From the IMG/VR virus record IMGVR_UViG_2737471826_000010, positions 1 to 35,432 of that record: a DNA stretch of 35,432 bases; one strand, given 5' to 3'. Positions within the stretch are counted from its first letter, which is position 1; every line of letters starts with the position of its first letter. The translations under genes were made by a program, and so were the position numbers. The notes under the pieces were generated by a model. The model was not told the DNA's origin. It worked only from the letters and a program-made list of their open reading frames with translations, and searched no databases. The DNA is from a virus. Taxonomy: Duplodnaviria; Heunggongvirae; Uroviricota; Caudoviricetes. Positions 1-35,432 of this stretch are shown here, one piece after another.

Positions 1-348
1 AGGAAACCCGGGGTGGTTCAACTCGTAGTTGATGCGATCTTTTGTTGGCGACATCGTTGAGATAACTGCGTTTACTAATTGGGCTTCATAACCTAGCGTG
101 CCGTTCACAACATGGGTTTTCTGAGCCACGGCAAACGGGTTCATTCCCCACTGCGCAGCCTGCATTGCCACGGCCATGCAATCAGCTGGTTTCCCGGCGA
201 GGTGCGCCGGTACCGTTACGCGGCTTTGCGCCATTACCTCGGCGAATTTCATCAGTTGGTTCAAGCCGTCTGGGCTGAAAATAGTTGCAGCAGTTCCAGC
301 GATTGCTGTGTCTACTGGTGCGTTGATGTTTGCGATGTCGTTGCTCAT
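1..348 (-). CDS. recT: RecT-family single-strand annealing protein (3' end cut by window edge)
   Basis: ATG at 348 on minus strand, open to position 1; N-terminus MSNDIANINAPVD...KFAEVMAQSRVTVPAHLAGKPADCMAVAMQAAQWGMNPFAVAQKTHVVNG resembles RecT-type annealases; start overlaps stop of the upstream exonuclease gene (ATGA). Confidence 0.55.
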   Translation of the reverse strand, partial: MSNDIANINAPVDTAIAGTAATIFSPDGLNQLMKFAEVMAQSRVTVPAHLAGKPADCMAVAMQAAQWGMNPFAVAQKTHVVNGTLGYEAQLVNAVISTMSPTKDRINYELNHPGFP

Positions 349-1166
349 ATGTACATATCCTGTTTGCGTGCCCACTCAGGGCGTTTAATGATTTCCACAC
401 CGCCCCATTCATCATTGATGCGGCATTCGTGATAGGTATTCAGATCCCTGCGGAACAGAGCGTGCCCGGCATCGACATCCTGCGCATCCAGCTCGAACAC
501 GCGTACCGGATACCGACCACAATCAATGCTTTCGCTCACGGCAAGAAAGAAAAAACCATGCGGCTGACCAGTAACCCTCATTGCGCCTTCGCGGTACATT
601 GCGTCCTGCACGTGGTAGCGGAATTCCTCGATGTGGCGTGCAAAACGGTCCATATCTGCAACCTTTTTCACGTCGACGATCACGTTGTGCTCGTTCAGCC
701 ATTTGTCTGGACGAATTCGGCACAACTCACCCGTCTCTTCATCGTTCCAGTACATTGACGCTTCGCAGTAACCAGGTGCTTCCAACATCCAGCGTGCAGC
801 CGGGTGAGCCATTGTGCTATCACGCATCAGCTCCAGTTTTCGCCACTGCTCGACATCAAGTACCGTAATACCCATATCCGCCACATCACGAAGAAATGCT
901 TCTTCGTCAGCTTTACCTTGTTTTGTCCGACGATCGAATTTCGGTGAAACGATGAAGCGTTTGTCGAATTCTCCAGGTTCCAGAAGCAGACAGTGCAATG
1001 CGGTTCCCATATCCAGTGCAGACTTTTTCTCTTCGTCTTCTGGTGCTGCCTGAACCCATTTAAGAAGCGCCGGATTCTTGGCAACCATGTCAAGTTGCGA
1101 CTTACTCACGCCGTCACCGGCGTGGTAGTCTTCGTTGCTGATGCCGAAATAAATTCCCGGTTTCAT
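345..1166 (-). CDS. RecE-like exonuclease, PD-(D/E)XK fold (exonuclease VIII catalytic-domain type)
   Basis: 273-aa ORF; N-terminal GIYFGISNEDYHAGDGVSKSQL and IVDVKKVADM motif typical of PD-(D/E)XK phage exonucleases; translationally coupled to recT. Confidence 0.55.
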   Translation of the reverse strand: MKPGIYFGISNEDYHAGDGVSKSQLDMVAKNPALLKWVQAAPEDEEKKSALDMGTALHCLLLEPGEFDKRFIVSPKFDRRTKQGKADEEAFLRDVADMGITVLDVEQWRKLELMRDSTMAHPAARWMLEAPGYCEASMYWNDEETGELCRIRPDKWLNEHNVIVDVKKVADMDRFARHIEEFRYHVQDAMYREGAMRVTGQPHGFFFLAVSESIDCGRYPVRVFELDAQDVDAGHALFRRDLNTYHECRINDEWGGVEIIKRPEWARKQDMYI

Positions 1167-1462
1167 GCCGCGTCCTTCTGTCCATCAAGCTGATCCGCCA
1201 GATCCCAGCGGGCGATAATTGCCATTGCCTCTCGCCGGTAGGCATCCATTAGTTCTTCGAACTCAGGGCTGTCTTTAGCGGCCTCCAGCACTTCCTGACG
1301 AACGCCTTTGCCTGTTACAACGTCAAAAGTTGAGGCCAGTTGATGAAGCCGGATACTCTCAATCAGTTCGACTTGTCGGTCATATAGCTGTTCTGACAGA
1401 CGGTAGTCCTTGTCGAATGCCAGCATGATTTTTTGAAGATTTTTCTGCTGATTAACGTTCAT
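1163..1462 (-). CDS. hypothetical early protein (99 aa)
   Basis: ORF in leftward operon; start assigned to ATG at 1462 preceded by GGGAGGG 8 nt upstream, not the track start at 1477. Confidence 0.5.
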   Translation of the reverse strand: MNVNQQKNLQKIMLAFDKDYRLSEQLYDRQVELIESIRLHQLASTFDVVTGKGVRQEVLEAAKDSPEFEELMDAYRREAMAIIARWDLADQLDGQKDAA

Positions 1463-1464
1463 TA

Positions 1465-1617
1465 TCAGCCCTCCCATATCTCGTTATCGTTGGCCACATC
1501 GCGAGCTTCTTTGCTGACGAAAGCCCACTTAATGCCTTCCTGTAAGGTGCGGAACTTCCAGCTCATGAATCCGCATGCAGTAACGCAGTACCAACCGTTG
1601 ATGATTTTCCACTGCAT
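1465..1617 (-). CDS. hypothetical small Cys/Trp-rich protein (50 aa)
   Basis: Below ORF-track size cutoff; ATG at 1617 with GAGGT RBS; first gene after PL-like promoter; stop TGA 2 nt before next start. Confidence 0.35.
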   Translation of the reverse strand: MQWKIINGWYCVTACGFMSWKFRTLQEGIKWAFVSKEARDVANDNEIWEG

Positions 1618-1636
1618 AACTTGTTACCTCGGTCTG

Positions 1637-1651
1637 TTACCGTTGAGGTAA
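1637..1651. promoter_or_regulatory. operator site TTACC-GTTGA-GGTAA (OL-proximal)
   Basis: Perfect copy of the recurring 15-bp palindrome; sits just downstream of the PL-like -10 and 20 bp upstream of the first leftward gene. Confidence 0.6.
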
Positions 1652-1679
1652 TAATTATGCGTATATGGTTTGATGTCAA
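1652..1679 (-). promoter_or_regulatory. PL-like leftward early promoter
   Basis: Minus-strand perfect -35 TTGACA (plus 1674..1679) and AT-rich -10 (plus 1652..1658) with 16-17 bp spacing, flanked by two operator copies. Confidence 0.4.
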
Positions 1680-1698
1680 TAGATATGAGTTAAAAAAA

Positions 1699-1713
1699 TT
1701 ACCCGTTAGGTAA
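1699..1713. promoter_or_regulatory. operator site TTACC-CGTTA-GGTAA (OL-distal)
   Basis: Perfect palindrome copy upstream of the PL-like -35. Confidence 0.6.
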
Positions 1714-1724
1714 TCGAATAGGCA

Positions 1725-1748
1725 ATAAAAAAGCCGCCATAAGGCGGC
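1725..1748 (-). terminator. rho-independent terminator after repressor gene
   Basis: Stem GCCGCC/GGCGGC with 4-nt loop followed on the minus strand by TTTTTTAT. Confidence 0.6.
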
Positions 1749-1770
1749 TTACTTACTGAAAAATATGGTT

Positions 1771-2355
1771 TTATTGTTTGTTTTTTTCGTTCTGGTTGAT
1801 GACAAATTCAATGTAACTTTCGATCTTTGCTTTCTCGGTTTCGGGTAACAATGCGTAGCGCGAGCGATCATAGTTGATGGTCGCAGGGTCATGCGGATGA
1901 ATCAGTAGTTCATATCCGTGACGCCCGAATGCAGATGCAACATTCTCCAGGGTGGAAATGGAAACGCTGACCTCATTGTTTAACAGGCGGCTTATTGTCA
2001 CCTGGGCGACGCCGGATGCGCGGTGAAGTTTTCCCTGAGTTGAAAGGTCGCGGCTTTCACTCATCCAGCGTTCCAGGTTGTGAGCCGCCAGCTGACCTAT
2101 ATCACTCGGGCCGACAGGCTGAAAACCCTCCTGAGAAAGCGAGCGATCAATATCAAGCCAGTTACGGGGTTTATTGGCGGCAGCTTCAATTTTTCGTGCA
2201 ACCTGGTCGCCGATAACCTTCTTGCCAAGAGCCCAGCGGTTTACCAGATTTGCCTGAGTTCCAAGTTTTTCTGCCATCCGCGTCTGAACACCATTGAATT
2301 CACGGTCGATCAAGTCGTTGAGATTTTGCCTGCGGACGTCCTGGATACTTTTCAT
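1771..2355 (-). CDS. CI-like prophage repressor with two helix-turn-helix regions; no peptidase motif seen
   Basis: 194 aa; N-terminal HTH (QTRMAEKLGTQANLVNRWALGKKVIG) and second HTH-like segment (ASGVAQVTISRLLNNE); divergent from cro across the operator; no GDSM or Ser/Lys autocleavage signature by eye. Confidence 0.65.
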   Translation of the reverse strand: MKSIQDVRRQNLNDLIDREFNGVQTRMAEKLGTQANLVNRWALGKKVIGDQVARKIEAAANKPRNWLDIDRSLSQEGFQPVGPSDIGQLAAHNLERWMSESRDLSTQGKLHRASGVAQVTISRLLNNEVSVSISTLENVASAFGRHGYELLIHPHDPATINYDRSRYALLPETEKAKIESYIEFVINQNEKNKQ

Positions 2356-2410
2356 TTTCTGGAAAATCGCCTCATATATGAATCAGTAGATGATTCAATT
2401 TAAAGCAATA

Positions 2411-2425
2411 TTACCCAACAGGTAA
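2411..2425. promoter_or_regulatory. operator site TTACC-CAACA-GGTAA (OR, perfect copy)
   Basis: Perfect palindrome in the repressor-cro intergenic region. Confidence 0.65.
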
Positions 2426-2427
2426 AT

Positions 2428-2473
2428 GCACCTCATAGGTAACTATCCTTGATTTTTGTTACCTTATGGGTGA
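2428..2473. promoter_or_regulatory. two degenerate operator sites plus PR-like promoter
   Basis: GCACC-TCATA-GGTAA (2428..2442) and TTACC-TTATG-GGTGA (2459..2473); candidate -35 TTGATT at 2449..2454 and -10 near 2472..2477; three-site layout like OR1-3. Confidence 0.45.
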
Positions 2474-2509
2474 ATATTTATTATCTGAAATAAATATCAG
2501 GCAATAGCT

Positions 2510-2740
2510 ATGAGCGATAACGGACATTTCGATTTCAAAAAGCACTGGCTTGCACTTACTCCGGATGAGCGTGAAGCCTTCGCACAGGAAGCCGGAACGA
2601 CGAGTCACTATATCCAGACTCACTTAACAGGTAAGCGCAAAATGCCAGGTAAAGTATTGATGAATGGGCTTTTTAAAGCCTGTAAAACAAGACAATGGCT
2701 GCGCTCAAAAGCAGAACTGGCATACTTCTTCTACTCATGA
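2510..2740 (+). CDS. cro: Cro-like small HTH regulator
   Basis: 76 aa, divergent from repressor; HTH-like REAFAQEAGTTSHYIQTHLTGKRKMP; followed by a terminator. Confidence 0.55.
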   Translation: MSDNGHFDFKKHWLALTPDEREAFAQEAGTTSHYIQTHLTGKRKMPGKVLMNGLFKACKTRQWLRSKAELAYFFYS

Positions 2741-2762
2741 TATCCAGCCACAACCCTCTGTA

Positions 2763-2784
2763 GACCGCCATCCGGCGGTCTTTT
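2763..2784 (+). terminator. rho-independent terminator (tR1-like) after cro
   Basis: Stem GACCGCC/GGCGGTC, loop ATCC, then TTTT; a half-degenerate operator copy GTACC-TCAAA-GGTAA follows at 2796..2810. Confidence 0.6.
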
Positions 2785-2890
2785 CATATCTATTCGTACC
2801 TCAAAGGTAATAAAAAACCAAATATGGTTGATCTTTTTTTTGTGTCAGCACAAAATAACCGTAATCCCAATACTAATAACAGGGCTTACC

Positions 2891-3091
2891 ATGGAAATCA
2901 TTACACGTATTGATGCCGCAAAGCGCGGACTTAAACGCTACTACACCGGAAAAACATGTAAGCACGGACATGACAGTGAACGCTGGGTTTACAACGGACA
3001 CTGTGTTGAGTGCACCATGGAATCAAACCGTCGTATCAGGGCAGAGATTAAGCAGATCATGATTAATTCCTCCCCACAACATTCAAGCTGA
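2891..3091 (+). CDS. small Cys/His-rich protein, possible zinc-binding regulator (cII position)
   Basis: Start assigned to ATG 2891 (MEIITRIDAAKRGLKRYYTGKTCKHGHDSERWVYNGHCVEC...); the track N-terminal extension is hydrophobic read-through of intergenic sequence. Confidence 0.35.
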   Translation: MEIITRIDAAKRGLKRYYTGKTCKHGHDSERWVYNGHCVECTMESNRRIRAEIKQIMINSSPQHSS

Positions 3092-3106
3092 TAGCGGAGA
3101 TTAATC

Positions 3107-3922
3107 ATGAGCAGACATGCAACAGATTGGGCCTGGGAGACAGATCCAGGTAGCTCGTCATTAAAGCTCATACTGCTCTCGATGGCTGACAGAGCCGATG
3201 AATATAACCTCTGCTACCCCAGCATAGAACGCCTCGTTAAAGACACTTGCCTGAATAAAAAAACCGTGCAGGCCGGACTTATATCGCTCATGAAAATGGG
3301 GCTTATTTCAGATACCGGGGAGAGAAAGGGAGCGACAAAAAGAGTGCGGGTTTTCTCTCTTAATATAACCAAAAACGGGAACATTAAAGGCAACCGAGAG
3401 GGGGGTAATGAACCCGAAAGCGGTAATGTTACCGAAAACTGGAATATACCCAAAAACGGGATGTTGAATGATCCCAAAAACGGGATGTTGAATGATCCCA
3501 AAAACGGGATCCAGAACCAGTCATATAACCAGTCATTTAACCAAGAGAGGGAGAGCAGGACAAAAAACGGGGATTCTGTGCATCATGACCCCGGCGCAAA
3601 CAACGCCGTGATGAATAACTTTGTTCCTCCTGGTGGGCCAGGGCAATTAGGCAAATTTGTCATGCATGAACAATGGCAGCCATCAGATGACTTTCTTCGG
3701 AAAAGCTCATTGCAGGGGATCTACCTGGACAGTCTGCCAACGGCACAGGAACTTGCAGAGTTCAGAATTTACTGGATGGCTGAGGGTAAGGCATACCATC
3801 AGGCACAGTGGGAGCAGAAGCTGGCAAGGCGGCTGCAGATTAGCAGACAGAAGCAATCAACATTACCTGATAACAACGTTCCGCACTGGAACAGCCCTGA
3901 AGCATGGGAGGATTTCTTGTGA
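3107..3922 (+). CDS. replication initiator, O-like (HTH N-terminus, Asn-rich repeat linker, lambda-O-like C-terminus)
   Basis: 271 aa; N-terminal HTH (LKLILLSMADRADEYNLCYPSIERLVKDTCLNKKTVQAGLISL); central NG-rich repeats encoded by DNA iterons; C-terminal WQPSDDF...IYWMAEGKAY; overlaps downstream P-like gene. Confidence 0.6.
   Translation: MSRHATDWAWETDPGSSSLKLILLSMADRADEYNLCYPSIERLVKDTCLNKKTVQAGLISLMKMGLISDTGERKGATKRVRVFSLNITKNGNIKGNREGGNEPESGNVTENWNIPKNGMLNDPKNGMLNDPKNGIQNQSYNQSFNQERESRTKNGDSVHHDPGANNAVMNNFVPPGGPGQLGKFVMHEQWQPSDDFLRKSSLQGIYLDSLPTAQELAEFRIYWMAEGKAYHQAQWEQKLARRLQISRQKQSTLPDNNVPHWNSPEAWEDFL
3369..3512. repeat. iteron array inside the O-like gene (candidate replication origin)
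   Basis: CCAAAAACGGGA at 3369..3380; 24-bp unit CCCAAAAACGGGATGTTGAATGAT at 3449..3472 and 3473..3496, partial third copy 3497..3512; degenerate copies near 3431 and 3560. Confidence 0.5.
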
Positions 3923-4704
3923 ACAACGTTTTTACCGCGATACAAAACCGTGACGGAGAAGCCCTTTCTCGCATGTCAGGTTATGAGCATCAGTACGTCA
4001 ACAATGACAATGTGGTGAACATGTCAGCAGAGAGGCTTGTTGATGCCCTTTTTAAACAGCTGAAACAACTGTTTCCGGCGGCAGTGGTAACCAACCTGAA
4101 GACGCCAGAGCAGGAAGTTGCTGCAAAACAGCAGTGGATTGCTGCGTTTGCCGAAGGGGGGATCCGAACCCGTGAACAGGTTTCTGCTGGTATGCGCCAC
4201 GCCCGCGCCAGTGAGTCTCCGTTCTGGCCGTCGCCAGGGCAATTCATCAAGTGGTGTAAAGACAGCAAGATGGTTCTTGGCGTCACCATTGACGATGTGA
4301 TGGCGGAGTTTCACCGGTACAGCAAGGAAAAAAGTTTATATCCTGGTGGTCCCGAAAGATTCCCGTGGCGACATCCGGTTATGTACTGGGTCGTATGTGA
4401 TACCCGCCGTGCAATGTATCAGCGCCAGCTTAGCGAGATTGAGGTTGAGAAACACGCGCGCAGGCTGCTCGATGATTGGGCGAAAAAGGTGGCTTCCGGA
4501 CAGCAGATACCCGATCCGGTGATCAGCATACAGGCAAAGCCAGAACCCATGAGTACGCCTCCGGACACAGGGAGAGACGTTTACCATCCACCAGGGCGAA
4601 GTTTCGGGTGCATGCCTAACGCCGCCACCCTTGGGGGAATAACACCGGCGCAGTGGCTGATGGAGGAATACAGGCGGGGAAAGGCGTCAGGATTTATCAA
4701 GTAA
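3904..4704 (+). CDS. replication protein P-like helicase loader
   Basis: Strong resemblance to lambda P central region (FPAAVVTNL...EQVSAGMRHARASESPFWPSPGQFIKWCKDSK versus lambda FPASLANR...EQVNAGMRVARRQNRPFLPSPGQFVAWCREEAS, recalled from memory); true start may be in-frame GTG 3919 with GGGAGGA RBS. Confidence 0.75.
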   Translation: MGGFLVNNVFTAIQNRDGEALSRMSGYEHQYVNNDNVVNMSAERLVDALFKQLKQLFPAAVVTNLKTPEQEVAAKQQWIAAFAEGGIRTREQVSAGMRHARASESPFWPSPGQFIKWCKDSKMVLGVTIDDVMAEFHRYSKEKSLYPGGPERFPWRHPVMYWVVCDTRRAMYQRQLSEIEVEKHARRLLDDWAKKVASGQQIPDPVISIQAKPEPMSTPPDTGRDVYHPPGRSFGCMPNAATLGGITPAQWLMEEYRRGKASGFIK

Positions 4705-4741
4705 TACCAGCGCGATAGCGCATTTTTTTACGTCTCGATAA

Positions 4742-4756
4742 TTACCTTAGAGGTAA
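4742..4756. promoter_or_regulatory. operator site TTACC-TTAGA-GGTAA
   Basis: Perfect palindrome copy upstream of a candidate promoter (-35 TTGATT, -10 TTTAAT) for the 4822 gene. Confidence 0.55.
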
Positions 4757-4803
4757 TAAAATATTCTAAAATCTATTGATTTCGTGTCTTATGTGGTTTT
4801 TAA

Positions 4804-4818
4804 TTACCTAAGGGGTAA
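4804..4818. promoter_or_regulatory. operator site TTACC-TAAGG-GGTAA
   Basis: Perfect palindrome copy 4 bp upstream of ATG 4822, overlapping its RBS and predicted +1. Confidence 0.55.
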
Positions 4819-4821
4819 ATC

Positions 4822-5169
4822 ATGAGAAAACAGATGCAGGCTCTTGGTCGACTCAAAACAGGCCAGATGAACAAAACAGAATCTGCGTATTGCCAGCACC
4901 TTGAGCTGCGTAAACGTGCAGGAGAAATCGTCTGGTATCGATTTGAGGGTATCAAGCTGCGGTTAGCTGACAACACGTTCTATACGCCAGATTTTGCTGT
5001 GATGCTCGCCACCGGCGAGATGGAACTGCACGAAGTGAAAGGGGGATTCTGGACCGATGACGCCAGAGTGAAAACCAAAGTCGCCGCAGATCAGTATCCG
5101 TTCCGAATCATCGGGGTAACGGTTAAGCCAAAGAAAGCAGGTGGTGGCTGGAACATCGAAGAGTTCTGA
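4822..5169 (+). CDS. DUF1064-type phage protein (PD-(D/E)XK-like)
   Basis: 115 aa; YTPDFAV...ELHEVKGGFW core resembles DUF1064 proteins of lambdoid prophages. Confidence 0.5.
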   Translation: MRKQMQALGRLKTGQMNKTESAYCQHLELRKRAGEIVWYRFEGIKLRLADNTFYTPDFAVMLATGEMELHEVKGGFWTDDARVKTKVAADQYPFRIIGVTVKPKKAGGGWNIEEF

Positions 5170-5230
5170 ATCGACGATCTTTTTAGTTATCAATGTAATC
5201 AATAAGTTATGTGGATAAGCGAGGGTAAAG

Positions 5231-5494
5231 ATGGAAAGTAATATCAAAGGGTTAGTTGCCGCCGGGCATGAGATGGCTTCGGAACTGAAAGCAGAATGTG
5301 GTGCCGTTGATATGCGCAGTGTGGCAAAGCTGATCAGCGATTTGGCAACGCAACTGGAAGTGCAACTGGTGCGTGCTAATGCGCTGGCAGCGGAGAATGC
5401 GGTAATGCTCGAAACTATTGAAGCCGTTCGCAGTGTTGCGGATAACTCCAGTGGAATTGCCGGATGGCATTTGAATGGCGATATCGCTACGTGA
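5231..5494 (+). CDS. hypothetical protein (87 aa)
   Basis: ORF with GAGGG RBS; predicted helical; no recognisable motif. Confidence 0.45.
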   Translation: MESNIKGLVAAGHEMASELKAECGAVDMRSVAKLISDLATQLEVQLVRANALAAENAVMLETIEAVRSVADNSSGIAGWHLNGDIAT

Positions 5495-5775
5495 AAAAAG
5501 GCATTACGGACTCACAGGGGGAGCCGTGGGTTGGTGACTGGAAATATGTACCGACAAAAGAGGATTGCAACGACAGACCGAACTATGAAATTCAGGCGTT
5601 ATTCACTGCCCCGCCTGTGCCACTGACACCAGAAGGATTGATTAAAGCAGTGCGTTTCTATGAACAGGTTAAGCGTGAGAATCCGCCAGTCGAAACCGGA
5701 GCATGGAAAGACGCTGTTGACTGGGTGCTCAAAGAGGCTTGCCAGGCTGTAAACATTGGTACCAAAGGAGAGTGA
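5464..5775 (+). CDS. hypothetical protein (103 aa)
   Basis: ORF overlapping the previous gene by 31 nt in another frame; start uncertain. Confidence 0.35.
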   Translation: MAFEWRYRYVKKGITDSQGEPWVGDWKYVPTKEDCNDRPNYEIQALFTAPPVPLTPEGLIKAVRFYEQVKRENPPVETGAWKDAVDWVLKEACQAVNIGTKGE

Positions 5776-5776
5776 G

Positions 5777-5968
5777 ATGAACGGACAAATATCAATTGTT
5801 CGACCGGGAGCATGTGACGATTGCGAGATACGAATGATTATTCGTCTGGCGAGGGGGAAAACAATAACTGCTCTCATTACTCCAGAAAATCTCGCATTAG
5901 CATTAACAGGAAAGTCAGACCTGCCAGTAGAGCTAAAGCTTCGAAATGTTGAGATTAAGGTGAAATAG
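5777..5968 (+). CDS. hypothetical small protein (63 aa)
   Basis: Start assigned to ATG 5777 preceded by AAAGGAGAG; contains CDDCE motif. Confidence 0.4.
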   Translation: MNGQISIVRPGACDDCEIRMIIRLARGKTITALITPENLALALTGKSDLPVELKLRNVEIKVK

Positions 5969-5970
5969 CT

Positions 5971-6516
5971 ATGACCACTATAACCTATAAGAAACAGTAT
6001 CCCAGCGATCAATATCTTAATGAGCTGATCACCAACATGGAGTTTGCTGCAAGGGCACCAGTTGAAGTCGTGAGAGTGATGGCAGCAGAGCTACAGAAGC
6101 GGCGCGAAGCTGATAGTACAGAACCTGTAAGTAATCATGAAGAGTTGCCGCTTGATTATCTCCAAGGTCAAAAAGATGGTCTTGAATGGGCTGCGCAGCT
6201 TGCAGAAGCAAATCACCCACAAACTGGCGACTGGCTTTACGATGACCCGCTGGAGCTGGCTAAAGCTATCAGAAAAGGTCCTGACATGCCTGAATTCGAT
6301 GGACCAACTCCGGTAACTCCGGATGGTTGGATAAGCTGTAGTGATCTAATGCCGGAAGAGCTTGTGGATGTGCTTGTTACTGATGGCGAGCATGTTGAGG
6401 TTAAATGGTGGAATGGTCATATTTGGGATTGTTGGGCACCTCGCAATTCAGATATTAGTTACAAAGATGTAACTCACTGGATGCCATTACCAGAGCCGCC
6501 GCAGGAGGTGAAGTGA
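5971..6516 (+). CDS. DUF551-domain phage protein
   Basis: C-terminal [11 protein letters not shown]...[11 protein letters not shown] matches the DUF551 signature as I recall it. Confidence 0.5.
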
Positions 6517-6857
6517 TGGACTATTCACAGTTAAGTGATTTTGAAATTAACAGAATGGTAGGAGACATAATTTTTAAAGGCCTTTGGGCATGTAAACCGG
6601 AAACATCAGGGAATAACACCAACAAATGGTATTACGGAAATACTGATACAACTTTTGAGCCATTAAACCATTTACCTGACTACTGCAATGATCCTAGCGC
6701 CTCATGGCCGATTATTGAGAAACACAGGATTTCTATCTTAGACCAGTTAACTGAATGGTGTGTTGATGCAAAAGGCGTAAGACCAATATTTGATACCAGA
6801 CCTCTCCGCGCCGCCATGATTGTATTTCTCATGATGCAGGAAAATCAGAATGGCTAA
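6513..6857 (+). CDS. hypothetical phage protein (114 aa; possibly DUF2591-type)
   Basis: ORF translationally coupled to both neighbours; family assignment from memory only. Confidence 0.4.
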
Positions 6858-7188
6858 ATCAGCAGCAGAGCGCAAAGCCGCTCAGAGAGCCAGACAAGCT
6901 GCATCTGGTGTGCGTAAGCTGGAAATTGTGCTTGATGCTCAGGAAATTGAAATGCTGGAGCGTAACTGTGCCACGCGTCGCCCCGGGCGTGCGCCTTACG
7001 AATTTGGTGAGTATATAGCGTTACTGATCCGCCAGGATGATGCACGCGTGCGCGGGCGTATAAAATCGATCAGCAGAAAACGTTGCGGTAAGTGCGGCGA
7101 GAGAGTTCCAGTTAATTCATGCCCGTGTAATGGTGACTCGCAATGCTGGGTGACTAAAGGCTGGCATGAAACGAAATTAATAGTGTGA
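6850..7188 (+). CDS. putative DNA-binding regulator: ribbon-helix-helix-like N-terminus plus Cys4 zinc ribbon
   Basis: 112 aa; basic N-terminus, [18 protein letters not shown], then [21 protein letters not shown]; last early gene before terminator and terS; stop codon lies inside the GTGACATGTCAC palindrome. Confidence 0.45.
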
Positions 7189-7196
7189 CATGTCAC
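7185..7196. repeat. 12-bp perfect palindrome GTGACATGTCAC (copy 1)
   Basis: Exact palindrome containing the stop codon of gene 6850..7188; terminator 42 bp downstream. Confidence 0.8.
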
Positions 7197-7237
7197 GAGT
7201 AGATTATGCATGATGAATTTGATGGGTTTTGAATACT

Positions 7238-7263
7238 GCCGCCAACTATGGCGGCTTTATTTT
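7238..7263 (+). terminator. rho-independent terminator between early genes and terS
   Basis: Stem GCCGCC/GGCGGC with 6-nt loop, then TTTATTTT. Confidence 0.6.
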
Positions 7264-7274
7264 GCATGGTATTA

Positions 7275-7289
7275 TTACCACAACGGTAA
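7275..7289. promoter_or_regulatory. operator site TTACC-ACAAC-GGTAA upstream of terS
   Basis: Perfect palindrome copy; a degenerate copy TTACC-ACGGT-GGTTA at 7293..7307 abuts the terS start. Confidence 0.55.
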
Positions 7290-7306
7290 CAATTACCACG
7301 GTGGTT

Positions 7307-7903
7307 ATGATGCCTGCTGAACCTAAAACCTATAAACGCAAATCAACGCAATTTAAGCCGCTCACAGCAATGCAGGAGGCTTATTGCCAGTCATACATCA
7401 AAACGCCTGAAAACCAGACTCAGGCTGCGATTAACGCAGGATTCTCCCCAAATACAGCGGCAGTTAAAGCCAGCGTCATGATGCGCGATGAACGCATTCA
7501 AAAACGGATTGCCGAGTTGATGGAGGAGCGCAACAAACGAATGCGCGTCAGTGCTGATTACGTTCTTATGCGCCTGGTGGAGATCGACCAGATGGACGTG
7601 ATTGATATCCTCAACGACGATGGGAGCCTTAAGCCAATCCGCGAGTGGCCGAAAATCTGGCGCACTACGCTTAGTGGCTTTGATCTGTCATCGACCATCA
7701 TGAACATGAACGAGGATTCGATAGAGACAATCCTCAAAAAAATTAAATGGCCTGACAAGGTGAAGAACCTCGAACTGATTGGTAAGCACGTCGACGTCAA
7801 CGCATTCAAAGAACGCCTGGATGTTAATGTGAATGTGACAATTGCTGATCGCATAGCGGCAGCCAGGAAGCGACTCAAAGAACGTCAGGATGGTAATCAG
7901 TGA
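7307..7903 (+). CDS. terS: terminase small subunit
   Basis: AMQEAYCQSYIKTPENQTQAAINAGFSPNTAAVKAS resembles small-terminase family; start set to ATG 7307 because the track start at 7229 would translate through terminator and operator. Confidence 0.7.
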   Translation: MMPAEPKTYKRKSTQFKPLTAMQEAYCQSYIKTPENQTQAAINAGFSPNTAAVKASVMMRDERIQKRIAELMEERNKRMRVSADYVLMRLVEIDQMDVIDILNDDGSLKPIREWPKIWRTTLSGFDLSSTIMNMNEDSIETILKKIKWPDKVKNLELIGKHVDVNAFKERLDVNVNVTIADRIAAARKRLKERQDGNQ

Positions 7904-9375
7904 CAGATACAGCGTTATCTCCTGAAGAGCAGTTGATCGAGGATATTGCAGGGTTCACTCACGATCCGCTTGGCTATGCCCTCTATGCGTTCCCGTGGGG
8001 GGAAGAGGGGACTGAACTGGCACATGCTACCGGCCCACGTCAGTGGCAGGCTGATGCGTTCCGAGAGATACGTGATCACCTGCAGAATCCAGAGACGCGC
8101 TATCAGCCGCTTATGCTGGCACGCGCTTCGGGTCACGGTATTGGTAAATCCGCATTCATCTCAATGCTGATCAACTGGGGCATGTCCACTTGCGAGGATT
8201 GTAAGGTCGTGGTGACCGCCAACACCGACAACCAGCTACGAACGAAGACCTGGCCGGAAATTATCAAGTGGTCGAACCTTGCTATCACGAAAGACTGGTT
8301 TACCTGTACCGCTACCGCGATGTACAGCAATGACCCTGGGCACGACAAGCGGTGGCGAGCTGACGCAATCCCCTGGTCTGAGCACAACACTGAGGCATTC
8401 GCCGGACTACACAACGAGCGCAAACGCATCATCGTGGTATTCGACGAAGCATCCAACATTGCCGATCTGGTGTGGGAGGTAGCAGAGGGTGCGCTGACGG
8501 ACGAAGACACTGAGATTATCTGGGTGGCATTCGGAAACCCTACACGTAACACCGGGCGTTTCCGCGAATGTTTCCGCAAATATAAACACCGCTGGAAAAC
8601 TGCGCAGATTGACAGCCGGACGGTGGAAGGCACTAACAAACAGCAGTTGCAGAAATGGGTTGATGACTACGGGGAAGACAGCGACTTCGTTAAAATCCGT
8701 GTGCGCGGCATATTCCCTGATGCATCTGAATTGCAGTTTATCCCTACCGGTCTTACTGATGAGGCAATGAAACGGGTGGTAACCGCTGCGCAGGTGGCGC
8801 ATGCTCCGGTGATAATCGGTGTTGACCCGGCATACTCAGGCGTTGATGACGCTGTGATATACCTGCGGCAGGGGTTGCACAGTAAGGTGCTATGGACTGG
8901 CAACAAGACAACCGACGATCTGATTATGGCGAAGCGTATCGCTGACTTTGAAGACCAGTATCAGGCTGACGCGGTGTTCATCGACTTCGGTTACGGAACC
9001 GGTTTGAAGTCAATCGGTGATGGCTGGGGACGTACATGGCAACTTGTTCCGTTCGGCGGTGCGTCCACTGACCCGCAGATGCTTAACAAGCGTGGGGAGA
9101 TGTTCAACTCATGTAAGACATGGCTGAGGCTGGGCGGCATGCTGGATGACCAGGAAACAGCGGACGACCTGTCTGCGGCAGAGTACAAAGTTCGAGTGGA
9201 CGGTAAAATCGTTATCGAACCGAAGGAAGATATCAAGGAGCGGCTTGGGCGTTCTCCTGGTAAAGGCGATGCGCTACTGCTGACGTTTGCGTTCCCTGTG
9301 TCGAAGCGTCTGCGAATTCCCGGGCAGCAGAACCAGCAAGGCAAGGCCATCACAGATTACGATCCATATGCTTAA
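7900..9375 (+). CDS. terL: terminase large subunit
   Basis: 491 aa; P-loop ASGHGIGKS, Walker B-like IVVFDEA, nuclease-type VIIGVDPAYSGVDDAV; GTG start overlapping terS stop. Confidence 0.8.
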   Translation: MTDTALSPEEQLIEDIAGFTHDPLGYALYAFPWGEEGTELAHATGPRQWQADAFREIRDHLQNPETRYQPLMLARASGHGIGKSAFISMLINWGMSTCEDCKVVVTANTDNQLRTKTWPEIIKWSNLAITKDWFTCTATAMYSNDPGHDKRWRADAIPWSEHNTEAFAGLHNERKRIIVVFDEASNIADLVWEVAEGALTDEDTEIIWVAFGNPTRNTGRFRECFRKYKHRWKTAQIDSRTVEGTNKQQLQKWVDDYGEDSDFVKIRVRGIFPDASELQFIPTGLTDEAMKRVVTAAQVAHAPVIIGVDPAYSGVDDAVIYLRQGLHSKVLWTGNKTTDDLIMAKRIADFEDQYQADAVFIDFGYGTGLKSIGDGWGRTWQLVPFGGASTDPQMLNKRGEMFNSCKTWLRLGGMLDDQETADDLSAAEYKVRVDGKIVIEPKEDIKERLGRSPGKGDALLLTFAFPVSKRLRIPGQQNQQGKAITDYDPYA

Positions 9376-9425
9376 TCCGCTGGTGGGGATAATGTCGTTG
9401 ATATCCTCTGATGAGGATAAAACAA

Positions 9426-9446
9426 AGCCAGCTCATCGGCTGGCTG
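9426..9446 (-). terminator. terminator hairpin after moron gene
   Basis: Stem AGCCAGC/GCTGGCT; on the minus strand followed by TTGTTTT; palindrome copy 2 lies between it and the gene stop. Confidence 0.5.
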
Positions 9447-9449
9447 TTT

Positions 9450-9461
9450 GTGACATGTCAC
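9450..9461. repeat. 12-bp perfect palindrome GTGACATGTCAC (copy 2)
   Basis: Exact copy between stop of 9466..9840 and its terminator. Confidence 0.8.
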
Positions 9462-9465
9462 GGTG

Positions 9466-9840
9466 TTATTGCTCGCTTAGCTTCTGCTTCAGCAAGTAAC
9501 CTTCGAGCATCCAGATTTTGTTTACAGCATTCTGCCGGGCAATCTTCCGACCAATTTCTGCATCAAAGTTTTCCGGGCTTGCACAGGCACTCTCTCCGGT
9601 GACGGTGAAGCCATTCTTCAGCACCAGTACGCAGAAAGTGAGAAGGTGCAGAGCATCAGGGGTGGCTTCGACATAAGGCTCCGGATTATAAATAAGGTCA
9701 TCTTCTTTAGCCTGGTGATCACCCTGCGCAGCAGTGAAAAAATGCTCACTGCAAATGAGGCCTTCAATTTTCTCAGGTGTTACACGCGTTGCCGTTTTGC
9801 CTTTCTCAACGATTTCTTTTTCGATTTGCTGGTCGTTCAT
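9466..9840 (-). CDS. hypothetical moron protein (124 aa), co-oriented with tRNA-Arg
   Basis: ATG at 9840 with AAGGTGA RBS; inserted opposite to flanking terL and portal genes. Confidence 0.5.
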   Translation of the reverse strand: MNDQQIEKEIVEKGKTATRVTPEKIEGLICSEHFFTAAQGDHQAKEDDLIYNPEPYVEATPDALHLLTFCVLVLKNGFTVTGESACASPENFDAEIGRKIARQNAVNKIWMLEGYLLKQKLSEQ

Positions 9841-9851
9841 AATCTCACCTT

Positions 9852-9875
9852 AAAAAAATGCCCGGCGAACCGGGC
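9852..9875 (-). terminator. terminator/attenuator between tRNA-Arg and the moron gene
   Basis: Stem GCCCGG/CCGGGC, loop CGAA, minus-strand T7 tract ending 11 nt before the ORF start codon. Confidence 0.5.
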
Positions 9876-10038
9876 GAACTGGAAGCAATGAGTTATGCCT
9901 TCCGTGGCTGTACGGGTTTACAGCATGAAGTCATCGCAATGGCGTCCTGCTGTAAAAAGGGCGGTGATAGTCCTTCAAGTGAAACCATCACCGCCAAGCA
10001 CCTGGAACTTCTGGTATCACGGTCCTTAGGCGTGATTC

Positions 10039-10115
10039 TGGCGTGGCATGCAGGATTCGAACCTGCGACCAACCGCTTAGAAGGCGGTTGCTCTGTCCAA
10101 CTGAGCTAATGCCAC
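10039..10115 (-). tRNA. tRNA-Arg (anticodon UCU), argU-like
   Basis: 77 nt; acceptor GTGGCAT/ATGCCAC, D-arm GCTC...GAGC, anticodon stem ACCGC/GCGGT with loop CTTCTAA, T-arm GCAGG-TTCGAAT-CCTGC, encoded CCA; close to E. coli argU with compensatory stem changes. Confidence 0.9.
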
Positions 10116-10437
10116 AACGCTGAGAGCACTTAGCCTGTTAAGGCGCCACACTTTGTCGCGGCTCCATAAATGCTCTCATCGTTGTACCCTCGTCTCTTCC
10201 GAGGCGTCACACCGAATCGCCGGGATGGTGAATCCCCGTGCGCGGAATAAAACCGCTCGACTTGCACATTCCGGCTACCTGGTTCGTTTGCCCGAGCAAG
10301 GGAGGGTGCCCCTTAAACGTATCCAGACCGCTATCGTCGCATGTGCCATACGCCGTACTGCTCAAAATAAAAGCTCACTCCACCTGTTCAATTTAACGAC
10401 AGGCCAGTCAGGTTAGTAACCGGAATGAACTCTTTAG

Positions 10438-10452
10438 TTACCTGAAAGGTAA
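10438..10452. promoter_or_regulatory. operator site TTACC-TGAAA-GGTAA upstream of morphogenesis genes
   Basis: Perfect palindrome copy about 90 bp upstream of gene 10543. Confidence 0.55.
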
Positions 10453-10542
10453 TAATTCGCGCGTTAAATGTCAACTATCTACGATAAATAAATCATATAT
10501 GGTTAAATTGGTAATAATTTAATTGCGTACGGAGTCATTGAT

Positions 10543-10749
10543 ATGTGCATGGGTAGCTCACCATCAGTGCCTGCAACACCAGAAGTTCAGGCAGCACCAC
10601 AGGAGCAGGATGCCGCCGTTGTTGATGCCCGCGACGAAGAAACTCGTCGCCGTCGCGCTGCTGCTGGTCGTAGTTCTACGCTGCTTACCGGTTCTCAGGG
10701 CGACACATCAACCGCTAATACCAGCGGTAAAACGCTGCTTGGTCAGTAA
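10543..10749 (+). CDS. hypothetical small protein (68 aa), first gene of head block
   Basis: ATG with GGAG RBS; low-complexity Ala/Arg/Thr-rich product. Confidence 0.4.
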   Translation: MCMGSSPSVPATPEVQAAPQEQDAAVVDARDEETRRRRAAAGRSSTLLTGSQGDTSTANTSGKTLLGQ

Positions 10750-10763
10750 CCGGAGTCATTGAA

Positions 10764-12443
10764 ATGGCGGAAACAACTAAAGAGCGATTGAACAAACAGT
10801 TCGCACAACTTGAAAGCGAGCGTCAATCGTTCGAGCCGCACTGGCGCGAGTTGAGTGATTACATCAACCCGCGTGGTTCCCGCTTTCTGACTTCTGAGGT
10901 CAACCGTAACGATCGACGCAATACACGTATTATTGATTCGACCGGGACTATGGCGGCGCGCACTCTCGCCAGCGGCATGATGTCAGGCATCACAAGCCCC
11001 GCGCGTCCGTGGTTTCGCCTGGCTACGCCAGATCCTGAAATGATGGATTATGGCCCTGTTAAGTTGTGGCTTGAGGCGGTGCAGAACCGCATGAACGATA
11101 TGTTCAATAAGTCGAATCTCTACCAGTCTCTTCCGCAGTTATACGGAAGCCTCGGCACATACAGCACTGGTGCAATGGCGGTGCTGGAGGATGACGAGGA
11201 CATCATTCGCACAATGCCATTCCCGATAGGCAGTTACTACCTGGCTAACTCACCTCGTGGCAGTGTGGACACCTGTTTTCGCAAGTTCTCTATGACTGTT
11301 CGTCAGCTTGTTCAGGAGTTCGGGCTAAATAACGTCAGCGAATCCGTAAAAAGCATGTGGGAAAGCGGCACCTACGAGAAGTGGATTGAAGTGATGCATT
11401 CGGTTTACCCGAACATTGACCGCGATACATCGAAGCTGGATAGCAAGAACAAGCCATTCAAATCGGTTTATTACGAGGTTGGTGGCGATAACGACAAGTT
11501 GTTGCGTGAGTCCGGATTCGATGAGTTTCCAATTATGGCTCCGCGCTGGGAAGTTAACGGCGAAGATGTTTATGGATCATCATGCCCGGGTATGCTGGCG
11601 CTTGGACCTGTTAAGGCATTGCAGCTTCTCCAGAAGCGCAAGTCGCAGTTGATTGATAAAGCCACCAATCCGCCGATGGTTGCTCCGACTTCCCTCAAGA
11701 ATCAGCGCGCCTCCCTTCTTCCTGGCGACATCACGTATATCGATCAGATTACTGGTCAGGATGGTTTCAGGCCTGCTTATCTGGTTAACCCCAGTACAGC
11801 AGATCTGGTAGCAGACATTCAGGACACCCGCCAAATCATTAACAGCGCCTACTTTGTCGATCTGTTCATGATGTTGCAGAACATCAATACCCGCTCGATG
11901 CCTGTTGAAGCGGTGATCGAAATGAAAGAAGAAAAACTTCTGATGTTGGGGCCGGTTCTGGAGCGTCTGAACGACGAATGTCTTAATCCTCTCATTGACC
12001 GCGCTTTCTCGATGATGGTGCGTAAAAACATGCTGCCGCCACCGCCTGACGCGATGGAAGGTATGCCCCTGAAGGTCGAATACATTTCTGTCATGGCTCA
12101 GGCGCAGAAGTCTATCGGCCTGTCCAGTCTGGCGTCTACGGTCAACTTCATTGGTCAACTTGCGCAAGCGAAACCAGAAGCTCTCGACAAACTCAATGTT
12201 GATCAGGCGATCGATGCATTCGCTGATATGTCCGGAGTGTCTCCAACCGTCATTGTTCCGCAGGAACAGGTTGAGCAGGCTCGCCAGCAACGGGCACAGC
12301 AGCAACAGCAGCAACAAATGATGGCGATGGGAATGGCGGCGGCACAGGGCGCCAAGACGCTAAGCGAAGCTAAAACTTCGGATCCGAGTGTTTTGTCAGC
12401 TATGGCGAATGCAGTTAGTGGTCAGGGTGGGCAATCACAATGA
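10764..12443 (+). CDS. portal (head-to-tail connector) protein, T7 gp8-like
   Basis: 559 aa; size, position after terL and Gln-rich C-terminal tail (QARQQRAQQQQQQQMMAMGMAAAQGAK) resemble podovirus connector proteins. Confidence 0.7.
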   Translation: MAETTKERLNKQFAQLESERQSFEPHWRELSDYINPRGSRFLTSEVNRNDRRNTRIIDSTGTMAARTLASGMMSGITSPARPWFRLATPDPEMMDYGPVKLWLEAVQNRMNDMFNKSNLYQSLPQLYGSLGTYSTGAMAVLEDDEDIIRTMPFPIGSYYLANSPRGSVDTCFRKFSMTVRQLVQEFGLNNVSESVKSMWESGTYEKWIEVMHSVYPNIDRDTSKLDSKNKPFKSVYYEVGGDNDKLLRESGFDEFPIMAPRWEVNGEDVYGSSCPGMLALGPVKALQLLQKRKSQLIDKATNPPMVAPTSLKNQRASLLPGDITYIDQITGQDGFRPAYLVNPSTADLVADIQDTRQIINSAYFVDLFMMLQNINTRSMPVEAVIEMKEEKLLMLGPVLERLNDECLNPLIDRAFSMMVRKNMLPPPPDAMEGMPLKVEYISVMAQAQKSIGLSSLASTVNFIGQLAQAKPEALDKLNVDQAIDAFADMSGVSPTVIVPQEQVEQARQQRAQQQQQQQMMAMGMAAAQGAKTLSEAKTSDPSVLSAMANAVSGQGGQSQ

Positions 12444-12736
12444 CAGATTACGAAGATGATCAACTGAAAGAAGAAAACGCCAGTAAGCAACGTGACATGG
12501 CACAGCGTGAAATTGATGACATTCGCTTTGTCATGAGCAGTGAACAGGGGCGTCGCGTTGTCTGGTCTGTGCTGGAGAAAGGCCGGGTGTTTTCCGCTAT
12601 CTCACCGATGGACGCTATGGCAATGGCATTTAATGAGGGGCAACGCAATCTGGCGCTGGAACTGTTTCAGCGCGTTATGGCGCATTGCCCTGAACAGTAT
12701 TTGAAGATGGCCAAAGAGGCCAGTGAACAGGAGTGA
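12440..12736 (+). CDS. hypothetical head-assembly protein (98 aa)
   Basis: ORF overlapping portal stop (ATGA). Confidence 0.45.
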   Translation: MTDYEDDQLKEENASKQRDMAQREIDDIRFVMSSEQGRRVVWSVLEKGRVFSAISPMDAMAMAFNEGQRNLALELFQRVMAHCPEQYLKMAKEASEQE

Positions 12737-12738
12737 TC

Positions 12739-13434
12739 ATGAATTTATTTGAGCGTTTGCTGTATCGCCGTCTTTGCAATGAGCAACCAGTCGATGGTGG
12801 AGCAGCTCCGGCTGCGTCAGAACCGTCAGCGCCTGCAGGTGATAACCCTGCTCCAGTTGGTGATCCATCACAACAGGAAGGTGATAAGCCACAACCTGTT
12901 GCTGATGGCGATAAACCTGCTGATGACAAAAAGCCTGAAAACGATAAGCAGGATGAAAAAAAGGACGGCGATAAACCAGAGGGTGCGCCTGAGAAGTACG
13001 AGTTTCAGGCTGCCGAAGGCGTAGAGCTGGATACAGAAGCGTTGAAGGAGTTCGAGCCGGTGGCGCGAGAACTTAACCTGACCAACGAGCAAGCGCAAAA
13101 GCTGGTTGATGCTTATCCGAAGATTCTGGCAGGTGTGCAGCAGCGCCAGGCAGAAGCCTGGCAGAAAACAACCGAGCAGTGGGCTGCTGATGTAAAAGCT
13201 GACAAAGAAATCGGTGGCGACAAGTTGATTTCTAACCTTAGCGCCGCACAGCGTGCGCTTGACCAGTTCGGGACACCTGAACTCAAAGAATATCTGAACA
13301 CCACCGGGCTGGGTAATCACCCTGATCTGGTCAAAACGTTCGTGAAAATCGGAAAGGCGATGTCTGAAGATGGCATGGTCACCGGTGGTAATGAAGGCCA
13401 GCGTAGTGCGGCCGAAGTGCTCTATGGCAACTAA
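12739..13434 (+). CDS. scaffolding protein (putative)
   Basis: Pro/Asp/Glu/Lys-rich low-complexity N-terminus then helical segment; between portal and capsid; start ATG 12739 with AGGAG RBS; C-terminus SAAEVLYGN. Confidence 0.5.
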   Translation: MNLFERLLYRRLCNEQPVDGGAAPAASEPSAPAGDNPAPVGDPSQQEGDKPQPVADGDKPADDKKPENDKQDEKKDGDKPEGAPEKYEFQAAEGVELDTEALKEFEPVARELNLTNEQAQKLVDAYPKILAGVQQRQAEAWQKTTEQWAADVKADKEIGGDKLISNLSAAQRALDQFGTPELKEYLNTTGLGNHPDLVKTFVKIGKAMSEDGMVTGGNEGQRSAAEVLYGN

Positions 13435-13442
13435 GAGAGGAA

Positions 13443-14435
13443 ATGACAATGGCTGTTAAAGGCTTAACTGCGCTAACGCTGGCTGACTGGGGTAAGCGCG
13501 TCGATCCAAACGGGAAAGTCGATAAGATTATCGAGCTTCTCGGTCAAACTAACCCGATCCTTCAGGATATGCCTTTTGTCGAAGGGAACCTTCCTACCGG
13601 ACACCGAACCACCATTCGTTCTGGTTTACCTTCAGCTACCTGGCGTTTGCTGAACTATGGCGTACAGCCAAGCAAATCAACCACAGTGCAGGTAACCGAT
13701 TCCGTTGGCATGCTGGAAACCTATGCTGAAGTCGATAAGTCACTGGCTGATCTGAACGGCAATACCGCCGAATTCCGCCTGTCTGAAGACCGCGCATTTA
13801 TTGAAGCGATGAATCAGCAGATGGCGCAGACGCTGTTTTATGGTGATTCCAGCGTTAACCCTCAGCAGTTTATGGGACTGTCCTCCCGCTATTCCAGCCT
13901 GTCTGCAGGTAATGCTCAGAACATCATTGATGCTGGTGGCACGGGTACAGATAACACCTCAATCTGGTTAGTGGTGTGGGGCGAAAACACCGTGCATGGC
14001 ATCTTCCCGAAAGGGCAGAAGGCTGGCATTCAGATGGAAGATAAAGGCCAGGTGACACTGGAAGATGCTAATGGCGGCAAGTACGAAGGCTACCGTACCC
14101 ATTACAAATGGGACAACGGACTTGCTCTGCGTGACTGGCGTTATGTTGTTCGCATTGCAAACATCGATGTCAGCAATCTTTCAGAACCTTCCTCTGCCGC
14201 AAATATTGCGAAGTTGATGGTTAAAGCACTGCATCGCATTCCAAACCGTGGCATGGGTCGCCCGGTGTTCTACATGAACCGCACTGTAGGCCAGGCTCTT
14301 GATCTGCAGTCTCTGGAGAAAACATCTCTGGCTATCAGCGTAAAAGAGACAGAAGGCGAGTGGTGGACTTCATTCCGTGGTGTACCAATCCGTGAAACTG
14401 ATGCGCTTCTGGAAACAGAAGCCCGCGTGGTGTAA
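13443..14435 (+). CDS. major capsid protein (putative)
   Basis: 330 aa ORF after scaffold; alternative start ATG 13449 has better RBS spacing. Confidence 0.55.
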   Translation: MTMAVKGLTALTLADWGKRVDPNGKVDKIIELLGQTNPILQDMPFVEGNLPTGHRTTIRSGLPSATWRLLNYGVQPSKSTTVQVTDSVGMLETYAEVDKSLADLNGNTAEFRLSEDRAFIEAMNQQMAQTLFYGDSSVNPQQFMGLSSRYSSLSAGNAQNIIDAGGTGTDNTSIWLVVWGENTVHGIFPKGQKAGIQMEDKGQVTLEDANGGKYEGYRTHYKWDNGLALRDWRYVVRIANIDVSNLSEPSSAANIAKLMVKALHRIPNRGMGRPVFYMNRTVGQALDLQSLEKTSLAISVKETEGEWWTSFRGVPIRETDALLETEARVV

Positions 14436-14451
14436 CGCCTGTTATTAACCT

Positions 14452-14471
14452 GTGGGTCGTAACAGACCCAC
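14452..14471 (+). other. stem-loop downstream of capsid gene
   Basis: GTGGGTC/GACCCAC stem, 6-nt loop, no T-tract; possible RNA processing or stability element. Confidence 0.3.
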
Positions 14472-14486
14472 TAATGGAGAAAGAAG

Positions 14487-14924
14487 ATGATCACCGACAA
14501 ACTGTTGATGTTCTCCGAAGCACAGGCGGTAACTGATACCGCGGCTTCTACTGACGTAATCGATCTCGGTCCAATTGACGGAAAACGTCGTGATATCGGC
14601 GTGGGTTACCCGCTTGAGTTTTGGGTGCTGGTTAACGCAGCCGCCGCAGCAAGCGGTGATGCAACTGTAAACATCCAGTTGCAGACGAGTGAGAATAACA
14701 GCTCATGGACCACTATTTATGATAGTGGCGCACTGGCAAAGACCGCCCTGACAGCAGGTAAACGAGTTGTTTCTGCAAAGGTGCCTGCCGGTGTTCAGCG
14801 ATATCTGCGTGTTAACTACTCCGTCGCAACTGGACCACTTACGGCTGGCGAATTCACTGCTGGTATCAGTCTTGATGTTGATGCCAATACGCCGTATCCG
14901 ATCCGCTCAAAAGTAACTGGTTAA
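14487..14924 (+). CDS. hypothetical virion protein (145 aa)
   Basis: ORF with GGAGAAAG RBS in head gene block; Ala/Thr/Val-rich. Confidence 0.45.
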   Translation: MITDKLLMFSEAQAVTDTAASTDVIDLGPIDGKRRDIGVGYPLEFWVLVNAAAAASGDATVNIQLQTSENNSSWTTIYDSGALAKTALTAGKRVVSAKVPAGVQRYLRVNYSVATGPLTAGEFTAGISLDVDANTPYPIRSKVTG

Positions 14925-14934
14925 GGTGATATCG

Positions 14935-15270
14935 ATGTCAGGTGAGAAACCAAGATACCGCGTTCTGCGCCTCTCTCATATCCATAACACTCTGTGGCCG
15001 GAGGGGGCAGAAATCGAATACGAAGGTGAGCCTGGTAGCGCACTGGAACCTGTTAACGATGCAGCCAGACAGGCAAAAGCAAAAGTTGCAGGAAAGGTGT
15101 CAATGGCAGCAACCAGCACCAAAATCATCAACGATGTGTCAGATGATGGTGAACTGGATAAGCTCCGTGAAGAGTACGAATTGCTCTTTAACGAGAAGCC
15201 ACACCATAACGCTAAAGCCGAAACGCTCCGCGAGAAGATCGCAGATAAGCGTAAAGAACTAGGCGTGTAA
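14935..15270 (+). CDS. hypothetical virion-associated protein (111 aa)
   Basis: Start set to ATG 14935 after AAGGTGA; followed by terminator. Confidence 0.45.
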   Translation: MSGEKPRYRVLRLSHIHNTLWPEGAEIEYEGEPGSALEPVNDAARQAKAKVAGKVSMAATSTKIINDVSDDGELDKLREEYELLFNEKPHHNAKAETLREKIADKRKELGV

Positions 15271-15286
15271 GCCTCGCGAATCCGAC

Positions 15287-15308
15287 AAGGGGCTTCGGCC
15301 CCTTTATT
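15287..15308 (+). terminator. internal terminator between head and tail genes
   Basis: Stem AAGGGGC/GCCCCTT with TTCG tetraloop, then TTTATT. Confidence 0.5.
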
Positions 15309-15320
15309 GCAGGAGTGTAT

Positions 15321-15644
15321 ATGGAACTCGTAAACCTCAAAACCGGCACTGACAGCTACCAGGATGAGAGCGGAGAAACCAGAACTCGCGATGAATACCC
15401 GTGGGGGCTGTGCATCACTCTTAATAACGACACATTGAATAAGCTGAAGGCGCAACCTAAGGGCGTCGGAACAGAAGTGATGATAACTGCAAAAGCTGTT
15501 ATTCGAGGCCTGTCTGCCAGAGAAACTGACGATGGTGTTAATCGCAGCGCCGATCTGCAGATCACTGATATGGCGATCGCTCCTGTTTCCGGGGATGTAG
15601 AAAAATCAGCGGCTGAAACCCTGTACGGCAATGGGGGTGAGTAA
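15321..15644 (+). CDS. hypothetical virion protein sharing the scaffold C-terminal motif
   Basis: Start ATG 15321 with CAGGAG RBS; C-terminus SAAETLYGNGGE matches scaffold C-terminus SAAEVLYGN. Confidence 0.45.
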   Translation: MELVNLKTGTDSYQDESGETRTRDEYPWGLCITLNNDTLNKLKAQPKGVGTEVMITAKAVIRGLSARETDDGVNRSADLQITDMAIAPVSGDVEKSAAETLYGNGGE

Positions 15645-16249
15645 TGGCCTCTGTAGTAGAGATCTGCAATCGTGCGCTGTCCAATATTGGCAATAGCCAC
15701 AGCATTAACAGCCTGACGGAAGCCAGCAAGGAAGCGGGGGAATGTTCGCTGCACTTTGAGGCCTGTCGTGATGCTGTGCTTTCTGATTTTGACTGGAACT
15801 TTGCTACCAAACGCGTGGCGCTTGCAGATACGAGCAATCCACCGCCTGACTGGGAATATGCGTACCAGTACCCGTCAGATTGTCTGCGCATTACTGAAAT
15901 TATGCTTCCTGGTGTACGCAATCCAACAGCAGCAATGCGCGTTCAGTACGAAGTTGGTGCAGACACCAACGGAACAGGAAAGTTGATCTACACAGACCAG
16001 CCTCAGGCATGGCTCAAGTATGTCTCTCGCGTTTCAGATGTGAACATGTTTGATGCCATTTTTATGGAGGCGTTGGCCTGGCGTCTTGCGGCAGCTATTA
16101 ACATGGCGCTGACTGGGAATGCAGACCTCGGTACGTTTGCCCTCAATATGTACAATCGCGTGATTCTTAGTGCTGGCTCGCATAGCCAGAATGAATCACA
16201 GGAACCACTGCCACCGGTTGACGAGTTTACCATTGCGAGGTTGTCCTGA
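15644..16249 (+). CDS. tail tubular protein A-like (T7 gp11 position)
   Basis: 201 aa, directly upstream of an 823-aa gene, matching the gp11/gp12 size pattern; coupled TAATG start. Confidence 0.45.
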   Translation: MASVVEICNRALSNIGNSHSINSLTEASKEAGECSLHFEACRDAVLSDFDWNFATKRVALADTSNPPPDWEYAYQYPSDCLRITEIMLPGVRNPTAAMRVQYEVGADTNGTGKLIYTDQPQAWLKYVSRVSDVNMFDAIFMEALAWRLAAAINMALTGNADLGTFALNMYNRVILSAGSHSQNESQEPLPPVDEFTIARLS

Positions 16250-18720
16250 TGGCTATCAGTTGGATCCAGCCCAGCTTTGCCGGTGGTGAGATTGGACCGT
16301 CGTTGTACGGTCGTATCGACATGGCGAAGTACCAGGTGGCATTGCGCAAGTGCGATAACTTTATCGTGCGGCAGTATGGCGGAGTTGAGAATCGACCTGG
16401 TACGCGTTTTGTCGGTGCCGCCAAATACCCAAATCGGAAATGCCGCCTGATCCCGTTCCAGTTCTCGACGGTTCAGACTTATGCTCTGGAGTTCGGACAC
16501 CAGTACATGCGCGTTATCAAAGATGGTGCGTTGGTGCTGAACAGCAGCAATGTTATTTATGAAATTTCCACGCCATATACTGAAACCGATCTGTTCCGAA
16601 TTAAATTCACGCAAAGCGCAGACGTGCTTACGCTGGTTCATCCGGCATACCCGCCGAAAGAGTTGCGCCGCTATGCGCATGACAACTGGCAACTGGTTGA
16701 TGTGGTAACGAAGAACGGGCCATTTGAAGATATCAATATTGACGAGTCAGTGACGGTTTATGCCAGCGCCAGCACCGGGACAATTACGCTAACGGCAAGC
16801 GCCTCTATTTTTGGCGCGGAGCAGGTAGGCAAATTGTTCTATCTGGAACAGCCTGCAGTGGATTCTGTGCCGGTATGGGAAACCAGTAAGAGTACGTCGA
16901 TTGGCGATATTCGCCGTGCAGACAGTAACTACTATCGCGCCGTTACAGCAGGCAAAACAGGTACTTTGCGCCCTTCGCATACAGAAGGCACATCATGGGA
17001 TGGCTGGGGCGGATCCGGTGATGATGATACTGGCATTGAGTGGGAATATCTGCACAGTGGTTTTGGCATTGCCCGTATCACTGCTGCAAATGGAACTACT
17101 GCAACTGCCGAGGTGATTTCCTATATCCCTTCGCAGGTCGTGGGCGAGGATAATGCCAGCTATAAATGGGCTAAATATGCCTGGAACAGTGTTAATGGTT
17201 ATCCTGGCACTGTTGTTTATTATCAACAACGTCTTTACTTCGCCGCATCGACTGCGTTTCCTCAGACTATCTGGGCCAGCCGTACCGGGGATTATAAGGA
17301 TTTTGGCAAAAGCAATCCTACGCAGGATGACGACAGAATTATCTACACCTATGCCGGACGTCAGGTTAATGAGATCCGCCACCTGATTGATGTTGGTTCT
17401 CTGGTGGCGCTGACTTCCGGAGGTGAGTACGTCATCACCGGCGACCAGAACAAAGTGTTAACCCCATCATCATTTGCATTCAGCTCTCAGGGATCAAATG
17501 GCTCAAGCAACGTCCCGCCAATTGCCGTGGCGAATATTGCTCTGTTCGTCCAGGAGAAAGGCAGCGTTGTCCGTGATCTGGCCTACTCATTCGATGTTGA
17601 CGGCTATCAGGGGAACGACCTGACCATCCTTGCCAATCATCTTTTTCAGAAGCACAGCATTGTTGACTGGTGCTTCTCGATAGTCCCTTACTCCAGCGCC
17701 TTCTGCATTCGTGATGACGGTAAATTACTGGTGATGACCTATTTGCGTGATCAACAGGTTTTTGCATGGGCACCACAGTCCAGTACCGGAAAATATGAAA
17801 GCACATGCAGTATCAGCGAAGGCAATGAAGATGCGGTGTATTTCGTCATTAACCGAACCGTTAACGGGCAAACAGTGAGATACATCGAGCGACTGTCCAG
17901 CCGTTTATTTACCAGCGATGAAGATGCTTTCTTTGTTGATTCTGGCCTTAGCTATGATGGAAGAAATACGTCTGACAGAACGATGACCATCACTGGTGGT
18001 TCTGGCGAATGGGATTACCGCGCGGAATATACAATCAGTGTTTCTGGTGGTGCGTACTTCACCAGTAGTGATGTCGGCGCGCAACTACAGTTCCCTTATA
18101 CCGGAACTGATCCTAATACTGGCGATGAGGTGTCAAAAGAATTACGTTGCGACATTATTTCTGTAACCAGCAATACCGCTGTAGTGGTTCGTGCTAACAG
18201 GAACGTCCCGCCATCCCTCAGGAATGTGGCCACCACGAACTGGCAGATGGCGCGCCGGACATTTGGAGGCCTGTCTCATCTTGAAGGCCAGACCGTAAAC
18301 ATTCTCTCTGATGCGAACGTGGAACCACAGAAAGTGGTTTCCGGAGGTGCCGTCACGCTGGAATCTCCGGGGGCTGTAGTGCACATCGGCCTGCCAATAA
18401 CTGCTGAATTCGAAACACTGGATATCAACATTAACGGACAGGAAACGCTGCTGGACAAAAAACAGGTGATCCCCTCCGTTACTCTGGTTGTGAATGCCAG
18501 TCGCGGCATCTGGGCGACTACGCCCGGCGGTAAATGGTACGAATATCCACAGCGTGAATTCGAGTTCTACGATGATCCTGTTGATGATGCTACCGGAAAA
18601 GTAGAAGTGAAACTGGACAGTAACTGGGGCAAAAACGGACGTGTAAAAATCCGTCAGCTTGATCCGTTGCCGCTGTCTGTTCTTGCCGTTATTCCTCGCC
18701 TTACTGTTGGGGGATTCTGA
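16249..18720 (+). CDS. tail tubular protein B-like (T7 gp12 position)
   Basis: 823 aa; position and size; coupled to neighbours. Confidence 0.45.
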   Translation: MAISWIQPSFAGGEIGPSLYGRIDMAKYQVALRKCDNFIVRQYGGVENRPGTRFVGAAKYPNRKCRLIPFQFSTVQTYALEFGHQYMRVIKDGALVLNSSNVIYEISTPYTETDLFRIKFTQSADVLTLVHPAYPPKELRRYAHDNWQLVDVVTKNGPFEDINIDESVTVYASASTGTITLTASASIFGAEQVGKLFYLEQPAVDSVPVWETSKSTSIGDIRRADSNYYRAVTAGKTGTLRPSHTEGTSWDGWGGSGDDDTGIEWEYLHSGFGIARITAANGTTATAEVISYIPSQVVGEDNASYKWAKYAWNSVNGYPGTVVYYQQRLYFAASTAFPQTIWASRTGDYKDFGKSNPTQDDDRIIYTYAGRQVNEIRHLIDVGSLVALTSGGEYVITGDQNKVLTPSSFAFSSQGSNGSSNVPPIAVANIALFVQEKGSVVRDLAYSFDVDGYQGNDLTILANHLFQKHSIVDWCFSIVPYSSAFCIRDDGKLLVMTYLRDQQVFAWAPQSSTGKYESTCSISEGNEDAVYFVINRTVNGQTVRYIERLSSRLFTSDEDAFFVDSGLSYDGRNTSDRTMTITGGSGEWDYRAEYTISVSGGAYFTSSDVGAQLQFPYTGTDPNTGDEVSKELRCDIISVTSNTAVVVRANRNVPPSLRNVATTNWQMARRTFGGLSHLEGQTVNILSDANVEPQKVVSGGAVTLESPGAVVHIGLPITAEFETLDININGQETLLDKKQVIPSVTLVVNASRGIWATTPGGKWYEYPQREFEFYDDPVDDATGKVEVKLDSNWGKNGRVKIRQLDPLPLSVLAVIPRLTVGGF

Positions 18721-19184
18721 TGATCGATGTTCAAATTATTCCCGCAACCGAAGAGCATCTTCAGATGATTTTGCCGGATGTTCGTCAGGCTGATATTGAC
18801 GAACTGTATGCGGTATCACTGATGACTACCGAAGATGCGCTGCGTGTTGGTCTGCGTACTGCGACTATGGCCTGGTCAGGATTTGCGAACGGAGAACTGG
18901 TAACCATGTTTGGCGTATCTCCGGCGTCAATGATCGGTGGCAATGGTACGCCCTGGCTGGTCGGAACCAGCCGTATCGAAAAATATCAGAAGACATTTCT
19001 TCGCCACTGCCGCCCTGTATTGCAGCAGATGCTGGCAGTTTATCCGCGCCTGGAAAACTACGTCGACGAGCGAAACCATGTTGCCAAAGCATGGCTGCAC
19101 TGGCTTGGATTCAGGCTTGAAGAAGCCGCGCCTTATGGTGCTCTTGGTCTTAATTTCCACAGATTTCACATGGAGAGAAAATAA
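18720..19184 (+). CDS. hypothetical internal virion/assembly protein (154 aa)
   Basis: ORF coupled to tail tubular B stop. Confidence 0.4.
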   Translation: MIDVQIIPATEEHLQMILPDVRQADIDELYAVSLMTTEDALRVGLRTATMAWSGFANGELVTMFGVSPASMIGGNGTPWLVGTSRIEKYQKTFLRHCRPVLQQMLAVYPRLENYVDERNHVAKAWLHWLGFRLEEAAPYGALGLNFHRFHMERK

Positions 19185-19729
19185 TGTGCGATCCGGTTAT
19201 TGCTGGTGGCGCAATGCTCGCCATGAGTGGCATTCAGGCATACACCCAGTACCAACAGGGAAAGTATGCCTCGAAGGTTGCAGAAGCGAACGCAGATATA
19301 GCCACAGCTCAGGCAAATGATGCAATAAACAGAGGTAACGCTGAAGCTGAGCAACGGCGCAGAGAGACCCGACAGCGGCTTGGTACACAGGCGGCGACAA
19401 TGGGGGCTACCGGCGCTGATTTATCTACAGGTAACGCGCTGGATATATTTGGCGACACTGCCCAGTTTGGCGCTCTTGATTCTCTGACGACGGTGAATAA
19501 CGCGCAACGCGAGGCTTACGGTTATCAGGTTCAGGCTGCCAACTATAAAGCAGAAGCCAGTTCAGCCCGTAAACAGGGGAATGTGGGAGCAGCAACAACA
19601 TTGCTCACTGCGCCTCTGAAGGCATACGGTGCGTACCAGATGTTTGGTGGGACGTGGAGTCCGTTTACTCAAAGCACCCCTGCGCCAATCGGAGCAGCAG
19701 CAGGAACCAGATTACCCGGAGGATTATAA
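19184..19729 (+). CDS. internal virion protein (gp14-like)
   Basis: 181 aa starting MC followed by hydrophobic segment, Ala/Gln-rich; position matches podovirus internal core protein. Confidence 0.4.
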   Translation: MCDPVIAGGAMLAMSGIQAYTQYQQGKYASKVAEANADIATAQANDAINRGNAEAEQRRRETRQRLGTQAATMGATGADLSTGNALDIFGDTAQFGALDSLTTVNNAQREAYGYQVQAANYKAEASSARKQGNVGAATTLLTAPLKAYGAYQMFGGTWSPFTQSTPAPIGAAAGTRLPGGL

Positions 19730-22242
19730 TGCCAGTCGTACCAACAGTATCCGGACGTCAGGTTGAGAGCCGTGGAGTTCAGTCAGCAGGCTTGCAGACG
19801 TTTTCTCAGCCAGGTATTGGTGATGCTTTTGTTCGGGCAGGGGCAGAGGCAATTGATGTTTTGGGGCAGGCAAAACAGCGTGCCAATATTGCCTTGGCTC
19901 AGGAGGCATCTCTTAACCTCAGTCAGATAAGCAGTGATTTGCTGAATAATCCTGAAACAGGATTGCTGAACCTGAAAGGGAAAAATGCTATTGGAAAAGG
20001 CCATGAGTATACGCAGCAGTTTGATGCTCAGGTCGAACAATTGGCTATGTCGCTGCCGGATGAACAGGCTCGTAATGCTTTCATGCAGCAGGCGCAGCAG
20101 CAGCGCATTCAGTTCACTACGCAGGCCGGGCGGCACGAGATAGGGCAAATAAATGCCTACGAAGAAGGCCAGTTTCAGGCTACGCTGCTGAACAATGGTA
20201 AAAATGCCGCAGCATTGTATGGCGACAACGCCGCATACGTATTGGCTAATAAGCAAACTTTCCAGCAAATTGAGGATTACGGCATTGCACATGGCTGGAG
20301 TGACGAGCAAATCCAGGCCAAGAAAATCGAGTTTAAAGAAGCAACAGCAAAAGCAACTGCTCAAAATGCTATTGGAGCAAACTATCTTCAGGTAAGACGG
20401 CAAAACGGCGAGTTAAGCGATACTGCTGCTGGATCTCGCCGTGCTGTAGCAGATAGTGGCTCTTCCGATCGTACCCGCGGTATACGCAACAATAACCCCG
20501 GCAATCTTGAATACAGCAAAACTAATCCGTGGGTTGGGCAGACTGGTGATGATGGTCGCTTTGCCAAATTCGAAACCCCTGAACACGGTATTCGTGCATT
20601 AGGGCGGAACCTGATGTCGTATCAGCGGCAGGGTATTGATACCGTCAGCGAGATAATTAATCGCTGGGCACCGCCTACTGATAAAAATGACACTATGTCG
20701 TATATCAAAGCAGTGTGCGAACAACTTGGCGTTTCTGCTGATGAGCCTCTCGATGCATCAAATCCTGATACCCTGAAGGCGCTTTGTGCAGCCATTATCC
20801 ATCATGAAAACGGTAGCCAGCCATACAGTGATCAGCAGTTAACTGCAGGTGTTAGTGCTGCGCTGGGGCTTTCTCAGCTACCGACAAAAAATAAACGTTA
20901 TACCGGTGTAGCCTGGTTCGATGCTTTAAGTGAATCAGATCAGGCCAGCGTGTTGCGACAGACTGATGCACTAGCCAGACAACAGCAGGCTGAATATAAA
21001 ACGATGCTCGACAGCCGGGTTCGCGATGCGACGGCTGCGTATATGCGTGGCGTTGAATTTCCTAACCCACCTGGTGAGGATGATTTTATTGCAGCTTATG
21101 GAGTCAGAGAAGGAAACCTGCGATATACCGAGTTTAAGAATACGCAGATCGCCGGACAGTATATAGGCTCTTTCCGCAACATGCCGACAAGCAGCATTAC
21201 AGCATATGTTGAGCAATTACGCCCGGATACTGGTGATACAGGGGAGGGGTATGCGGCACGCGCAGCTCTTTATGACAACGTTGTTTCGGCTGCAAATCAG
21301 GTGATAAAGCAGCGGCAGTCGGATCCTGTGCAGTTCTCTCTTGCCTCCGGACAGGCAAAGCCTATCGACATGAGCAATAAGGATAACTTTGGACAGAGCG
21401 TTGCCTTGCGTGCCGCTCAGGTCAGTGACCTTGCTAAGTCATATGGCACTCCACTGACGTTCTTTTCCAAAGACGAGGCCAATCAGATCGGTGTTTTCTT
21501 TCGTGATGCGCCAGTTTCCCAACAGGCAGCATATCTCGATACCATCAGGCAGAGCACTGGTGGTGGGCAGGTGTATATGTCAGCACTACAGCAGATCAGT
21601 GCCAACGCTCCATCTGCTGCCGTTGCCGGGATACTGATGGATAAGCCTGGTGGTATTTTGGCAGAAAAAAACTGGTTTAATCCTGATGTTTCCGTGTCTC
21701 CTGAAACCGCAGCGCAGACAATTCTTGCTGGTGCGGCGGCTCGTAAAGGTACTGATGACGCGAAAGGTATTCCGATGCCTAAAGATGCTGATCTCCGCCT
21801 TGAGTTTTCTGACATGGTGAAGGATGCATTTGCTGGTGATGCTCAGGGGGCATCAATGGCATACGAGATCGCAAAGGACTATTACGCTGGTGTGATGGCG
21901 AAAAAAGGCGTGGTATCAGGCGAAATTGACAATGATATCTGGAAACAGGCTGTTAACGTAGCTACAGGTGGTGTGCATGACTATAACGGAATGGGGAATG
22001 TTCTTTTGCCGTGGGGAATGTCTGCAGAGCAATTCGATAAGCAGGTTAATCAGGCTTGGAATGAACAAGTTGTCGGCACAGGGATAAAAACACCGCTTGG
22101 TCAGTATGGTTTGCAAAGTTACGGCGATAGTCAGTACCTGGTGAAACTTGGTACTGGTTATCTGCTAAAAGATGATGGTTCTCCCGTTGTTCTTGATCTG
22201 ACACAGAAGCGTCAGAGATTCTCCGGAGATATTCCGCAATGA
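19729..22242 (+). CDS. internal virion/ejection protein (838 aa)
   Basis: Start ATG 19729 (TAATG overlap, GGAGG RBS) rather than the track start at 19654. Confidence 0.5.
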   Translation: MPVVPTVSGRQVESRGVQSAGLQTFSQPGIGDAFVRAGAEAIDVLGQAKQRANIALAQEASLNLSQISSDLLNNPETGLLNLKGKNAIGKGHEYTQQFDAQVEQLAMSLPDEQARNAFMQQAQQQRIQFTTQAGRHEIGQINAYEEGQFQATLLNNGKNAAALYGDNAAYVLANKQTFQQIEDYGIAHGWSDEQIQAKKIEFKEATAKATAQNAIGANYLQVRRQNGELSDTAAGSRRAVADSGSSDRTRGIRNNNPGNLEYSKTNPWVGQTGDDGRFAKFETPEHGIRALGRNLMSYQRQGIDTVSEIINRWAPPTDKNDTMSYIKAVCEQLGVSADEPLDASNPDTLKALCAAIIHHENGSQPYSDQQLTAGVSAALGLSQLPTKNKRYTGVAWFDALSESDQASVLRQTDALARQQQAEYKTMLDSRVRDATAAYMRGVEFPNPPGEDDFIAAYGVREGNLRYTEFKNTQIAGQYIGSFRNMPTSSITAYVEQLRPDTGDTGEGYAARAALYDNVVSAANQVIKQRQSDPVQFSLASGQAKPIDMSNKDNFGQSVALRAAQVSDLAKSYGTPLTFFSKDEANQIGVFFRDAPVSQQAAYLDTIRQSTGGGQVYMSALQQISANAPSAAVAGILMDKPGGILAEKNWFNPDVSVSPETAAQTILAGAAARKGTDDAKGIPMPKDADLRLEFSDMVKDAFAGDAQGASMAYEIAKDYYAGVMAKKGVVSGEIDNDIWKQAVNVATGGVHDYNGMGNVLLPWGMSAEQFDKQVNQAWNEQVVGTGIKTPLGQYGLQSYGDSQYLVKLGTGYLLKDDGSPVVLDLTQKRQRFSGDIPQ

Positions 22243-24041
22243 GTTACTTTGGCCTTAATCCAGTAAACCAGAATCAGCAGCTTGACGAAGCAGCATCAAA
22301 TCCAGCTGGCTTTAACAGCGATGTTGGTTTTTTCGACAATGCTGTAGGAGCGGCATTGTCTGGTTTGTACTCCGGGCTGGTGGCAAAGCCAGATCAGTTG
22401 CTCTGGGCAGGGATGGATAAAATCGTATCCCCGATTGCTCAGTTTGTTAACGAAAACACCTCGCTCAATGACACTTCAGTTTCATACATTGCCGAGCAGA
22501 GAAAACTAGCAGAGCAGCAGGTTAAGCGGCTGACGCCTGATGCCGCGACAACCGGAACCGCCGGGCAGGTTCTTTATGGGTTGTTCGATATGGGCGGGCA
22601 GGCTGTTGTCGGTACAACGCTCGGTGGTCCGGTCGGAGGTGCAGCGGCGGTAACTTCGCTACAGGGTTTTTCTGAGTTTGAACGGCTGACAGCACAGGGT
22701 GTTGATTTTAGGACGGCGCAGGAAGCAGGATTAGTGCAGGGTATTACTGCTGGTGCCGGAACACTGATCCCTATGAGCCTCGGGTTACGTGCTGGTGGTG
22801 CACTGGCGGAAGGTGTGGCGGCCCAGCTTGCGCGGACGGGTGAAAGTTCAGTGCGACGCGCCGCAGCAACAGCAGTACGTGCAACGCCAGATATTGCCTA
22901 TGCCGCAGGTACAAATATTGCGTTCGGTATGGCACAGCGTGGGCTTACTGCAAAAACGCTTCGTGATGGTGGCTATAGCGAAATGGCTAACCAGTATGAT
23001 GTGTTGGATCGACAGGCAATTGCTATTGATGCTGTTCTTGGGGTGGCGTTTGGTGGTGTCGGCAGATTTATTAACTCTCGCGGCGAGTCTACAAGCGCAC
23101 CAAATTTTTCACCAGTTGATGTTGATGCTGCACTGGCGGCGAATGCCGCTCATCATGCTGAAATTGATATTGCGCCCGGCGTGCCGATCAACGTGCTTTC
23201 GCGCAATTCTCACATTCAGGCTCTGCGAAAAGCTATGTCTGATGTTAGCCAGGGGAGACCTGTAGATGTTGCCAGCATTGTTGAGTCTGCATCTTTCAGT
23301 GAAATTCCTGGGCGCAAGAGTCTGCTGTCTCAGGCAGTTAATGAGGCTCTGTCATCTGTAGATGATGGAGTAACGGCGCGCGCTATAGAAAATCGGTTGC
23401 TTGAAGAACAGGCCGCGCAGCTTTTGCCGCGTGGCGATAGACAGGTTTACCAGTCTGAAATCGCTAATAGCCAACGAATTATTGAAAATCTCACTGAACA
23501 GCGCGCACAAATTCTTGCAGAAGATCCAACCGGTAGCGGTAAATCTTTGTCTCGTGCTCGATCAGATAAACAGGTCAGACTTCGCGATATTGACCAACGA
23601 ATCCGGCAGGCACAAGAACGCCTGGAATTTTCCCGTAACGCGTTGGCACCGCATGAGCCTGGCGGTCAGTTTTTTGAAGCTCGAGCAGAACTGGCACGGA
23701 GACAGCAGGCTGAAAGTGAACTTAATGCTCAGGCTGTTTCATTCTATAAAACAGCAGAGGTCAGGACGCCAGACGAAGTAGCTCCTTTTGAGCCTGATAA
23801 AATATTGCAACAGGCAGAACAAAAAATGATGGCGGATCAGGCAGGAGATATTGATCTGCGCATAGCTGAAGACTCGCTGCTTGAATCACCTGACATGATA
23901 ATCACCGTGCTGGATGATGATGGTAATCCACAATCGCGCAGCGCGCGTGAAGTACTGGATGAAGCGAACAGGGAAAGTGAGCAGGCAATACAGGATTCCA
24001 GCCTGTTTGATGTCGCTGTGGCGTGTTTCTTGAGAGGTTAA
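22239..24041 (+). CDS. internal virion/ejection protein (600 aa)
   Basis: Large Ala/Gly-rich ORF coupled to previous gene. Confidence 0.5.
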   Translation: MSYFGLNPVNQNQQLDEAASNPAGFNSDVGFFDNAVGAALSGLYSGLVAKPDQLLWAGMDKIVSPIAQFVNENTSLNDTSVSYIAEQRKLAEQQVKRLTPDAATTGTAGQVLYGLFDMGGQAVVGTTLGGPVGGAAAVTSLQGFSEFERLTAQGVDFRTAQEAGLVQGITAGAGTLIPMSLGLRAGGALAEGVAAQLARTGESSVRRAAATAVRATPDIAYAAGTNIAFGMAQRGLTAKTLRDGGYSEMANQYDVLDRQAIAIDAVLGVAFGGVGRFINSRGESTSAPNFSPVDVDAALAANAAHHAEIDIAPGVPINVLSRNSHIQALRKAMSDVSQGRPVDVASIVESASFSEIPGRKSLLSQAVNEALSSVDDGVTARAIENRLLEEQAAQLLPRGDRQVYQSEIANSQRIIENLTEQRAQILAEDPTGSGKSLSRARSDKQVRLRDIDQRIRQAQERLEFSRNALAPHEPGGQFFEARAELARRQQAESELNAQAVSFYKTAEVRTPDEVAPFEPDKILQQAEQKMMADQAGDIDLRIAEDSLLESPDMIITVLDDDGNPQSRSAREVLDEANRESEQAIQDSSLFDVAVACFLRG

Positions 24042-24046
24042 ATTAA

Positions 24047-26521
24047 ATGAGACAGGAATGTATACAAGCGGTCCAGCAGGCGGCGCAGCGCACGTTAACG
24101 GCGCGAGAAATACAGAACATTGAAGACCGCATTTATCGAAATATGCGCTCCATTGCTCGTGATGACCCGATGTCGTGGCGACAACTTTCCGAATCAGAGC
24201 GGCTGTATCGTGCAGCACAATTGGCATCTGAAGAATTACAGCGAGAAGCGGCATTAAAGAAACGTCGTGTGGCCCTCACTATAGCCGCACGTCAGAGATT
24301 GGATAAATTTATCAATAGCTATCAAGGGGCTGATGGGAAACTTGGCGCTCTTAACCGTACTATTGCTTTTAATGCAGACGGTAAATCGAATTTCCTCTCT
24401 GTTGAATCCAGAACAAAAGCCACCCGTGATTATGCATTGAGTCAATTGCAGGAGGCATTCGAAGCAGTTGATCCTCGCTTTTTTGGTCTGTTTGAAGATG
24501 AAGCTGGCGTACGTGACCTGGTATATGAAATGCGGGGGCAAAATACTGGCAATGCTAAAGCAAGAAAAGGTGCTAAGGCGTGGAGAGAAGTGACAGAGCT
24601 ACTGCGCCGCCGGTTTAATGATGCTGGTGGGGACATTGGCTATCTCGAAAACTGGGGGATCCCTCAACATCATTCTATGGAAAAGGTTGGGGCGGTATCA
24701 AAGGATAAGTGGGTTAGCGATGTTATAGGTAAGCTGGATCGCAAATATTATACCCGAGCCGATGGACAACTGATGAACGATGCCGAGTTGTCTGAATTTC
24801 TTGGAGAGGCTTATAACACGATCGCTACTGGTGGGCTGAATAAGCTTACTGATACCGGAATGCGAATTTCCGGCGCACGTGCTAACCGTGGTAATGCATC
24901 ACGACAGATACATTTCAAAGATGCAGATTCCTATCTGCAATATCAGCAACTTTATGGCGATCGCTCTCTATGGGAAATCATGGTCGGTCACCTGGAAGGT
25001 ATCAGTAAAGATATTGCACTGGTGGAAACATATGGCCCAAACCCCGATCATGTTTTCCGCTCCCTTCTTGATCAGGTTAAGGCAGAAACGGCAACAGCTA
25101 ACCCGAGTAAAACCGGTAGCGTCGAGCGTCTGGCGAACAAAACAGAGAACTTGTACAACTTTATTTCCGGAAAAACACAGCCTGTAGCGAATCCGCACAT
25201 CGCGCGATGGTCTGACAATATCCGCAACTGGCTGGTTGCCAGCAGACTCGGATCCGCGTTGCTGTCATCGTTCTCTGATCTTGGAACCATGTATCTGTCT
25301 GCGAAGGTTACCAACCTTCCAATGAACCAGTTATTTCGCAACCAGCTTGAAGCTATGGACCCAACGAACCGTACAGAACTTGCGCGGGCGCGCCGCGCTG
25401 GCCTGGCGATGGAATCTCTACTTGGCAGCGTTAACCGCTGGGCGATGGATAATATGGGGCCGTCTGTGTCTCGTTGGGCGGCAACGGCGGTAATGCGTGC
25501 CAGTGGGCTTACAGCATGGTCAGATGCGCACAAGCGCGCCTATGGCGTAACCATGATGGGAAGCCTGGGAGAAGTAGTGTCACGGACACCAGACCTTCGT
25601 AGCCTCGATGACTCTGATTTTCGTATCCTGAAAAGCAAAGGGATTACTGACACAGACTGGAGCGTATGGAAGCTGGCGCAACAGGAGGACTGGGGGAACG
25701 GTAATAATACGATGCTGACACCGGAAAGCATTATGCGTATCCCTGATTCAGCAGTTAAACATCTTGGTGAGCCTGAGCGCGTGAAATTTGAGGCAATGCG
25801 TAAACTGCTCGGTGCCGTAACTGAAGAAGTTGATATGGCTGTTATTACACCGGGCGCACGTGAACAGATGTTCGTAGGGTCTGGTCTTCAGCGTGGAACA
25901 TGGAAAGGTGAATTAACGAGAAGTGTTTTCCTGTTTAAATCGTTCCCTATCTCGGTAGTTATGCGTCACTGGCATAGAGCTATGGGGATGCCGTCTGCTG
26001 GTGGGCGTGCAGCATATATAGCAACGTTTTTAGCAAGCACAACCATGCTTGGTGCTCTTTCCATGCAGATTACTGATCTTATTAATGGGAGAAATCCAAA
26101 AGAAATGACCGGTGACAACATGGTTAAATTCTGGATAAATGCATTTTTAAAAGGTGGTGGTGCAGGGTTGTATGGTGATTTTCTTTTCTCTGACCACACC
26201 AGGTACGGAAGCGGCGCGTTGGCGTCGATGCTTGGCCCGGTAGCTGGTCTGGTTGATGACGTAGTGAAGATTGCTCAGGGCATACCGTTAAATGCTGTGG
26301 AAGGGAAGAATGAGCAGACTGGTGGTGATCTGGTTAAGCTGGGGAAAGGTCTGATGCCAGGTGCGAATCTCTGGTACTTAAAGGCGGCTCTCGATCACAT
26401 GATCTTTAACCAGATGCAGGAGTATTTTTCACCAGGCTATTTGCGTAAAATGGAGCAACGTTCAAAGAAAGAGTTTAACCAGACATACTGGTGGCGACCT
26501 CAGGATGTCACTCCGCAATAA
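24047..26521 (+). CDS. internal virion/ejection protein (824 aa)
   Basis: Large ORF with GAGAGG RBS; last gene of the morphogenesis run. Confidence 0.5.
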   Translation: MRQECIQAVQQAAQRTLTAREIQNIEDRIYRNMRSIARDDPMSWRQLSESERLYRAAQLASEELQREAALKKRRVALTIAARQRLDKFINSYQGADGKLGALNRTIAFNADGKSNFLSVESRTKATRDYALSQLQEAFEAVDPRFFGLFEDEAGVRDLVYEMRGQNTGNAKARKGAKAWREVTELLRRRFNDAGGDIGYLENWGIPQHHSMEKVGAVSKDKWVSDVIGKLDRKYYTRADGQLMNDAELSEFLGEAYNTIATGGLNKLTDTGMRISGARANRGNASRQIHFKDADSYLQYQQLYGDRSLWEIMVGHLEGISKDIALVETYGPNPDHVFRSLLDQVKAETATANPSKTGSVERLANKTENLYNFISGKTQPVANPHIARWSDNIRNWLVASRLGSALLSSFSDLGTMYLSAKVTNLPMNQLFRNQLEAMDPTNRTELARARRAGLAMESLLGSVNRWAMDNMGPSVSRWAATAVMRASGLTAWSDAHKRAYGVTMMGSLGEVVSRTPDLRSLDDSDFRILKSKGITDTDWSVWKLAQQEDWGNGNNTMLTPESIMRIPDSAVKHLGEPERVKFEAMRKLLGAVTEEVDMAVITPGAREQMFVGSGLQRGTWKGELTRSVFLFKSFPISVVMRHWHRAMGMPSAGGRAAYIATFLASTTMLGALSMQITDLINGRNPKEMTGDNMVKFWINAFLKGGGAGLYGDFLFSDHTRYGSGALASMLGPVAGLVDDVVKIAQGIPLNAVEGKNEQTGGDLVKLGKGLMPGANLWYLKAALDHMIFNQMQEYFSPGYLRKMEQRSKKEFNQTYWWRPQDVTPQ

Positions 26522-26530
26522 GGAACAACA

Positions 26531-26944
26531 ATGAAGGAATTATTGCTGTTATCGGTATTTTTGATATCAGCTTGCTCGACATCCTATGATGTTTATGACG
26601 GTGTTGATAAGGCATATTGCGACAAAGTTAAAATGGATTTTTCTCTTGCCAAGACGGCGAAGGATAGTTGTATTGATCACTACGTCAAGACTTATACCAA
26701 GCCAGCCTCATCGGCATCTGATATTGCTGAAGGTGCTGTGTTTGAGTGTAACAAGGTGATATCCATCGCAGCGAGTTCTTCATACGATGCTGCTGTATGT
26801 GCAATGGCTGAAAGAAACGGCATGTCAGTGCAAAAAATTAATAGCATGATAAGCAGTAATGACGAAGCCAAAATAAGAACTGATATCAGCTCGGTGAAAA
26901 AAGATGCCATGAACAGAGTTGTAAAATATCAGTCATCTTTATAA
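26531..26944 (+). CDS. lipoprotein moron (possible superinfection exclusion)
   Basis: Signal peptide with lipobox LISAC; visibly AT-rich; followed by palindrome copy 3 and a terminator. Confidence 0.55.
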   Translation: MKELLLLSVFLISACSTSYDVYDGVDKAYCDKVKMDFSLAKTAKDSCIDHYVKTYTKPASSASDIAEGAVFECNKVISIAASSSYDAAVCAMAERNGMSVQKINSMISSNDEAKIRTDISSVKKDAMNRVVKYQSSL

Positions 26945-26947
26945 GTC

Positions 26948-26959
26948 GTGACATGTCAC
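26948..26959. repeat. 12-bp perfect palindrome GTGACATGTCAC (copy 3)
   Basis: Exact copy 3 bp after the lipoprotein stop and 1 bp before the terminator stem. Confidence 0.8.
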
Positions 26960-26960
26960 A

Positions 26961-26984
26961 GGCCGCTTTCGCGGCCTTGTTTTT
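26961..26984. terminator. terminator between convergent genes
   Basis: Stem GGCCGC/GCGGCC, loop TTTC, then TTGTTTTT on plus strand. Confidence 0.6.
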
Positions 26985-27144
26985 AACGAATGCCACCGCC
27001 GCCTGGGCGGGAATCCGCAGAACGCCCACCGCAGCGGGAGCCGTCAGCAGCAGTGTCGCTGTCGTGCTGACAACGACCAGCAAAGGCCTGAGTTGAAGCT
27101 ACCAGAGACAATAAAACGAACAGTGCAGCAAATGCTTTTTTCAT
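26983..27144 (-). CDS. small secreted peptide (53 aa)
   Basis: Internal ATG at 27144 gives MKKAFAALFVLLSLVASTQAFA signal peptide followed by a 31-aa Gly/Arg-rich mature region with two Cys; weak RBS. Confidence 0.3.
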   Translation of the reverse strand: MKKAFAALFVLLSLVASTQAFAGRCQHDSDTAADGSRCGGRSADSRPGGGGIR

Positions 27145-27225
27145 TGTGAAATTTCCATCTATAAGCCACCTCAATGTGGCGTCAATGAGTGTAGCACTGA
27201 CTTTTGTTTCGTCCATAAAAAACTA

Positions 27226-27738
27226 CTATGCAGGCTTTTTGGATTTGTACGAATAATCCCACGGATAAACATTTCTACTAAGTGGAGCTGTATTCGTTCG
27301 TTCATGAAATAATTTTGTGAAATTCAATACGGAATCCATCCAAACTTTTGCGTTAGCTTTGGTGTGTGCGGGCGGGTCCCAATAAGCTAGTAAGGCTGCA
27401 TCTCTTATTTCATTGACTGCATATATGAGATATGCGTTACTGGTTGGTTTTGGCCTGTAATTTCCTTGTTCATCAATCAATCCGTATGACCACTCATCCC
27501 AACACTGTTCAGTACATGAGTATGAATATGATGCATATTCACCAATATTGACATGAACCTTTCTGAGATGGAAACCTAATACTTCGTCTGGTCTTTCAAA
27601 AAGAGTATCTTTTCCCAGATCAGGATGATGACCATGACGCCAGTGTTGTTTAAAAGCATCTTTTAGCGAAATCAGAAAGTCATCAGTTTTAAACTCACCA
27701 GTAGGTATAACCTTCCCGCTATACTCACTCAAAAACAT
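27226..27738 (-). CDS. YafO-like toxin (putative ribosome-dependent mRNA interferase)
   Basis: 170 aa; PDLGKDTLFE, FHLRKVHVNIG and AYLIYAV...ALLAYWDPPAHTKA align with remembered E. coli YafO blocks (PDTFGRDALYD, ERVAHIHLANE, AHLVYCQ...WLLIAILKPEPHKLA); strong RBS AAGGAAGAGGAA; AT-rich. Confidence 0.45.
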   Translation of the reverse strand: MFLSEYSGKVIPTGEFKTDDFLISLKDAFKQHWRHGHHPDLGKDTLFERPDEVLGFHLRKVHVNIGEYASYSYSCTEQCWDEWSYGLIDEQGNYRPKPTSNAYLIYAVNEIRDAALLAYWDPPAHTKANAKVWMDSVLNFTKLFHERTNTAPLSRNVYPWDYSYKSKKPA

Positions 27739-28051
27739 CGAATTCCTCTTCCTTCATATGCGTTTCTAATGAGTTAAGCTGGCGGAAAGATATCTCTTTT
27801 GATTCTGCAGATGAGAGCTTTTTTATCCGCTTTATATTCTTTGTGATAGGAATAGACATTGTATGCACATCAGCGGATGCTCTTGGCTTTGTGCTGATAA
27901 AAATATGGCGCAATGCCGCATTTTCACTATTGAACGAGCCAATAGCTGATTTACGTGCTACAACCTTACCAGTAAAAATACGACTCTTGCTACGCTTTGC
28001 ATGAGTTCCGCTTCTTACCGGACCTCTCATCACGAATCCAAGTTTTGTCAT
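27725..28051 (-). CDS. putative antitoxin/partner of the YafO-like toxin
   Basis: 108 aa, basic N-terminus, acidic C-terminus EEEFDVFE; GGAGA RBS; overlaps the toxin gene by 14 nt; not obviously YafN/Phd-like. Confidence 0.4.
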   Translation of the reverse strand: MTKLGFVMRGPVRSGTHAKRSKSRIFTGKVVARKSAIGSFNSENAALRHIFISTKPRASADVHTMSIPITKNIKRIKKLSSAESKEISFRQLNSLETHMKEEEFDVFE

Positions 28052-28093
28052 CTTTAATCTCCGGTAAGTTACAGGTATAAAATAAAAACAGGT

Positions 28094-28108
28094 TTACCTT
28101 TAAGGTAA
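28094..28108. promoter_or_regulatory. operator site TTACC-TTTAA-GGTAA upstream of toxin-antitoxin-like operon
   Basis: Perfect palindrome copy 43 bp upstream of start codon at 28051. Confidence 0.55.
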
Positions 28109-28180
28109 TAGTACGCTATTCACCCCCAGTCTGCAATCTGTACAGAATTATTTAAAGGCACATCCCTGTGCCGCCGCCAG

Positions 28181-28891
28181 TCAGAAGAACCCTGCCTTGT
28201 CGTTGATGTATTCCGCGTGTGTCTGGATATCACGCAGGCATTTGCTCACACCGACGATGTAGCAGAACATGGTGGTCAGTTCCGCCGCCGCGCCCGATAC
28301 GTCGTGCCCGTCGTCCTGTAACTGGTTCAGCAGATTCATCAGCAGTGAGTTCTCCGTCAGGCCGAGAACACCAGACGGCGAGTGAATCAGGCTGCGGTAG
28401 CCGGGCTTCAGTGGGGCGCTGTAGGTTTTGTTCTCTATCTTCATTGCCTGCATCACTGCTGATGCTGTGGCGTTGGCTACCTGGTCGGCAACCATCTTTA
28501 TGCGTTCTTCCTGCGGGAGCGAGTTTTTAATGTAACTTCCGGTGCGGCGGATCTGAGGAAGTACTTCGCCTGTAACCCATTTGCGAAAGCGGTAGGGGAT
28601 AGTGCCTGGTGTCACCGCATCGCGGCAGCGGAGGATCAGTGTGTAGAGGCCTGACTCGGAGATGATGTTGATCTCTTTTACTCGGCTGTCAAAAATTGCA
28701 CGATGTTCATGCCCTATGTTGAACATAGACCTTTCATCATCATCCAGTTTTTCAAGTGCTTGGGTGACGTTTTGGATACGCAGCGCACTACAAACGTCTT
28801 GGGCTACAAACCATGGTTGGCCATCGATAATGATGGAACGGATAGGGTTAACAGATTCAAATTTGAAGATGGCAGTTTGAGCATTAGCCAT
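28181..28891 (-). CDS. antirepressor with Bro-N domain
   Basis: N-terminal WFVAQDVCSAL...SGLYTLILRCRD...FRKWVTGEVLPQIRRTG is a Bro-N-type signature; start set to ATG 28891 with GGAGA RBS; C-terminal domain paralogous to gene 29207..29464. Confidence 0.65.
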   Translation of the reverse strand: MANAQTAIFKFESVNPIRSIIIDGQPWFVAQDVCSALRIQNVTQALEKLDDDERSMFNIGHEHRAIFDSRVKEINIISESGLYTLILRCRDAVTPGTIPYRFRKWVTGEVLPQIRRTGSYIKNSLPQEERIKMVADQVANATASAVMQAMKIENKTYSAPLKPGYRSLIHSPSGVLGLTENSLLMNLLNQLQDDGHDVSGAAAELTTMFCYIVGVSKCLRDIQTHAEYINDKAGFF

Positions 28892-29048
28892 GGTGGTTAT
28901 CTCCACTTAGTGATTTTAATCACCACCGCAACGCCAATTACTGGTGGTGAACTGGACAAGGTTGGCGTACCGGCCTAAGTGGTACCGGCGTCCTTTCGGA
29001 CCCCTGCCCAGCCCACCATAATTCGGATATAGCTGTGCTTAACGCATA

Positions 29049-29071
29049 AAAAAACCACGTCTGGCGTGGTA
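29049..29071 (-). terminator. rho-independent terminator between the two antirepressor genes
   Basis: Stem ACCACG/CGTGGT, loop TCTGG, minus-strand T7 tract. Confidence 0.6.
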
Positions 29072-29160
29072 TGCGCCACTTAGTAACCCGGGACGCCAAT
29101 CCCGGCACTGGATTTTGCCAGTGCCTGATTACTATGGCACAAGAGGAGTGCGATGTAAAT

Positions 29161-29175
29161 TTACCGCAAAGGTAA
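29161..29175. promoter_or_regulatory. operator site TTACC-GCAAA-GGTAA
   Basis: Perfect palindrome copy between the small and large antirepressor genes. Confidence 0.55.
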
Positions 29176-29206
29176 ATATAAGCACTCCACTTGGTAATTG
29201 CAAACC

Positions 29207-29464
29207 TTATCTGGTTTGTTTTCGTAATTGTTCGGCACAATAGTCGAGATGTGTTTGCAGATCCTGCATAGACATCTGTGAGCTGGTGACGTAGTTAATC
29301 AGTGCAGTCAGTTCGGCAAGTGGGCCATCGACATTAAATCCATCCTTATCGAGATCCCGGAGTAATTTCATCAAGTGCGATCCCTCCACCAGTGACCTGA
29401 CGCCTCCCGGCGTGTGAATCCTTTCGGTAAATCCGTCTTCCAGTGGATAGTGATACCGCTGCAT
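29207..29464 (-). CDS. small antirepressor-domain protein (paralog of Ant C-terminal domain), candidate SOS-induced antirepressor
   Basis: 85 aa from ATG 29464 (GGAGA RBS); IHTPGGVRSLVEGSHLMKLLRDLDKDGFNVDGPLAELT...LQTH aligns with Ant C-terminus IHSPSGVLGLTENSLLMNLLNQLQDDGHDVSGAAAELT...IQTH; LexA box 20 bp upstream. Confidence 0.55.
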   Translation of the reverse strand: MQRYHYPLEDGFTERIHTPGGVRSLVEGSHLMKLLRDLDKDGFNVDGPLAELTALINYVTSSQMSMQDLQTHLDYCAEQLRKQTR

Positions 29465-29483
29465 CTTATCTTCTCCATGCAAT

Positions 29484-29503
29484 AACTGTATAAATATACA
29501 GTA
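29484..29503. promoter_or_regulatory. LexA (SOS) box
   Basis: AACTGTATAAATATACAGTA matches consensus TACTGTATATATATACAGTA at 18 of 20 positions with intact CTGT-N8-ACAG. Confidence 0.7.
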
Positions 29504-29540
29504 TCAAATAATTTGTTTGCTATCCAGCACGTTTTGCAAA

Positions 29541-29555
29541 TTACCCGAAAGGTAA
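29541..29555. promoter_or_regulatory. operator site TTACC-CGAAA-GGTAA
   Basis: Perfect palindrome copy in the divergent region between small antirepressor gene and tailspike gene. Confidence 0.55.
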
Positions 29556-29659
29556 TATCTATTCGTATTTACAGTCTTTCTATCCATATGTGGTTTTTCA
29601 GGTAATAGAATAACCAGATATGCGGCGCAACGGGTGCTGCGACTATCTGGAGATTTAAC

Positions 29660-31849
29660 ATGACGGTCTCAACCGAAGTTGACCACAACGAATACACCGG
29701 TAACGGCGTTACGACATCATTTCCGTATACCTTCCGTATTTTCAAAAAAACCGACCTGGTTGTTCAGGTGTCTGACCTGAACGGGAACGTAACAGAATTG
29801 GTTCTGGATACCGGTTATAAGGTAACTGGAGCGGGCACTTATAGTGGCGGTGAAGTGGTTCTCCCGTCGCCGCTTGCTGCTGGCTGGCGAATTACGATAG
29901 AGCGTGTGCTTGATGTGGTGCAGGAGACTGATCTTCGCAATCAGGGAAAATTTTTCCCCGAAGTTCATGAAGATGCATTTGACTACCTGACGATGCTGAT
30001 CCAGCGATGTTTTGGGTGGTTCAGACGTGCATTGATGAAACCATCTTTGCTTGCAAAATATTACGATGCAAAGCAAAACAAAATTTCTAACCTTGCAGAT
30101 CCATCATTTGAGCAGGACGCTGTAAATAATCGCTCAATGCGTAATTATGTCGATGCTGCAATCGCCGGGGTTGTTGGTGGTTTTGGTTGGTTTATACCGT
30201 CAGGAAGCGAGGCAAGACAACGAACATTTCAAAGCAAAATGAGGGATATAATTTCTCCTTGTGATTACGAAGATAATATTTTTATGATTAAGGAGTTGAT
30301 ATCCAAAGGCAAAAATGCCGCTGTTTTTAACTCATATTATACTTTTGTTATTACTGTTGGCGAATGGGGTGATTACCCTACACTCAAAGATGCAATCATT
30401 GCAGCCCAGTCAATGAGACCTATGTGGGATGGTGGTAATGCTTTCTGCGAAATAAGAATTAAGACCGGGCATATTATCAACTATCAAATTGAATTCAGTT
30501 CAGGTGTTGATTTGTCTTGGATTAAAATAACATCAGAAGACTCAGTGGTTTTCTCTGACACTCGTTTGTTTACTAAAATCGTTAGAACGTATTACGAATA
30601 CAAGTATTTATTTTACATTTGCGATGCAGCAAAAAGTCCTGTATTTGCTATTCAGATCGAAGAAAATAGAGATGATAGCGATGTTTGTGCATTTATTGTA
30701 ACTCAAAAAGCTGAACTTAATTTCTATCCGTATTCAGGTGCTCGAAAGTTCTACGTTGGAATTCATGGTAGTTTTGGTGCAAAAATTAGTGCATATCATA
30801 CCGGATGTGCTCCTGATGAGGAAAGTGTTGCTGCATATATGCCAGAAGGGTATTACGTATGTGATTTTTCTTATAGCAGATACTCTTCCCTGCAACTGGT
30901 AAATAATGTCAAGGCATCAATGCCTGTAAGCAAGTTTGAACGGTGCACAGAGAGTACGGTTGCGTCAGTTAATTGTATTTATAATGTTAAAGCAGATTTT
31001 CAGGGGTCAAGTGCAAGCTATTGTTATATAGGATGGAATGTAAGAGATGGTTCAAATGTTAATATACGCGACCATAAAACTATACATTGCTCATATCGTG
31101 GATTAACCTGCATTCATACAGCATATGTTGATGCAAGACGACATGACGTTGAAGAAAGTGATGCAGAAACAAGTGGTAAAGTCCTTGAACCAAATATTGA
31201 AAAAGGTTTTTATGGATGTGCACTTGGTGTGCGTATTGATGGTGCGGGTTGCGTTGATGTTGCTGGTAATGATATGCGCAATTGTGGAACAGCCGTTAAT
31301 GCAGACACTGGTGCTGTTATTTCAGGAAAGGCTGTAGATATCTCAGGGGCTGAGCTGGGATTTGATTGCCATGCAGGAGCATCTGTTAATTTTCCAAGGC
31401 TATGGGGTACAGATATAAAAAAATTAATGCACCTCCAAGATGGTGTAAGGTTTAACTCTAATATTTGTCATGTATTTGGTGCAAATCCCACAAAAGATAT
31501 TAGATGGATTGATGTAGAGAGATCTGAAGCTTCTTTTATGAATGCAACGCTGGATGCAGATTCAGGATTTATTGCCGACTGTGGTAGTAGGATAACCATT
31601 GAAGGAAGTAAAGTTAAAAACCAAACAATAAGAAGTTTTTTTGGATCATATGTGGCTATAAATAATACTGTTGCTGACAGAACTTATTCAGATATAGCCG
31701 ATGTTCCGCAGTTGACTATTAGTGGAGGATCTTTTATTTCTGCTACAGGATATTCTAATTCTGACTCCAGCCCTCTGAGGTTGAGCACAACACGAAATAC
31801 ACTTGGCGTTGGAGGAGCCATATTTTCAACCAATGGGGAAGTTTCATGA
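29660..31849 (+). CDS. tailspike / tail fiber with T7-type N-terminal adaptor and divergent receptor-binding domain
   Basis: N-terminus EYTGNGVTTSFPYTFRIF...GWRITIERV resembles podovirus tail-fiber head-binding domain; C-terminal ~550 aa Cys/Gly/Asn-rich; DNA becomes AT-rich after ~30200. Confidence 0.7.
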   Translation: MTVSTEVDHNEYTGNGVTTSFPYTFRIFKKTDLVVQVSDLNGNVTELVLDTGYKVTGAGTYSGGEVVLPSPLAAGWRITIERVLDVVQETDLRNQGKFFPEVHEDAFDYLTMLIQRCFGWFRRALMKPSLLAKYYDAKQNKISNLADPSFEQDAVNNRSMRNYVDAAIAGVVGGFGWFIPSGSEARQRTFQSKMRDIISPCDYEDNIFMIKELISKGKNAAVFNSYYTFVITVGEWGDYPTLKDAIIAAQSMRPMWDGGNAFCEIRIKTGHIINYQIEFSSGVDLSWIKITSEDSVVFSDTRLFTKIVRTYYEYKYLFYICDAAKSPVFAIQIEENRDDSDVCAFIVTQKAELNFYPYSGARKFYVGIHGSFGAKISAYHTGCAPDEESVAAYMPEGYYVCDFSYSRYSSLQLVNNVKASMPVSKFERCTESTVASVNCIYNVKADFQGSSASYCYIGWNVRDGSNVNIRDHKTIHCSYRGLTCIHTAYVDARRHDVEESDAETSGKVLEPNIEKGFYGCALGVRIDGAGCVDVAGNDMRNCGTAVNADTGAVISGKAVDISGAELGFDCHAGASVNFPRLWGTDIKKLMHLQDGVRFNSNICHVFGANPTKDIRWIDVERSEASFMNATLDADSGFIADCGSRITIEGSKVKNQTIRSFFGSYVAINNTVADRTYSDIADVPQLTISGGSFISATGYSNSDSSPLRLSTTRNTLGVGGAIFSTNGEVS

Positions 31850-32142
31850 TTAAGAGCATTGATGTCACTCCATTTCTTCACTCGCTTTGCGCTTTTGTGG
31901 CTCAGGTACTGGTTGGTATTTTTACCGGAAACTGGGCTTACGGTGCGATAGCCGGTTGTACGTTCTTCATTGCGCGTGAACACACCCAGGCAGAATATCG
32001 CTGGATAGAAAAGTTTGGGAAAGGGAAACGTATCAACATGCCGTGGTGGGGAGGTTTTGATCCACGCGTGTGGGATGTGGGAAGTCTGTTGGATTTTGCT
32101 GTTCCTGTTGTTTTTTGTTTTTGTGTTTATTTCTCTATTTGA
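31846..32142 (+). CDS. small membrane protein (98 aa), function unknown
   Basis: Two or more hydrophobic segments; ATGA overlap with tailspike stop. Confidence 0.45.
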   Translation: MIKSIDVTPFLHSLCAFVAQVLVGIFTGNWAYGAIAGCTFFIAREHTQAEYRWIEKFGKGKRINMPWWGGFDPRVWDVGSLLDFAVPVVFCFCVYFSI

Positions 32143-32344
32143 CTGCTACCGCGCCATTAAATGGTGCGGTATTCAACCTGCTCTTCACTGTTTGTTTCTT
32201 CAGAGTCATGTAAAAGGTGAGCTTTATTCTCGGCATGAAAAACAGGGAATTGACGATGTTAAAGTAACAAAAAACCATAAATGGTTTATTATGCGTAATG
32301 CTTTACTGTTCAGGAGGTTGTTATGCATATAAACGGTGGAAAAC

Positions 32345-32749
32345 ATGTCAGCTCAACTAACCAGTGAAACTTTAAATCAGTGGCTTAGCATGAGTTCTCT
32401 GGCGGCGGTGATAGCAGGAGTTCCTCCTGAGGTTGCTTTGGGTGCTTTGGCTGGAGCGGTAATTTTTGTTACCTCTGCAGTAGAGTACCCCATCCGTCGC
32501 CGGGTGCTCCTGTCGATGCTCAGCTTTCTTTGCGGCCTTCTCTTTTACAAACCAGCAGCATCAATTCTTATCGGCATAGCCAGCCTGATCCCTACCATCA
32601 CGCAGGACTCTTTTGAAAAAGGGATTGTTTTCTCTGCAGGCGCATTCGTGTCAGCAATTGTCGCTGTGCGTATTGGTATATGGCTCTATCACCGTTCCGA
32701 TAATCCACGCGAGTTAATTCCGGGGAGAAAAGACGATGGTAACGCATGA
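32345..32749 (+). CDS. holin-like membrane protein
   Basis: Multiple hydrophobic helices; directly upstream of endolysin; start set to ATG 32345. Confidence 0.4.
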   Translation: MSAQLTSETLNQWLSMSSLAAVIAGVPPEVALGALAGAVIFVTSAVEYPIRRRVLLSMLSFLCGLLFYKPAASILIGIASLIPTITQDSFEKGIVFSAGAFVSAIVAVRIGIWLYHRSDNPRELIPGRKDDGNA

Positions 32750-33044
32750 GTTTTTTTTGCTTATCACCAATGCAGTTATTTGCACTGGCATAGCAATTCG
32801 CGTTGTCACATTCCGGCGTAACGGCTCTCAACACCGAAGGTGGGGAGGATGGCTTGCTTATTTCCTGATTGTTGCTGCGGCCAGTATTCCTGTTCGTGTC
32901 GCCTATGCAATCTGGTTACGTACGCCAATGGCTGTGGATTTATCTGAGGTCATTATCAACGCTGTCATGCTAGCTGCGGTTATTAAAACGCGCGGTAACG
33001 TCGTTCAAATTTTCAAAGTATCGAGGTCTAAACATGGAGATTAA
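32736..33044 (+). CDS. holin/antiholin-like membrane protein
   Basis: 102 aa with hydrophobic helices; overlaps previous gene and endolysin start. Confidence 0.4.
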
Positions 33045-33663
33045 ACAATTCCAGCGAGCTGCTGGTATCAGCGAGGCACTGGCCGCACGCTGGTTCTCGC
33101 ATATAACTTCTGCGATGAAAGAGTTTGGTATCAGCAAACCAGAAGATCAGGCTATGTTTATTGCTCAGGTCGGGCATGAGTCTGGAGGCTTCACCCGGTT
33201 GCAGGAGAATTTCAACTACAGCGTCAGCGGACTGGCTAACTTTGTTCGGGCTGGGCGTCTCACTCAGGGACAGGCCAACGCATTGGGGCGACGTGCAGGC
33301 GAACCACCATTGCCACTTGAGCGCCAGAGAGCGATTGCCAATCTGGTGTACAGCAAACGCATGGGGAACAATGCCCCTGGTGATGGCTGGAACTACCGTG
33401 GGCGCGGGCTTATCCAGGTTACCGGTTTGAATAACTATCGTGACTGTGGAAACGGTCTTAAGGTTGACCTGCTGGAGAGTCCTGAACTGCTGGCGCAGGA
33501 CGAATACGCGGCTCGTAGCGCGGCGTGGTTCTTTGCCAGCAAAGGATGCATGAAGTATACCGGCGATATTGCACGTGTAACTCTGATTATCAATGGTGGC
33601 CGGAACGGCATCGACGACCGGCGCGCGCGATACATCAATGCCAGTAAGGTGCTGGCGGTATGA
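33034..33663 (+). CDS. endolysin, glycoside hydrolase family 19 type
   Basis: [12 protein letters not shown] and [15 protein letters not shown] motifs characteristic of GH19 lysozymes. Confidence 0.8.
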
Positions 33664-34142
33664 TCTGGGCATTCGTAAAAGCATACCGGAAACAGTTGAT
33701 TATCATGGCGGTGCTTGCTGTTCTGGTCATATCAGGAGTTGTTGCCTGGAGTGTACACGGCAGTCGTCAGTACGACGCCGGGTATGCGCAGGCGAAAGAA
33801 GACCGCAAAACCGAAGATGAGAGAATTCGTCAGCACTACGAACAGGAGAAAGCGATCAATGAACGTGAAGCGCAGCAGAGGATCGACCAGGCGCGCAATG
33901 ATGCTCTTGATGCTGCCGCTCGCGCTGGCCGGTTGCAGCAACAGCTCGTTGCCATCCGTGAGCAGCTCAGGCAGTATAACGCCATTGTCGGCGCTGGGAC
34001 GTCAGCCGCAGACACCGGAGTTTTGCTTGCCGACGTGCTCAGTAAATCTCTCGAGAGAAACAGACAACTGGCAGAGTATGCTGACCGGGCAGCCGAAGCC
34101 GGAAGAGTCTGTGAAAAACAGTACGACACCCTGACCAGATAG
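33660..34142 (+). CDS. Rz: i-spanin (Rz-like)
   Basis: N-terminal transmembrane segment then coiled-coil periplasmic domain; follows endolysin with ATGA overlap; contains embedded +1-frame lipoprotein ORF. Confidence 0.7.
33859..34134 (+). CDS. Rz1: o-spanin (Rz1-like), embedded in Rz
   Basis: +1-frame ORF entirely within Rz; [26 protein letters not shown] lipoprotein signal (lipobox LAGC), Pro-rich mature region. Confidence 0.6.
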   Translation: MNVKRSRGSTRRAMMLLMLPLALAGCSNSSLPSVSSSGSITPLSALGRQPQTPEFCLPTCSVNLSRETDNWQSMLTGQPKPEESVKNSTTP

Positions 34143-34293
34143 CATGGCATTTTTCATGGTACTGATTTCCGGTGACGGTATATAAAACGGTACGATAAAA
34201 ATTGAGATTTGGAAAAATGTTATCACTCAATTGGTTATGGTTATCGTAAATAATTGAGTGGGAATGATTTTGATCCCTGCACTATGAATGAAC

Positions 34294-34321
34294 AAAACCC
34301 TCTGTTACTACAGAGGGTTTT
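34294..34321. terminator. bidirectional rho-independent terminator at prophage right end
   Basis: Stem CCCTCTG/CAGAGGG, loop TTACTA, flanked by AAAA upstream and TTTTTT downstream, between convergent units. Confidence 0.6.
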
Positions 34322-34361
34322 TTATCTTCAAGAATTATAGGCTTGAAGTTACTTACATCGA

Positions 34362-34901
34362 TTAATTAAACCAGCTGTCCGATTTGTTCTCTTCTGCTTT
34401 GCCCACGCTTTTCATCAGATCTCGACCGCCCTCAGTCATATTCCTGTTTGCGTCAGCTTCAGATTGCACCACATCGGTTTGCGCAGCTTTGTGCTTCAGT
34501 TCCTGATCGATAAATTCGTTTTCTCGCTTAACGCGGGCTTCTTCTTTCGCCAGCGCCAGTTTTTGTTTCTGAATCTCTAAGCTGCGTAGCTCATCTTGAT
34601 AACTTTGATCGCGTTTTTTGTCCGCAGAGGCTTCGGCGTCCAGTTTATCCTGACGAGCTTTCTTATTTGCCGCTGCCGTTGCCGCTCTTTTGTTAGCGGC
34701 GGCCTGGGCGTTTGCGCGACGTTGCTTCTCTTGCTGGATTTCCCTGTTGCGCTCCGCGACCCATTCGTCATGCTGCCTTTGCTCTTCATTTTTACCTTGC
34801 TGTTCCGCTTCTGCGACAGCAGAGAGTTGATCCTGCAATGATGAGGCGATAGCCGGATAGCTTAAGGAAGCTAAGATGGCGCAAAGAAAAACTTTCTTCA
34901 T
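34362..34901 (-). CDS. secreted coiled-coil protein (probable host flank or terminal moron)
   Basis: 179 aa with signal peptide MKKVFLCAILASLSYPAIA and Lys/Glu/Ala/Gln-rich helical body. Confidence 0.55.
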   Translation of the reverse strand: MKKVFLCAILASLSYPAIASSLQDQLSAVAEAEQQGKNEEQRQHDEWVAERNREIQQEKQRRANAQAAANKRAATAAANKKARQDKLDAEASADKKRDQSYQDELRSLEIQKQKLALAKEEARVKRENEFIDQELKHKAAQTDVVQSEADANRNMTEGGRDLMKSVGKAEENKSDSWFN

Positions 34902-34916
34902 GACTCCTCCTGATTA

Positions 34917-35432
34917 TTAGCTCTTTTCAGGACATTTGGTATTTGGCTGAATACGCGTTTCGTTATACGTCGTGGTAATAACAACGGCTAAACCTGTCGT
35001 AAACTGGCACTCTTTACCCACCTGGGTGGAGGTATACACTTTGGTGCCTTCCTTATACGTTAGAGAAACACCTTCCACTAAGGTTTTATCATTCACCATA
35101 GAACCCGCTGCCGCGCCAACAGCTCCGCCGCCAACTGCACCTGCCGTCGTTCCGGAATTGCTGCCAGACCCGACGTTGTGGCCAATAACACCGCCAGCGA
35201 CTGCACCAATAAGCGCGCCGAAGGCTTGTGCGTTTCGTTTATTTTGGGAGTTGTCTACGGCAACTTTTGCGGGAAGAATGGAAATAATATTAACGGTTTT
35301 AGTTTCTTGTTTGGTATTCAGTTGATCGGTTTGATAAACATCGGCGGCATGATCATCAGCATTTGACTGGCATCCTGCCAGAGTGAATGACGCTAACATT
35401 ACCACAGGCAGAAGACATTTTTTAAATTTCAT
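34917..35432 (-). CDS. glycine-zipper lipoprotein (YcfJ-like family), probable host flank
   Basis: Lipobox LAGC in signal peptide; glycine-zipper GALIGAVAGGVIGHNVGSGSNSGTTAGAVGGGAVGAAAG; start codon is the last triplet of the window. Confidence 0.6.
   Translation of the reverse strand: MKFKKCLLPVVMLASFTLAGCQSNADDHAADVYQTDQLNTKQETKTVNIISILPAKVAVDNSQNKRNAQAFGALIGAVAGGVIGHNVGSGSNSGTTAGAVGGGAVGAAAGSMVNDKTLVEGVSLTYKEGTKVYTSTQVGKECQFTTGLAVVITTTYNETRIQPNTKCPEKS

Follow-up and report, generated by a model that had tools for sequence, protein, structure and literature searches.

A 137-aa lipoprotein gene and a 53-aa secreted-peptide gene converge in the 35,432-nucleotide viral sequence analyzed here (referred to below as the window, that is, the whole stretch at its full length). 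They are very probably two genuine accessory cassettes that abut by chance in the variable region of a Uetakevirus prophage. This variable region lies between the late virion/ejection operon and the leftward ant (Bro-N) group and holds both cassettes. The two genes are an ordinary kind of prophage cargo, that of envelope proteins, the members themselves being uncharacterized. Envelope-targeted accessory genes of prophages often decide which phages infect a lysogen and how that lysogen competes, and the smaller of the two genes is carried by about 8% of complete Escherichia coli genomes. As a whole, the explanation that joins the two independent cassettes with a mechanism for each product, set out below, is one that we hold with slightly better than even confidence.

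Phage identity and genomic setting

Around 26531-27144, the window matches the Escherichia phages HEMP4, phiv142-3, TL-2011b, ZX5, and phiV10, with an identical gene order; of these, phiv142-3 and phiV10 are classified, both as members of Uetakevirus. Judged by these matches and by the gene order, the window is a Uetakevirus (epsilon15/phiV10-like) prophage or phage; it is not one of the P22-like phages with which the first-pass annotation had compared it. The same annotation had recognized a position for variable cargo, and this was borne out, as the lipoprotein/peptide region lies between the ejection/virion protein genes and the Ant (Bro-N)/tail-fiber region (Table 1). The layout is analogous to that of P22, in which the gene for SieA, an inner-membrane exclusion protein, lies between gene 16 and the immI/ant region. 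Both ORFs, the lipoprotein on the plus strand and the signal-peptide-bearing product on the minus strand, were found exactly where they had been placed before. The 824-aa protein encoded immediately upstream matches phrog_684 ("virion structural protein") over its full length (E=0) and is the counterpart of phiV10 p20 and phiv142-3 Orf13. An Rfam scan of 26300-28200 returned no credible RNA family.

Table 1. Features surrounding the convergent gene pair (positions in the window)
Feature	Position	Strand	Basis or remark
Virion/ejection-type gene, 1 of 3 (862 aa)	19654-22242	+	End of late operon
Virion/ejection-type gene, 2 of 3	22239-24041	+	End of late operon
gp17-like virion structural (probable ejection/core) protein, 824 aa	24047-26521	+	Last large late-operon gene; phrog_684
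Junction with Shine-Dalgarno of lipoprotein gene, 9 nt	26522-26530	+	GGAACAACA after TAA stop
Lipoprotein gene, 137 aa	26531-26944	+	ORF, conserved lipobox/Cys, dN/dS 0.047
Lipoprotein signal peptide and lipobox (predicted)	26531-26575	+	
Codon of lipobox Cys15	26573-26575	+	
Perfect 12-bp palindrome GTGACATGTCAC	26948-26959		Backbone element
Intrinsic terminator, late/lipoprotein transcript	26960-26985	+	Terminator scan, RNA folds on both strands
Hairpin of terminator	26960-26977		
Small secreted-peptide gene, 53 aa	26983-27144	-	ORF; homologous clusters; dN/dS; phrog_14503
Stop codon of peptide gene	26983-26985	-	
Mature peptide (predicted)	26986-27078	-	
Cys-loop module	26998-27072	-	aa 25-49
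Signal peptide of peptide gene (predicted)	27079-27144	-	
Peptide-gene leader, 78 nt	27145-27222	-	Similarity boundary at 27222
Leader hairpin	27165-27180		
170-aa ORF	27226-27738	-	
108-aa ORF	27725-28051	-	
Bro-N/Ant gene	28181-28906	-	
729-aa ORF	29660-31849	+	At relatives' tail-fiber position
Lysis cassette with DUF2514 protein	32336-34142		Downstream of 729-aa ORF

The lipoprotein gene

The lipoprotein precursor starts MKELLLLSVFLISAC, and its N terminus (MKELLLLSVFL-ISAC15) carries an n-region and an h-region followed by a lipobox of the form [LVI][ASTVI][GAS]C, as judged by inspection and conservation. The lipobox reads L-I-S-A-C15, with Ser at +2, and leaves a mature part of 123 aa. 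In nine lipoprotein homologs, with identity down to 55%, the lipobox Cys and C30, C47, C73, and C90 are invariant, and the Cedecea version of the box reads LSGC. Between the window and a Citrobacter-type allele there are 33 synonymous and 8 non-synonymous differences (pS 0.38, pN 0.025, dN/dS 0.047), and, on this comparison of sequences, the gene is a genuine coding gene under strong purifying selection. Its GC content is 0.391, against 0.487 for the window, and that of the peptide gene is 0.562. The earlier description of the pair as AT-rich therefore fits the lipoprotein gene only.

The AF2 model of the lipoprotein is all-alpha (pLDDT 86.8), with helices at residues 24-55, 62-72, 74-96, and 100-136. 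In this model, C30 and C47 lie 17 residues apart in the first long helix, and C73 and C90, also 17 apart, lie in the next. No structural relatives were found, and the sole match of a PDB sequence search was a signal-peptide match to TraN. PHROGs assigns the protein to phrog_8691, labeled as of unknown function. A search of 5.8 billion proteins placed the family in 17 clusters, each of them from Enterobacterales (E. coli, Enterobacter, Citrobacter, and Cedecea); a profile query for remote relatives returned the same 17 clusters and nothing more, and the lipoprotein is absent from the 50,697 phage records of INPHARED. A role as an o-spanin was ruled out because the lysis cassette, which bears a DUF2514 protein, lies elsewhere in the window.

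The slot after the gp17-like gene was surveyed by locating the gp17-like C terminus in 50 fetched loci and reading the next ORF. In close relatives, the slot begins 8-9 nt past the gp17-like stop codon, and a junction alignment across loci shows a conserved backbone (...CCGCAA TAA GGA) with the alleles diverging right after it. The slot content in the surveyed loci was always a small envelope protein, and no fewer than five non-homologous types were seen. A 57-aa two-TM protein was the most frequent (22 loci), followed by the 137-aa lipoprotein (17 loci); a 41-aa TM protein and the 46/48-aa two-TM type of phiV10 gp21 were found in 5 loci each, and distant relatives had TM proteins of 91/113 aa. 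The phiV10 gp21 product ("putative integral membrane protein," 46 aa) shares with the lipoprotein the same slot and junction (TAA GGA...) and the character of a small envelope protein, but it and the other alleles are non-homologous to the lipoprotein, and they are TM peptides (two-TM in the case of gp21) and not lipoproteins. It is important to consider that the membrane location of all the slot alleles does not prove a common function. The lipoprotein allele holds its slot position even in Cedecea, where identity is down to 55%. There, as in Citrobacter/Enterobacter-type prophages, an anti-repressor gene comes right after the lipoprotein gene in the slot, and the peptide gene is absent.

The peptide gene

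The 53-aa precursor starts with MKKAFAALFVLLSLVASTQAFA and continues past the predicted cut with GR, in an n-h-c layout with A-x-A ahead of the cut. Its signal peptide consists of MKK, AFAALFVLLSLVA, and STQAFA followed by the +1 Gly; by inspection and conservation, it has the positive n-region, hydrophobic h-region, and small residues at -3/-1 of a Sec type I signal peptide. Among the peptide homologs, the -1 Ala and the +1 Gly are at least 90% conserved, and the h-region varies. The predicted mature peptide (31 aa, pI 8.1, 3.06 kDa) has 8 Gly, 5 Arg, and 2 Cys, in agreement with its first description as Gly/Arg-rich with two Cys. Likewise, with the lipobox conserved in one product and the A-x-A signal peptide in the other, again by inspection and conservation, the view of both as envelope-targeted accessory genes was upheld. 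A longer, 77-aa reading from the ATG at 27216 was rejected as not conserved. Since the upstream frame is closed after 1-21 codons in the homologs, MKK is the common start.

Selection on the peptide was estimated from ten divergent homologs (Escherichia, Klebsiella, Buttiauxella, Cronobacter, Pectobacterium, Dickeya, Salmonella, and metagenomes). Their mature regions gave a pS of 0.74 (saturated), a pN of 0.09, and a dN/dS of 0.03, and their signal-peptide regions a dN/dS of 0.27. Because of this purifying selection, the comparative evidence shows that the small ORF is translated, a point on which the first-pass annotation had made its own proposal depend. The opposite reading, that of an untranslated chance antisense ORF beside the terminator region, would suit a short ORF with a weak Shine-Dalgarno and no consensus promoter. 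It is, however, at odds with the synonymous saturation of a protein that is nearly invariant over genera, with the conserved start codon, and with the existence of 57 close and 375 remote clusters; its probability is negligible, and we count it as refuted.

The product matches PHROG 14503 ("membrane associated protein") over residues 1-53 of 53 (E=2.3e-40) and is 100% identical to AEW24557 of TL-2011b and Orf11 of phiv142-3, under the NCBI name "transmembrane anchored protein." These family names are descriptive only and imply an anchor, whereas the conservation pattern found here suggests a cleaved signal peptide. AF2 modeled the mature peptide with low confidence (pLDDT 42-60); consequently, the model was not used, and the loop structure considered below is inferred.

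Terminator and transcription

The two genes had been described as converging on one terminator. A single GC hairpin does lie between the convergent ORFs (stem AGGCCGC/GCGGCCT, loop TTTC, followed by TGTTTTTAA), and its T-run reaches into the stop codon of the oppositely oriented peptide gene. However, the T-run flanks the hairpin on the plus strand only, and on the strand of the peptide gene GTGACATGTCAC comes next, with no U's. The hairpin is thus a canonical terminator for the late/lipoprotein transcript alone, and a bidirectional terminator was rejected for lack of a U-run on the minus strand. The same hairpin is present in phiV10, where it is annotated as a terminator. The adjoining palindrome is found three times without mismatch in the window (positions 7185, 9450, and 26948) and occurs at this junction in 83 of the 108 fetched loci, including phiV10 and lipoprotein-bearing loci without the peptide gene. 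Since the hairpin and the palindrome are also found in phages that lack the peptide gene, the terminator belongs to the phage backbone and not to the cassette.

The lipoprotein gene starts 9 nt past the stop of the 824-aa late gene, and a promoter scan upstream of it found no promoter-like site; for this reason, it is most simply the last cistron of the late operon. From its sequence context, the gene looks co-transcribed with that operon and apparently coupled to it, unlike P22 sieA, which is expressed in the lysogen from its own promoter. Upstream of the peptide gene, no sigma-70 consensus was found in the prophage versions, and the plasmid version has one promoter-like site. In every context, the peptide gene is followed by a hairpin, a different one in each foreign context. 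Its leader contains a further hairpin (GCCAC-ATTGAG-GTGGC), the stems of which differ in sequence but remain complementary in Klebsiella, Buttiauxella, Pectobacterium, and Cronobacter. The linkage to cI and the plasmid context described in the next section argue that the peptide gene can be expressed outside lytic growth.

Independent spread of the two cassettes

Of 5426 complete E. coli genomes, 431 have the peptide gene with its 78-nt leader, 22 have the lipoprotein gene, and no more than 15 have the two together; E. coli R18 (NZ_CP186506) is an example of a lysogen with both. In 80 IMG/VR prophage contigs with a 100% identical peptide, the 700-bp flanks formed at least 10 unrelated clusters per side. 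Thus, what had been read as one moron is better described as two independently assorting cassettes. Taken as accessory genes, they show the presence or absence among similar phages and the deviating GC expected of morons, with variable flanks and slot alleles. The boundaries of the peptide cassette are asymmetric: in 72 of 85 loci, similarity sets in sharply at 27222, with the leader traveling along with the gene in E. coli, and on the opposite side it extends through the hairpin and the palindrome.

Homologs of the peptide form 57 close clusters, and their genes were found in diverse settings. In Cronobacter prophages, the peptide gene occupies the same slot. In Pectobacterium/Dickeya phages it is a solitary gene flanked by a MuF_C polyvalent-protein gene and tail genes, which run on the other strand, and in another context it follows a lysis cassette and a RelB/YafQ pair. 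Elsewhere it comes right after a cI-type repressor gene and a Rap1a gene and has their orientation. Outside such phage contexts, it accompanies a MobA/MobL relaxase gene on a 3.1-kb Salmonella contig, and on a complete, mobilizable 3.36-kb Klebsiella plasmid (NZ_CP138754) it is the sole listed non-mobilization gene, although the gene table of this plasmid may be incomplete. Its position as the sole such gene listed for a plasmid of about 3.4 kb suggests that the peptide confers a benefit by itself.

A free-standing Cys-loop module

The mature peptide is a free-standing copy of a Cys-loop module, C-x12-C-G-x-R-[SA]-A-x-x-R-P-G-G. A profile built from 21 close peptide homologs and searched against 1.84 billion representative proteins retrieved 375 protein clusters at E<=1e-3. 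The full pattern, C-x4-D-x-A-x-D-G-S-R-C-G-x-R-[SA]-A-x-x-R-P-G-G, was present in 196 of the 203 examined sequences, and the spacing between the two Cys was identical in 202 of 203 occurrences. As for its placement among these 203 sequences, the module stood alone in 91 (<=80 aa), at the extreme C terminus in 48, and N-terminally in 33, where it came right behind an N-terminal signal or anchor; 7 carried two or more copies. A hydrophobic segment lay no more than 30 aa upstream of the module in most cases (86 of 91 small and 69 of 105 large proteins). Among the carriers are a Mesorhizobium lipoprotein whose copy is C-terminal, single-pass membrane proteins, and an SH3-domain protein, and the module is common among non-phage rhizobial proteins. 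Near two of the larger module-bearing proteins, the neighboring genes were all hypothetical. No Pfam or NCBIfam family covers the module, no PDB chain matches it, and a literature search on the family name, accessions, and motif found no paper. It is therefore a widespread short module that is missing from the domain databases searched.

Possible functions and alternative explanations

Superinfection exclusion by these genes is plausible as a hypothesis. A PADLOC scan of both proteins and their neighbors gave no match, and the Pfam and NCBIfam scans of the same set gave only sub-threshold noise (Linker_histone, CC_3452, and HxsA3). In PADLOC, Pfam, NCBIfam, and PHROGs, no exclusion or defense family was found that either protein matches by sequence or profile. 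In the genus Uetakevirus, the only exclusion mechanism shown experimentally is O-antigen O-acetylation by a separate gene, and the exclusion gene of phiV10 is an O-acetyltransferase, not the lipoprotein or the peptide (PMC11854483).

Under the mechanism that we propose, the lipoprotein would be made with the late operon and acylated at the predicted Cys15. As the +2 residue is Ser, it would be sorted, by the +2 rule alone, to the outer membrane, where it would face the periplasm as a helical bundle. Because each of two long predicted helices carries a pair of Cys with a spacing of 17 residues, two disulfides (C30-C90 and C47-C73) would probably staple the bundle, if the helices pack in antiparallel. 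By analogy, the lipoprotein, like its slot-mates, might tentatively be assigned an action on the envelope step of phage entry, through receptor masking or an ejection block, as with T5 Llp or Cor. Such interference would either stop superinfection of the infected cell or spare the progeny from debris. The exclusion idea of the first-pass annotation is thereby kept in a modified form, with a lipoprotein that would be expressed late, is not of P22 type, and is unpaired with the peptide. T5 Llp and the Cor proteins of phi80/N15 are receptor-masking exclusion lipoproteins. The lipoprotein resembles them in being small, phage encoded, and predicted to lie at the outer membrane facing the periplasm, where a block of entry or protection from debris is plausible, but it has no sequence match among the 50,697 phage records, its predicted fold is all-alpha, and it is twice their size. 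In any case, the Uetakevirus-like slot after the gp17-like gene is a defined place in which to seek entry-blocking functions.

In its original form, the exclusion idea would make the lipoprotein a sieA-type protein, expressed from the prophage and blocking DNA entry by related phages, with the convergent pair forming one moron. In favor of this rather improbable reading are a location behind the ejection-protein genes and ahead of ant and the tail fiber, analogous to the P22 sieA site, the predicted targeting to the envelope, a low GC that suggests a foreign origin, and a slot as hypervariable as arms-race genes would make it. Nevertheless, this is not a P22-like phage, the searches returned no similar exclusion or defense family, the lipoprotein gene follows a late gene at a distance of 9 nt and has no promoter-like site of its own, and the lipoprotein and peptide genes assort independently. 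The likeness to P22 SieA is one of map position (past the ejection-protein genes and ahead of ant and the tailspike), and the differences are those of another phage genus, of a lipoprotein instead of a polytopic membrane protein, and of no homology. We retain the late-expressed entry block as the tentative working explanation for the lipoprotein.

The peptide, in turn, would be exported by Sec and cut after A-F-A, as predicted, and its oxidation would close an acidic loop of 12 residues, followed by a flexible Gly/Arg tail. It could then act by itself in the periplasm and occupy whatever ligand the tethered module copies bind (peptidoglycan, a divalent cation, or an envelope protein), a mechanism that we regard as possible and put forward with caution. 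A broader proposal, and a more doubtful one, is that the Cys-loop of 25-27 residues is an undescribed extracytoplasmic binding domain of Proteobacteria, which phages and small plasmids disseminate in a free, secreted form, a soluble decoy or competitor for whatever the tethered versions bind. If so, the decoy peptide would alter an envelope property relevant to phage entry or to interbacterial competition. An uncleaved product is unlikely, namely, a single-pass "transmembrane anchored protein" acting at the inner membrane in the way of regulatory membrane peptides such as MgrB. Its database names and the TM helices that adjoin the module in larger relatives are consistent with an anchor, but the A-x-A at -3/-1 and the +1 Gly are conserved and the hydrophobic core varies (dN/dS 0.27 versus 0.03), which is the pattern of a cleavable signal peptide.

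Inhibition of muralytic enzymes and metal binding are weaker alternatives for the peptide, and to both of them we give a low probability. T4 Spackle and Ivy are small periplasmic inhibitors of such enzymes, and Ivy has the loop CKPHDC. Like them, the peptide would be small and reach the periplasm, in its case through Sec, and it would have His and Asp within a disulfide-constrained loop; this loop, starting C-Q-H-D, recalls that of Ivy. One possible target would be the SLT domain of the ejection proteins of incoming phages, since the homologs of the upstream 862-aa gene bear an SLT domain, and one peptide homolog adjoins a Rap1a-type periplasmic immunity gene. Against such an inhibitor stand the lack of detectable homology to Ivy or Spackle by sequence or profile, the replacement of the His by Tyr, Cys, or Ser in many members of the module family, and the frequency of the module in rhizobial proteins unrelated to phages. 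In the case of metal binding, the Cys-loop would be a Ca2+ (divalent-cation) loop related to Excalibur/EF-hand-like motifs, with which the peptide would buffer or sense periplasmic metal. The acidic positions of D-x-A-x-D-G-S inside the closed loop are indeed its most conserved residues, but their spacing is unlike DxDxDG, and Pfam reported neither Excalibur (PF05901) nor any metal-binding family at E<=0.1 for the peptide and ten larger module proteins. We continue to prefer the ligand-occupying peptide over both. Current concepts would stay as they are unless a phenotype is found for either gene.

As for the neighborhood of the pair, the 170-aa ORF beyond the peptide leader gave a Pfam YafO_toxin score of 19.7 bits, below the gathering cut-off of 25, and its homologs are named "YafO family toxin" by PGAP.

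Junctions flanking the lipoprotein slot

The position downstream of the gp17-like virion gene, which in the window holds the 137-aa lipoprotein gene, always encodes a small envelope protein starting 8 to 9 nt past the virion gene, and at least five unrelated kinds of such protein occur there. Immediately 3' of TAA GGA lies the recombination boundary of this slot, and equivalent junctions were located in seven of the loci fetched for comparison (see table). At the post-slot junction, a 12-bp palindrome (extended form, TGTGACATGTCACG) is kept in 83 of the 108 fetched loci, including phiV10 and prophages of Cronobacter and Buttiauxella. Three exact copies were observed in 35 kb versus an expectation of about 0.002. 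The second and third copies each sit beside a GC hairpin (9420-9448 and 26960-26977, respectively) where two genes converge, and the first is found at the stop of ORF 6850-7188. The palindrome appears to be a site of the backbone, either regulatory or associated with a terminator.

Features of the window and of comparison loci
Feature	Location	Strand	Remarks
Slot junction	window 26522-26530		equivalents in L001, L003, L013, L060, L091, L092, L103
12-bp palindrome, exact copies	7185-7196, 9450-9461, 26948-26959		GTGACATGTCAC
Hairpin GCCAC-ATTGAG-GTGGC	27165-27180	-	20-35 nt 5' of peptide start codon
170-aa ORF	27226-27738	-	GC 0.39
108-aa ORF, phrog_5933	27725-28051	-	GC 0.40; upstream of 170-aa ORF
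Mesorhizobium chromosomal locus	L005 4572-6007		lipoprotein gene and adjoining downstream ORF
cI(Peptidase_S24)-Rap1a-peptide, co-oriented	L098 2927-4153		lambdoid-type metagenomic contig

Genetic context of the predicted secreted peptide

The hairpin preceding the 53-aa peptide gene is a possible 5'-UTR element; alternatively, it may terminate transcription of the upstream genes. Equivalent stems differ in sequence yet remain complementary in Klebsiella (GCCAC/GTGGT), Pectobacterium (GCCGC/GCGG), and Cronobacter (ACCACC/GGTGGT). In phiV10, which does not carry the peptide gene, similarity to the window (L003 3280-3427) reaches window position 27003. The matching stretch takes in roughly the last 20 nt of the peptide ORF, which suggests a deletion remnant next to the annotated 30-aa PhiV10p22.

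Farther upstream of the peptide gene, two AT-rich ORFs overlap by 14 nt and are a possible type II toxin-antitoxin pair. PGAP gives homologues of the 170-aa product the name YafO family toxin, although the Pfam YafO_toxin score for this product was 19.7 bits, below the cut-off of 25.

On the metagenomic contig L098, the homologue of the peptide gene comes third in a row of co-oriented genes that looks like a lysogen-expressed operon, where it adjoins Rap1a, a T6SS-immunity-like periplasmic protein. The Cys-loop module of the mature peptide also forms the C terminus of a Mesorhizobium chromosomal lipoprotein, and the ORF directly downstream of that lipoprotein gene encodes what looks, by eye, like a putative thermonuclease with a C-terminal Cys-rich domain.

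Follow-up and report, generated by a model that had tools for sequence, protein, structure and literature searches.

The prophage studied here is an epsilon15/phiV10-like phage of E. coli. The window, i.e. the whole stretch of DNA that was analysed, comprises 35,432 nucleotides, and its minus strand carries an AT-rich two-gene insert (termed cassette in the following) with a GC content of 39.0%, compared to 48.7% for the window. A preliminary description had reported such an insert with two genes overlapping by 14 nt; open reading frames, overlap and base composition were all confirmed. The locus contains the following features:

26960..26977, strand not assigned: GC-rich hairpin terminator common to the converging transcription units, annotated as terminator in phiV10
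26983..27216, minus strand: GC-rich gene of a small signal-peptide protein (PHROG 3117 and 14503)
about 27223-28090: extent of the cassette
27226..27738, minus strand: gene of the 170-aa long-form YafO-superfamily toxin (Pfam, hhalign, predicted RelE/HigB-like fold)
27448..27528, minus strand: core of the subfamily-specific insertion of the toxin (residues 71-97), the insertion extending over about residues 64-102 between two sheet strands
27725..28051, minus strand: gene of the 108-aa partner, a putative antitoxin (PHROG 5933, function unknown; family alignment A5)
27743..27754, minus strand: ribosome-binding region AAGGAAGAGGAA of the toxin gene, embedded in the last codons of the partner gene
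28059..28062, minus strand: Shine-Dalgarno sequence GGAG of the partner gene, 7 nt before its ATG
28094..28108, strand not assigned: palindrome TTACCTT-T-AAGGTAA of the phage operator type; with the predicted transcription start of the cassette promoter (about 28101) as +1, it would extend from about -7 to +8
28108..28113, minus strand: putative -10 hexamer TACTAT, its last base being the first base of the palindrome
28131..28136, minus strand: putative -35 hexamer TTGCAG of the cassette promoter, like the -10 hexamer read from the sequence
28157..28172, minus strand: hairpin GGCACAGGGATGTGCC after the BRO-N antirepressor gene, conserved in sister phages

The partner gene precedes the toxin gene, and the two share positions 27725-27738 (ATGTTTTTGAGTGA). 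The location of AAGGAAGAGGAA before the toxin ATG, within the 3' end of the partner gene, predicts translational coupling of the two genes. The GGAG of the partner gene itself belongs to a conserved leader, ACCGGAGAT(T/G)A(A/G)AGATG. The signal-peptide gene follows 9 nt beyond the toxin stop codon and is annotated in RefSeq and in phage TL-2011b; depending on whether the first ATG or that at 27144 is used, the product has 77 or 53 aa. It is a backbone gene that is probably part of the cassette transcript, and homology with phages that carry other cargo stops at about 27222. On the other side of the cassette, hairpin GGCACAGGGATGTGCC could act as a weak terminator between the BRO-N antirepressor gene and the cassette promoter. 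An Rfam search revealed no RNA antitoxin within the cassette, and a repeat search of positions 26900-28300 only yielded short repeats at chance level.

The 170-aa protein had been proposed to be a YafO-like toxin. Sensitive methods, and only these, support this assignment. In a profile HMM search, the protein matched Pfam YafO_toxin (PF13957) with an E value of 9.5e-4 over profile positions 7-100 of 101; its own score of 19.7 bits is below the cutoff of 25 bits, whereas relatives exceed it, e.g. P0028 (43% identity, 28.1 bits), P0035 (26.5 bits) and gp44 of TL-2011b (33% identity, 26.3 bits). The Pfam profile was matched by 26 of 41 family representatives, with a best E value of 6.8e-23. When the wide-family profile A3, which takes in a few short canonical-type members, was compared to K-12 YafO by hhalign, a probability of 95.4% was obtained (E 1.8e-8, 108 aligned columns, YafO residues 13-128). 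The narrow close-family profile A2 alone gave no significant match to YafO, and neither did pairwise BLAST of the 170-aa protein. RefSeq names the protein (WP_000479990.1) 'type II toxin-antitoxin system YafO family toxin'. The AlphaFold model, predicted with a pLDDT of 95.6 and a pTM of 0.90, has a RelE/HigB fold and thus belongs to the RelE superfamily by structure. This model gave no significant match when PDB and BFVD were searched with Foldseek, and no PDB chain was matched in a sequence search with the toxin-family profile.

An insertion relative to YafO had been noted as well. The peptide YSYSCTEQCWDEWSYGLIDEQGNYRPK (toxin residues 71-97, window positions 27448-27528) indeed lies in an extra stretch and is absent from short canonical YafO proteins, but this stretch is a trait of the whole long-form YafO subfamily and not of a single protein. 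The toxin is under strong purifying selection (pN of 0.13-0.19 versus a saturated pS of 0.76-0.90), with strict conservation of the RelE-type core and of the invariant residues (His, Lys and Arg). H62 and H125 do not vary within the family, and K43/D44, R59, S100 and Y106 are conserved; all of these are candidate catalytic or RNA-binding residues.

The partner protein combines a strongly basic N-terminus (pI 12.0 for residues 1-35) with an acidic C-terminus (pI 4.5 for residues 79-108), as described before; the pI of the whole protein is 10.6. Its N-terminal MTKLGFVMRG...KRRK is nearly invariant. AlphaFold assigned a pLDDT of only 60.8 to the overall model, and the C-terminal helix (residues 81-105), at 85-91, is the sole confidently predicted element; the basic N-terminal two thirds are predicted to be disordered. 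No DNA-binding domain was recognised in domain searches or in the structure model. We obtained no match in Pfam, NCBIfam, PADLOC or PDB, if one disregards a meaningless lectin match in the PADLOC and NCBIfam scans of both proteins. The dN/dS ratios of the conserved ends of the partner are 0.2-0.37, indicating purifying selection. Part of the conservation at its C-terminus is forced by the embedded ribosome-binding site and start codon of the toxin gene.

According to the preliminary description, the partner does not resemble YafN/Phd antitoxins. This stands with respect to all database searches, including the lack of a Pfam PhdYeFM match and of any BLAST alignment with YafN. It does not fully apply to the C-terminal tail, which weakly resembles the tails of YafN and of other partners of YafO-family toxins. 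An hhalign comparison with YafN gave an E value of 0.13, confined to the C-terminal tails; the partner-family HMM scored YafN at -1.0 bits (p about 0.4), and Smith-Waterman shuffles gave p values of 0.11-0.14 for the whole sequence and 0.03-0.07 if only the C-terminal 32 residues were shuffled. Equating the partner C-terminus with the YafN tail was thus rejected as a stand-alone claim (HMM p about 0.4, shuffles p about 0.03-0.14). In leave-one-out tests, a common ordered motif was detected in the C-terminal 32 residues of nine partners of YafO-family toxins that are otherwise unrelated: for five of the nine partners, none of 2000 shuffles reached the observed score, and for the partner encoded in the window p was about 0.04. 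This broader comparison is the only one to support a relationship of the tails. The partner is probably the antitoxin of a new, previously unclassified family.

In all homologous loci examined (E. coli, Salmonella, Serratia, Klebsiella and viral contigs), a partner homologue of 100-120 aa is encoded upstream with the same 14-nt overlap. The pair is conserved at all loci examined, in five genera, and has the generic type II layout of two small, co-oriented, overlapping genes with the antitoxin gene first. The partner diverges much faster (32-50% identity) than the toxin (69-82%). With a pI of 6.4 for the toxin and 10.6 for the partner, charges are reversed relative to most RelE-type pairs. Of 5426 complete E. 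coli genomes, 69 (about 1.3%) carry the cassette; a narrow-alignment search of species-representative genomes only detected three loci, and a scan of viral contigs with P0038 detected none. In three independent lineages, the partner gene is frameshifted or nonsense-mutated while the toxin is intact and has kept all 71 family-invariant residues. In the main partner-disrupted variant of Klebsiella, an open reading frame for exactly the C-terminal helix survives. Translational coupling may help to explain why the partner-disrupted Klebsiella variants (L040, L041 and L043) are viable; L040 has an open reading frame of 31 aa. One would expect that an intact toxin is not retained without a functional antitoxin, yet here the toxin is conserved in the face of three partner disruptions. 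A toxin-antitoxin pair of the simple, constitutive kind should not survive such a loss, and these lineages call for caution. Among the defence models of PADLOC-DB v2, neither protein found a match at E <= 1, and our literature search gave nothing specific on this gene pair.

The putative cassette promoter reads TTGCAG-17 nt-TACTAT. Its -35 hexamer was not called by a consensus scanner because it matches the consensus at only three of six positions. Divergent loci have TTGCxx or TTGAGC as -35 boxes at equal distance, and in one of the loci (L029) TTGCAA-17-TATATT is found in the same register. The palindrome TTACCTTTAAGGTAA at 28094-28108 is perfect (7+1+7), in agreement with the perfect TTACC-N5-GGTAA phage operator reported earlier to precede the operon. 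The window harbours 13 such sites at no more than one mismatch, 10 of them exact; 0.49 sites were expected from shuffled sequences, and 13 were reached in none of 100 shuffles. The HTH_3 repressor gene (1771-2355, 194 aa) has a pair of sites on either side (1637/1699 and 2411/2459). The palindrome is present at the immunity region, and it also occurs before the antirepressor operon and before the early and late operons; ahead of an antirepressor gene, C4 and isrK-like RNAs are likewise preceded by a site. This distribution supports TTACC-N5-GGTAA as a genuine, phage-wide operator of the repressor type. An MqsA-type operator (ACCT-N3-AGGT) was considered and rejected, as the bases conserved across the sites are TTACC/GGTAA and not ACCT/AGGT. 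Our literature search on the operator and on repressor binding yielded nothing specific.

In all cassette loci the spacing between the palindrome and the partner gene downstream of it is constant, despite differing flanks and central five bases. Nevertheless, the operator belongs to the phage backbone and not to the cassette. Phage phiV10 has an identical repressor and the same 14 sites, but no cassette. In phiv142-3 and TL-2011b, other cargo follows the same promoter and palindrome; in phiv142-3, for example, these are two unrelated small genes behind the palindrome and its upstream flank. Since sister phages have this operator in front of unrelated cargo, it probably does not serve as the antitoxin's own. 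In a type II system, a DNA-binding antitoxin would autoregulate via a palindromic operator; here, no such domain is recognised in the partner, and the palindrome is part of the backbone.

We are moderately confident that the cassette is a horizontally acquired, type II toxin-antitoxin-like moron, consisting of a long-form YafO toxin and an antitoxin of a new family, with coupled translation and expression set by the repressor. By analogy with E. coli YafO, the 170-aa toxin would cleave mRNA on translating ribosomes. The C-terminal amphipathic helix and the acidic-aromatic tail of the partner (residues about 80-108) would attach to the toxin and thereby block it, and its basic, disordered N-terminal two thirds would be a fast-evolving, replaceable appendage. 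Toxin translation would be coupled to that of the partner through the 14-nt overlap. Transcription would proceed from the phage backbone promoter, with its start covered by the repeated operator; expression is therefore probably set by the double-HTH repressor and not by antitoxin autoregulation. Such a pair may contribute to prophage maintenance or abortive infection.

A different assignment of roles follows if, in the lysogen, the prophage repressor occupies the operator over the transcription start and thereby keeps the pair silent. Switched on after induction or infection, a nuclease tempered by the partner might then reshape host translation for the benefit of the phage, without any role in addiction or abortive infection. 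That the palindrome covers the predicted -10 and +1 positions and recurs at the immunity region and before the antirepressor, early and late operons would fit such a lytic-phase module, and viable partner-disrupted variants with intact toxin are expected if the promoter is normally shut. On the other hand, a ribosome-dependent mRNA nuclease would strike phage mRNAs too, AT-rich morons at such positions are usually expressed from the prophage, and the layout is that of a typical toxin-antitoxin pair. Binding of the repressor to the palindrome is itself a prediction, for which we found no precedent in the literature. Overall, we regard this explanation as unlikely. The same disrupted lineages, which show no compensating change in the toxin, raise the question if the two genes form a toxin-antitoxin pair at all. 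The YafO-like protein might be non-toxic or recruited elsewhere, and the basic partner might act on its own as a regulator or nucleic-acid-binding protein, linked to the former by co-transcription only. The atypical charge pattern, the toxin score under the Pfam cutoff, and the subfamily-specific insertion of 30-40 residues and C-terminal extension would be in line with this idea. Yet strong purifying selection has kept the RelE-type core with its invariant His, Lys and Arg residues strictly conserved; the genes were never found apart, their 14-nt coupling is invariant, the C-terminal partner motif is common to partners of YafO-family toxins, and the main Klebsiella variant has preserved the reading frame for the C-terminal helix. 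We consider a non-toxin-antitoxin function quite improbable.

Least probable in our view, and hardly to be expected, is a classical autoregulated module in which the basic N-terminal part of the partner binds TTACC-N5-GGTAA and represses its own operon. The N-terminal pI of 12, the nearly invariant MTKLGFVMRG...KRRK and the fixed distance between palindrome and partner gene would be compatible with this, but the N-terminus is predicted to be disordered and to lack a known DNA-binding fold. Moreover, phiV10 has the same 14 sites without a partner gene, and in other phages the palindrome and its flank are followed by different genes, namely two unrelated small ones (phiv142-3) or one for another partner of 59 aa (TL-2011b). 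Going beyond the favoured toxin-antitoxin moron, one may envisage a repressor-gated exclusion or suicide device, a proposal that we consider doubtful as a whole. Here, transcription would be wired to the master repressor, and the antitoxin, devoid of a DNA-binding domain, would carry a portable C-terminal YafO-neutralising peptide that is common to many partners including YafN and is joined to differing N-terminal appendages. The operator would serve epsilon15-like phages both as on/off switch and as recombination joint for cargo swaps, and release of the toxin would follow from a breakdown of repressor control or from the shutdown of host expression by a superinfecting phage.

While modules of this kind are well known, the divergent YafO/RelE-type variant described here is unstudied. 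Few E. coli toxins are as poorly understood as YafO: we found no structure, none having been available in 2011 and no PDB chain matching by sequence, and a survey in E. coli distinguished 13 partner clusters for YafO-domain toxins, of which only 8% were known antitoxins (PMC10790755). For the long-form YafO subfamily, the locus provides a RelE/HigB-type structure model predicted with confidence, and it defines PHROG 5933 as a candidate antitoxin family with a putative minimal neutralising peptide of about 30 residues. It also illustrates, in a clean natural case, the exchange of cargo immediately after a phage operator. If repressor gating holds true, prophage immunity circuitry would be linked to toxin control; otherwise, the cassette adds one more toxin-antitoxin moron.

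Among known systems, YafN-YafO of E. coli K-12 shares with the cassette a homologous toxin core (common G-[KR]-D, H-x-H, T-[SN]-[DN]..L.Y and [AP]-H motifs), the upstream position of the antitoxin gene and an acidic-aromatic C-terminal antitoxin tail (EEEFDVFE in the partner, DDDFNDFKE in YafN). YafO has been shown experimentally to be a translation-dependent mRNA interferase of the RelE superfamily (PMC2814082). The toxin of the cassette is longer (170 versus 132 aa): about 30-40 residues are inserted between two strands of the sheet, and the C-terminus is extended by some 25 more. Unlike YafN, the partner lacks a Phd/YefM domain and has no detectable overall similarity to it. The cassette is also situated behind a phage operator, whereas yafNO is part of the dinB operon and, to judge from the title of a paper cited in PMC3337138, is SOS-regulated. 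The closest counterpart in position is gp44/gp45 of TL-2011b, which is found in the same slot, flanked by the BRO-N antirepressor gene and the gene of the small signal-peptide protein, downstream of the same promoter flank and a TTACC-N5-GGTAA site. Its gp44 has the long-form architecture and is 33% identical to our toxin (E 1e-27); the 59-aa upstream partner, on the other hand, is half the size and unrelated in sequence, with only a loose C-terminal motif in common.

Other ribosome-dependent mRNases of the RelE/ParE superfamily (HigB2 of Vibrio cholerae, HigB1 of M. tuberculosis, RelE, YafQ and YoeB) are only 6-17% identical to the toxin and lack its insertion and extra C-terminal helices; relative to HigBA, the gene order is reversed. 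With respect to regulation, the arrangement recalls the dispersed C1 operators and the C4-controlled immI antirepressor operon of phage P1, in that one palindrome is repeated about 13 times at promoters throughout the genome, including the immunity region, and the C4 and isrK-like RNAs located before an antirepressor gene have such a site upstream. In contrast to P1, however, our phage is an epsilon15/phiV10-type podovirus, its operator is different and symmetric, and the candidate repressor is a double-HTH_3 protein.

The cassette resides in an E. coli prophage of the epsilon15/phiV10 type (Uetakevirus), the backbone of which is matched by phiV10, phiv142-3, TL-2011b and hundreds of E. coli chromosomes. 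Its main elements are:

27725-28051, minus strand: partner ORF, 108 aa
27226-27738, minus strand: toxin ORF, 170 aa
28094-28108: palindrome TTACCTTTAAGGTAA

The two ORFs overlap by 14 nt (27725-27738). GGAG is located 7 nt ahead of the partner ATG, and the ribosome-binding site of the toxin gene, AAGGAAGAGGAA, lies inside the final partner codons. The AT-richness noted in the preliminary description is evident from a GC content of 39.0% versus 48.7% in the window, and the operon is preceded by the perfect TTACC-N5-GGTAA site. As ORFs, overlap, GC content and palindrome were all read alike, the descriptive statements made there are correct.

The cassette is a genuine moron, and its borders are sharp. 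It is absent from phiV10, which has the same backbone and a repressor 100% identical to that of the window; here, a terminator directly follows the BRO-N antirepressor gene, with no cargo in between. The corresponding slot of phiv142-3 contains two small genes unrelated to the cassette, and that of TL-2011b another YafO-like gene, with a gene for an unrelated 59-aa product upstream. In the aligned upstream regions, these two phages and the window are identical from the stop codon of the BRO gene to the palindrome, a span that includes a hairpin and a promoter-like stretch, and diverge within a few bases past it. At the opposite border, homology with the sister phages restarts about 4 nt past the toxin stop. 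The identical cassette was also found in other E. coli prophages behind a different upstream flank, the junction again being at the palindrome; the full cassette is present in 69 of 5426 complete E. coli genomes.

Some neighbouring genes deserve mention. A small gene for a signal-peptide protein (26983-27216, minus strand; 56% GC), starting 9 nt past the toxin stop, accompanies every cargo type (TL-2011b, phiv142-3) and is absent from phiV10; its product matches PHROG 14503, "membrane associated protein". Just past the gene for an 824-aa virion protein, in the position of the phiV10 small membrane protein p21, a 137-aa ORF (26531-26944, plus strand) encodes a signal peptide with a lipobox (LISAC) and matches PHROG 8691 (annotated function unknown); it may represent a superinfection-exclusion lipoprotein moron. 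A phage tRNA gene (10042-10115, minus strand; Rfam tRNA, 73 bits) is located between an Sf6 gene-66-like ORF and the portal region.

TTACC-N5-GGTAA occurs at 13 sites in the window, 10 of them exact, versus 0.49 expected; the set marks promoters and operon boundaries:

1637, 1699, 2411, 2459, 2796, 4742, 4804, 7275, 7293, 10438, 28094, 29161, 29541: 15-bp palindrome sites

Two pairs flank the gene of a 194-aa double-HTH (HTH_3) repressor (1771-2355, minus strand), as left and right operators would be expected to do. The remaining palindromes are found behind terminators or ahead of operons, including the terminase gene, the tailspike gene and the antirepressor region; repressor and sites are the same in phiV10. 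Because the palindrome also stands ahead of unrelated cargo and is present in a phage without the partner, the cassette copy is, judged from sequence, much more likely a putative phage repressor site than an antitoxin operator, in line with the phage operator proposed initially. A literature search retrieved no published description of these sites. A cassette promoter, TTGCAG-17 nt-TACTAT (28136-28108), was not called by a consensus promoter scanner and is thus regarded as putative; the final base of its -10 box is the first base of the palindrome, and divergent loci have equivalent hexamers in the same register. A protein on the 28094-28108 palindrome would cover the transcription start.

The palindromes also coincide with break-points of cargo swapping among the sister phages. 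A second over-represented motif, TAT-N-TGGTT (9 versus 0.83 expected; 1662, 4790, 10496 and 29587 on the plus strand, and five more), is located 11-45 nt downstream of several palindromes, with none near the cassette palindrome, and may be a promoter or regulatory element. Downstream of palindrome 29161 and directly upstream of the BRO-N antirepressor gene (28181-28906), we found Rfam matches to C4 antisense RNA (28940-29023, minus strand; 66 bits) and the Hfq-binding RNA isrK (29048-29124, minus strand; 67.7 bits), an arrangement like that of P1-type immI, here in an epsilon15-like podovirus.

The likeness of the 170-aa protein to YafO was borne out at the profile level. When 1.84 billion representative proteins were searched exhaustively with a profile, only 53 clusters were returned at E <= 1e-3, most of 160-200 aa; 41 near full-length family representatives were picked by length (133-200 aa). 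The profile of these 41 sequences matched E. coli K-12 YafO (residues 13-128) with an hhalign probability of 95.4% (E 1.8e-8); a narrow toxin-family profile and pairwise BLAST gave no match to this protein. Family and YafO have the motifs F..[YH]W..G.HP..GKD, [RH].H[VL], PTS[DN]..L.Y and AH in common, and F29, G42, H62 and H125 are invariant family-wide. The window toxin covers positions 7-100 of 101 of Pfam YafO_toxin (PF13957) at 19.7 bits (E 9.5e-4), below the 25-bit cutoff, which is reached by relatives with 33-43% identity to it; 26 of the 41 representatives match PF13957 (best E 6.8e-23). It has no NCBIfam or PADLOC match and a strong one to PHROG 1651 (annotated function unknown); RefSeq names an identical protein "type II toxin-antitoxin system YafO family toxin". 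Among homologues, pN is 0.13-0.19 at saturated synonymous sites (pS 0.76-0.90), so the protein is under strong constraint.

Compared with canonical YafO-type proteins of 132-135 aa, the long form has an added insertion and a C-terminal extension. The insertion, initially put at ~25 residues, is indeed present, its range being ~64-102, which includes the peptide quoted at that time; since it is common to long-form proteins, it is a subfamily trait. AlphaFold gave a confident model (41-sequence alignment; pLDDT 95.6, pTM 0.90), for which Foldseek found nothing significant in the PDB or among viral models; no PDB chain was matched by sequence. The toxin appears to belong, as a divergent member, to the YafO branch within the RelE superfamily, and by analogy would act in the same way. 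Experiments on YafO, a predicted RelE superfamily member, showed cleavage of mRNA only when it is translated (PMC2814082); as of 2011, no structural homologue was known (PMC3337138).

For the partner, no Pfam, NCBIfam, PADLOC or PDB match was obtained, and its similarity to YafN and to the TL-2011b partner was not significant by BLAST and hhalign, which agrees with the preliminary description in that it does not resemble YafN/Phd antitoxins. It is matched by PHROG 5933 (annotated function unknown), and a profile search retrieved 24 database proteins from Enterobacterales, those with a source name being termed hypothetical. At its N-terminus the family is nearly invariant (MTKLGFVMRG, then KRRK); the middle varies, and the C-terminus (ISA..S.ELSFRMLNSLEDRMKEEEFDVFE) is again conserved. 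The acidic C-terminus reported before corresponds to the final 30 residues of a very basic protein (pI 10.6, net +11); the toxin is slightly acidic (pI 6.4). In a poor AlphaFold model (pLDDT 60.8), residues 1-34 are predicted to be disordered, followed by a weak three-stranded sheet, and helix 81-105 is the sole confident element (pLDDT 85-91). Synonymous variation at the conserved ends gives a dN/dS of 0.2-0.37, indicating selection on the protein; a further constraint on the last codons comes from the embedded ribosome-binding site and start codon of the toxin gene.

A partner homologue with the 14-nt overlap was found upstream of every toxin homologue examined (epsilon15-like and P22-like prophages and integrase/AlpA neighbourhoods; E. 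coli, Salmonella, Serratia, Klebsiella and viral contigs), with the partner diverging far faster (32-50% identity versus 69-82% for the toxin). Farther out among the long-form YafO proteins, the upstream partners are different ones, 57-171 aa in length; P0063, at 135 aa the shortest toxin in this set, has a protein of 210 aa or more upstream. In their C-terminal 32 residues, nine such partners share an ordered motif, a helix S.E....[ILMV][ST]..[FML] and then an aromatic-acidic tail. Leave-one-out HMM searches placed five of the nine above all 2000 composition-preserving shuffles (window partner, p ~0.04; YafN, p ~0.055). This suggests a portable toxin-binding peptide on interchangeable N-terminal parts, marginally so for the window partner alone. 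YafO-like toxins in phage moron positions, each with a different small upstream partner, were also seen between tail genes, by a P22-type tailspike and OspG-kinase gene, and beside lysis genes (loci L046, L047 and L050).

In three independent lineages (loci L040/L041 from Klebsiella, L043, and L044/L045), the partner gene is damaged beside a fully intact 170-aa toxin retaining all 71 close-family invariant residues. The Klebsiella frameshift, seen in at least ten contigs, leaves a 31-aa ORF that is exactly the C-terminal helix, with the overlap with the toxin start retained. In a second lineage, a nonsense codon is placed immediately ahead of the helix; the third has another, independent frameshift. 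Damaged partners might be tolerated if the C-terminal peptide is sufficient, if toxin translation requires coupling to partner translation, or if the prophage repressor holds the promoter closed. Finally, the 170-aa protein may simply not be toxic. One candidate reading is a toxin module gated by the repressor, its antitoxin reduced to a minimal peptide.

We conclude that a YafO-like toxin and a new candidate antitoxin family have been placed under a phage operator, and consider it rather probable that the pair is a toxin-antitoxin module; it may plausibly serve in defence or in stabilising the prophage. No match was found among catalogued defence systems. The module differs from YafN-YafO in lacking a YafN-type antitoxin and probably from classical type II systems in lacking an autoregulating one. 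Among E. coli YafO-domain toxins, 13 partner clusters have been described, 8% of them known antitoxins (PMC10790755); partners outside known antitoxin families are thus an already recognised pattern in this species.

What the first reader, a model, noticed from the sequence alone, without database searches (positions are those of the whole stretch)
28181..29503. LexA box in front of a small antirepressor-domain gene, paired with a Bro-N antirepressor; repressor shows no peptidase motif
A near-consensus SOS box (AACTGTATAAATATACAGTA, 29484..29503) sits 20 bp upstream of an 85-aa gene whose product aligns with the C-terminal domain of the adjacent 236-aa Bro-N antirepressor. The CI-like repressor (1771..2355) has two HTH-like segments and no visible Ser/Lys autocleavage motif. 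Together this suggests induction by an SOS-expressed antirepressor rather than by repressor cleavage, as described for Gifsy, 186 Tum and N15-type systems. The antirepressor module lies about 27 kb from the immunity region, between ejection proteins and tailspike, and carries two paralogous antirepressor domains.
Basis: partly seen in the sequence, partly recalled or inferred. Interest (0 to 1): 0.8.

Follow-up and report, generated by a model that had tools for sequence, protein, structure and literature searches.

The report
SOS antirepressor plus RNA-gated paralog
This E. coli epsilon15/phiV10-like phage carries the already characterised Salmonella phage SPC32H induction switch (a LexA-controlled small antirepressor that disables a non-cleavable repressor), followed by a second, antisense-RNA-gated Bro-N antirepressor whose tail is a copy of the small one; the first part is known biology and the pairing is a modest new twist.

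Summary

**Known switch.**
- The 85-aa gene (29207..29464, minus strand) is 88% identical to Ant of Salmonella phage SPC32H (PDB 5D50_E).
- The repressor (1771..2355) is a 42%-identical homolog of SPC32H Rep (5D50_A). It has two HTH-like domains and no S24 peptidase.
- The SOS box (29484..29503) is the only strong LexA site in the 35 kb. It aligns column for column with the SPC32H box, in which variant SPC32N carries a C-to-A change.

Between ant and the Bro-N gene lie an IsrK-like leader RNA with its terminator and a C4 antisense RNA. This is a P1 immI / Gifsy-1 isrK-anrP type cassette.
- The C4 loops pair with sites in the leader and over the Bro-N ribosome-binding site.
- All three sites co-vary across 8 loci.
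- The cassette has its own promoter with no LexA box. It is preceded by TTACC-N5-GGTAA, a palindrome found 13 times in the window, including the rep-cro region, and probably the Rep operator.

**Second antirepressor.** The C-terminus of the Bro-N protein (aa 155-231) is an Ant paralog.

**Verdict.** Two known modules in a combination not found described in the searchable literature. The module is common, present in 224 of 5426 complete E. coli genomes. Interest is moderate to low.

The parts
1771..2355 (-). rep: 194-aa two-domain repressor without an S24 peptidase; homolog of SPC32H Rep
   Evidence: 5D50_A E 4e-42 and 5D4Z_A (C-terminal domain) E 4e-20. 42% identity. Pfam gives HTH_3 and YdaS-like HTH only. 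No S24-like sequence anywhere in the window.
2411..2473 (.). rep-cro intergenic operators: TTACC-N5-GGTAA at 2411..2425 and 2459..2473 (one mismatch), plus a half-site near 2437
   Evidence: The same palindrome occurs three times in the SPC32H rep-cro intergenic region.
2510..2740 (+). cro-like 76-aa gene, divergent from rep
   Evidence: phrog_35 transcriptional repressor, E 6e-13.
29541..29555 (.). TTACC-N5-GGTAA palindrome in the ant-tailspike intergenic region (probable Rep operator)
   Evidence: Conserved in SPC32H at the syntenic place.
29484..29503 (.). LexA (SOS) box covering the inferred -10 (TATATT, 29493..29498) and start site of the ant promoter; inferred -35 is TAGCAA at 29517..29522
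   Evidence: 27.7 bits and unique in the window. Aligns with the SPC32H box, in which SPC32N has a C-to-A change. One strong box just upstream of ant in every related locus. The promoter hexamers were read by eye and fell below the scan threshold.
29207..29464 (-). ant: 85-aa small antirepressor, ortholog of SPC32H Ant
   Evidence: 5D50_E E 1e-46. 88% identity to SPC32H ant. phrog_450.
29161..29175 (.). TTACC-N5-GGTAA palindrome immediately upstream of the cassette promoter -35
   Evidence: Arms invariant and spacer variable in 8 loci. Absent upstream of isrK in 5 non-Uetakevirus cassettes.
29131..29159 (-). cassette promoter: TTTACA, 17-nt spacer, (TG)CATAGT; predicted start near 29124
   Evidence: The -10 region TTGTGCCATAGT is invariant in 8 loci.
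29048..29124 (-). IsrK-like leader RNA with decoy sites a1 (29093..29100) and b1 (29076..29083) and an intrinsic terminator (29054..29070 plus a U run)
   Evidence: RF01394, 67.7 bits against a gathering score of 50. c4-a1b1 RF03163, 42.6 bits. Terminator. Fold.
28940..29023 (-). C4 antisense RNA with a' (28961..28968) and b' (28975..28982)
   Evidence: RF01695, 66 bits against a gathering score of 45. Fold shows b' in a hairpin loop and a' single-stranded.
28901..28938 (-). C4 target sites a2 (28931..28938) and b2 (28903..28910); b2 overlaps the GGAG Shine-Dalgarno (28901..28904) of the Bro-N gene
   Evidence: Three-way covariation of a1/a'/a2 and b1/b'/b2 in 8 loci.
28181..28891 (-). 236-aa Bro-N::AntC antirepressor: Bro-N domain aa 17-112, Ant-paralogous domain aa 155-231
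   Evidence: PF02498 E 1e-19. 5D50_E E 2e-13 over aa 155-231. phrog_450 E 6e-36 over aa 153-234. The 85%-identical ZX5 ORF4 lowered lysogen counts about 1000-fold when overexpressed (PMC9782041; identity).
28094..28108 (.). TTACC-N5-GGTAA palindrome downstream of the Bro-N gene and upstream of the 108-aa / YafO-like gene pair

Best explanation
This is a two-tier antirepressor locus in an epsilon15/phiV10-like (Uetakevirus) temperate phage.

**Tier 1 (homology to a proven system).**
- In the lysogen, host LexA sits on the box at 29484..29503, which covers the -10 and start site of the ant promoter.
- DNA damage leads to LexA self-cleavage, and the 85-aa Ant is made.
- Ant binds the non-cleavable repressor Rep (1771..2355) and breaks its DNA-binding tetramer. 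Rep then leaves its operators and the lytic genes switch on.

**Tier 2 (RNA part shown by covariation; protein target inferred).**
- Directly downstream lies a P1 immI / Gifsy-1 isrK-anrP type cassette with its own promoter.
- The cassette consists of an IsrK-like leader with decoy sites a1/b1 and a terminator, a C4 antisense RNA, and target sites a2/b2 over the ribosome-binding site of a Bro-N antirepressor.
- C4 keeps that gene untranslated unless leader RNA outweighs it.
- The C-terminal domain of the Bro-N protein is a paralog of Ant, so its likely target is the same Rep.

**Wiring (inferred).**
- The cassette promoter is flanked by the phage's dispersed TTACC-N5-GGTAA palindrome, the probable Rep operator. 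Rep inactivation by Ant should therefore also change cassette transcription.
- No terminator separates ant from the leader, so SOS-induced ant transcripts should end in the IsrK-like decoy.
- Together these would reinforce induction once it has begun.
- The variable C4 pairing types would give P1/P7-like immunity specificities between related phages.
For: **Tier 1**
- Ant matches 5D50_E at E 1e-46 and is 88% identical to SPC32H ant.
- Rep matches 5D50_A at E 4e-42 and has no S24 domain.
- The window holds one LexA box, at 27.7 bits. It is positionally homologous to the SPC32H box, where SPC32N differs by C to A in the CAG arm.
- Each of 10 related loci has exactly one strong box, always just upstream of ant.
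- Published mechanism: PMC7380047 and PMC9638917 summarise Kim & Ryu 2013 and Kim et al. 2016.

**Tier 2**
- Rfam isrK and C4 hits are above gathering scores. The same pair precedes the Bro-N gene in every locus that has it.
- a1/a'/a2 and b1/b'/b2 co-vary three ways, giving 6 combinations in 8 loci, and b2 lies over the Shine-Dalgarno.
- A promoter-like site predicts a start at the IsrK 5' end.
- The AntC domain matches 5D50_E at E 2e-13 and Ant at 43% identity.
- ZX5 ORF4 overexpression lowers lysogeny.
- In Gifsy-1, IsrK activates translation of the downstream antirepressor and induces the prophage.

**Operator**
- 13 palindromes against 0.49 expected, lying between genes and in the rep-cro region.
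- They occupy syntenic places in SPC32H.
- They are absent from isrK cassettes of 5 unrelated phages.
Against: - Nothing was tested biochemically in this phage.
- Rep is only 42% identical to SPC32H Rep, so the Ant-Rep fit is inferred.
- Whether the AntC domain binds Rep is unknown, and the single-sequence structure model was unusable (pLDDT 36).
- The ant promoter hexamers fell below the threshold of the promoter scan.
- The palindromes next to the ant and cassette promoters lie upstream of the -35. That position suits looping or activation as well as repression, and I could not read the primary papers to confirm that this palindrome is the Rep operator.
- In several relatives other genes separate ant from the cassette (L008-L012), so read-through coupling cannot be essential.
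- phiV10 has a frameshifted AntC domain, so tier 2 is dispensable for a viable phage.
- SPC32H has no cassette at all.
Confidence: 0.75

Rival explanations
1. The Bro-N cassette is not part of SOS induction. It is an anti-immunity and heteroimmunity device of the P1/P7 immI kind. It would be expressed mainly by an incoming phage to inactivate the repressor of a resident relative, and blocked in trans by the resident's C4 RNA only when the a/b types match. Its adjacency to ant would be just a shared hot spot for regulatory cargo.
For: - Six a/b specificity combinations occur among 8 loci, as expected for diversifying immunity types.
- The cassette keeps its own promoter and stays intact when other genes separate it from ant.
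- There is no LexA box at the cassette.
- The GenBank phiV10 record lists the protein as 'putative anti-immunity protein'.
- isrK/C4 cassettes front different cargo genes in unrelated phages.
Against: - No terminator lies between ant and the leader in the window, so SOS transcription must at least add leader RNA.
- The AntC domain is a paralog of the SOS-controlled Ant.
- The Uetakevirus-specific palindrome at the cassette promoter links it to the phage's own regulon.
- The two roles are not mutually exclusive.
Confidence: 0.35
2. The Bro-N::AntC protein is the principal antirepressor of these E. coli phages, as the ZX5 study assumed, and the small Ant is an accessory or redundant copy.
For: - Overexpression of ZX5 ORF4 reduced lysogens about 1000-fold and repressor transcripts by 75%.
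- All public records annotate only the Bro-N protein as the antirepressor.
Against: - Only ant carries the LexA box.
- Ant is the protein shown to inactivate Rep in SPC32H, which has no Bro-N gene.
- phiV10, an isolated phage of this group, has a truncated AntC domain but an intact ant.
- The ZX5 study did not test the small gene.
Confidence: 0.12
3. The SOS box is a chance palindrome, or it regulates the divergent tailspike gene rather than ant.
For: - The box lies in a 195-bp divergent intergenic region shared with the tailspike gene.
- The loose pattern CTGT-N8-ACAG is not enriched in the window.
Against: - The box scores higher than any training site and any of 200 shuffles.
- It sits 19 nt from the ant start and 156 nt from the tailspike start.
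- The arms are conserved with a variable core across E. coli, Salmonella and Enterobacter loci, always next to ant.
- The SPC32N variant carries its change inside the box. By my recollection of Kim & Ryu 2013, this variant makes Ant constitutively.
Confidence: 0.03

Closest known systems
Salmonella phage SPC32H Rep-Ant-LexA lytic switch (Kim & Ryu 2013, J Virol 87:11775; Kim et al. 2016, PNAS 113:E2480; PDB 5D50, 5D4Z)
   Same: - Same genus (Uetakevirus).
- Same gene position, between the virion structural gene and the tailspike and divergent from the tailspike.
- Ant 88% identical; Rep homologous along its full length.
- LexA box at the homologous position.
- Same TTACC-N5-GGTAA palindromes at syntenic places.
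   Different: - Rep is only 42% identical.
- SPC32H has no isrK/C4/Bro-N cassette and no second Ant domain.
- The host is E. coli.
Gifsy-1 isrK-orf45-anrP locus (Hershko-Shalev et al. 2016, PMC4825925), P1/P7 immI c4-icd-ant (Citron & Schuster 1990), and P4 seqA-CI-seqC
   Same: - A leader RNA with its terminator (IsrK/a1b1), a processed C4-type antisense RNA, complementary targets at the ribosome-binding site of the downstream gene, and an antirepressor cargo.
- The same isrK + c4 + BRO-N arrangement was noted in APSE phages.
   Different: - In the window there is no translatable upstream ORF. The orf45/icd/'ash' frame is cut after 14 codons by a TAG inside b', and b2 lies directly on the antirepressor's own Shine-Dalgarno.
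- The cargo carries an SPC32H-Ant-like C-terminal domain.
- The promoter is preceded by the Uetakevirus palindrome, which is missing from other cassettes.
- The cassette sits directly behind a LexA-controlled gene.
LexA-controlled antirepressors Tum (186), GfoA/GfhA (Gifsy), AntC (N15)
   Same: The logic is the same: a LexA-repressed small antirepressor inactivates a non-cleavable repressor (Lemire et al. 2011, PMC3121763).
   Different: No sequence relationship was detected. Pfam and PDB searches with Ant return only the SPC32H protein, and the Ant family is small (46 clusters in 1.84 billion proteins).
E. coli phage vB_EcoP_ZX5 ORF4 anti-repressor (Li et al. 2022, PMC9782041) and phiV10 gp23 'anti-immunity protein'
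   Same: - ZX5 ORF4 is the same Bro-N::AntC protein: 85% identical overall, with an almost identical C-terminal half.
- Same locus architecture.
   Different: - Neither the ZX5 paper nor the database records mention the small ant gene, the LexA box, the RNAs or the Ant paralogy.
- The phiV10 copy is frameshifted inside AntC.

Membership tests
SPC32H-type Rep/Ant lytic switch | Small (~86 aa) Ant homologous to SPC32H Ant | tested here: met
   5D50_E E 1e-46 over residues 2-84; 88% identity by tblastn.
SPC32H-type Rep/Ant lytic switch | Two-domain Rep homologous to SPC32H Rep, with no autocleavage (S24) domain | tested here: met
   5D50_A E 4e-42 along the full length and 5D4Z_A E 4e-20 for the C-terminal domain. 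No PF00717 hit. No S24-like sequence in the window.
SPC32H-type Rep/Ant lytic switch | LexA box overlapping the ant promoter | tested here: met
   27.7-bit box 19 nt upstream of the ATG, aligned with the SPC32H box and conserved in 10 loci. The overlap with the -10 was read by eye only.
SPC32H-type Rep/Ant lytic switch | LexA binds the box; Ant binds Rep and releases it from DNA; Rep is not cleaved on SOS | not testable with these tools
   Needs gel shift, pull-down and western blot.
P1 immI / Gifsy-1 isrK-type antisense-controlled antirepressor cassette | C4-family antisense RNA upstream of the antirepressor gene | tested here: met
   RF01695, 66 bits against a gathering score of 45.
P1 immI / Gifsy-1 isrK-type antisense-controlled antirepressor cassette | Upstream leader carrying a1/b1 (IsrK/seqA-like) with a terminator | tested here: met
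   RF01394, 67.7 bits against 50. RF03163, 42.6 bits, just below its gathering score of 46.7. Terminator.
P1 immI / Gifsy-1 isrK-type antisense-controlled antirepressor cassette | C4 loops complementary to targets at the ribosome-binding site of the downstream gene | tested here: met
   a'/a2 and b'/b2 pair, with compensatory changes in 8 loci; b2 overlaps GGAG.
P1 immI / Gifsy-1 isrK-type antisense-controlled antirepressor cassette | Small upstream ORF (icd / orf45) translationally coupled to the antirepressor | tested here: not met
   In the window the frame starting at the ATG at the C4 5' end stops after 14 codons at the TAG of b'. A 38-aa 'ash family' ORF exists only in the ZX5/phiV10-type variant.
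P1 immI / Gifsy-1 isrK-type antisense-controlled antirepressor cassette | Cassette promoter under control of the primary repressor (as P1 C1 acts at Op51) | tested here: inconclusive
   The dispersed palindrome abuts the -35 in all 8 loci and is absent from cassettes of unrelated phages. Rep binding was not shown, and the position is upstream of the -35.
Bro-N antirepressors (PF02498) | N-terminal Bro-N domain | tested here: met
   PF02498 E 1e-19, aa 17-112.
Tum / GfoA / N15 AntC antirepressors | Sequence homology to those proteins | tested here: not met
   Pfam scan of Ant at E <= 0.1 gives only a spurious DUF724 hit. The PDB search gives only 5D50_E. These proteins were not compared pairwise.
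Lambda CI / LexA-type autocleavable repressors | C-terminal S24 peptidase domain with a Ser/Lys dyad | tested here: not met

The most novel reading that the evidence does not exclude
The locus is an integrated relay rather than two independent modules.

- The SOS-induced ant mRNA ends in the IsrK-like decoy. That decoy titrates C4 and unlocks translation of a second, Rep-directed antirepressor.
- Loss of Rep from the palindrome at the cassette promoter feeds back on the same cassette, giving a commitment (ratchet) step to induction.
- The diversifying a/b pairing types define heteroimmunity groups among Uetakeviruses. They would decide which prophages a superinfecting relative can induce.
- The stand-alone Ant and the AntC domain might also form mixed tetramers.
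Probability: 0.25. Interest if true: 0.55.

Novelty: new variant of a known kind. Interest (0 to 1): 0.35.

Why it matters
The core (LexA box, small Ant, non-cleavable Rep) needs no new explanation. It lets the 'hypothetical protein' next to the tailspike gene of phiV10-like prophages be annotated as the SOS antirepressor. The module is present in 224 of 5426 complete E. coli genomes at 80% coverage or more, including O157 typing phages and phage TL-2011b, isolated from an E. coli O103:H25 strain.

The tandem arrangement is the part worth a small experiment. A transcriptionally SOS-gated antirepressor sits next to a translationally RNA-gated paralog apparently aimed at the same repressor. This offers a compact system for asking how phages make induction irreversible. 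It also allows a test of how antisense specificity types police cross-induction between co-resident or superinfecting relatives.

Two practical points follow. The 'Ash family protein' annotations over this region appear to cover the C4 RNA gene. The published ZX5 experiment tested only one of the phage's two antirepressors.

Tried and rejected
- **Primary papers.** Kim & Ryu 2013 (PMC3807360), Kim et al. 2016 (PMC4983836) and the epsilon15 genome paper (PMC2698709) are not held. Their content is cited through secondary papers and my own recollection.
- **Structure model.** A single-sequence AlphaFold model of the Bro-N protein had mean pLDDT 36 and was not used. No fold search was run. The available homologs were all at least 71% identical, so I did not spend the second job.
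- **Loose LexA pattern.** CTGT-N8-ACAG with one mismatch is not enriched and was replaced by a weight matrix.
- **Second LexA box.** I looked for one in front of the Bro-N cassette. None was found in the window or in any related locus.
- **Palindrome as part of the cassette.** I considered that TTACC-N5-GGTAA might belong to the isrK cassette itself. This was rejected because five cassettes in unrelated phages lack it.
- **Conserved cargo.** I considered that cargo proteins of other isrK/C4 cassettes share the AntC domain. They do not: there is only a weak Ant match to APSE-2 P43 (E 0.04), and no match between the window's Bro-N protein and those cargoes.
- **Upstream ORF.** I considered an orf45/icd-like coupled ORF. 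It is not present in the window.
- **Literature.** Searches found no description of the dual arrangement in Uetakeviruses.
Full report
**What the window is**

The region 28000..29700 matches epsilon15/phiV10-like podoviruses (genus Uetakevirus). Examples are HEMP4 (97.9%), TL-2011b, vB_EcoP_ZX5, phiV10 and the O157 typing phages, with weaker matches to Salmonella, Enterobacter and Klebsiella relatives. The full 1.5-kb module is present at 80% coverage or more in 224 of 5426 complete E. coli genomes. There the small gene is annotated 'hypothetical protein'.

**Checking the observation**

- The box AACTGTATAAATATACAGTA lies at 29484..29503.
- The ATG of an 85-aa gene is at 29464, behind a GGAG.
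- A 236-aa gene lies at 28181..28891.

The loose pattern CTGT-N8-ACAG with one mismatch is not enriched (12 found, 13.2 expected). A LexA weight matrix built from 24 E. coli SOS boxes (recalled from the literature, so approximate) gives a clearer answer. This site scores 27.7 bits. The training sites score 13-26, the next site in the window scores 10.9, and the best of 200 shuffles scores 21.6.

The small protein aligns to residues 157-228 of the Bro-N protein at 43% identity, E 2e-15. Pfam finds Bro-N at residues 17-112 of the large protein. In the repressor it finds only HTH families: HTH_3 at 106-147 and a YdaS-like HTH at 21-61. No S24 peptidase is found. tblastn with LexA and lambda cI (sequences from memory) finds nothing S24-like anywhere in the window.

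**What tier 1 is**

- The 85-aa protein matches one PDB entry, chain E of 5D50 ('Anti-repressor protein'), at E 1e-46.
- The repressor matches chain A of the same entry ('Repressor') at E 4e-42 over its whole length. It also matches the isolated C-terminal domain, 5D4Z, at E 4e-20.
- These are Ant and Rep of Salmonella phage SPC32H. Its genome annotates ant (SPC32H_020) at the same place, between the 824-aa virion protein gene and the tailspike, and rep (SPC32H_041) elsewhere.
- Ant is 88% identical and Rep is 42% identical.

Aligning the ant upstream regions puts the window's box exactly on the SPC32H box. The sibling phage SPC32N differs from SPC32H in this 225-nt stretch by a single C-to-A change in the CAG arm of the box. 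That change drops my matrix score from 25.1 to 18.3 bits.

By my recollection of Kim & Ryu (2013, J Virol 87:11775; not readable here), that mutation makes Ant constitutive and the phage unable to stay lysogenic. I also recall that Rep is not cleaved on SOS and that LexA represses ant. Two readable papers confirm the outline:
- A Salmonella prophage review lists Kim & Ryu 2013 among the systems in which LexA self-cleavage leads to an antirepressor that inhibits the repressor by protein-protein contact.
- A 2022 NAR paper summarises Kim et al. 2016: Rep binds palindromic DNA as a tetramer, and tetrameric Ant binds two Rep dimers and breaks the tetramer.

In ten related loci from E. coli, Salmonella and Enterobacter there is exactly one strong LexA box each, always just upstream of ant. 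The CTGT/ACAG arms are intact and the cores vary.

By eye, the box covers a TATATT -10 (29493..29498) that lies 18 nt from a TAGCAA -35. SPC32H has TATGTT and TAGTCA at the same spacing. This promoter is below the threshold of the generic scan.

It describes a known system, and its named comparators (Gifsy, Tum, N15) are analogues rather than relatives.

**What lies between the two genes**

An Rfam scan of 26400..29800 finds the following on the minus strand between the ant stop (29207) and the Bro-N start (28891), all:
- isrK (RF01394, 29048..29124, 67.7 bits, gathering score 50);
- the a1/b1 target motif of C4 (RF03163, 42.6 bits, just under its gathering score);
- a C4 antisense RNA (RF01695, 28940..29023, 66 bits, gathering score 45).

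The IsrK element ends in the only convincing minus-strand terminator of the region (29054..29070 plus a U run). A promoter-like TTTACA-17-(TG)CATAGT at 29131..29159 predicts a start at about 29124, the IsrK 5' end. Folding gives the expected hairpins. The C4 b' sequence lies in a loop and a' is unpaired.

The same isrK + C4 pair precedes the Bro-N gene in every related locus that has one: phiV10, ZX5, Enterobacter, Tyrion, Klebsiella and other E. coli loci. This holds even where unrelated genes have been inserted between ant and the cassette. The pair is absent from SPC32H (with 47, 62, 66).

**Covariation**

Aligning eight loci shows three-way compensatory change.

| Site set | Loci | Leader (a1/b1) | C4 (a'/b') | Downstream target (a2/b2) |
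|---|---|---|---|---|
| a | window, phiV10, ZX5, L010 | GATTGGCGT | ACGCCAAC | ATTGGCGT |
| a | Enterobacter L006, Klebsiella L011, Tyrion | GATTGGTCT | AGACCAAC | GATTGGTCT |
| a | Klebsiella L012 | GATTGAGAC | GTCTCAAC | GATTGAGAC |
| b | window, L006 | CTAAGTGG | CCACTTAG | CTAAGTGG |
| b | phiV10, ZX5 | CTAAAAGG | CCTTTTAG | CTAAAAGG |
| b | L010, L011, L012, Tyrion | CTACA(A/G)AGG | CCTTTGTAG | CTACAAAGG |

- In the window, b2 (28903..28910) overlaps the GGAG Shine-Dalgarno of the Bro-N gene.
- This is the anatomy of P1/P7 immI, known from Citron & Schuster 1990 as cited.
- It is also the anatomy of the Gifsy-1 isrK-orf45-anrP locus. There a fraction of transcripts read through the IsrK terminator to give an untranslatable mRNA. 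Short IsrK in trans then switches on translation of the downstream antirepressor, which induces the prophage.
- An isrK + c4 + BRO-N arrangement has also been noted in APSE phages.
- One family feature is missing here. The orf45/icd/'ash' frame is cut after 14 codons by the TAG inside the window's b' variant, so C4 appears to act directly on the antirepressor's own ribosome-binding site.
- The 'ash family protein' CDS annotated in ZX5 lies over the C4 gene.

**The second antirepressor**

- Residues 155-231 of the Bro-N protein match SPC32H Ant (5D50_E) at E 2e-13. Residues 153-234 match the Ant PHROG (phrog_450, labelled 'unknown function') at E 6e-36.
- The alignment covers the whole Ant length. 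Invariant positions include Y, PL, G, IH, P, GV, L, E, S and LM.
- Full-length relatives are common in E. coli, Salmonella, Citrobacter, Enterobacter and Leclercia.
- In the Enterobacter and Klebsiella loci examined, the gene sits in the same place, next to a small ant.
- The Ant family itself is small: 46 clusters at E <= 1e-3 among 1.84 billion representatives. Most are 80-95 aa stand-alone proteins and a few are C-terminal fusions.
- The N-terminal Bro-N parts are mosaic between relatives, while the C-terminal halves are nearly identical. phiV10's copy is frameshifted inside AntC.
- In phage ZX5, overexpressing the 85%-identical ORF4 lowered lysogen counts from 10^9 to 10^6 and repressor transcripts by 75%. 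That study did not notice the small ant gene, the LexA box or the RNAs.

**A dispersed palindrome**

- TTACC-N5-GGTAA occurs 13 times in the window (one mismatch allowed) against 0.49 expected.
- The sites are at 1637, 1699, 2411 and 2459 (flanking rep and in the rep-cro gap), then 2796, 4742, 4804, 7275, 7293, 10438, 28094, 29161 and 29541.
- SPC32H has the same palindrome at syntenic places, including three in its rep-cro gap and one upstream of ant.
- In all eight cassette loci the palindrome abuts the -35 of the cassette promoter, with invariant arms and a variable spacer.
- To test whether it belongs to the cassette or to the phage, I fetched isrK/C4 cassettes from five unrelated phages: Hafnia yong2, Yersinia YpM_44, Salmonella 118970_sal3, APSE-2 and Stx phage PA28. 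None has the palindrome, and their cargo proteins are unrelated to this one.
- The palindrome is therefore a Uetakevirus feature and most simply the Rep operator. I could not confirm this from the primary paper.
- Its position upstream of the -35 at the ant, cassette and rep promoters is compatible with looping, repression or activation.

**Most likely mechanism**

Shown by homology:
1. LexA represses ant.
2. SOS relieves the repression.
3. Ant dismantles the Rep tetramer.

Shown by covariation:
- C4 pairs with the leader and with the Bro-N ribosome-binding site.

Inferred:
- C4 keeps Bro-N::AntC untranslated in the lysogen.
- Because no terminator separates ant from the leader, SOS-driven transcripts add IsrK-like decoy RNA.
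- Loss of Rep alters cassette transcription through the palindrome.
- The second antirepressor, through its Ant-like domain, also acts on Rep and reinforces induction.
- The six a/b combinations in eight loci would act as immunity specificities between related phages, as in P1 versus P7.

The main rival is that the cassette serves only this anti-immunity role and is unconnected with SOS. The separability of the cassette from ant in several relatives, and the viability of phiV10 with a broken AntC, support that view. They also show that tier 2 is dispensable.

**Novelty and score**

Tier 1 is already known, at 88% protein identity and with a crystal structure. Tier 2 belongs to a known cassette type. 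I found no description of the following:
- the tandem arrangement;
- the cassette's cargo ending in a paralog of the LexA-controlled Ant;
- the phage-specific palindrome at the cassette promoter.

This is a new variant of a known kind. It is useful for annotation and offers a neat experimental system, but it is not surprising to a specialist. Interest 0.35.

Noticed in passing
window 27226..28051 (minus strand); palindrome 28094..28108: Two overlapping minus-strand genes lie between the virion genes and the antirepressor cassette. They are 108 aa (phrog_5933) and 170 aa (phrog_1651, with a weak YafO-toxin Pfam hit at E 9.5e-4, below the cut-off). A TTACC-N5-GGTAA palindrome precedes them. This may be a toxin-antitoxin-like or accessory (moron) pair. 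A YafO-like gene is also present in related E. coli loci (L008-L010).
   Followed up: partly
window 1637, 1699, 2411, 2459, 2796, 4742, 4804, 7275, 7293, 10438, 28094, 29161, 29541: There are 13 copies of TTACC-N5-GGTAA (0.49 expected), and SPC32H has copies at syntenic places. Several are accompanied by a second recurring motif, (T)ATCTATTGA(C), which includes a -35-like TTGAC/TTGAT. This looks like a phage-wide promoter-operator grammar with widely dispersed operators, reminiscent of P1 C1.
   Followed up: partly
window 29144..29191 (minus strand): A 7-bp inverted repeat, GGAGTGC ... GCACTCC, brackets the palindrome and the -35 of the cassette promoter. It folds as a hairpin in a read-through ant transcript. 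The Enterobacter locus L006 has a different repeat at the same place, ATGCAAT ... ATTGCAT. This may be an ant 3'-UTR structure or processing site, or an extended operator.
   Followed up: partly
L001 (phiV10) 2512..3191: The phiV10 Bro-N gene is frameshifted inside the Ant-like C-terminal domain. It is annotated as a 194-aa protein plus a 29-aa ORF. This phage therefore lacks an intact second antirepressor domain while keeping ant.
   Followed up: partly
L012 (Klebsiella phage Kp4865-1) 2495..2755 and 4298..4978: The Klebsiella small Ant contains DGHDVSGAAAEL, identical to the motif in the Bro-N C-terminal domains. E. coli and Salmonella Ant have DGFNVDGPLAEL. This suggests recombination or gene conversion between the two paralogs.
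   Followed up: no
L002 (ZX5) 1779..1892; window 28940..29023: The 'ash family protein' CDS annotated upstream of the antirepressor lies over the C4 RNA gene. In the window the equivalent frame is interrupted by a stop codon, which argues that the RNA, not a protein, is the conserved product. In Hafnia phage yong2 the matching region also lies under a CDS annotated 'Ash family protein'.
   Followed up: partly
window 10039..10115 (minus strand): tRNA-Arg (anticodon TCT), as in SPC32H, which has a tRNA-Arg at the corresponding place.
   Followed up: no
window 26531..26944 (plus strand) and 26983..27216 (minus strand): There is a 137-aa protein with a lipoprotein-like signal (LISAC; phrog_8691, unknown function). 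There is also a 77-aa membrane-associated moron-type protein (phrog_3117/14503). Both are inserted after the last virion gene and are absent from SPC32H at this position.
   Followed up: no
window 1771..2355 compared with 29207..29464: Ant is 88% identical to its SPC32H ortholog, whereas its presumed partner Rep is only 42% identical. It is open whether Ant acts across repressor types, or recognises a small conserved surface.
   Followed up: no

What the first reader, a model, noticed from the sequence alone, without database searches (positions are those of the whole stretch)
28907..29206. Structured 300-bp non-coding region between the two antirepressor genes: candidate small RNA or leader
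Contains an operator copy (29161..29175) abutting a candidate minus-strand promoter, an 8-bp perfect hairpin (GGCACTGG/CCAGTGCC, 29105..29126), a strong terminator (29049..29071), three copies of CCACTTAG plus one inverted copy, a direct repeat of GTACCGGC and a 14-bp palindrome GTGATT-TT-AATCAC (28911..28924) next to the Ant RBS. On the minus strand the promoter-hairpin-terminator arrangement could give an ~85-nt RNA. By analogy with P22 sar RNA it could be an antisense or leader RNA controlling Ant synthesis, or an RNA that modifies termination.
Basis: inference. Interest (0 to 1): 0.5.

Follow-up and report, generated by a model that had tools for sequence, protein, structure and literature searches.

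The report
P1-type antisense RNA switch controlling antirepressor
The 300-bp "non-coding" gap is a real but already well-known kind of phage RNA switch: a short terminated leader RNA plus a C4-type antisense RNA, as in the phage P1 immI region, which together keep the prophage's antirepressor gene from being translated.

Summary
Rfam models match an IsrK-type leader sRNA (29124..29048, 67.7 bits) and, 24 nt after its terminator, a C4 antisense RNA (29023..28940, 66 bits).

The repeated CCACTTAG and ACGCCAA words are the recognition code. C4 carries b' (CCACUUAG, in a hairpin loop) and a' (ACGCCAA). Their complements lie upstream in the leader (a1, b1) and downstream (a2, and b2 overlapping the ant Shine-Dalgarno).

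The geometry is nearly that of the annotated P1 immI region: 7-nt a sites, 8-nt b sites, a2 3-4 nt after C4, and the start codon 10-11 nt after b2. Across 52 distinct C4 variants from phages and IMG/VR contigs, a' and b' covary with both target pairs (a: 47/52 in the same locus versus 0/1474 between loci).

The window is an epsilon15/phiV10-like (Uetakevirus) E. coli prophage, and the RNAs are unannotated in the public records I inspected.

Most likely mechanism: C4 blocks ant translation, and the leader RNA carries decoy sites.

Verdict: a new member of a known kind, of modest interest. The P22 sar analogy is wrong in mechanism.

The parts
29161..29175 (.). Repressor operator TTACC-N5-GGTAA. 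It lies at -51..-37 relative to the predicted leader start and abuts the -35 hexamer. It also sits immediately downstream of the -10 of an upstream promoter-like site.
   Evidence: Thirteen copies occur in the window against 0.49 expected, including the repressor/cro divergent region. The same position is occupied in phiV10, ZX5, Tyrion, Kp4865-1 and ST11-OXA245phi3.2, with variable central bases. P1 Op51 abuts the -35 of P51a in the same way.
29175..29203 (-). Upstream promoter-like site, TTGCAA-17-TATATT. The operator would cover its start site.
   Evidence: Consensus scan. Both hexamers are kept in the related Uetakevirus loci. Activity was not shown.
29131..29159 (-). Leader promoter: -35 TTTACA, 17 nt spacer, extended -10 TG-n-CATAGT. 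The predicted start is G29124.
   Evidence: Consensus scan. The start coincides with position 1 of the isrK model. The -10-to-start spacing of 7 nt matches the annotated P51b of P1. Unrelated sigma-70 promoters sit at the same distance in the sequences of the 17 loci (my reading of them).
29048..29124 (-). IsrK-type leader sRNA, 77 nt. It has hairpin 1 (29124..29105), hairpin 2 showing a1 in its loop (29104..29089), single-stranded b1, and a terminator.
   Evidence: Rfam RF01394: 67.7 bits (gathering score 50), E = 1.4e-12, full length. It is overlapped by c4-a1b1 (RF03163) at 42.6 bits, below that family's gathering score of 46.7. Eight of 15 predicted pairs show compensatory changes in 15 loci.
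29093..29099 (-). a1 = UUGGCGU, complementary to a' of C4.
   Evidence: In P1, a1 is annotated at the equivalent position.
29076..29083 (-). b1 = CUAAGUGG, complementary to b' of C4.
29048..29070 (-). Intrinsic terminator of the leader RNA: a 6-bp stem, a 5-nt loop and U7 (stem -7.1 kcal/mol).
   Evidence: All 97 distinct leaders examined have a U-run 15-58 nt (mode 24) before C4, and 94 of them have a hairpin of -6 kcal/mol or better just before it.
28940..29023 (-). C4 antisense RNA (model match). By homology with the annotated 77-nt P1 C4, the mature RNA is predicted at 29017..28943 (75 nt).
   Evidence: Rfam RF01695: 66 bits (gathering score 45), E = 7.5e-11, full length, no non-canonical pairs flagged. 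Thirteen of 25 pairs show compensatory changes in 16 loci including P1.
28975..28982 (-). b' = CCACUUAG, in the loop of C4 hairpin 2. Its 5' CC acts as an anti-Shine-Dalgarno.
28962..28968 (-). a' = ACGCCAA, a single-stranded linker inside C4.
28931..28937 (-). a2 = UUGGCGU, starting 3 nt after the C4 model match.
   Evidence: In P1, a2 starts 4 nt after C4.
28903..28910 (-). b2 = CUAAGUGG. Its last two G are the first two bases of the ant Shine-Dalgarno GGAG (28904..28901).
   Evidence: The start codon follows b2 by 11 nt here and by 10 nt in P1.
28920..28927 (-). Conserved box GGUGGUGA between a2 and b2. It is complementary both to the C4 3' arm and to CACCAU(G) at the ant start codon.
   Evidence: 55 distinct leaders. 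Both strands are nearly invariant, so no covariation test is possible.
28181..28891 (-). ant, the regulated gene: a 236-aa Bro-N antirepressor.
   Evidence: Pfam Bro-N, 9.5e-20, and PHROG 130 'anti-repressor Ant', 4.8e-56. Over-expression of the Bro-N antirepressor of the related phage ZX5 lowers lysogeny (PMC9782041).

Best explanation
The gap is the leader of an immI-type antirepressor operon of an epsilon15/phiV10-like prophage. It is built like the c4-icd-ant leader of phage P1.

1. Transcription starts at about 29124 from a sigma-70 promoter that the prophage repressor's operator abuts.
2. Most transcripts probably stop at the intrinsic terminator. This gives a 77-nt IsrK-type RNA that carries sites a1 and b1.
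3. Read-through transcripts contain the C4 RNA. It is probably excised, by RNase P at its 5' end as in P1, to give a roughly 75-nt stable RNA.
4. C4 uses two exposed words, a' (ACGCCAA) and b' (CCACUUAG), to pair with a2 and b2 in the ant leader. b2 overlaps the Shine-Dalgarno sequence, so ribosomes cannot start and Ant is not made. In P1 the untranslated message is then ended by Rho.
5. The a1/b1 sites bind the same C4 words. The short leader RNA can therefore compete with the ant leader for C4 and relieve repression when it is abundant.

**Shown here:** family membership, structure, the site layout, and three-way covariation of the words.

**Inferred:** transcription start, processing, translational block, Rho polarity, and the decoy role.
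For: **Family matches**
- Both Rfam matches are full length and above their gathering scores.

**Layout compared with P1**
- The layout matches the annotated P1 record almost base for base: an operator abutting a -35, a1 of 7 nt, b1 of 8 nt, C4, a2 3-4 nt after C4, b2 20-22 nt later, and the start codon 10-11 nt after b2.
- The P1 leader itself matches the isrK model at 35 bits.

**The tandem pair in other loci**
- All 16 other phage loci fetched carry a C4 match above its gathering score, directly preceded by an isrK-type leader; the leader is above its gathering score in 15 (Aaphi23: 36 bits).
- The annotated gene downstream is an Ant, Bro-N or Rha type in most of those loci.

**Covariation of the recognition words**
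- In 17 loci, C4's words change together with both target pairs.
- In 52 distinct C4 variants from 135 modules:

| Word | At least 7 perfect pairs to both own targets | Same test between unrelated loci |
|---|---|---|
| a' | 47/52 | 0/1474 |
| b' | 37/52 | 6/2368 |

- a and b assort independently. The window's b' is found with a different a' in L038.

**Structure**
- Helices of both RNAs show compensatory changes.

**Published experiments**
- In Gifsy-1, IsrK supplied in trans raises antirepressor translation 139-fold.
- Mutations at positions that I place in a' by numbering on a close homologue (L006; a 3-nt offset is assumed, and the Gifsy-1 sequence was not fetched) derepress it.
- The compensated a1/a' double mutants stay 56-82 times above wild type (PMC4825925). 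That fits an uncompensated a'-a2 pairing.
Against: - There are no expression data for this prophage. The start site, termination efficiency, processing and repression are all inferred.
- Each duplex is short (7 and 8 bp).
- C4 lies behind a good terminator, so its supply depends on unmeasured read-through.
- There is no icd gene. In P1, icd is the directly repressed cistron and couples translation to Rho polarity.
- The published Gifsy-1 model explains the same locus type differently, as activation through an upstream ORF.
- In that system a1 mutations in cis raise rather than lower expression. The role of a1/b1 is therefore not a simple decoy.
Confidence: 0.8

Rival explanations
1. The Gifsy-1 IsrK model applies as published. 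The long transcript folds into a translationally silent form. The short leader RNA binds it in trans and opens the ribosome site of an upstream ORF (orf45) that overlaps the C4 region. Ribosomes translating that ORF then switch on ant by translational coupling.
For: The locus type is the same: isrK, then the STnc1160/orf45 region, then an antirepressor (PMC4825925). The conserved AUGGUGG at the C4 5' end (29019) could start such an ORF.
Against: In the window, that ORF is only 14 codons. It stops at a UAG inside the b' loop (28977..28975), 84 nt before the ant start, so coupling is implausible. Across 17 loci its length is 8, 14, 15 or 32-36 codons, or it is fused to the downstream gene. This is the behaviour of an RNA gene, not of a conserved coding region. 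The model does not explain why a2/b2 covary with C4.
Confidence: 0.08
2. The locus uses P4 CI / N15 CA-type control. The processed C4-like RNA pairs with a1/b1 on nascent leader transcripts and increases termination at the leader terminator. Ant is therefore controlled mainly at the level of transcription read-through.
For: b1 ends only 5 nt before the terminator stem. a1/b1 are kept complementary to C4 as strictly as a2/b2. All 97 leaders have a terminator-like U-run between b1 and C4, and 94 have a stable hairpin before it. In Gifsy-1, a1 mutations in cis raise expression, and IsrK in trans raises a transcriptional fusion 8-fold. The authors themselves raise this idea.
Against: I found no convincing conserved anti-terminator that b1 pairing would disrupt; the only alternative pairing seen by eye is about 5 bp. 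b2 overlaps the Shine-Dalgarno in nearly every locus, which points to a translational block. This mechanism could coexist with the main one.
Confidence: 0.2
3. One reading: a single RNA of about 85 nt acts like P22 sar, a true cis-antisense or leader RNA.
For: A promoter-hairpin-terminator unit does exist.
Against: No plus-strand promoter-like site exists in 28000..30000. The leader RNA is in the same sense as ant and has no complementarity to the ant ribosome site. Instead it carries the same words as the ant leader (a1 = a2, b1 = b2). The complementary words sit in the second RNA.
Confidence: 0.02
4. The region encodes protein, either the 100-codon ORF 29240..28938 or small ORFs, and the repeats are incidental.
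For: ORFs are listed there. Some database records annotate the C4 region as part of 'antirepressor', 'ash family' or 'immunity region' proteins.
Against: The ORF runs across a promoter, a terminator and two covariance-model matches. Homologous regions differ by indels that are not multiples of three. The substitution pattern is compensatory in helices. ORF lengths are not conserved.
Confidence: 0.02

Closest known systems
Phage P1/P7 immI operon: C4 antisense RNA with a1/b1 and a2/b2 sites (Citron & Schuster 1990; Rfam RF01695 and RF03163)
   Same: Same RNA family by covariance model. Same order and spacing of operator/promoter, a1 (7 nt), b1 (8 nt), terminator-like hairpin, C4, a2 and b2 at the ribosome site of the first gene of an antirepressor operon. 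The wider logic is also the same. The primary repressor has many scattered operators, and there is a LexA site in front of another gene: coi, a second antirepressor, in P1; the 85-aa Ant-C-terminal paralogue, of unknown function, here.
   Different: The recognition words differ: P1 has a' CUGUCAA and b' CACUAAC (read); the window has ACGCCAA and CCACUUAG. There is no icd, so b2 sits directly on the ant ribosome site. Ant is a 236-aa Bro-N protein. The operator is a palindrome, not the asymmetric 17-mer of C1 (the latter from my own knowledge). The host element is an integrated podovirus, not a plasmid myovirus. The leader matches isrK strongly here (68 bits) and weakly in P1 (35 bits).
Salmonella Gifsy-1 IsrK - STnc1160/orf45 - AnrP locus (Hershko-Shalev et al. 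2016, PMC4825925; Rfam RF01394)
   Same: Same leader sRNA family above its gathering score. Same tandem arrangement followed by an antirepressor. A short terminated form and a read-through form are expected.
   Different: The orf45 equivalent is cut to 14 codons here. No anti-terminator Q gene lies upstream. Instead there is a small gene preceded by a LexA box. Hfq binding and the activating role were not tested.
Satellite phage P4 CI RNA with seqA/seqC, and N15 CA RNA (own knowledge, plus the summary in PMC4825925)
   Same: A small RNA processed from the leader of the operon it controls. It has complementary sites both upstream and downstream of itself.
   Different: Those systems act by premature transcription termination and do not mask a ribosome site. 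No Rfam match to them was obtained here.
Phage P22 sar RNA
   Same: A small RNA that limits Ant synthesis in an immI region next to the tailspike gene.
   Different: sar is transcribed from the opposite strand across the ant ribosome site. There is no plus-strand promoter-like site in the scanned region here, and the regulators are same-strand RNAs acting through short words.

Membership tests
C4 antisense RNA (Rfam RF01695; P1/P7 c4) | Sequence and structure match to the covariance model at or above the curated gathering score | tested here: met
   66.0 bits against 45, E = 7.5e-11, model positions 1-87 of 87.
C4 antisense RNA (Rfam RF01695; P1/P7 c4) | A long closing stem, two internal hairpins and a single-stranded linker, supported by covariation | tested here: met
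   The window copy aligns with no non-canonical pairs. Thirteen of 25 consensus pairs have compensatory changes in 16 loci including P1.
C4 antisense RNA (Rfam RF01695; P1/P7 c4) | Two exposed words (a', b') complementary to a2/b2 just downstream, with b2 at the ribosome site of the next gene | tested here: met
   a' ACGCCAA pairs with a2 at 28937..28931. b' CCACUUAG pairs with b2 at 28910..28903, which overlaps GGAG. Covariation was seen in 52 variants.
C4 antisense RNA (Rfam RF01695; P1/P7 c4) | A second copy of the targets (a1/b1) upstream, in the same transcript | tested here: met
   a1 at 29099..29093 and b1 at 29083..29076. The c4-a1b1 model scores 42.6 bits, just below its gathering score of 46.7.
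C4 antisense RNA (Rfam RF01695; P1/P7 c4) | Excision from the leader by RNase P, and repression of antirepressor synthesis in vivo | not testable with these tools
   Needs RNA end mapping and reporter assays.
P1 immI operon (c4-icd-ant) | An icd cistron between C4 and ant, whose translation is the direct target | tested here: not met
   The ant ATG (28891) follows b2 by 11 nt with no intervening ORF. The window works like immI, but the operon is not the P1 operon.
IsrK sRNA (Rfam RF01394) | Covariance-model match at or above the gathering score, ending in an intrinsic terminator | tested here: met
   67.7 bits against 50, positions 1-77 of 77. The terminator is confirmed.
IsrK sRNA (Rfam RF01394) | Its own promoter placing the start at model position 1 | tested here: inconclusive
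   TTTACA-17-TGnCATAGT ends 7 nt before 29124. The arrangement is the same in P1 (P51b) and in the sequences of 16 other loci. No start-site data exist.
IsrK sRNA (Rfam RF01394) | An orf45-like upstream ORF that couples to antirepressor translation (Gifsy-1 model) | tested here: not met
   The ORF is 14 codons and ends 84 nt before ant.
IsrK sRNA (Rfam RF01394) | Hfq association | not testable with these tools
   The Gifsy-1 paper itself reports Hfq-independent action.
P22 sar-type cis-antisense RNA | A promoter on the strand opposite to ant, giving an RNA fully complementary to the ant ribosome site | tested here: not met
   No plus-strand promoter-like site in 28000..30000. No Rfam match on the plus strand.

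The most novel reading that the evidence does not exclude
The IsrK-type leader RNA and the C4 RNA may form a general three-RNA switch of temperate phages.

- The terminated leader would be a dedicated anti-antisense decoy. It shows the same two-word address as the antirepressor message.
- The ratio of decoy to C4 would then decide whether the antirepressor is made. That ratio is set by promoter strength, terminator read-through and processing.
- In this prophage, SOS-induced transcription from the LexA-box promoter upstream would read into the leader and flood the cell with a1/b1 sites. DNA damage would thereby be coupled to Ant release.
- The independently assorting a and b words would constitute a combinatorial immunity code. 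At least 16 a cores and 37 b cores were seen.
- This view would also reinterpret the Gifsy-1 IsrK results as titration of a C4 homologue.
Probability: 0.3. Interest if true: 0.5.

Novelty: new member of a known kind. Interest (0 to 1): 0.3.

Why it matters
- **Mechanism.** It explains how epsilon15/phiV10-like prophages keep their Bro-N antirepressor silent. These prophages, or at least this leader, are present in 457 of 5426 complete E. coli genomes. The one experimental paper on such a phage, ZX5, says the way the repressor and antirepressor act "remains to be unraveled" and mentions no RNA.
- **Annotation.** It exposes a gap. Two Rfam-recognisable RNA genes are absent from the GenBank phage records and the one RefSeq genome record I inspected. 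The C4 region is sometimes annotated as protein.
- **Specificity.** The word differences between this prophage (b' CCACUUAG) and phiV10/ZX5 (b' CCUUUUAG) predict distinct immI specificities among otherwise 92-94% identical phages.
- **Scope.** None of this changes the understanding of the mechanism class, which has been known from P1 since 1990.

Tried and rejected
- **Protein coding.** I considered the 100-codon and 34-codon ORFs across the gap as coding regions. I rejected them because of frame-breaking indels, compensatory helix changes and non-conserved uORF length.
- **Third b site.** I considered the CCACTTGG at 29187 as a third b site. I rejected it because phiV10 keeps it although its b word differs.
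- **Anti-terminator.** I looked by eye for an anti-terminator that b1 pairing would control. I found only a roughly 5-bp alternative (UGGCG/CGCCA), too weak and too poorly conserved to support.
- **Start-codon helix.** I tested whether the GGUGGUGA box and start-codon helix covary. Both strands are invariant, so pairs within a locus and between loci score alike and nothing can be concluded.
- **First covariation run.** My first run used upstream windows that were too narrow and under-counted a1/b1. I repeated it with wider windows and the same control.
- **Literature.** I could not retrieve the P1 genome paper or a Gifsy-1 record. The mapping of the Gifsy-1 mutant positions onto a1/a' therefore rests on a close homologue (L006) with a 3-nt offset, and is an inference.
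- **Family scans.** NCBIfam gave nothing for Ant or the small ORF.

Full report
**1. The observation**

Reading 28500..29700 on both strands confirms most of the listed features.

- The operator TTACCGCAAAGGTAA is at 29161..29175.
- The 8-bp hairpin is at 29105..29126.
- The minus-strand terminator is ACCACG-CCAGA-CGUGGU followed by U7, 29070..29048.
- The GTACCGGC repeat is present.

These features are not chance events.

| Feature | Observed | Expected or control |
|---|---|---|
| TTACC-N5-GGTAA in the window | 13 | 0.49 |
| CCACTTAG in the window | 4 | 0.65 |
| Fold of the 255-nt leader | z = -4.46 | better than all 200 shuffles |

Two corrections are needed. Only two direct copies and one inverted copy of CCACTTAG lie in the region. 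The terminated RNA is 77 nt, not about 85 nt.

**2. What it is**

A scan of the window against Rfam gives two adjacent, full-length matches on the minus strand, both above their gathering scores.

| Family | Coordinates | Bits | Gathering score | E-value |
|---|---|---|---|---|
| isrK (RF01394) | 29124..29048 | 67.7 | 50 | 1.4e-12 |
| C4 antisense RNA (RF01695) | 29023..28940 | 66.0 | 45 | 7.5e-11 |

The "a1, b1 targets of C4" model (RF03163) overlaps the isrK match at 42.6 bits, just below its gathering score of 46.7.

- C4 shows b' = CCACUUAG (28982..28975) in a hairpin loop and a' = ACGCCAA (28968..28962) in a single-stranded linker.
- The leader carries a1 = UUGGCGU (29099..29093, in the loop of hairpin 2) and b1 = CUAAGUGG (29083..29076).
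- The ant leader carries a2 = UUGGCGU (28937..28931) and b2 = CUAAGUGG (28910..28903).
- b2 overlaps the Shine-Dalgarno GGAG, 11 nt before the ant ATG at 28891.

**3. Comparison with the annotated P1 record**

NC_005856 annotates the following in order.

| Feature in P1 | Record coordinates |
|---|---|
| C1 operator abutting the -35 of P51a | 48140..48156 |
| P51b | 48195..48223 |
| a1 (7 nt) | 48255..48261 |
| b1 (8 nt) | 48269..48276 |
| C4 (77 nt) | 48343..48419 |
| a2 (7 nt, 4 nt after C4) | 48423..48429 |
| b2 (8 nt) | 48452..48459 |
| icd start codon, 10 nt after b2 | 48470 |

The window reproduces this geometry almost base for base.

The P1 leader also matches the isrK model (35 bits). 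It has the same two hairpins, a1 in the second loop and a terminator-like hairpin, and the match starts 7 nt after the -10 of P51b. This is the same distance as between CATAGT (29136..29131) and G29124 here.

"IsrK" and "the a1b1 leader of c4" are therefore the same element.

By homology with P1, the mature C4 should span 29017..28943.

**4. Comparative evidence**

The window is an epsilon15/phiV10-like podovirus (Uetakevirus). It is 98% identical to phage HEMP4 over 28147..29697 and 92-94% to phiV10, TL-2011b and ZX5 there. The RNA region itself is only about 80% identical to phiV10.

Sixteen further phage loci all carry a C4 match above its gathering score, directly preceded by an isrK-type leader; the leader is above its gathering score in 15 and scores 36 bits in Aaphi23. 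They come from Uetakeviruses of Escherichia, Enterobacter and Klebsiella, Stx phages, Salmonella 118970_sal3, a Yersinia phage, a Vibrio P2-like phage and Aaphi23. The gene annotated downstream is an Ant, Bro-N or Rha type in most of them.

In these loci the words change, and all three copies change together. Examples:

- phiV10: b' CCUUUUAG with b1 = b2 = CUAAAAGG.
- Kp4865-1: a' GUCUCAA with a1 = a2 = UUGAGAC.
- Vibrio O395: a' GUACUAA and b' CCGAUAG.

A pattern scan of IMG/VR added more loci, giving 135 modules with 52 distinct C4 cores.

| Word | At least 7 perfect pairs to both own targets | Same test between unrelated loci |
|---|---|---|
| a' | 47/52 | 0/1474 |
| b' | 37/52 | 6/2368 |

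Several of the remaining cases are G-U wobbles.

The a and b words assort independently. The window's b' occurs with a' AGACCAA in L038.

The helices of both RNAs show compensatory changes: 8 of 15 pairs for the leader and 13 of 25 for C4.

All 97 distinct leaders have a U-run 15-58 nt before C4, and 94 have a stable hairpin just before it. A discrete terminated leader RNA is therefore a constant part of the module.

**5. Context**

- **ant:** 28891..28181 encodes a 236-aa Bro-N antirepressor. Over-expression of the Bro-N antirepressor of the related phage ZX5 lowers lysogeny (PMC9782041).
- **Operator:** the palindrome also lies next to the likely primary repressor gene (2355..1771), upstream of the opposite-strand ORF 2510..2740. 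That repressor has two helix-turn-helix domains and no S24 peptidase domain. The operator is scattered through the genome, as C1 operators are in P1.
- **Upstream "antirepressor":** this is an 85-aa protein (29464..29207, PHROG 450, function unknown). It is 43% identical to the last 72 residues of Ant.
- **LexA box:** the small ORF is preceded by a perfect LexA box, CTGTATAAATATACAG (29486..29501). The box is kept in phiV10, ZX5, Tyrion and Phi05_1999B.
- **Parallel with P1:** P1 likewise has a LexA site at the coi promoter in addition to C4-controlled ant.

**6. Mechanism**

Shown here: family membership, structure, the site layout, and selection on C4 pairing to both a1/b1 and a2/b2.

Inferred from the P1 literature (Citron & Schuster 1990 and later work, summarised in PMC8198154):

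- C4 is cut out of read-through transcripts.
- It pairs with a2/b2.
- It hides the Shine-Dalgarno sequence and blocks Ant synthesis.

The repressor operator sits at -51..-37 of the leader promoter, and over the start site of an upstream promoter-like element. It probably adds transcriptional control, as Op51 does in P1.

The role of a1/b1 is less certain. The covariation shows they must bind C4.

- In Gifsy-1, extra IsrK in trans raises antirepressor translation 139-fold. This fits titration of the C4 homologue STnc1160.
- In the same system, a1 mutations in cis also raise expression. This fits a contribution to termination or folding.
- The compensated a1/a' double mutants in that study remain 56-82 times above wild type. 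This is expected if a'-a2 pairing, left uncompensated, is the main repressive contact. That reading is my inference, and the mapping of the mutant positions rests on a homologue (L006).

**7. Rivals**

- **Gifsy-1 uORF-coupling model.** It is unlikely here because the orf45 equivalent is 14 codons long and ends in the b' loop, and its length is not conserved.
- **P4/N15-type termination control.** It remains possible as a second layer.
- **sar-type cis-antisense RNA.** It is excluded by the absence of a plus-strand promoter-like site, and because the leader carries the same sense words as the ant message.
- **Protein coding across the gap.** It is excluded by indels and compensatory substitutions.

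**8. Novelty**

The mechanism class and both RNA families are long known. I found no paper describing them in epsilon15-like phages. Neither phiV10, ZX5, Tyrion nor the RefSeq genome with the identical sequence annotates them. SfV and Ayreon records do label the homologous stretch "immunity region".

The Gifsy-1 paper links IsrK to P4 seqA but does not cite P1 c4. The equivalence shown here is a useful tidy-up, not a discovery.

Verdict: a real, functional-looking element and a new member of a known kind. Interest 0.3.

Noticed in passing
window 29071..29076 and 29042..29047 (minus strand): GCGCAU just before the leader terminator stem pairs with AUGCGU just after the U-run. This clamps the terminator in read-through RNA. 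The two sides covary in other loci (GCGACAA/UUGUCGC, CACACA/UGUGUG, and CGGACA/UGUCCG in P1). At least 5 perfect pairs occur in 43/68 distinct leaders against 11.7% of cross-locus pairs. It may be a processing or stabilising helix and lies outside the Rfam isrK model.
   Followed up: partly
window 28920..28927, 28943..28950 and 28890..28896 (minus strand): The box GGUGGUGA between a2 and b2 is complementary both to the 3' arm of C4 (UCACCACC) and to CACCAU(G) at the ant start codon. It could either compete with the C4 stem in the precursor or shut the start codon into a hairpin whose loop shows b2 and the Shine-Dalgarno. Both strands are almost invariant in 55 leaders, so covariation cannot test it.
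   Followed up: partly
window 29486..29501 and 29207..29464 (minus-strand gene): A perfect LexA box, CTGTATAAATATACAG, precedes an 85-aa ORF (PHROG 450, function unknown). The ORF is 43% identical to the C-terminal 72 residues of Ant. The box is conserved in phiV10, ZX5, Tyrion and Phi05_1999B but was not found in the two Klebsiella relatives. This is a candidate SOS-inducible small antirepressor. The terminator scan listed no terminator between it and the leader RNA, so SOS transcripts would read into a1/b1.
   Followed up: partly
window 1637, 1699, 2411, 2459, 2796, 4742, 4804, 7275, 7293, 10438, 28094, 29161, 29541: Thirteen copies of TTACC-N5-GGTAA are scattered over early, late and accessory regions, including next to the repressor gene, upstream of the opposite-strand ORF 2510..2740. 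This suggests one repressor controlling many dispersed promoters, as C1 does in P1. The candidate repressor (2355..1771) has two HTH domains and no autocleavage domain.
   Followed up: partly
window 29145..29188: The operator sits inside a longer inverted repeat, GGAGTGC...GCACTCC. In phiV10 the equivalent stretch is a perfect 41-bp palindrome, and the -35 TTTACA seen in the window is absent there.
   Followed up: no
window 10039..10115 (minus strand): A tRNA-Arg (anticodon UCU) gene lies in the prophage, next to an operator copy at 10438.
   Followed up: no
L006, L012 and L013 (phage records KU927493, LC567825, LC567829); also SfV and Ayreon: In several public records the C4 RNA region is annotated as the N-terminal part of an 'antirepressor', as a 'hypothetical protein', an 'ash family protein' or an 'immunity region' ORF. 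The conserved AUGGUGG at the C4 5' end opens a reading frame of variable length that sometimes fuses with the downstream gene.
   Followed up: partly
window 27226..28051 (minus strand) and operator at 28094: Two ORFs lie downstream of ant: 108 aa (PHROG 5933) and 170 aa (PHROG 1651, with a weak YafO-toxin-like match). They have their own operator copy upstream and may be a separately repressed accessory pair.
   Followed up: no

What the first reader, a model, noticed from the sequence alone, without database searches (positions are those of the whole stretch)
29660..31849. Mosaic tailspike: conserved adaptor N-terminus fused to an AT-rich receptor-binding domain
The first ~180 codons have the composition of the rest of the phage and encode a recognisable head-binding domain. 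From about 30200 onward the DNA is visibly AT-rich and encodes a Cys/Gly/Asn-rich domain, likely a beta-helix depolymerase. The compositional break suggests a recently swapped host-range module.
Basis: partly seen in the sequence, partly recalled or inferred. Interest (0 to 1): 0.45.

Follow-up and report, generated by a model that had tools for sequence, protein, structure and literature searches.

The report
Mosaic prophage tailspike with swapped receptor module
This gene is the tailspike of a phiV10/epsilon15-like E. coli prophage, built from a conserved virion-anchoring head and a horizontally exchanged, AT-rich beta-helix receptor module; this is a well-known kind of phage mosaic, although the target sugar of this particular module is still unknown.

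Summary
ORF 29660-31849 (729 aa) is real. It contains the lowest-GC stretch of the window: 38.0% against 48.7%, with GC3 falling from 0.44 to 0.24.

Residues 1-179 are the Uetakevirus (phiV10/epsilon15-type) anchor. Residues about 185-729 are a separate module that other phages join to at least four other kinds of N-terminal anchor. Backbone homology stops at 30195 and resumes at 32321, so the exchangeable cassette is 30196-32320. It includes a small membrane-protein gene.

A roughly 1.5 kb tract (30620-32060) is 98-100% identical to P22-like phages JEP4 and HZ41, which indicates a recent transfer between genera.

The lysogens carry at least five O serogroups: O15 (enriched), O5, O11, O25 and O83. 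The usual rule that a prophage tailspike matches its host's O antigen therefore does not hold cleanly.

The same protein is already in public databases, unannotated. This is an ordinary new member of a known kind, with one open question: its receptor.

The parts
29660..31849 (+). Tailspike gene (729 aa), preceded by GGAG at 29649-29652.
   Evidence: ORF and RBS. phrog_5662 'tail fiber protein' matches full length (1-729 of 729). Same position as phiV10 gp25, between a Bro-N anti-repressor gene plus an epsilon15p19-like gene and the holin/endolysin cassette. The exact sequence is WP_047664325.1, 'hypothetical protein'.
29660..30195 (+). Anchor module (aa 1-179): the epsilon15/phiV10-type virion-binding domain. 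By homology it consists of a beta-sandwich followed by a coiled-coil stalk.
   Evidence: 94% DNA identity to Uetakevirus ZX5 up to 30195, and 83% to phiV10 up to 30094. PDB match to Dpo31 (28lx/8ck1) over residues 1-202, E = 2.7e-31. In Dpo31, D1 is a beta-sandwich (residues 8-87), D2 is a coiled coil, and D1 attaches to the virion (PMC13317679). GC 46.3%.
30196..30268 (+). Hinge at the module boundary (aa 180-203, ...RTFQSKMRDIISPCDY). It is conserved at protein level across different receptor modules but diverged in DNA.
   Evidence: Three different receptor modules (this one, the ZX5 module, and the GH28-like module of L007) leave an identical anchor at the same nucleotide, 30195/30196. The ZX5 protein alignment continues to residue 203. 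The family consensus contains RTQHDKN.E..SP.DF.
30197..31846 (+). Receptor-binding module (aa 180-729): a predicted right-handed parallel beta-helix, AT-rich (38.0% GC, GC3 0.24), with 17 Cys.
30196..30500 (+). N-terminal cap and first rungs of the module. This allele was found at high identity only in this prophage lineage and in phage HEMP4.
   Evidence: Only 45-60% DNA identity to JEP4 here. The protein is much less conserved than the rest over aa 185 to about 290. No near-identical DNA match in the phage collection other than HEMP4.
30620..32060 (+). Recent recombination tract shared with the P22-like phages JEP4 and HZ41. The 130-kb phage 92CQ shares it up to 31862.
   Evidence: 98-100% identity per 60-nt window, with graded edges at 30500-30620 and 32060-32120. 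The BLAST spans are 30477-32105 at 97.8% and 30477-31862 at 97.5%.
31846..32142 (+). Small membrane-protein gene (98 aa) whose start overlaps the tailspike stop (ATGA). It belongs to the cassette and may serve as its conserved 3' flank.
   Evidence: phrog_1443, unknown function; no Pfam or NCBIfam hit. It follows the receptor-binding gene in Uetake-, Lederberg- and lambdoid phages. Copies at about 86% DNA identity occur in 1829 of 5426 E. coli genomes.
30196..32320 (+). The whole exchangeable cassette, lying between the two ends of backbone homology.
   Evidence: ZX5 homology ends at 30195 and resumes at 32321. Eleven E. coli chromosomes carry this cassette at 99.9-100% identity.

Best explanation
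The gene encodes the tailspike of an integrated phiV10/epsilon15-like (Uetakevirus) prophage of E. coli.

Residues 1 to about 180 form the genus-conserved anchor that fixes the presumably trimeric spike to the tail. From about residue 185 to the end, the protein is a self-contained right-handed beta-helix module that recognises, and probably cleaves, a surface polysaccharide of the host, so that the particle can reach the outer membrane.

The module belongs to a roughly 2.1-kb cassette (30196-32320) that has been swapped into the conserved backbone by recombination. The left junction is a fixed hinge at the anchor/module boundary. The right junction lies in or after a small conserved membrane-protein gene. 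A second, more recent recombination event placed a tract of about 1.5 kb, nearly identical to one in P22-like phages, inside the module.

Shown here: the architecture, the junctions, the sharing between genera and the predicted fold. Inferred: trimer formation, catalytic activity and the identity of the receptor.
For: Phage identity and synteny:
-. HEMP4 matches at 98-99.5%; phiV10, phiv142-3 and ZX5 at 95-97% over the structural genes.

Anchor:
-.
- Papers PMC13317679 and 10.64898/2026.07.31.742079, which describes six trimeric spikes with a flexible N-terminal phage-binding domain.

Module boundary:
- Similarity to 22 of 23 homologue clusters starts at aa 178-192.
- Four Pfam anchor types precede the same module.
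- Three different modules join the same anchor at the same nucleotide.

Cassette limits: 30195 and 32321.

Recent exchange: 98-100% identity to JEP4 over 30620-32060, against about 40% in the flanks.

Composition.

Possible active site: stacked invariant polar residues, R462/D463 with H486 and R470/H472 with R493. They are spaced by one rung (about 23 aa) in the alignment and the secondary-structure map. This reading is an inference only.
Against: - No catalytic activity, substrate or trimer has been shown.
- No Pfam, NCBIfam or PDB sequence match covers the module.
- Lysogens that carry the same module have at least five O serogroups. This fits poorly with a simple spike specific for one O antigen.
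Confidence: 0.85

Rival explanations
1. The module is an O15-specific O-antigen depolymerase. On this view the classical rule holds, and the carriers with other serogroups arose because the host's O locus was replaced after lysogeny.
For: Six of 15 carrier genomes have the O15 wzx/wzy genes, against 100 of 5426 genomes overall. One of the six (24A16CRGN010) carries the module on a different phage genus, which makes it an independent association. In GN02461 (O25) the wzy gene is frameshifted. PMC10408124 documents the rule for Uetake- and Lederbergvirus prophages.
Against: PD23 is O83, MS 198-1 is O11, GN02461 is O25 and FORC_082 is O5. Five further carriers were not among the roughly 98 O15 genomes that could be listed. 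PD23 and MS 198-1 differ in six of eight neighbouring housekeeping proteins, so they are separate lineages rather than one clone that switched its O locus. The five Uetake-type O15 carriers may belong to one clone, and two of them are an obvious pair.
Confidence: 0.3
2. The module targets a glycan other than the host's O antigen. Candidates are a capsule, or a lineage-linked or widely shared envelope glycan such as an LPS core type or enterobacterial common antigen. That would allow infection across serogroups.
Against: No shared capsule or core type was tested here. The JEP4 host-range data come from a preparation whose electron micrographs showed a myovirus, which does not fit a 39-kb P22-like genome. 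O15 is clearly enriched among carriers. Prophage presence does not prove that entry occurred through the present surface.
Confidence: 0.3
3. The beta-helix only binds the receptor and has no enzymatic activity. It would act as an adhesin-like fibre rather than a depolymerase.
Against: Most characterised beta-helix spikes of P22-like and epsilon15-like phages are enzymes (established knowledge; epsilon15 gp20). The invariant charged residues cluster with rung periodicity.
Confidence: 0.2
4. The GC shift is not a sign of mosaicism. It reflects only the amino-acid or codon needs of a beta-helix domain within a vertically inherited gene.
For: Other receptor modules on the same type of anchor are also lower in GC than their anchors: phiV10 41.8%, ZX5 44.6% and L007 36.4%. 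The shift begins about 165 nt before the homology break.
Against: The drop is greatest at synonymous third positions (GC3 0.44 to 0.24). The homology breakpoints are sharp and shared between phages. The same module sits behind four or more unrelated anchors and is 98-100% identical in another phage genus.
Confidence: 0.02

Closest known systems
phiV10 gp25 and epsilon15 gp20 tailspikes (Uetakevirus)
   Same: The N-terminal anchor is homologous (83% DNA identity to phiV10 up to 30094; 92% protein identity to ZX5 over residues 1-203). The gene has the same position before the holin/endolysin cassette. The overall plan is the same: anchor, hinge, then beta-helix.
   Different: The receptor module is unrelated in sequence. 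There is no O-acetyltransferase or other serotype-conversion gene downstream as in phiV10 and epsilon15; a 98-aa membrane-protein gene sits there instead. There is no petal/esterase domain as in gp20.
Tailspike of the P22-like phages JEP4 and HZ41 (Lederbergvirus), and cluster P0002 'phage head-binding domain-containing protein'
   Same: Same receptor module: 89% identity overall, and nearly identical from about residue 291 to the C-terminus. It is followed by the same small gene.
   Different: These proteins have a P22-type head-binding N-terminus (PF09008) instead of the epsilon15-type anchor. The first roughly 105 residues of the module are much less conserved than the rest.
Receptor-binding protein gp15 of Staphylococcus phage Andhra (PDB 8egr)
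   Different: Only 16% identity, with no similarity detectable by sequence search. The host is Gram-positive and the proposed ligand is wall teichoic acid. The N-terminal attachment differs. The function of gp15 is also only predicted.
Modular, horizontally exchanged receptor-binding proteins of E. coli phages (PMC10408124)
   Same: A conserved anchor combined with an exchangeable receptor-binding domain, shared among Uetake-, Lederberg- and large lytic phages. The anchor was delineated there as the first 205 aa of the phiV10 protein.
   Different: This module is not among the subtypes listed there: JEP4 and HZ41 are absent from the paper's tables. Its carriers do not show the one-subtype-one-serogroup pattern that the paper relies on.
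Tailspike Dpo31 of Cobetia marina podovirus Carin-1 (PDB 28lx / 8ck1)
   Same: The N-terminal 200 residues align at E = 2.7e-31. These are the D1 beta-sandwich and the start of the D2 coiled coil, and D1 contacts the virion.
   Different: The beta-helix (D3) and the C-terminal parts are unrelated.

Membership tests
Uetakevirus (epsilon15/phiV10-type) tailspike | N-terminal anchor homologous to the first ~205 aa of phiV10 gp25 / epsilon15 gp20 | tested here: met
   94% DNA identity to ZX5 and 83% to phiV10. 92% protein identity over residues 1-203. PHROG tail families match residues 1 to about 165-205.
Uetakevirus (epsilon15/phiV10-type) tailspike | Gene lies between the anti-repressor / epsilon15p19-like genes and the holin-endolysin-spanin cassette of a ~39-kb podovirus genome | tested here: met
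   The ORF map is collinear with phiV10, ZX5 and the EC332 prophage. The window matches HEMP4 and phiV10 over 77-89% of 23 kb.
Uetakevirus (epsilon15/phiV10-type) tailspike | Homotrimer, six copies per virion, present in the particle | not testable with these tools
   Known for epsilon15. Only a monomer could be modelled here.
P22-type tailspike (Phage head-binding domain, PF09008) | N-terminal PF09008 head-binding domain | tested here: not met
   No PF09008 hit at E <= 1. Sibling proteins P0002, P0006 and P0007 and the JEP4 tailspike do carry it.
T7 tail-fibre N-terminal domain (PF03906) | Pfam match above the gathering score | tested here: not met
   E = 0.33 and 11.1 bits against a cut-off of 25.2, covering residues 135-161 only.
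Right-handed parallel beta-helix (pectin-lyase-like) tailspike/depolymerase fold | Beta-helix fold of the C-terminal module | tested here: met
Right-handed parallel beta-helix (pectin-lyase-like) tailspike/depolymerase fold | Sequence-level match to a curated beta-helix family (for example Pectate_lyase_3 or Beta_helix) | tested here: not met
   No Pfam or NCBIfam family matches the module. The profile search against PDB sequences hits only the foreign anchors.
Polysaccharide depolymerase (hydrolase or lyase) | Identifiable catalytic residues and demonstrated cleavage of a glycan | not testable with these tools
   Only a candidate cluster (R462, D463, R470, H472, H486, R493) was inferred, from invariance and rung spacing.
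Serogroup-specific receptor-binding subtype (sensu PMC10408124) | Carriers of one subtype share one O serogroup | tested here: not met
   O15 in six carriers, plus O83, O11, O25 and O5, and five further carriers that are not O15, among 15 carrier genomes. O15 is enriched (1.8% base rate) but not exclusive.

The most novel reading that the evidence does not exclude
The module may define an uncharacterised, rare enzyme family of beta-helix spikes: 16 representatives at E <= 1e-30 among 1.84 billion proteins, with the Andhra receptor-binding protein as the nearest structure. Its receptor may not be the host's O antigen but a glycan shared across serogroups O5, O11, O15, O25 and O83. If so, temperate podoviruses of two genera and a 130-kb phage would share a host-range determinant that works across serogroups.
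Probability: 0.25. Interest if true: 0.55.

Novelty: new member of a known kind. Interest (0 to 1): 0.3.

Why it matters
The locus is a clean, precisely mapped example of how phage host range is rewired:
- A fixed junction at the anchor hinge, used by at least three different receptor modules.
- A conserved small gene at the 3' side of the cassette.
- A second, very recent recombination tract inside the module, shared between phage genera.

Such maps guide the engineering of phage or tailocin specificity.

The module belongs to a rare family with no described function. Its carriers break the 'prophage spike predicts host serogroup' rule that is used for in-silico receptor prediction. Identifying its ligand would either add a new specificity (possibly O15) or reveal a receptor that works across serogroups.

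Nothing here challenges current understanding of tailspike modularity.

Tried and rejected
- Sequence-based annotation of the module: Pfam, NCBIfam and PDB sequence searches all found nothing. The profile-versus-PDB search returned only the N-terminal anchors of other family members, because the alignment contained them.
- The BFVD structural search found no characterised close relative.
- Promoter and terminator scans around the gene were at or below the numbers expected from shuffles, so no regulatory claim is made.
- I tried to link JEP4's propagation host 'E. coli E15' with RefSeq strain E15, which is O15. That record is from Hebei, China, and nothing ties it to the JEP4 study, so the link was dropped.
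- I tried to read the O loci of EC332 and ECCNB12-2 by coordinate extrapolation. Both chromosomes are rearranged relative to K-12, the windows I fetched missed the locus, and I did not pursue it. Those two genomes are only known to be absent from the O15 lists.
- The paper on E. coli tailspike modularity does not list JEP4 or HZ41 or this subtype. The O-antigen review text did not contain the repeat-unit structures needed to test for a shared epitope.
- Capsule (kps) and LPS core (waa) typing of the carriers was considered but not done, because locating each locus costs several calls per genome.
- The idea that low GC alone shows a recent swap was rejected after comparing modules across different backgrounds.

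Full report
**1. What is at the coordinates**

An ORF runs from ATG 29660 to TGA 31849 on the + strand and encodes 729 aa. GGAG lies 7 nt upstream of the start.

The window is an integrated phiV10/epsilon15-like (Uetakevirus) prophage of E. coli:
- 23 kb of it matches phage HEMP4 at 98% identity, and phiv142-3, phiV10 and ZX5 at 95-97%.
- Gene order around the ORF matches phiV10: a Bro-N anti-repressor gene, an epsilon15p19-like gene on the opposite strand, the tailspike, two holin-like genes, a GH19 endolysin and a spanin.
- The right end of the window carries the host genes yfgI and yfgH, as at the prophage junctions in strains EC332 and WP5-S18-ESBL-08.

**2. The compositional observation**

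| Region | GC |
|---|---|
| Whole window | 48.7% |
| First 536 nt of the ORF | 46.3% |
| 30196-31849 | 38.0% |

The difference is concentrated at third codon positions: GC3 is 0.44 in the first part and 0.24 in the rest. The 1654-nt stretch is in the lowest 0.6% of all windows of that size, and all of the lowest windows overlap it. A likelihood change-point test within the ORF was matched by 1 of 1000 codon shuffles.

- The change point is near 30030 (codon 124-126), about 165 nt upstream of the homology break. The last 165 nt of the anchor are already 39% GC here and in ZX5, but 48% in phiV10, whose homology ends earlier, at 30094. This hints at nested, older junctions.
- Of 'Cys/Gly/Asn-rich', only Cys holds: 3.1% against 0.9%.

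**3. The mosaic is directly visible**

Megablast of the gene splits it into three parts:
- Nt 1-536 match Uetakeviruses at 94-96%.
- Nt 826-2190 match the Lederbergviruses JEP4 and HZ41 and the 130-kb phage 92CQ at 98%.
- Only HEMP4 matches the full length (99.5%).

Local BLAST refines the limits:
- ZX5 backbone homology ends at 30195 and resumes at 32321.
- JEP4 and HZ41 share 30477-32105.
- 92CQ shares 30477-31862.

An alignment of this window with ZX5 and with another Uetakevirus prophage (L007, which has a GH28-like spike) shows identical sequence up to 30195 and then three unrelated receptor modules. The three modules share only a hinge motif at protein level.

At protein level, 22 of 23 homologue clusters begin to match at residue 178-192 and continue to the C-terminus. 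Those proteins carry different N-termini: P22-type head-binding (PF09008), TSP1/gp66-type (PF18668), tail-collar (PF12571) and T7-fibre-type (PF03906). Two also carry a C-terminal SGNH esterase. Residues about 185-729 are therefore a portable unit.

**4. A second, younger layer of mosaicism**

The identity profile against JEP4:

| Window coordinates | Identity to JEP4 |
|---|---|
| up to 30200 | about 40% (unrelated) |
| 30200-30500 | 45-60% (diverged alleles of the same module) |
| 30500-30620 | 85-90% |
| 30620-32060 | 98-100% |
| beyond 32100 | falls again |

The JEP4 and 92CQ proteins are 89% identical to this module overall. Their substitutions cluster before about residue 291, and the remainder is nearly identical. 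This is the signature of recent homologous exchange inside the module. The edges lie in a family-conserved motif (DLSWIKI.SED) and in the small downstream gene. This tract, not the low GC, is the evidence that the exchange was recent. The module is 37-38% GC in every background examined (JEP4, 92CQ and this window), and other receptor modules on this type of anchor are also lower in GC than the anchor.

**5. What the parts are**

The anchor (aa 1 to about 180) aligns with the solved tailspike Dpo31 of the podovirus Carin-1 at E = 2.7e-31. In Dpo31, D1 is a beta-sandwich that contacts the virion and D2 is a coiled coil (PMC13317679). Epsilon15 gp20 likewise has a flexible N-terminal phage-binding arm, and six trimeric spikes sit on each particle (preprint 10.64898/2026.07.31.742079).

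The module has no Pfam, NCBIfam or PDB sequence match. AlphaFold2, run with a 24-sequence alignment, gives pLDDT 93.8 and pTM 0.89. The model has a short alpha/beta cap followed by strands all the way to the C-terminus.

Structural matches:
- Foldseek agrees.
- BFVD adds no characterised relative.

The family is rare. An exhaustive HMMER scan of 1.84 billion representatives found 16 proteins at E <= 1e-30 and 36 at E <= 1e-10.

Invariant polar residues R462/D463 and H486, and R470/H472 and R493, are spaced by one rung (about 23 residues) and may stack into a site. This is my inference. I could not inspect model coordinates.

**6. How it most likely works**

The anchor trimer docks on the tail. 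The hinge gives flexibility. The beta-helix binds a polymeric surface glycan and probably cleaves it, which lets the particle move down to the membrane.

- Shown: modular architecture, junctions, predicted fold, synteny.
- Inferred from family knowledge: trimer, presence in the virion, catalysis.
- Unknown: the substrate.

**7. The receptor question**

Eleven of 5426 complete E. coli genomes carry the cassette at 99.9-100% identity. Five records (four distinct genomes) carry the Lederbergvirus version. I read the PGAP names of wzx and wzy between galF and gnd:

| Carrier | O serogroup |
|---|---|
| MSB1_7C, 118UI, ECO_1_S, ECO_2_R, EECO1006 | O15 |
| 24A16CRGN010 (Lederberg-type) | O15 |
| PD23 | O83 |
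| MS 198-1 | O11 |
| GN02461 | O25, wzy frameshifted |
| FORC_082 (Lederberg-type) | O5 |
| Five other carriers | absent from the ~98 of 100 O15 genomes I could list |

O15 is therefore strongly enriched (6 of 15 carriers against 1.8% overall), but it is not the rule.

PD23 and MS 198-1 differ in most neighbouring housekeeping proteins, so this is not one clone that switched its O locus. MS 198-1 and FORC_082 share many identical housekeeping proteins. Yet they differ in O type and in the genus of the carrier phage.

JEP4 was reported to lyse 74% of phylogroup A isolates, but that study's electron microscopy does not fit the genome (PMC8425383).

I leave the receptor open. The candidates are O15 antigen with secondary spread, or a glycan that is not the O antigen.

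**8. Comparison with what is known, and novelty**

Anchor-plus-exchangeable-module tailspikes shared among Uetake-, Lederberg- and large lytic phages are well documented (PMC10408124).

The exact protein is already public:
- as WP_047664325.1, 'hypothetical protein';
- as a sibling allele seen on 262 contigs;
- as the full-length family phrog_5662;
- in phage HEMP4.

The finding is a correct reading of a known kind of feature. The module's family has no known function, and its carriers are heterogeneous in serogroup. Those two points are the only less ordinary aspects.

**Verdict:** observation confirmed, interpretation supported, new member of a known kind, interest 0.3.

Noticed in passing
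window 31846-32142 (+): A 98-aa hydrophobic protein gene whose ATG overlaps the tailspike stop (ATGA). It matches phrog_1443, with no Pfam or NCBIfam family. Homologues follow the receptor-binding gene in Uetake-, Lederberg- and lambdoid phages (phage 21, mEp460) and occur in Aeromonas phages. Copies at about 86% DNA identity occur in 1829 of 5426 E. coli genomes, with a median of two per genome. Its function is unknown; it may be a superinfection or envelope-related moron, and it may act as a 3' recombination anchor.
   Followed up: partly
window 27226-28051 (-): A second low-GC island (37-40% GC) with two overlapping ORFs. The 170-aa product gives a weak YafO-toxin hit (E = 9.5e-4, 19.7 bits, below the Pfam cut-off of 25). 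A related prophage (L007) has an annotated YafO-family toxin at the same place. This is probably a toxin-antitoxin moron.
   Followed up: partly
window 34143-35432: The window ends in host DNA: yfgI at 34362-34901 (-) and yfgH at 34917-35432 (-). The prophage's right attachment junction therefore lies between the spanin gene (which ends at 34142) and 34361, as in E. coli EC332 and WP5-S18-ESBL-08.
   Followed up: partly
window 26531-26944 (+): A 137-aa ORF with a lipoprotein-like signal (LLSVFLISAC), directly after the 824-aa virion protein gene. No convincing family match was found.
   Followed up: no
window 30031-30195, and L006 (phiV10) 3368-3532: The last 165 nt of the conserved anchor are already AT-rich (39% GC) in this prophage and in ZX5, but 48% GC in phiV10, whose homology to the window stops at 30094. 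This suggests an older junction nested inside the anchor's coiled-coil part.
   Followed up: partly
L003 (phage 92CQ, PV682554.1) 3521-5365: A 130-kb phage with baseplate genes carries the same beta-helix module behind an N-terminal part of only about 66 residues. Its local GC (36.9%) equals that of the module. Low-GC lytic phages are therefore a plausible reservoir or donor of the module.
   Followed up: no
PMC8425383 (JEP4 paper): JEP4 is described there as a myovirus by electron microscopy, but its 39-kb genome is a P22-like Lederbergvirus with a tailspike. The published host range may come from a mixed lysate.
   Followed up: no
L009 (E. coli EC332) and L017 (ECCNB12-2): Both carrier chromosomes have large rearrangements relative to the K-12 map: tor-put-phoH or muk-ompF-ompA regions lie where the O-antigen region was expected. 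This prevented a simple coordinate-based lookup of their O loci.
   Followed up: no
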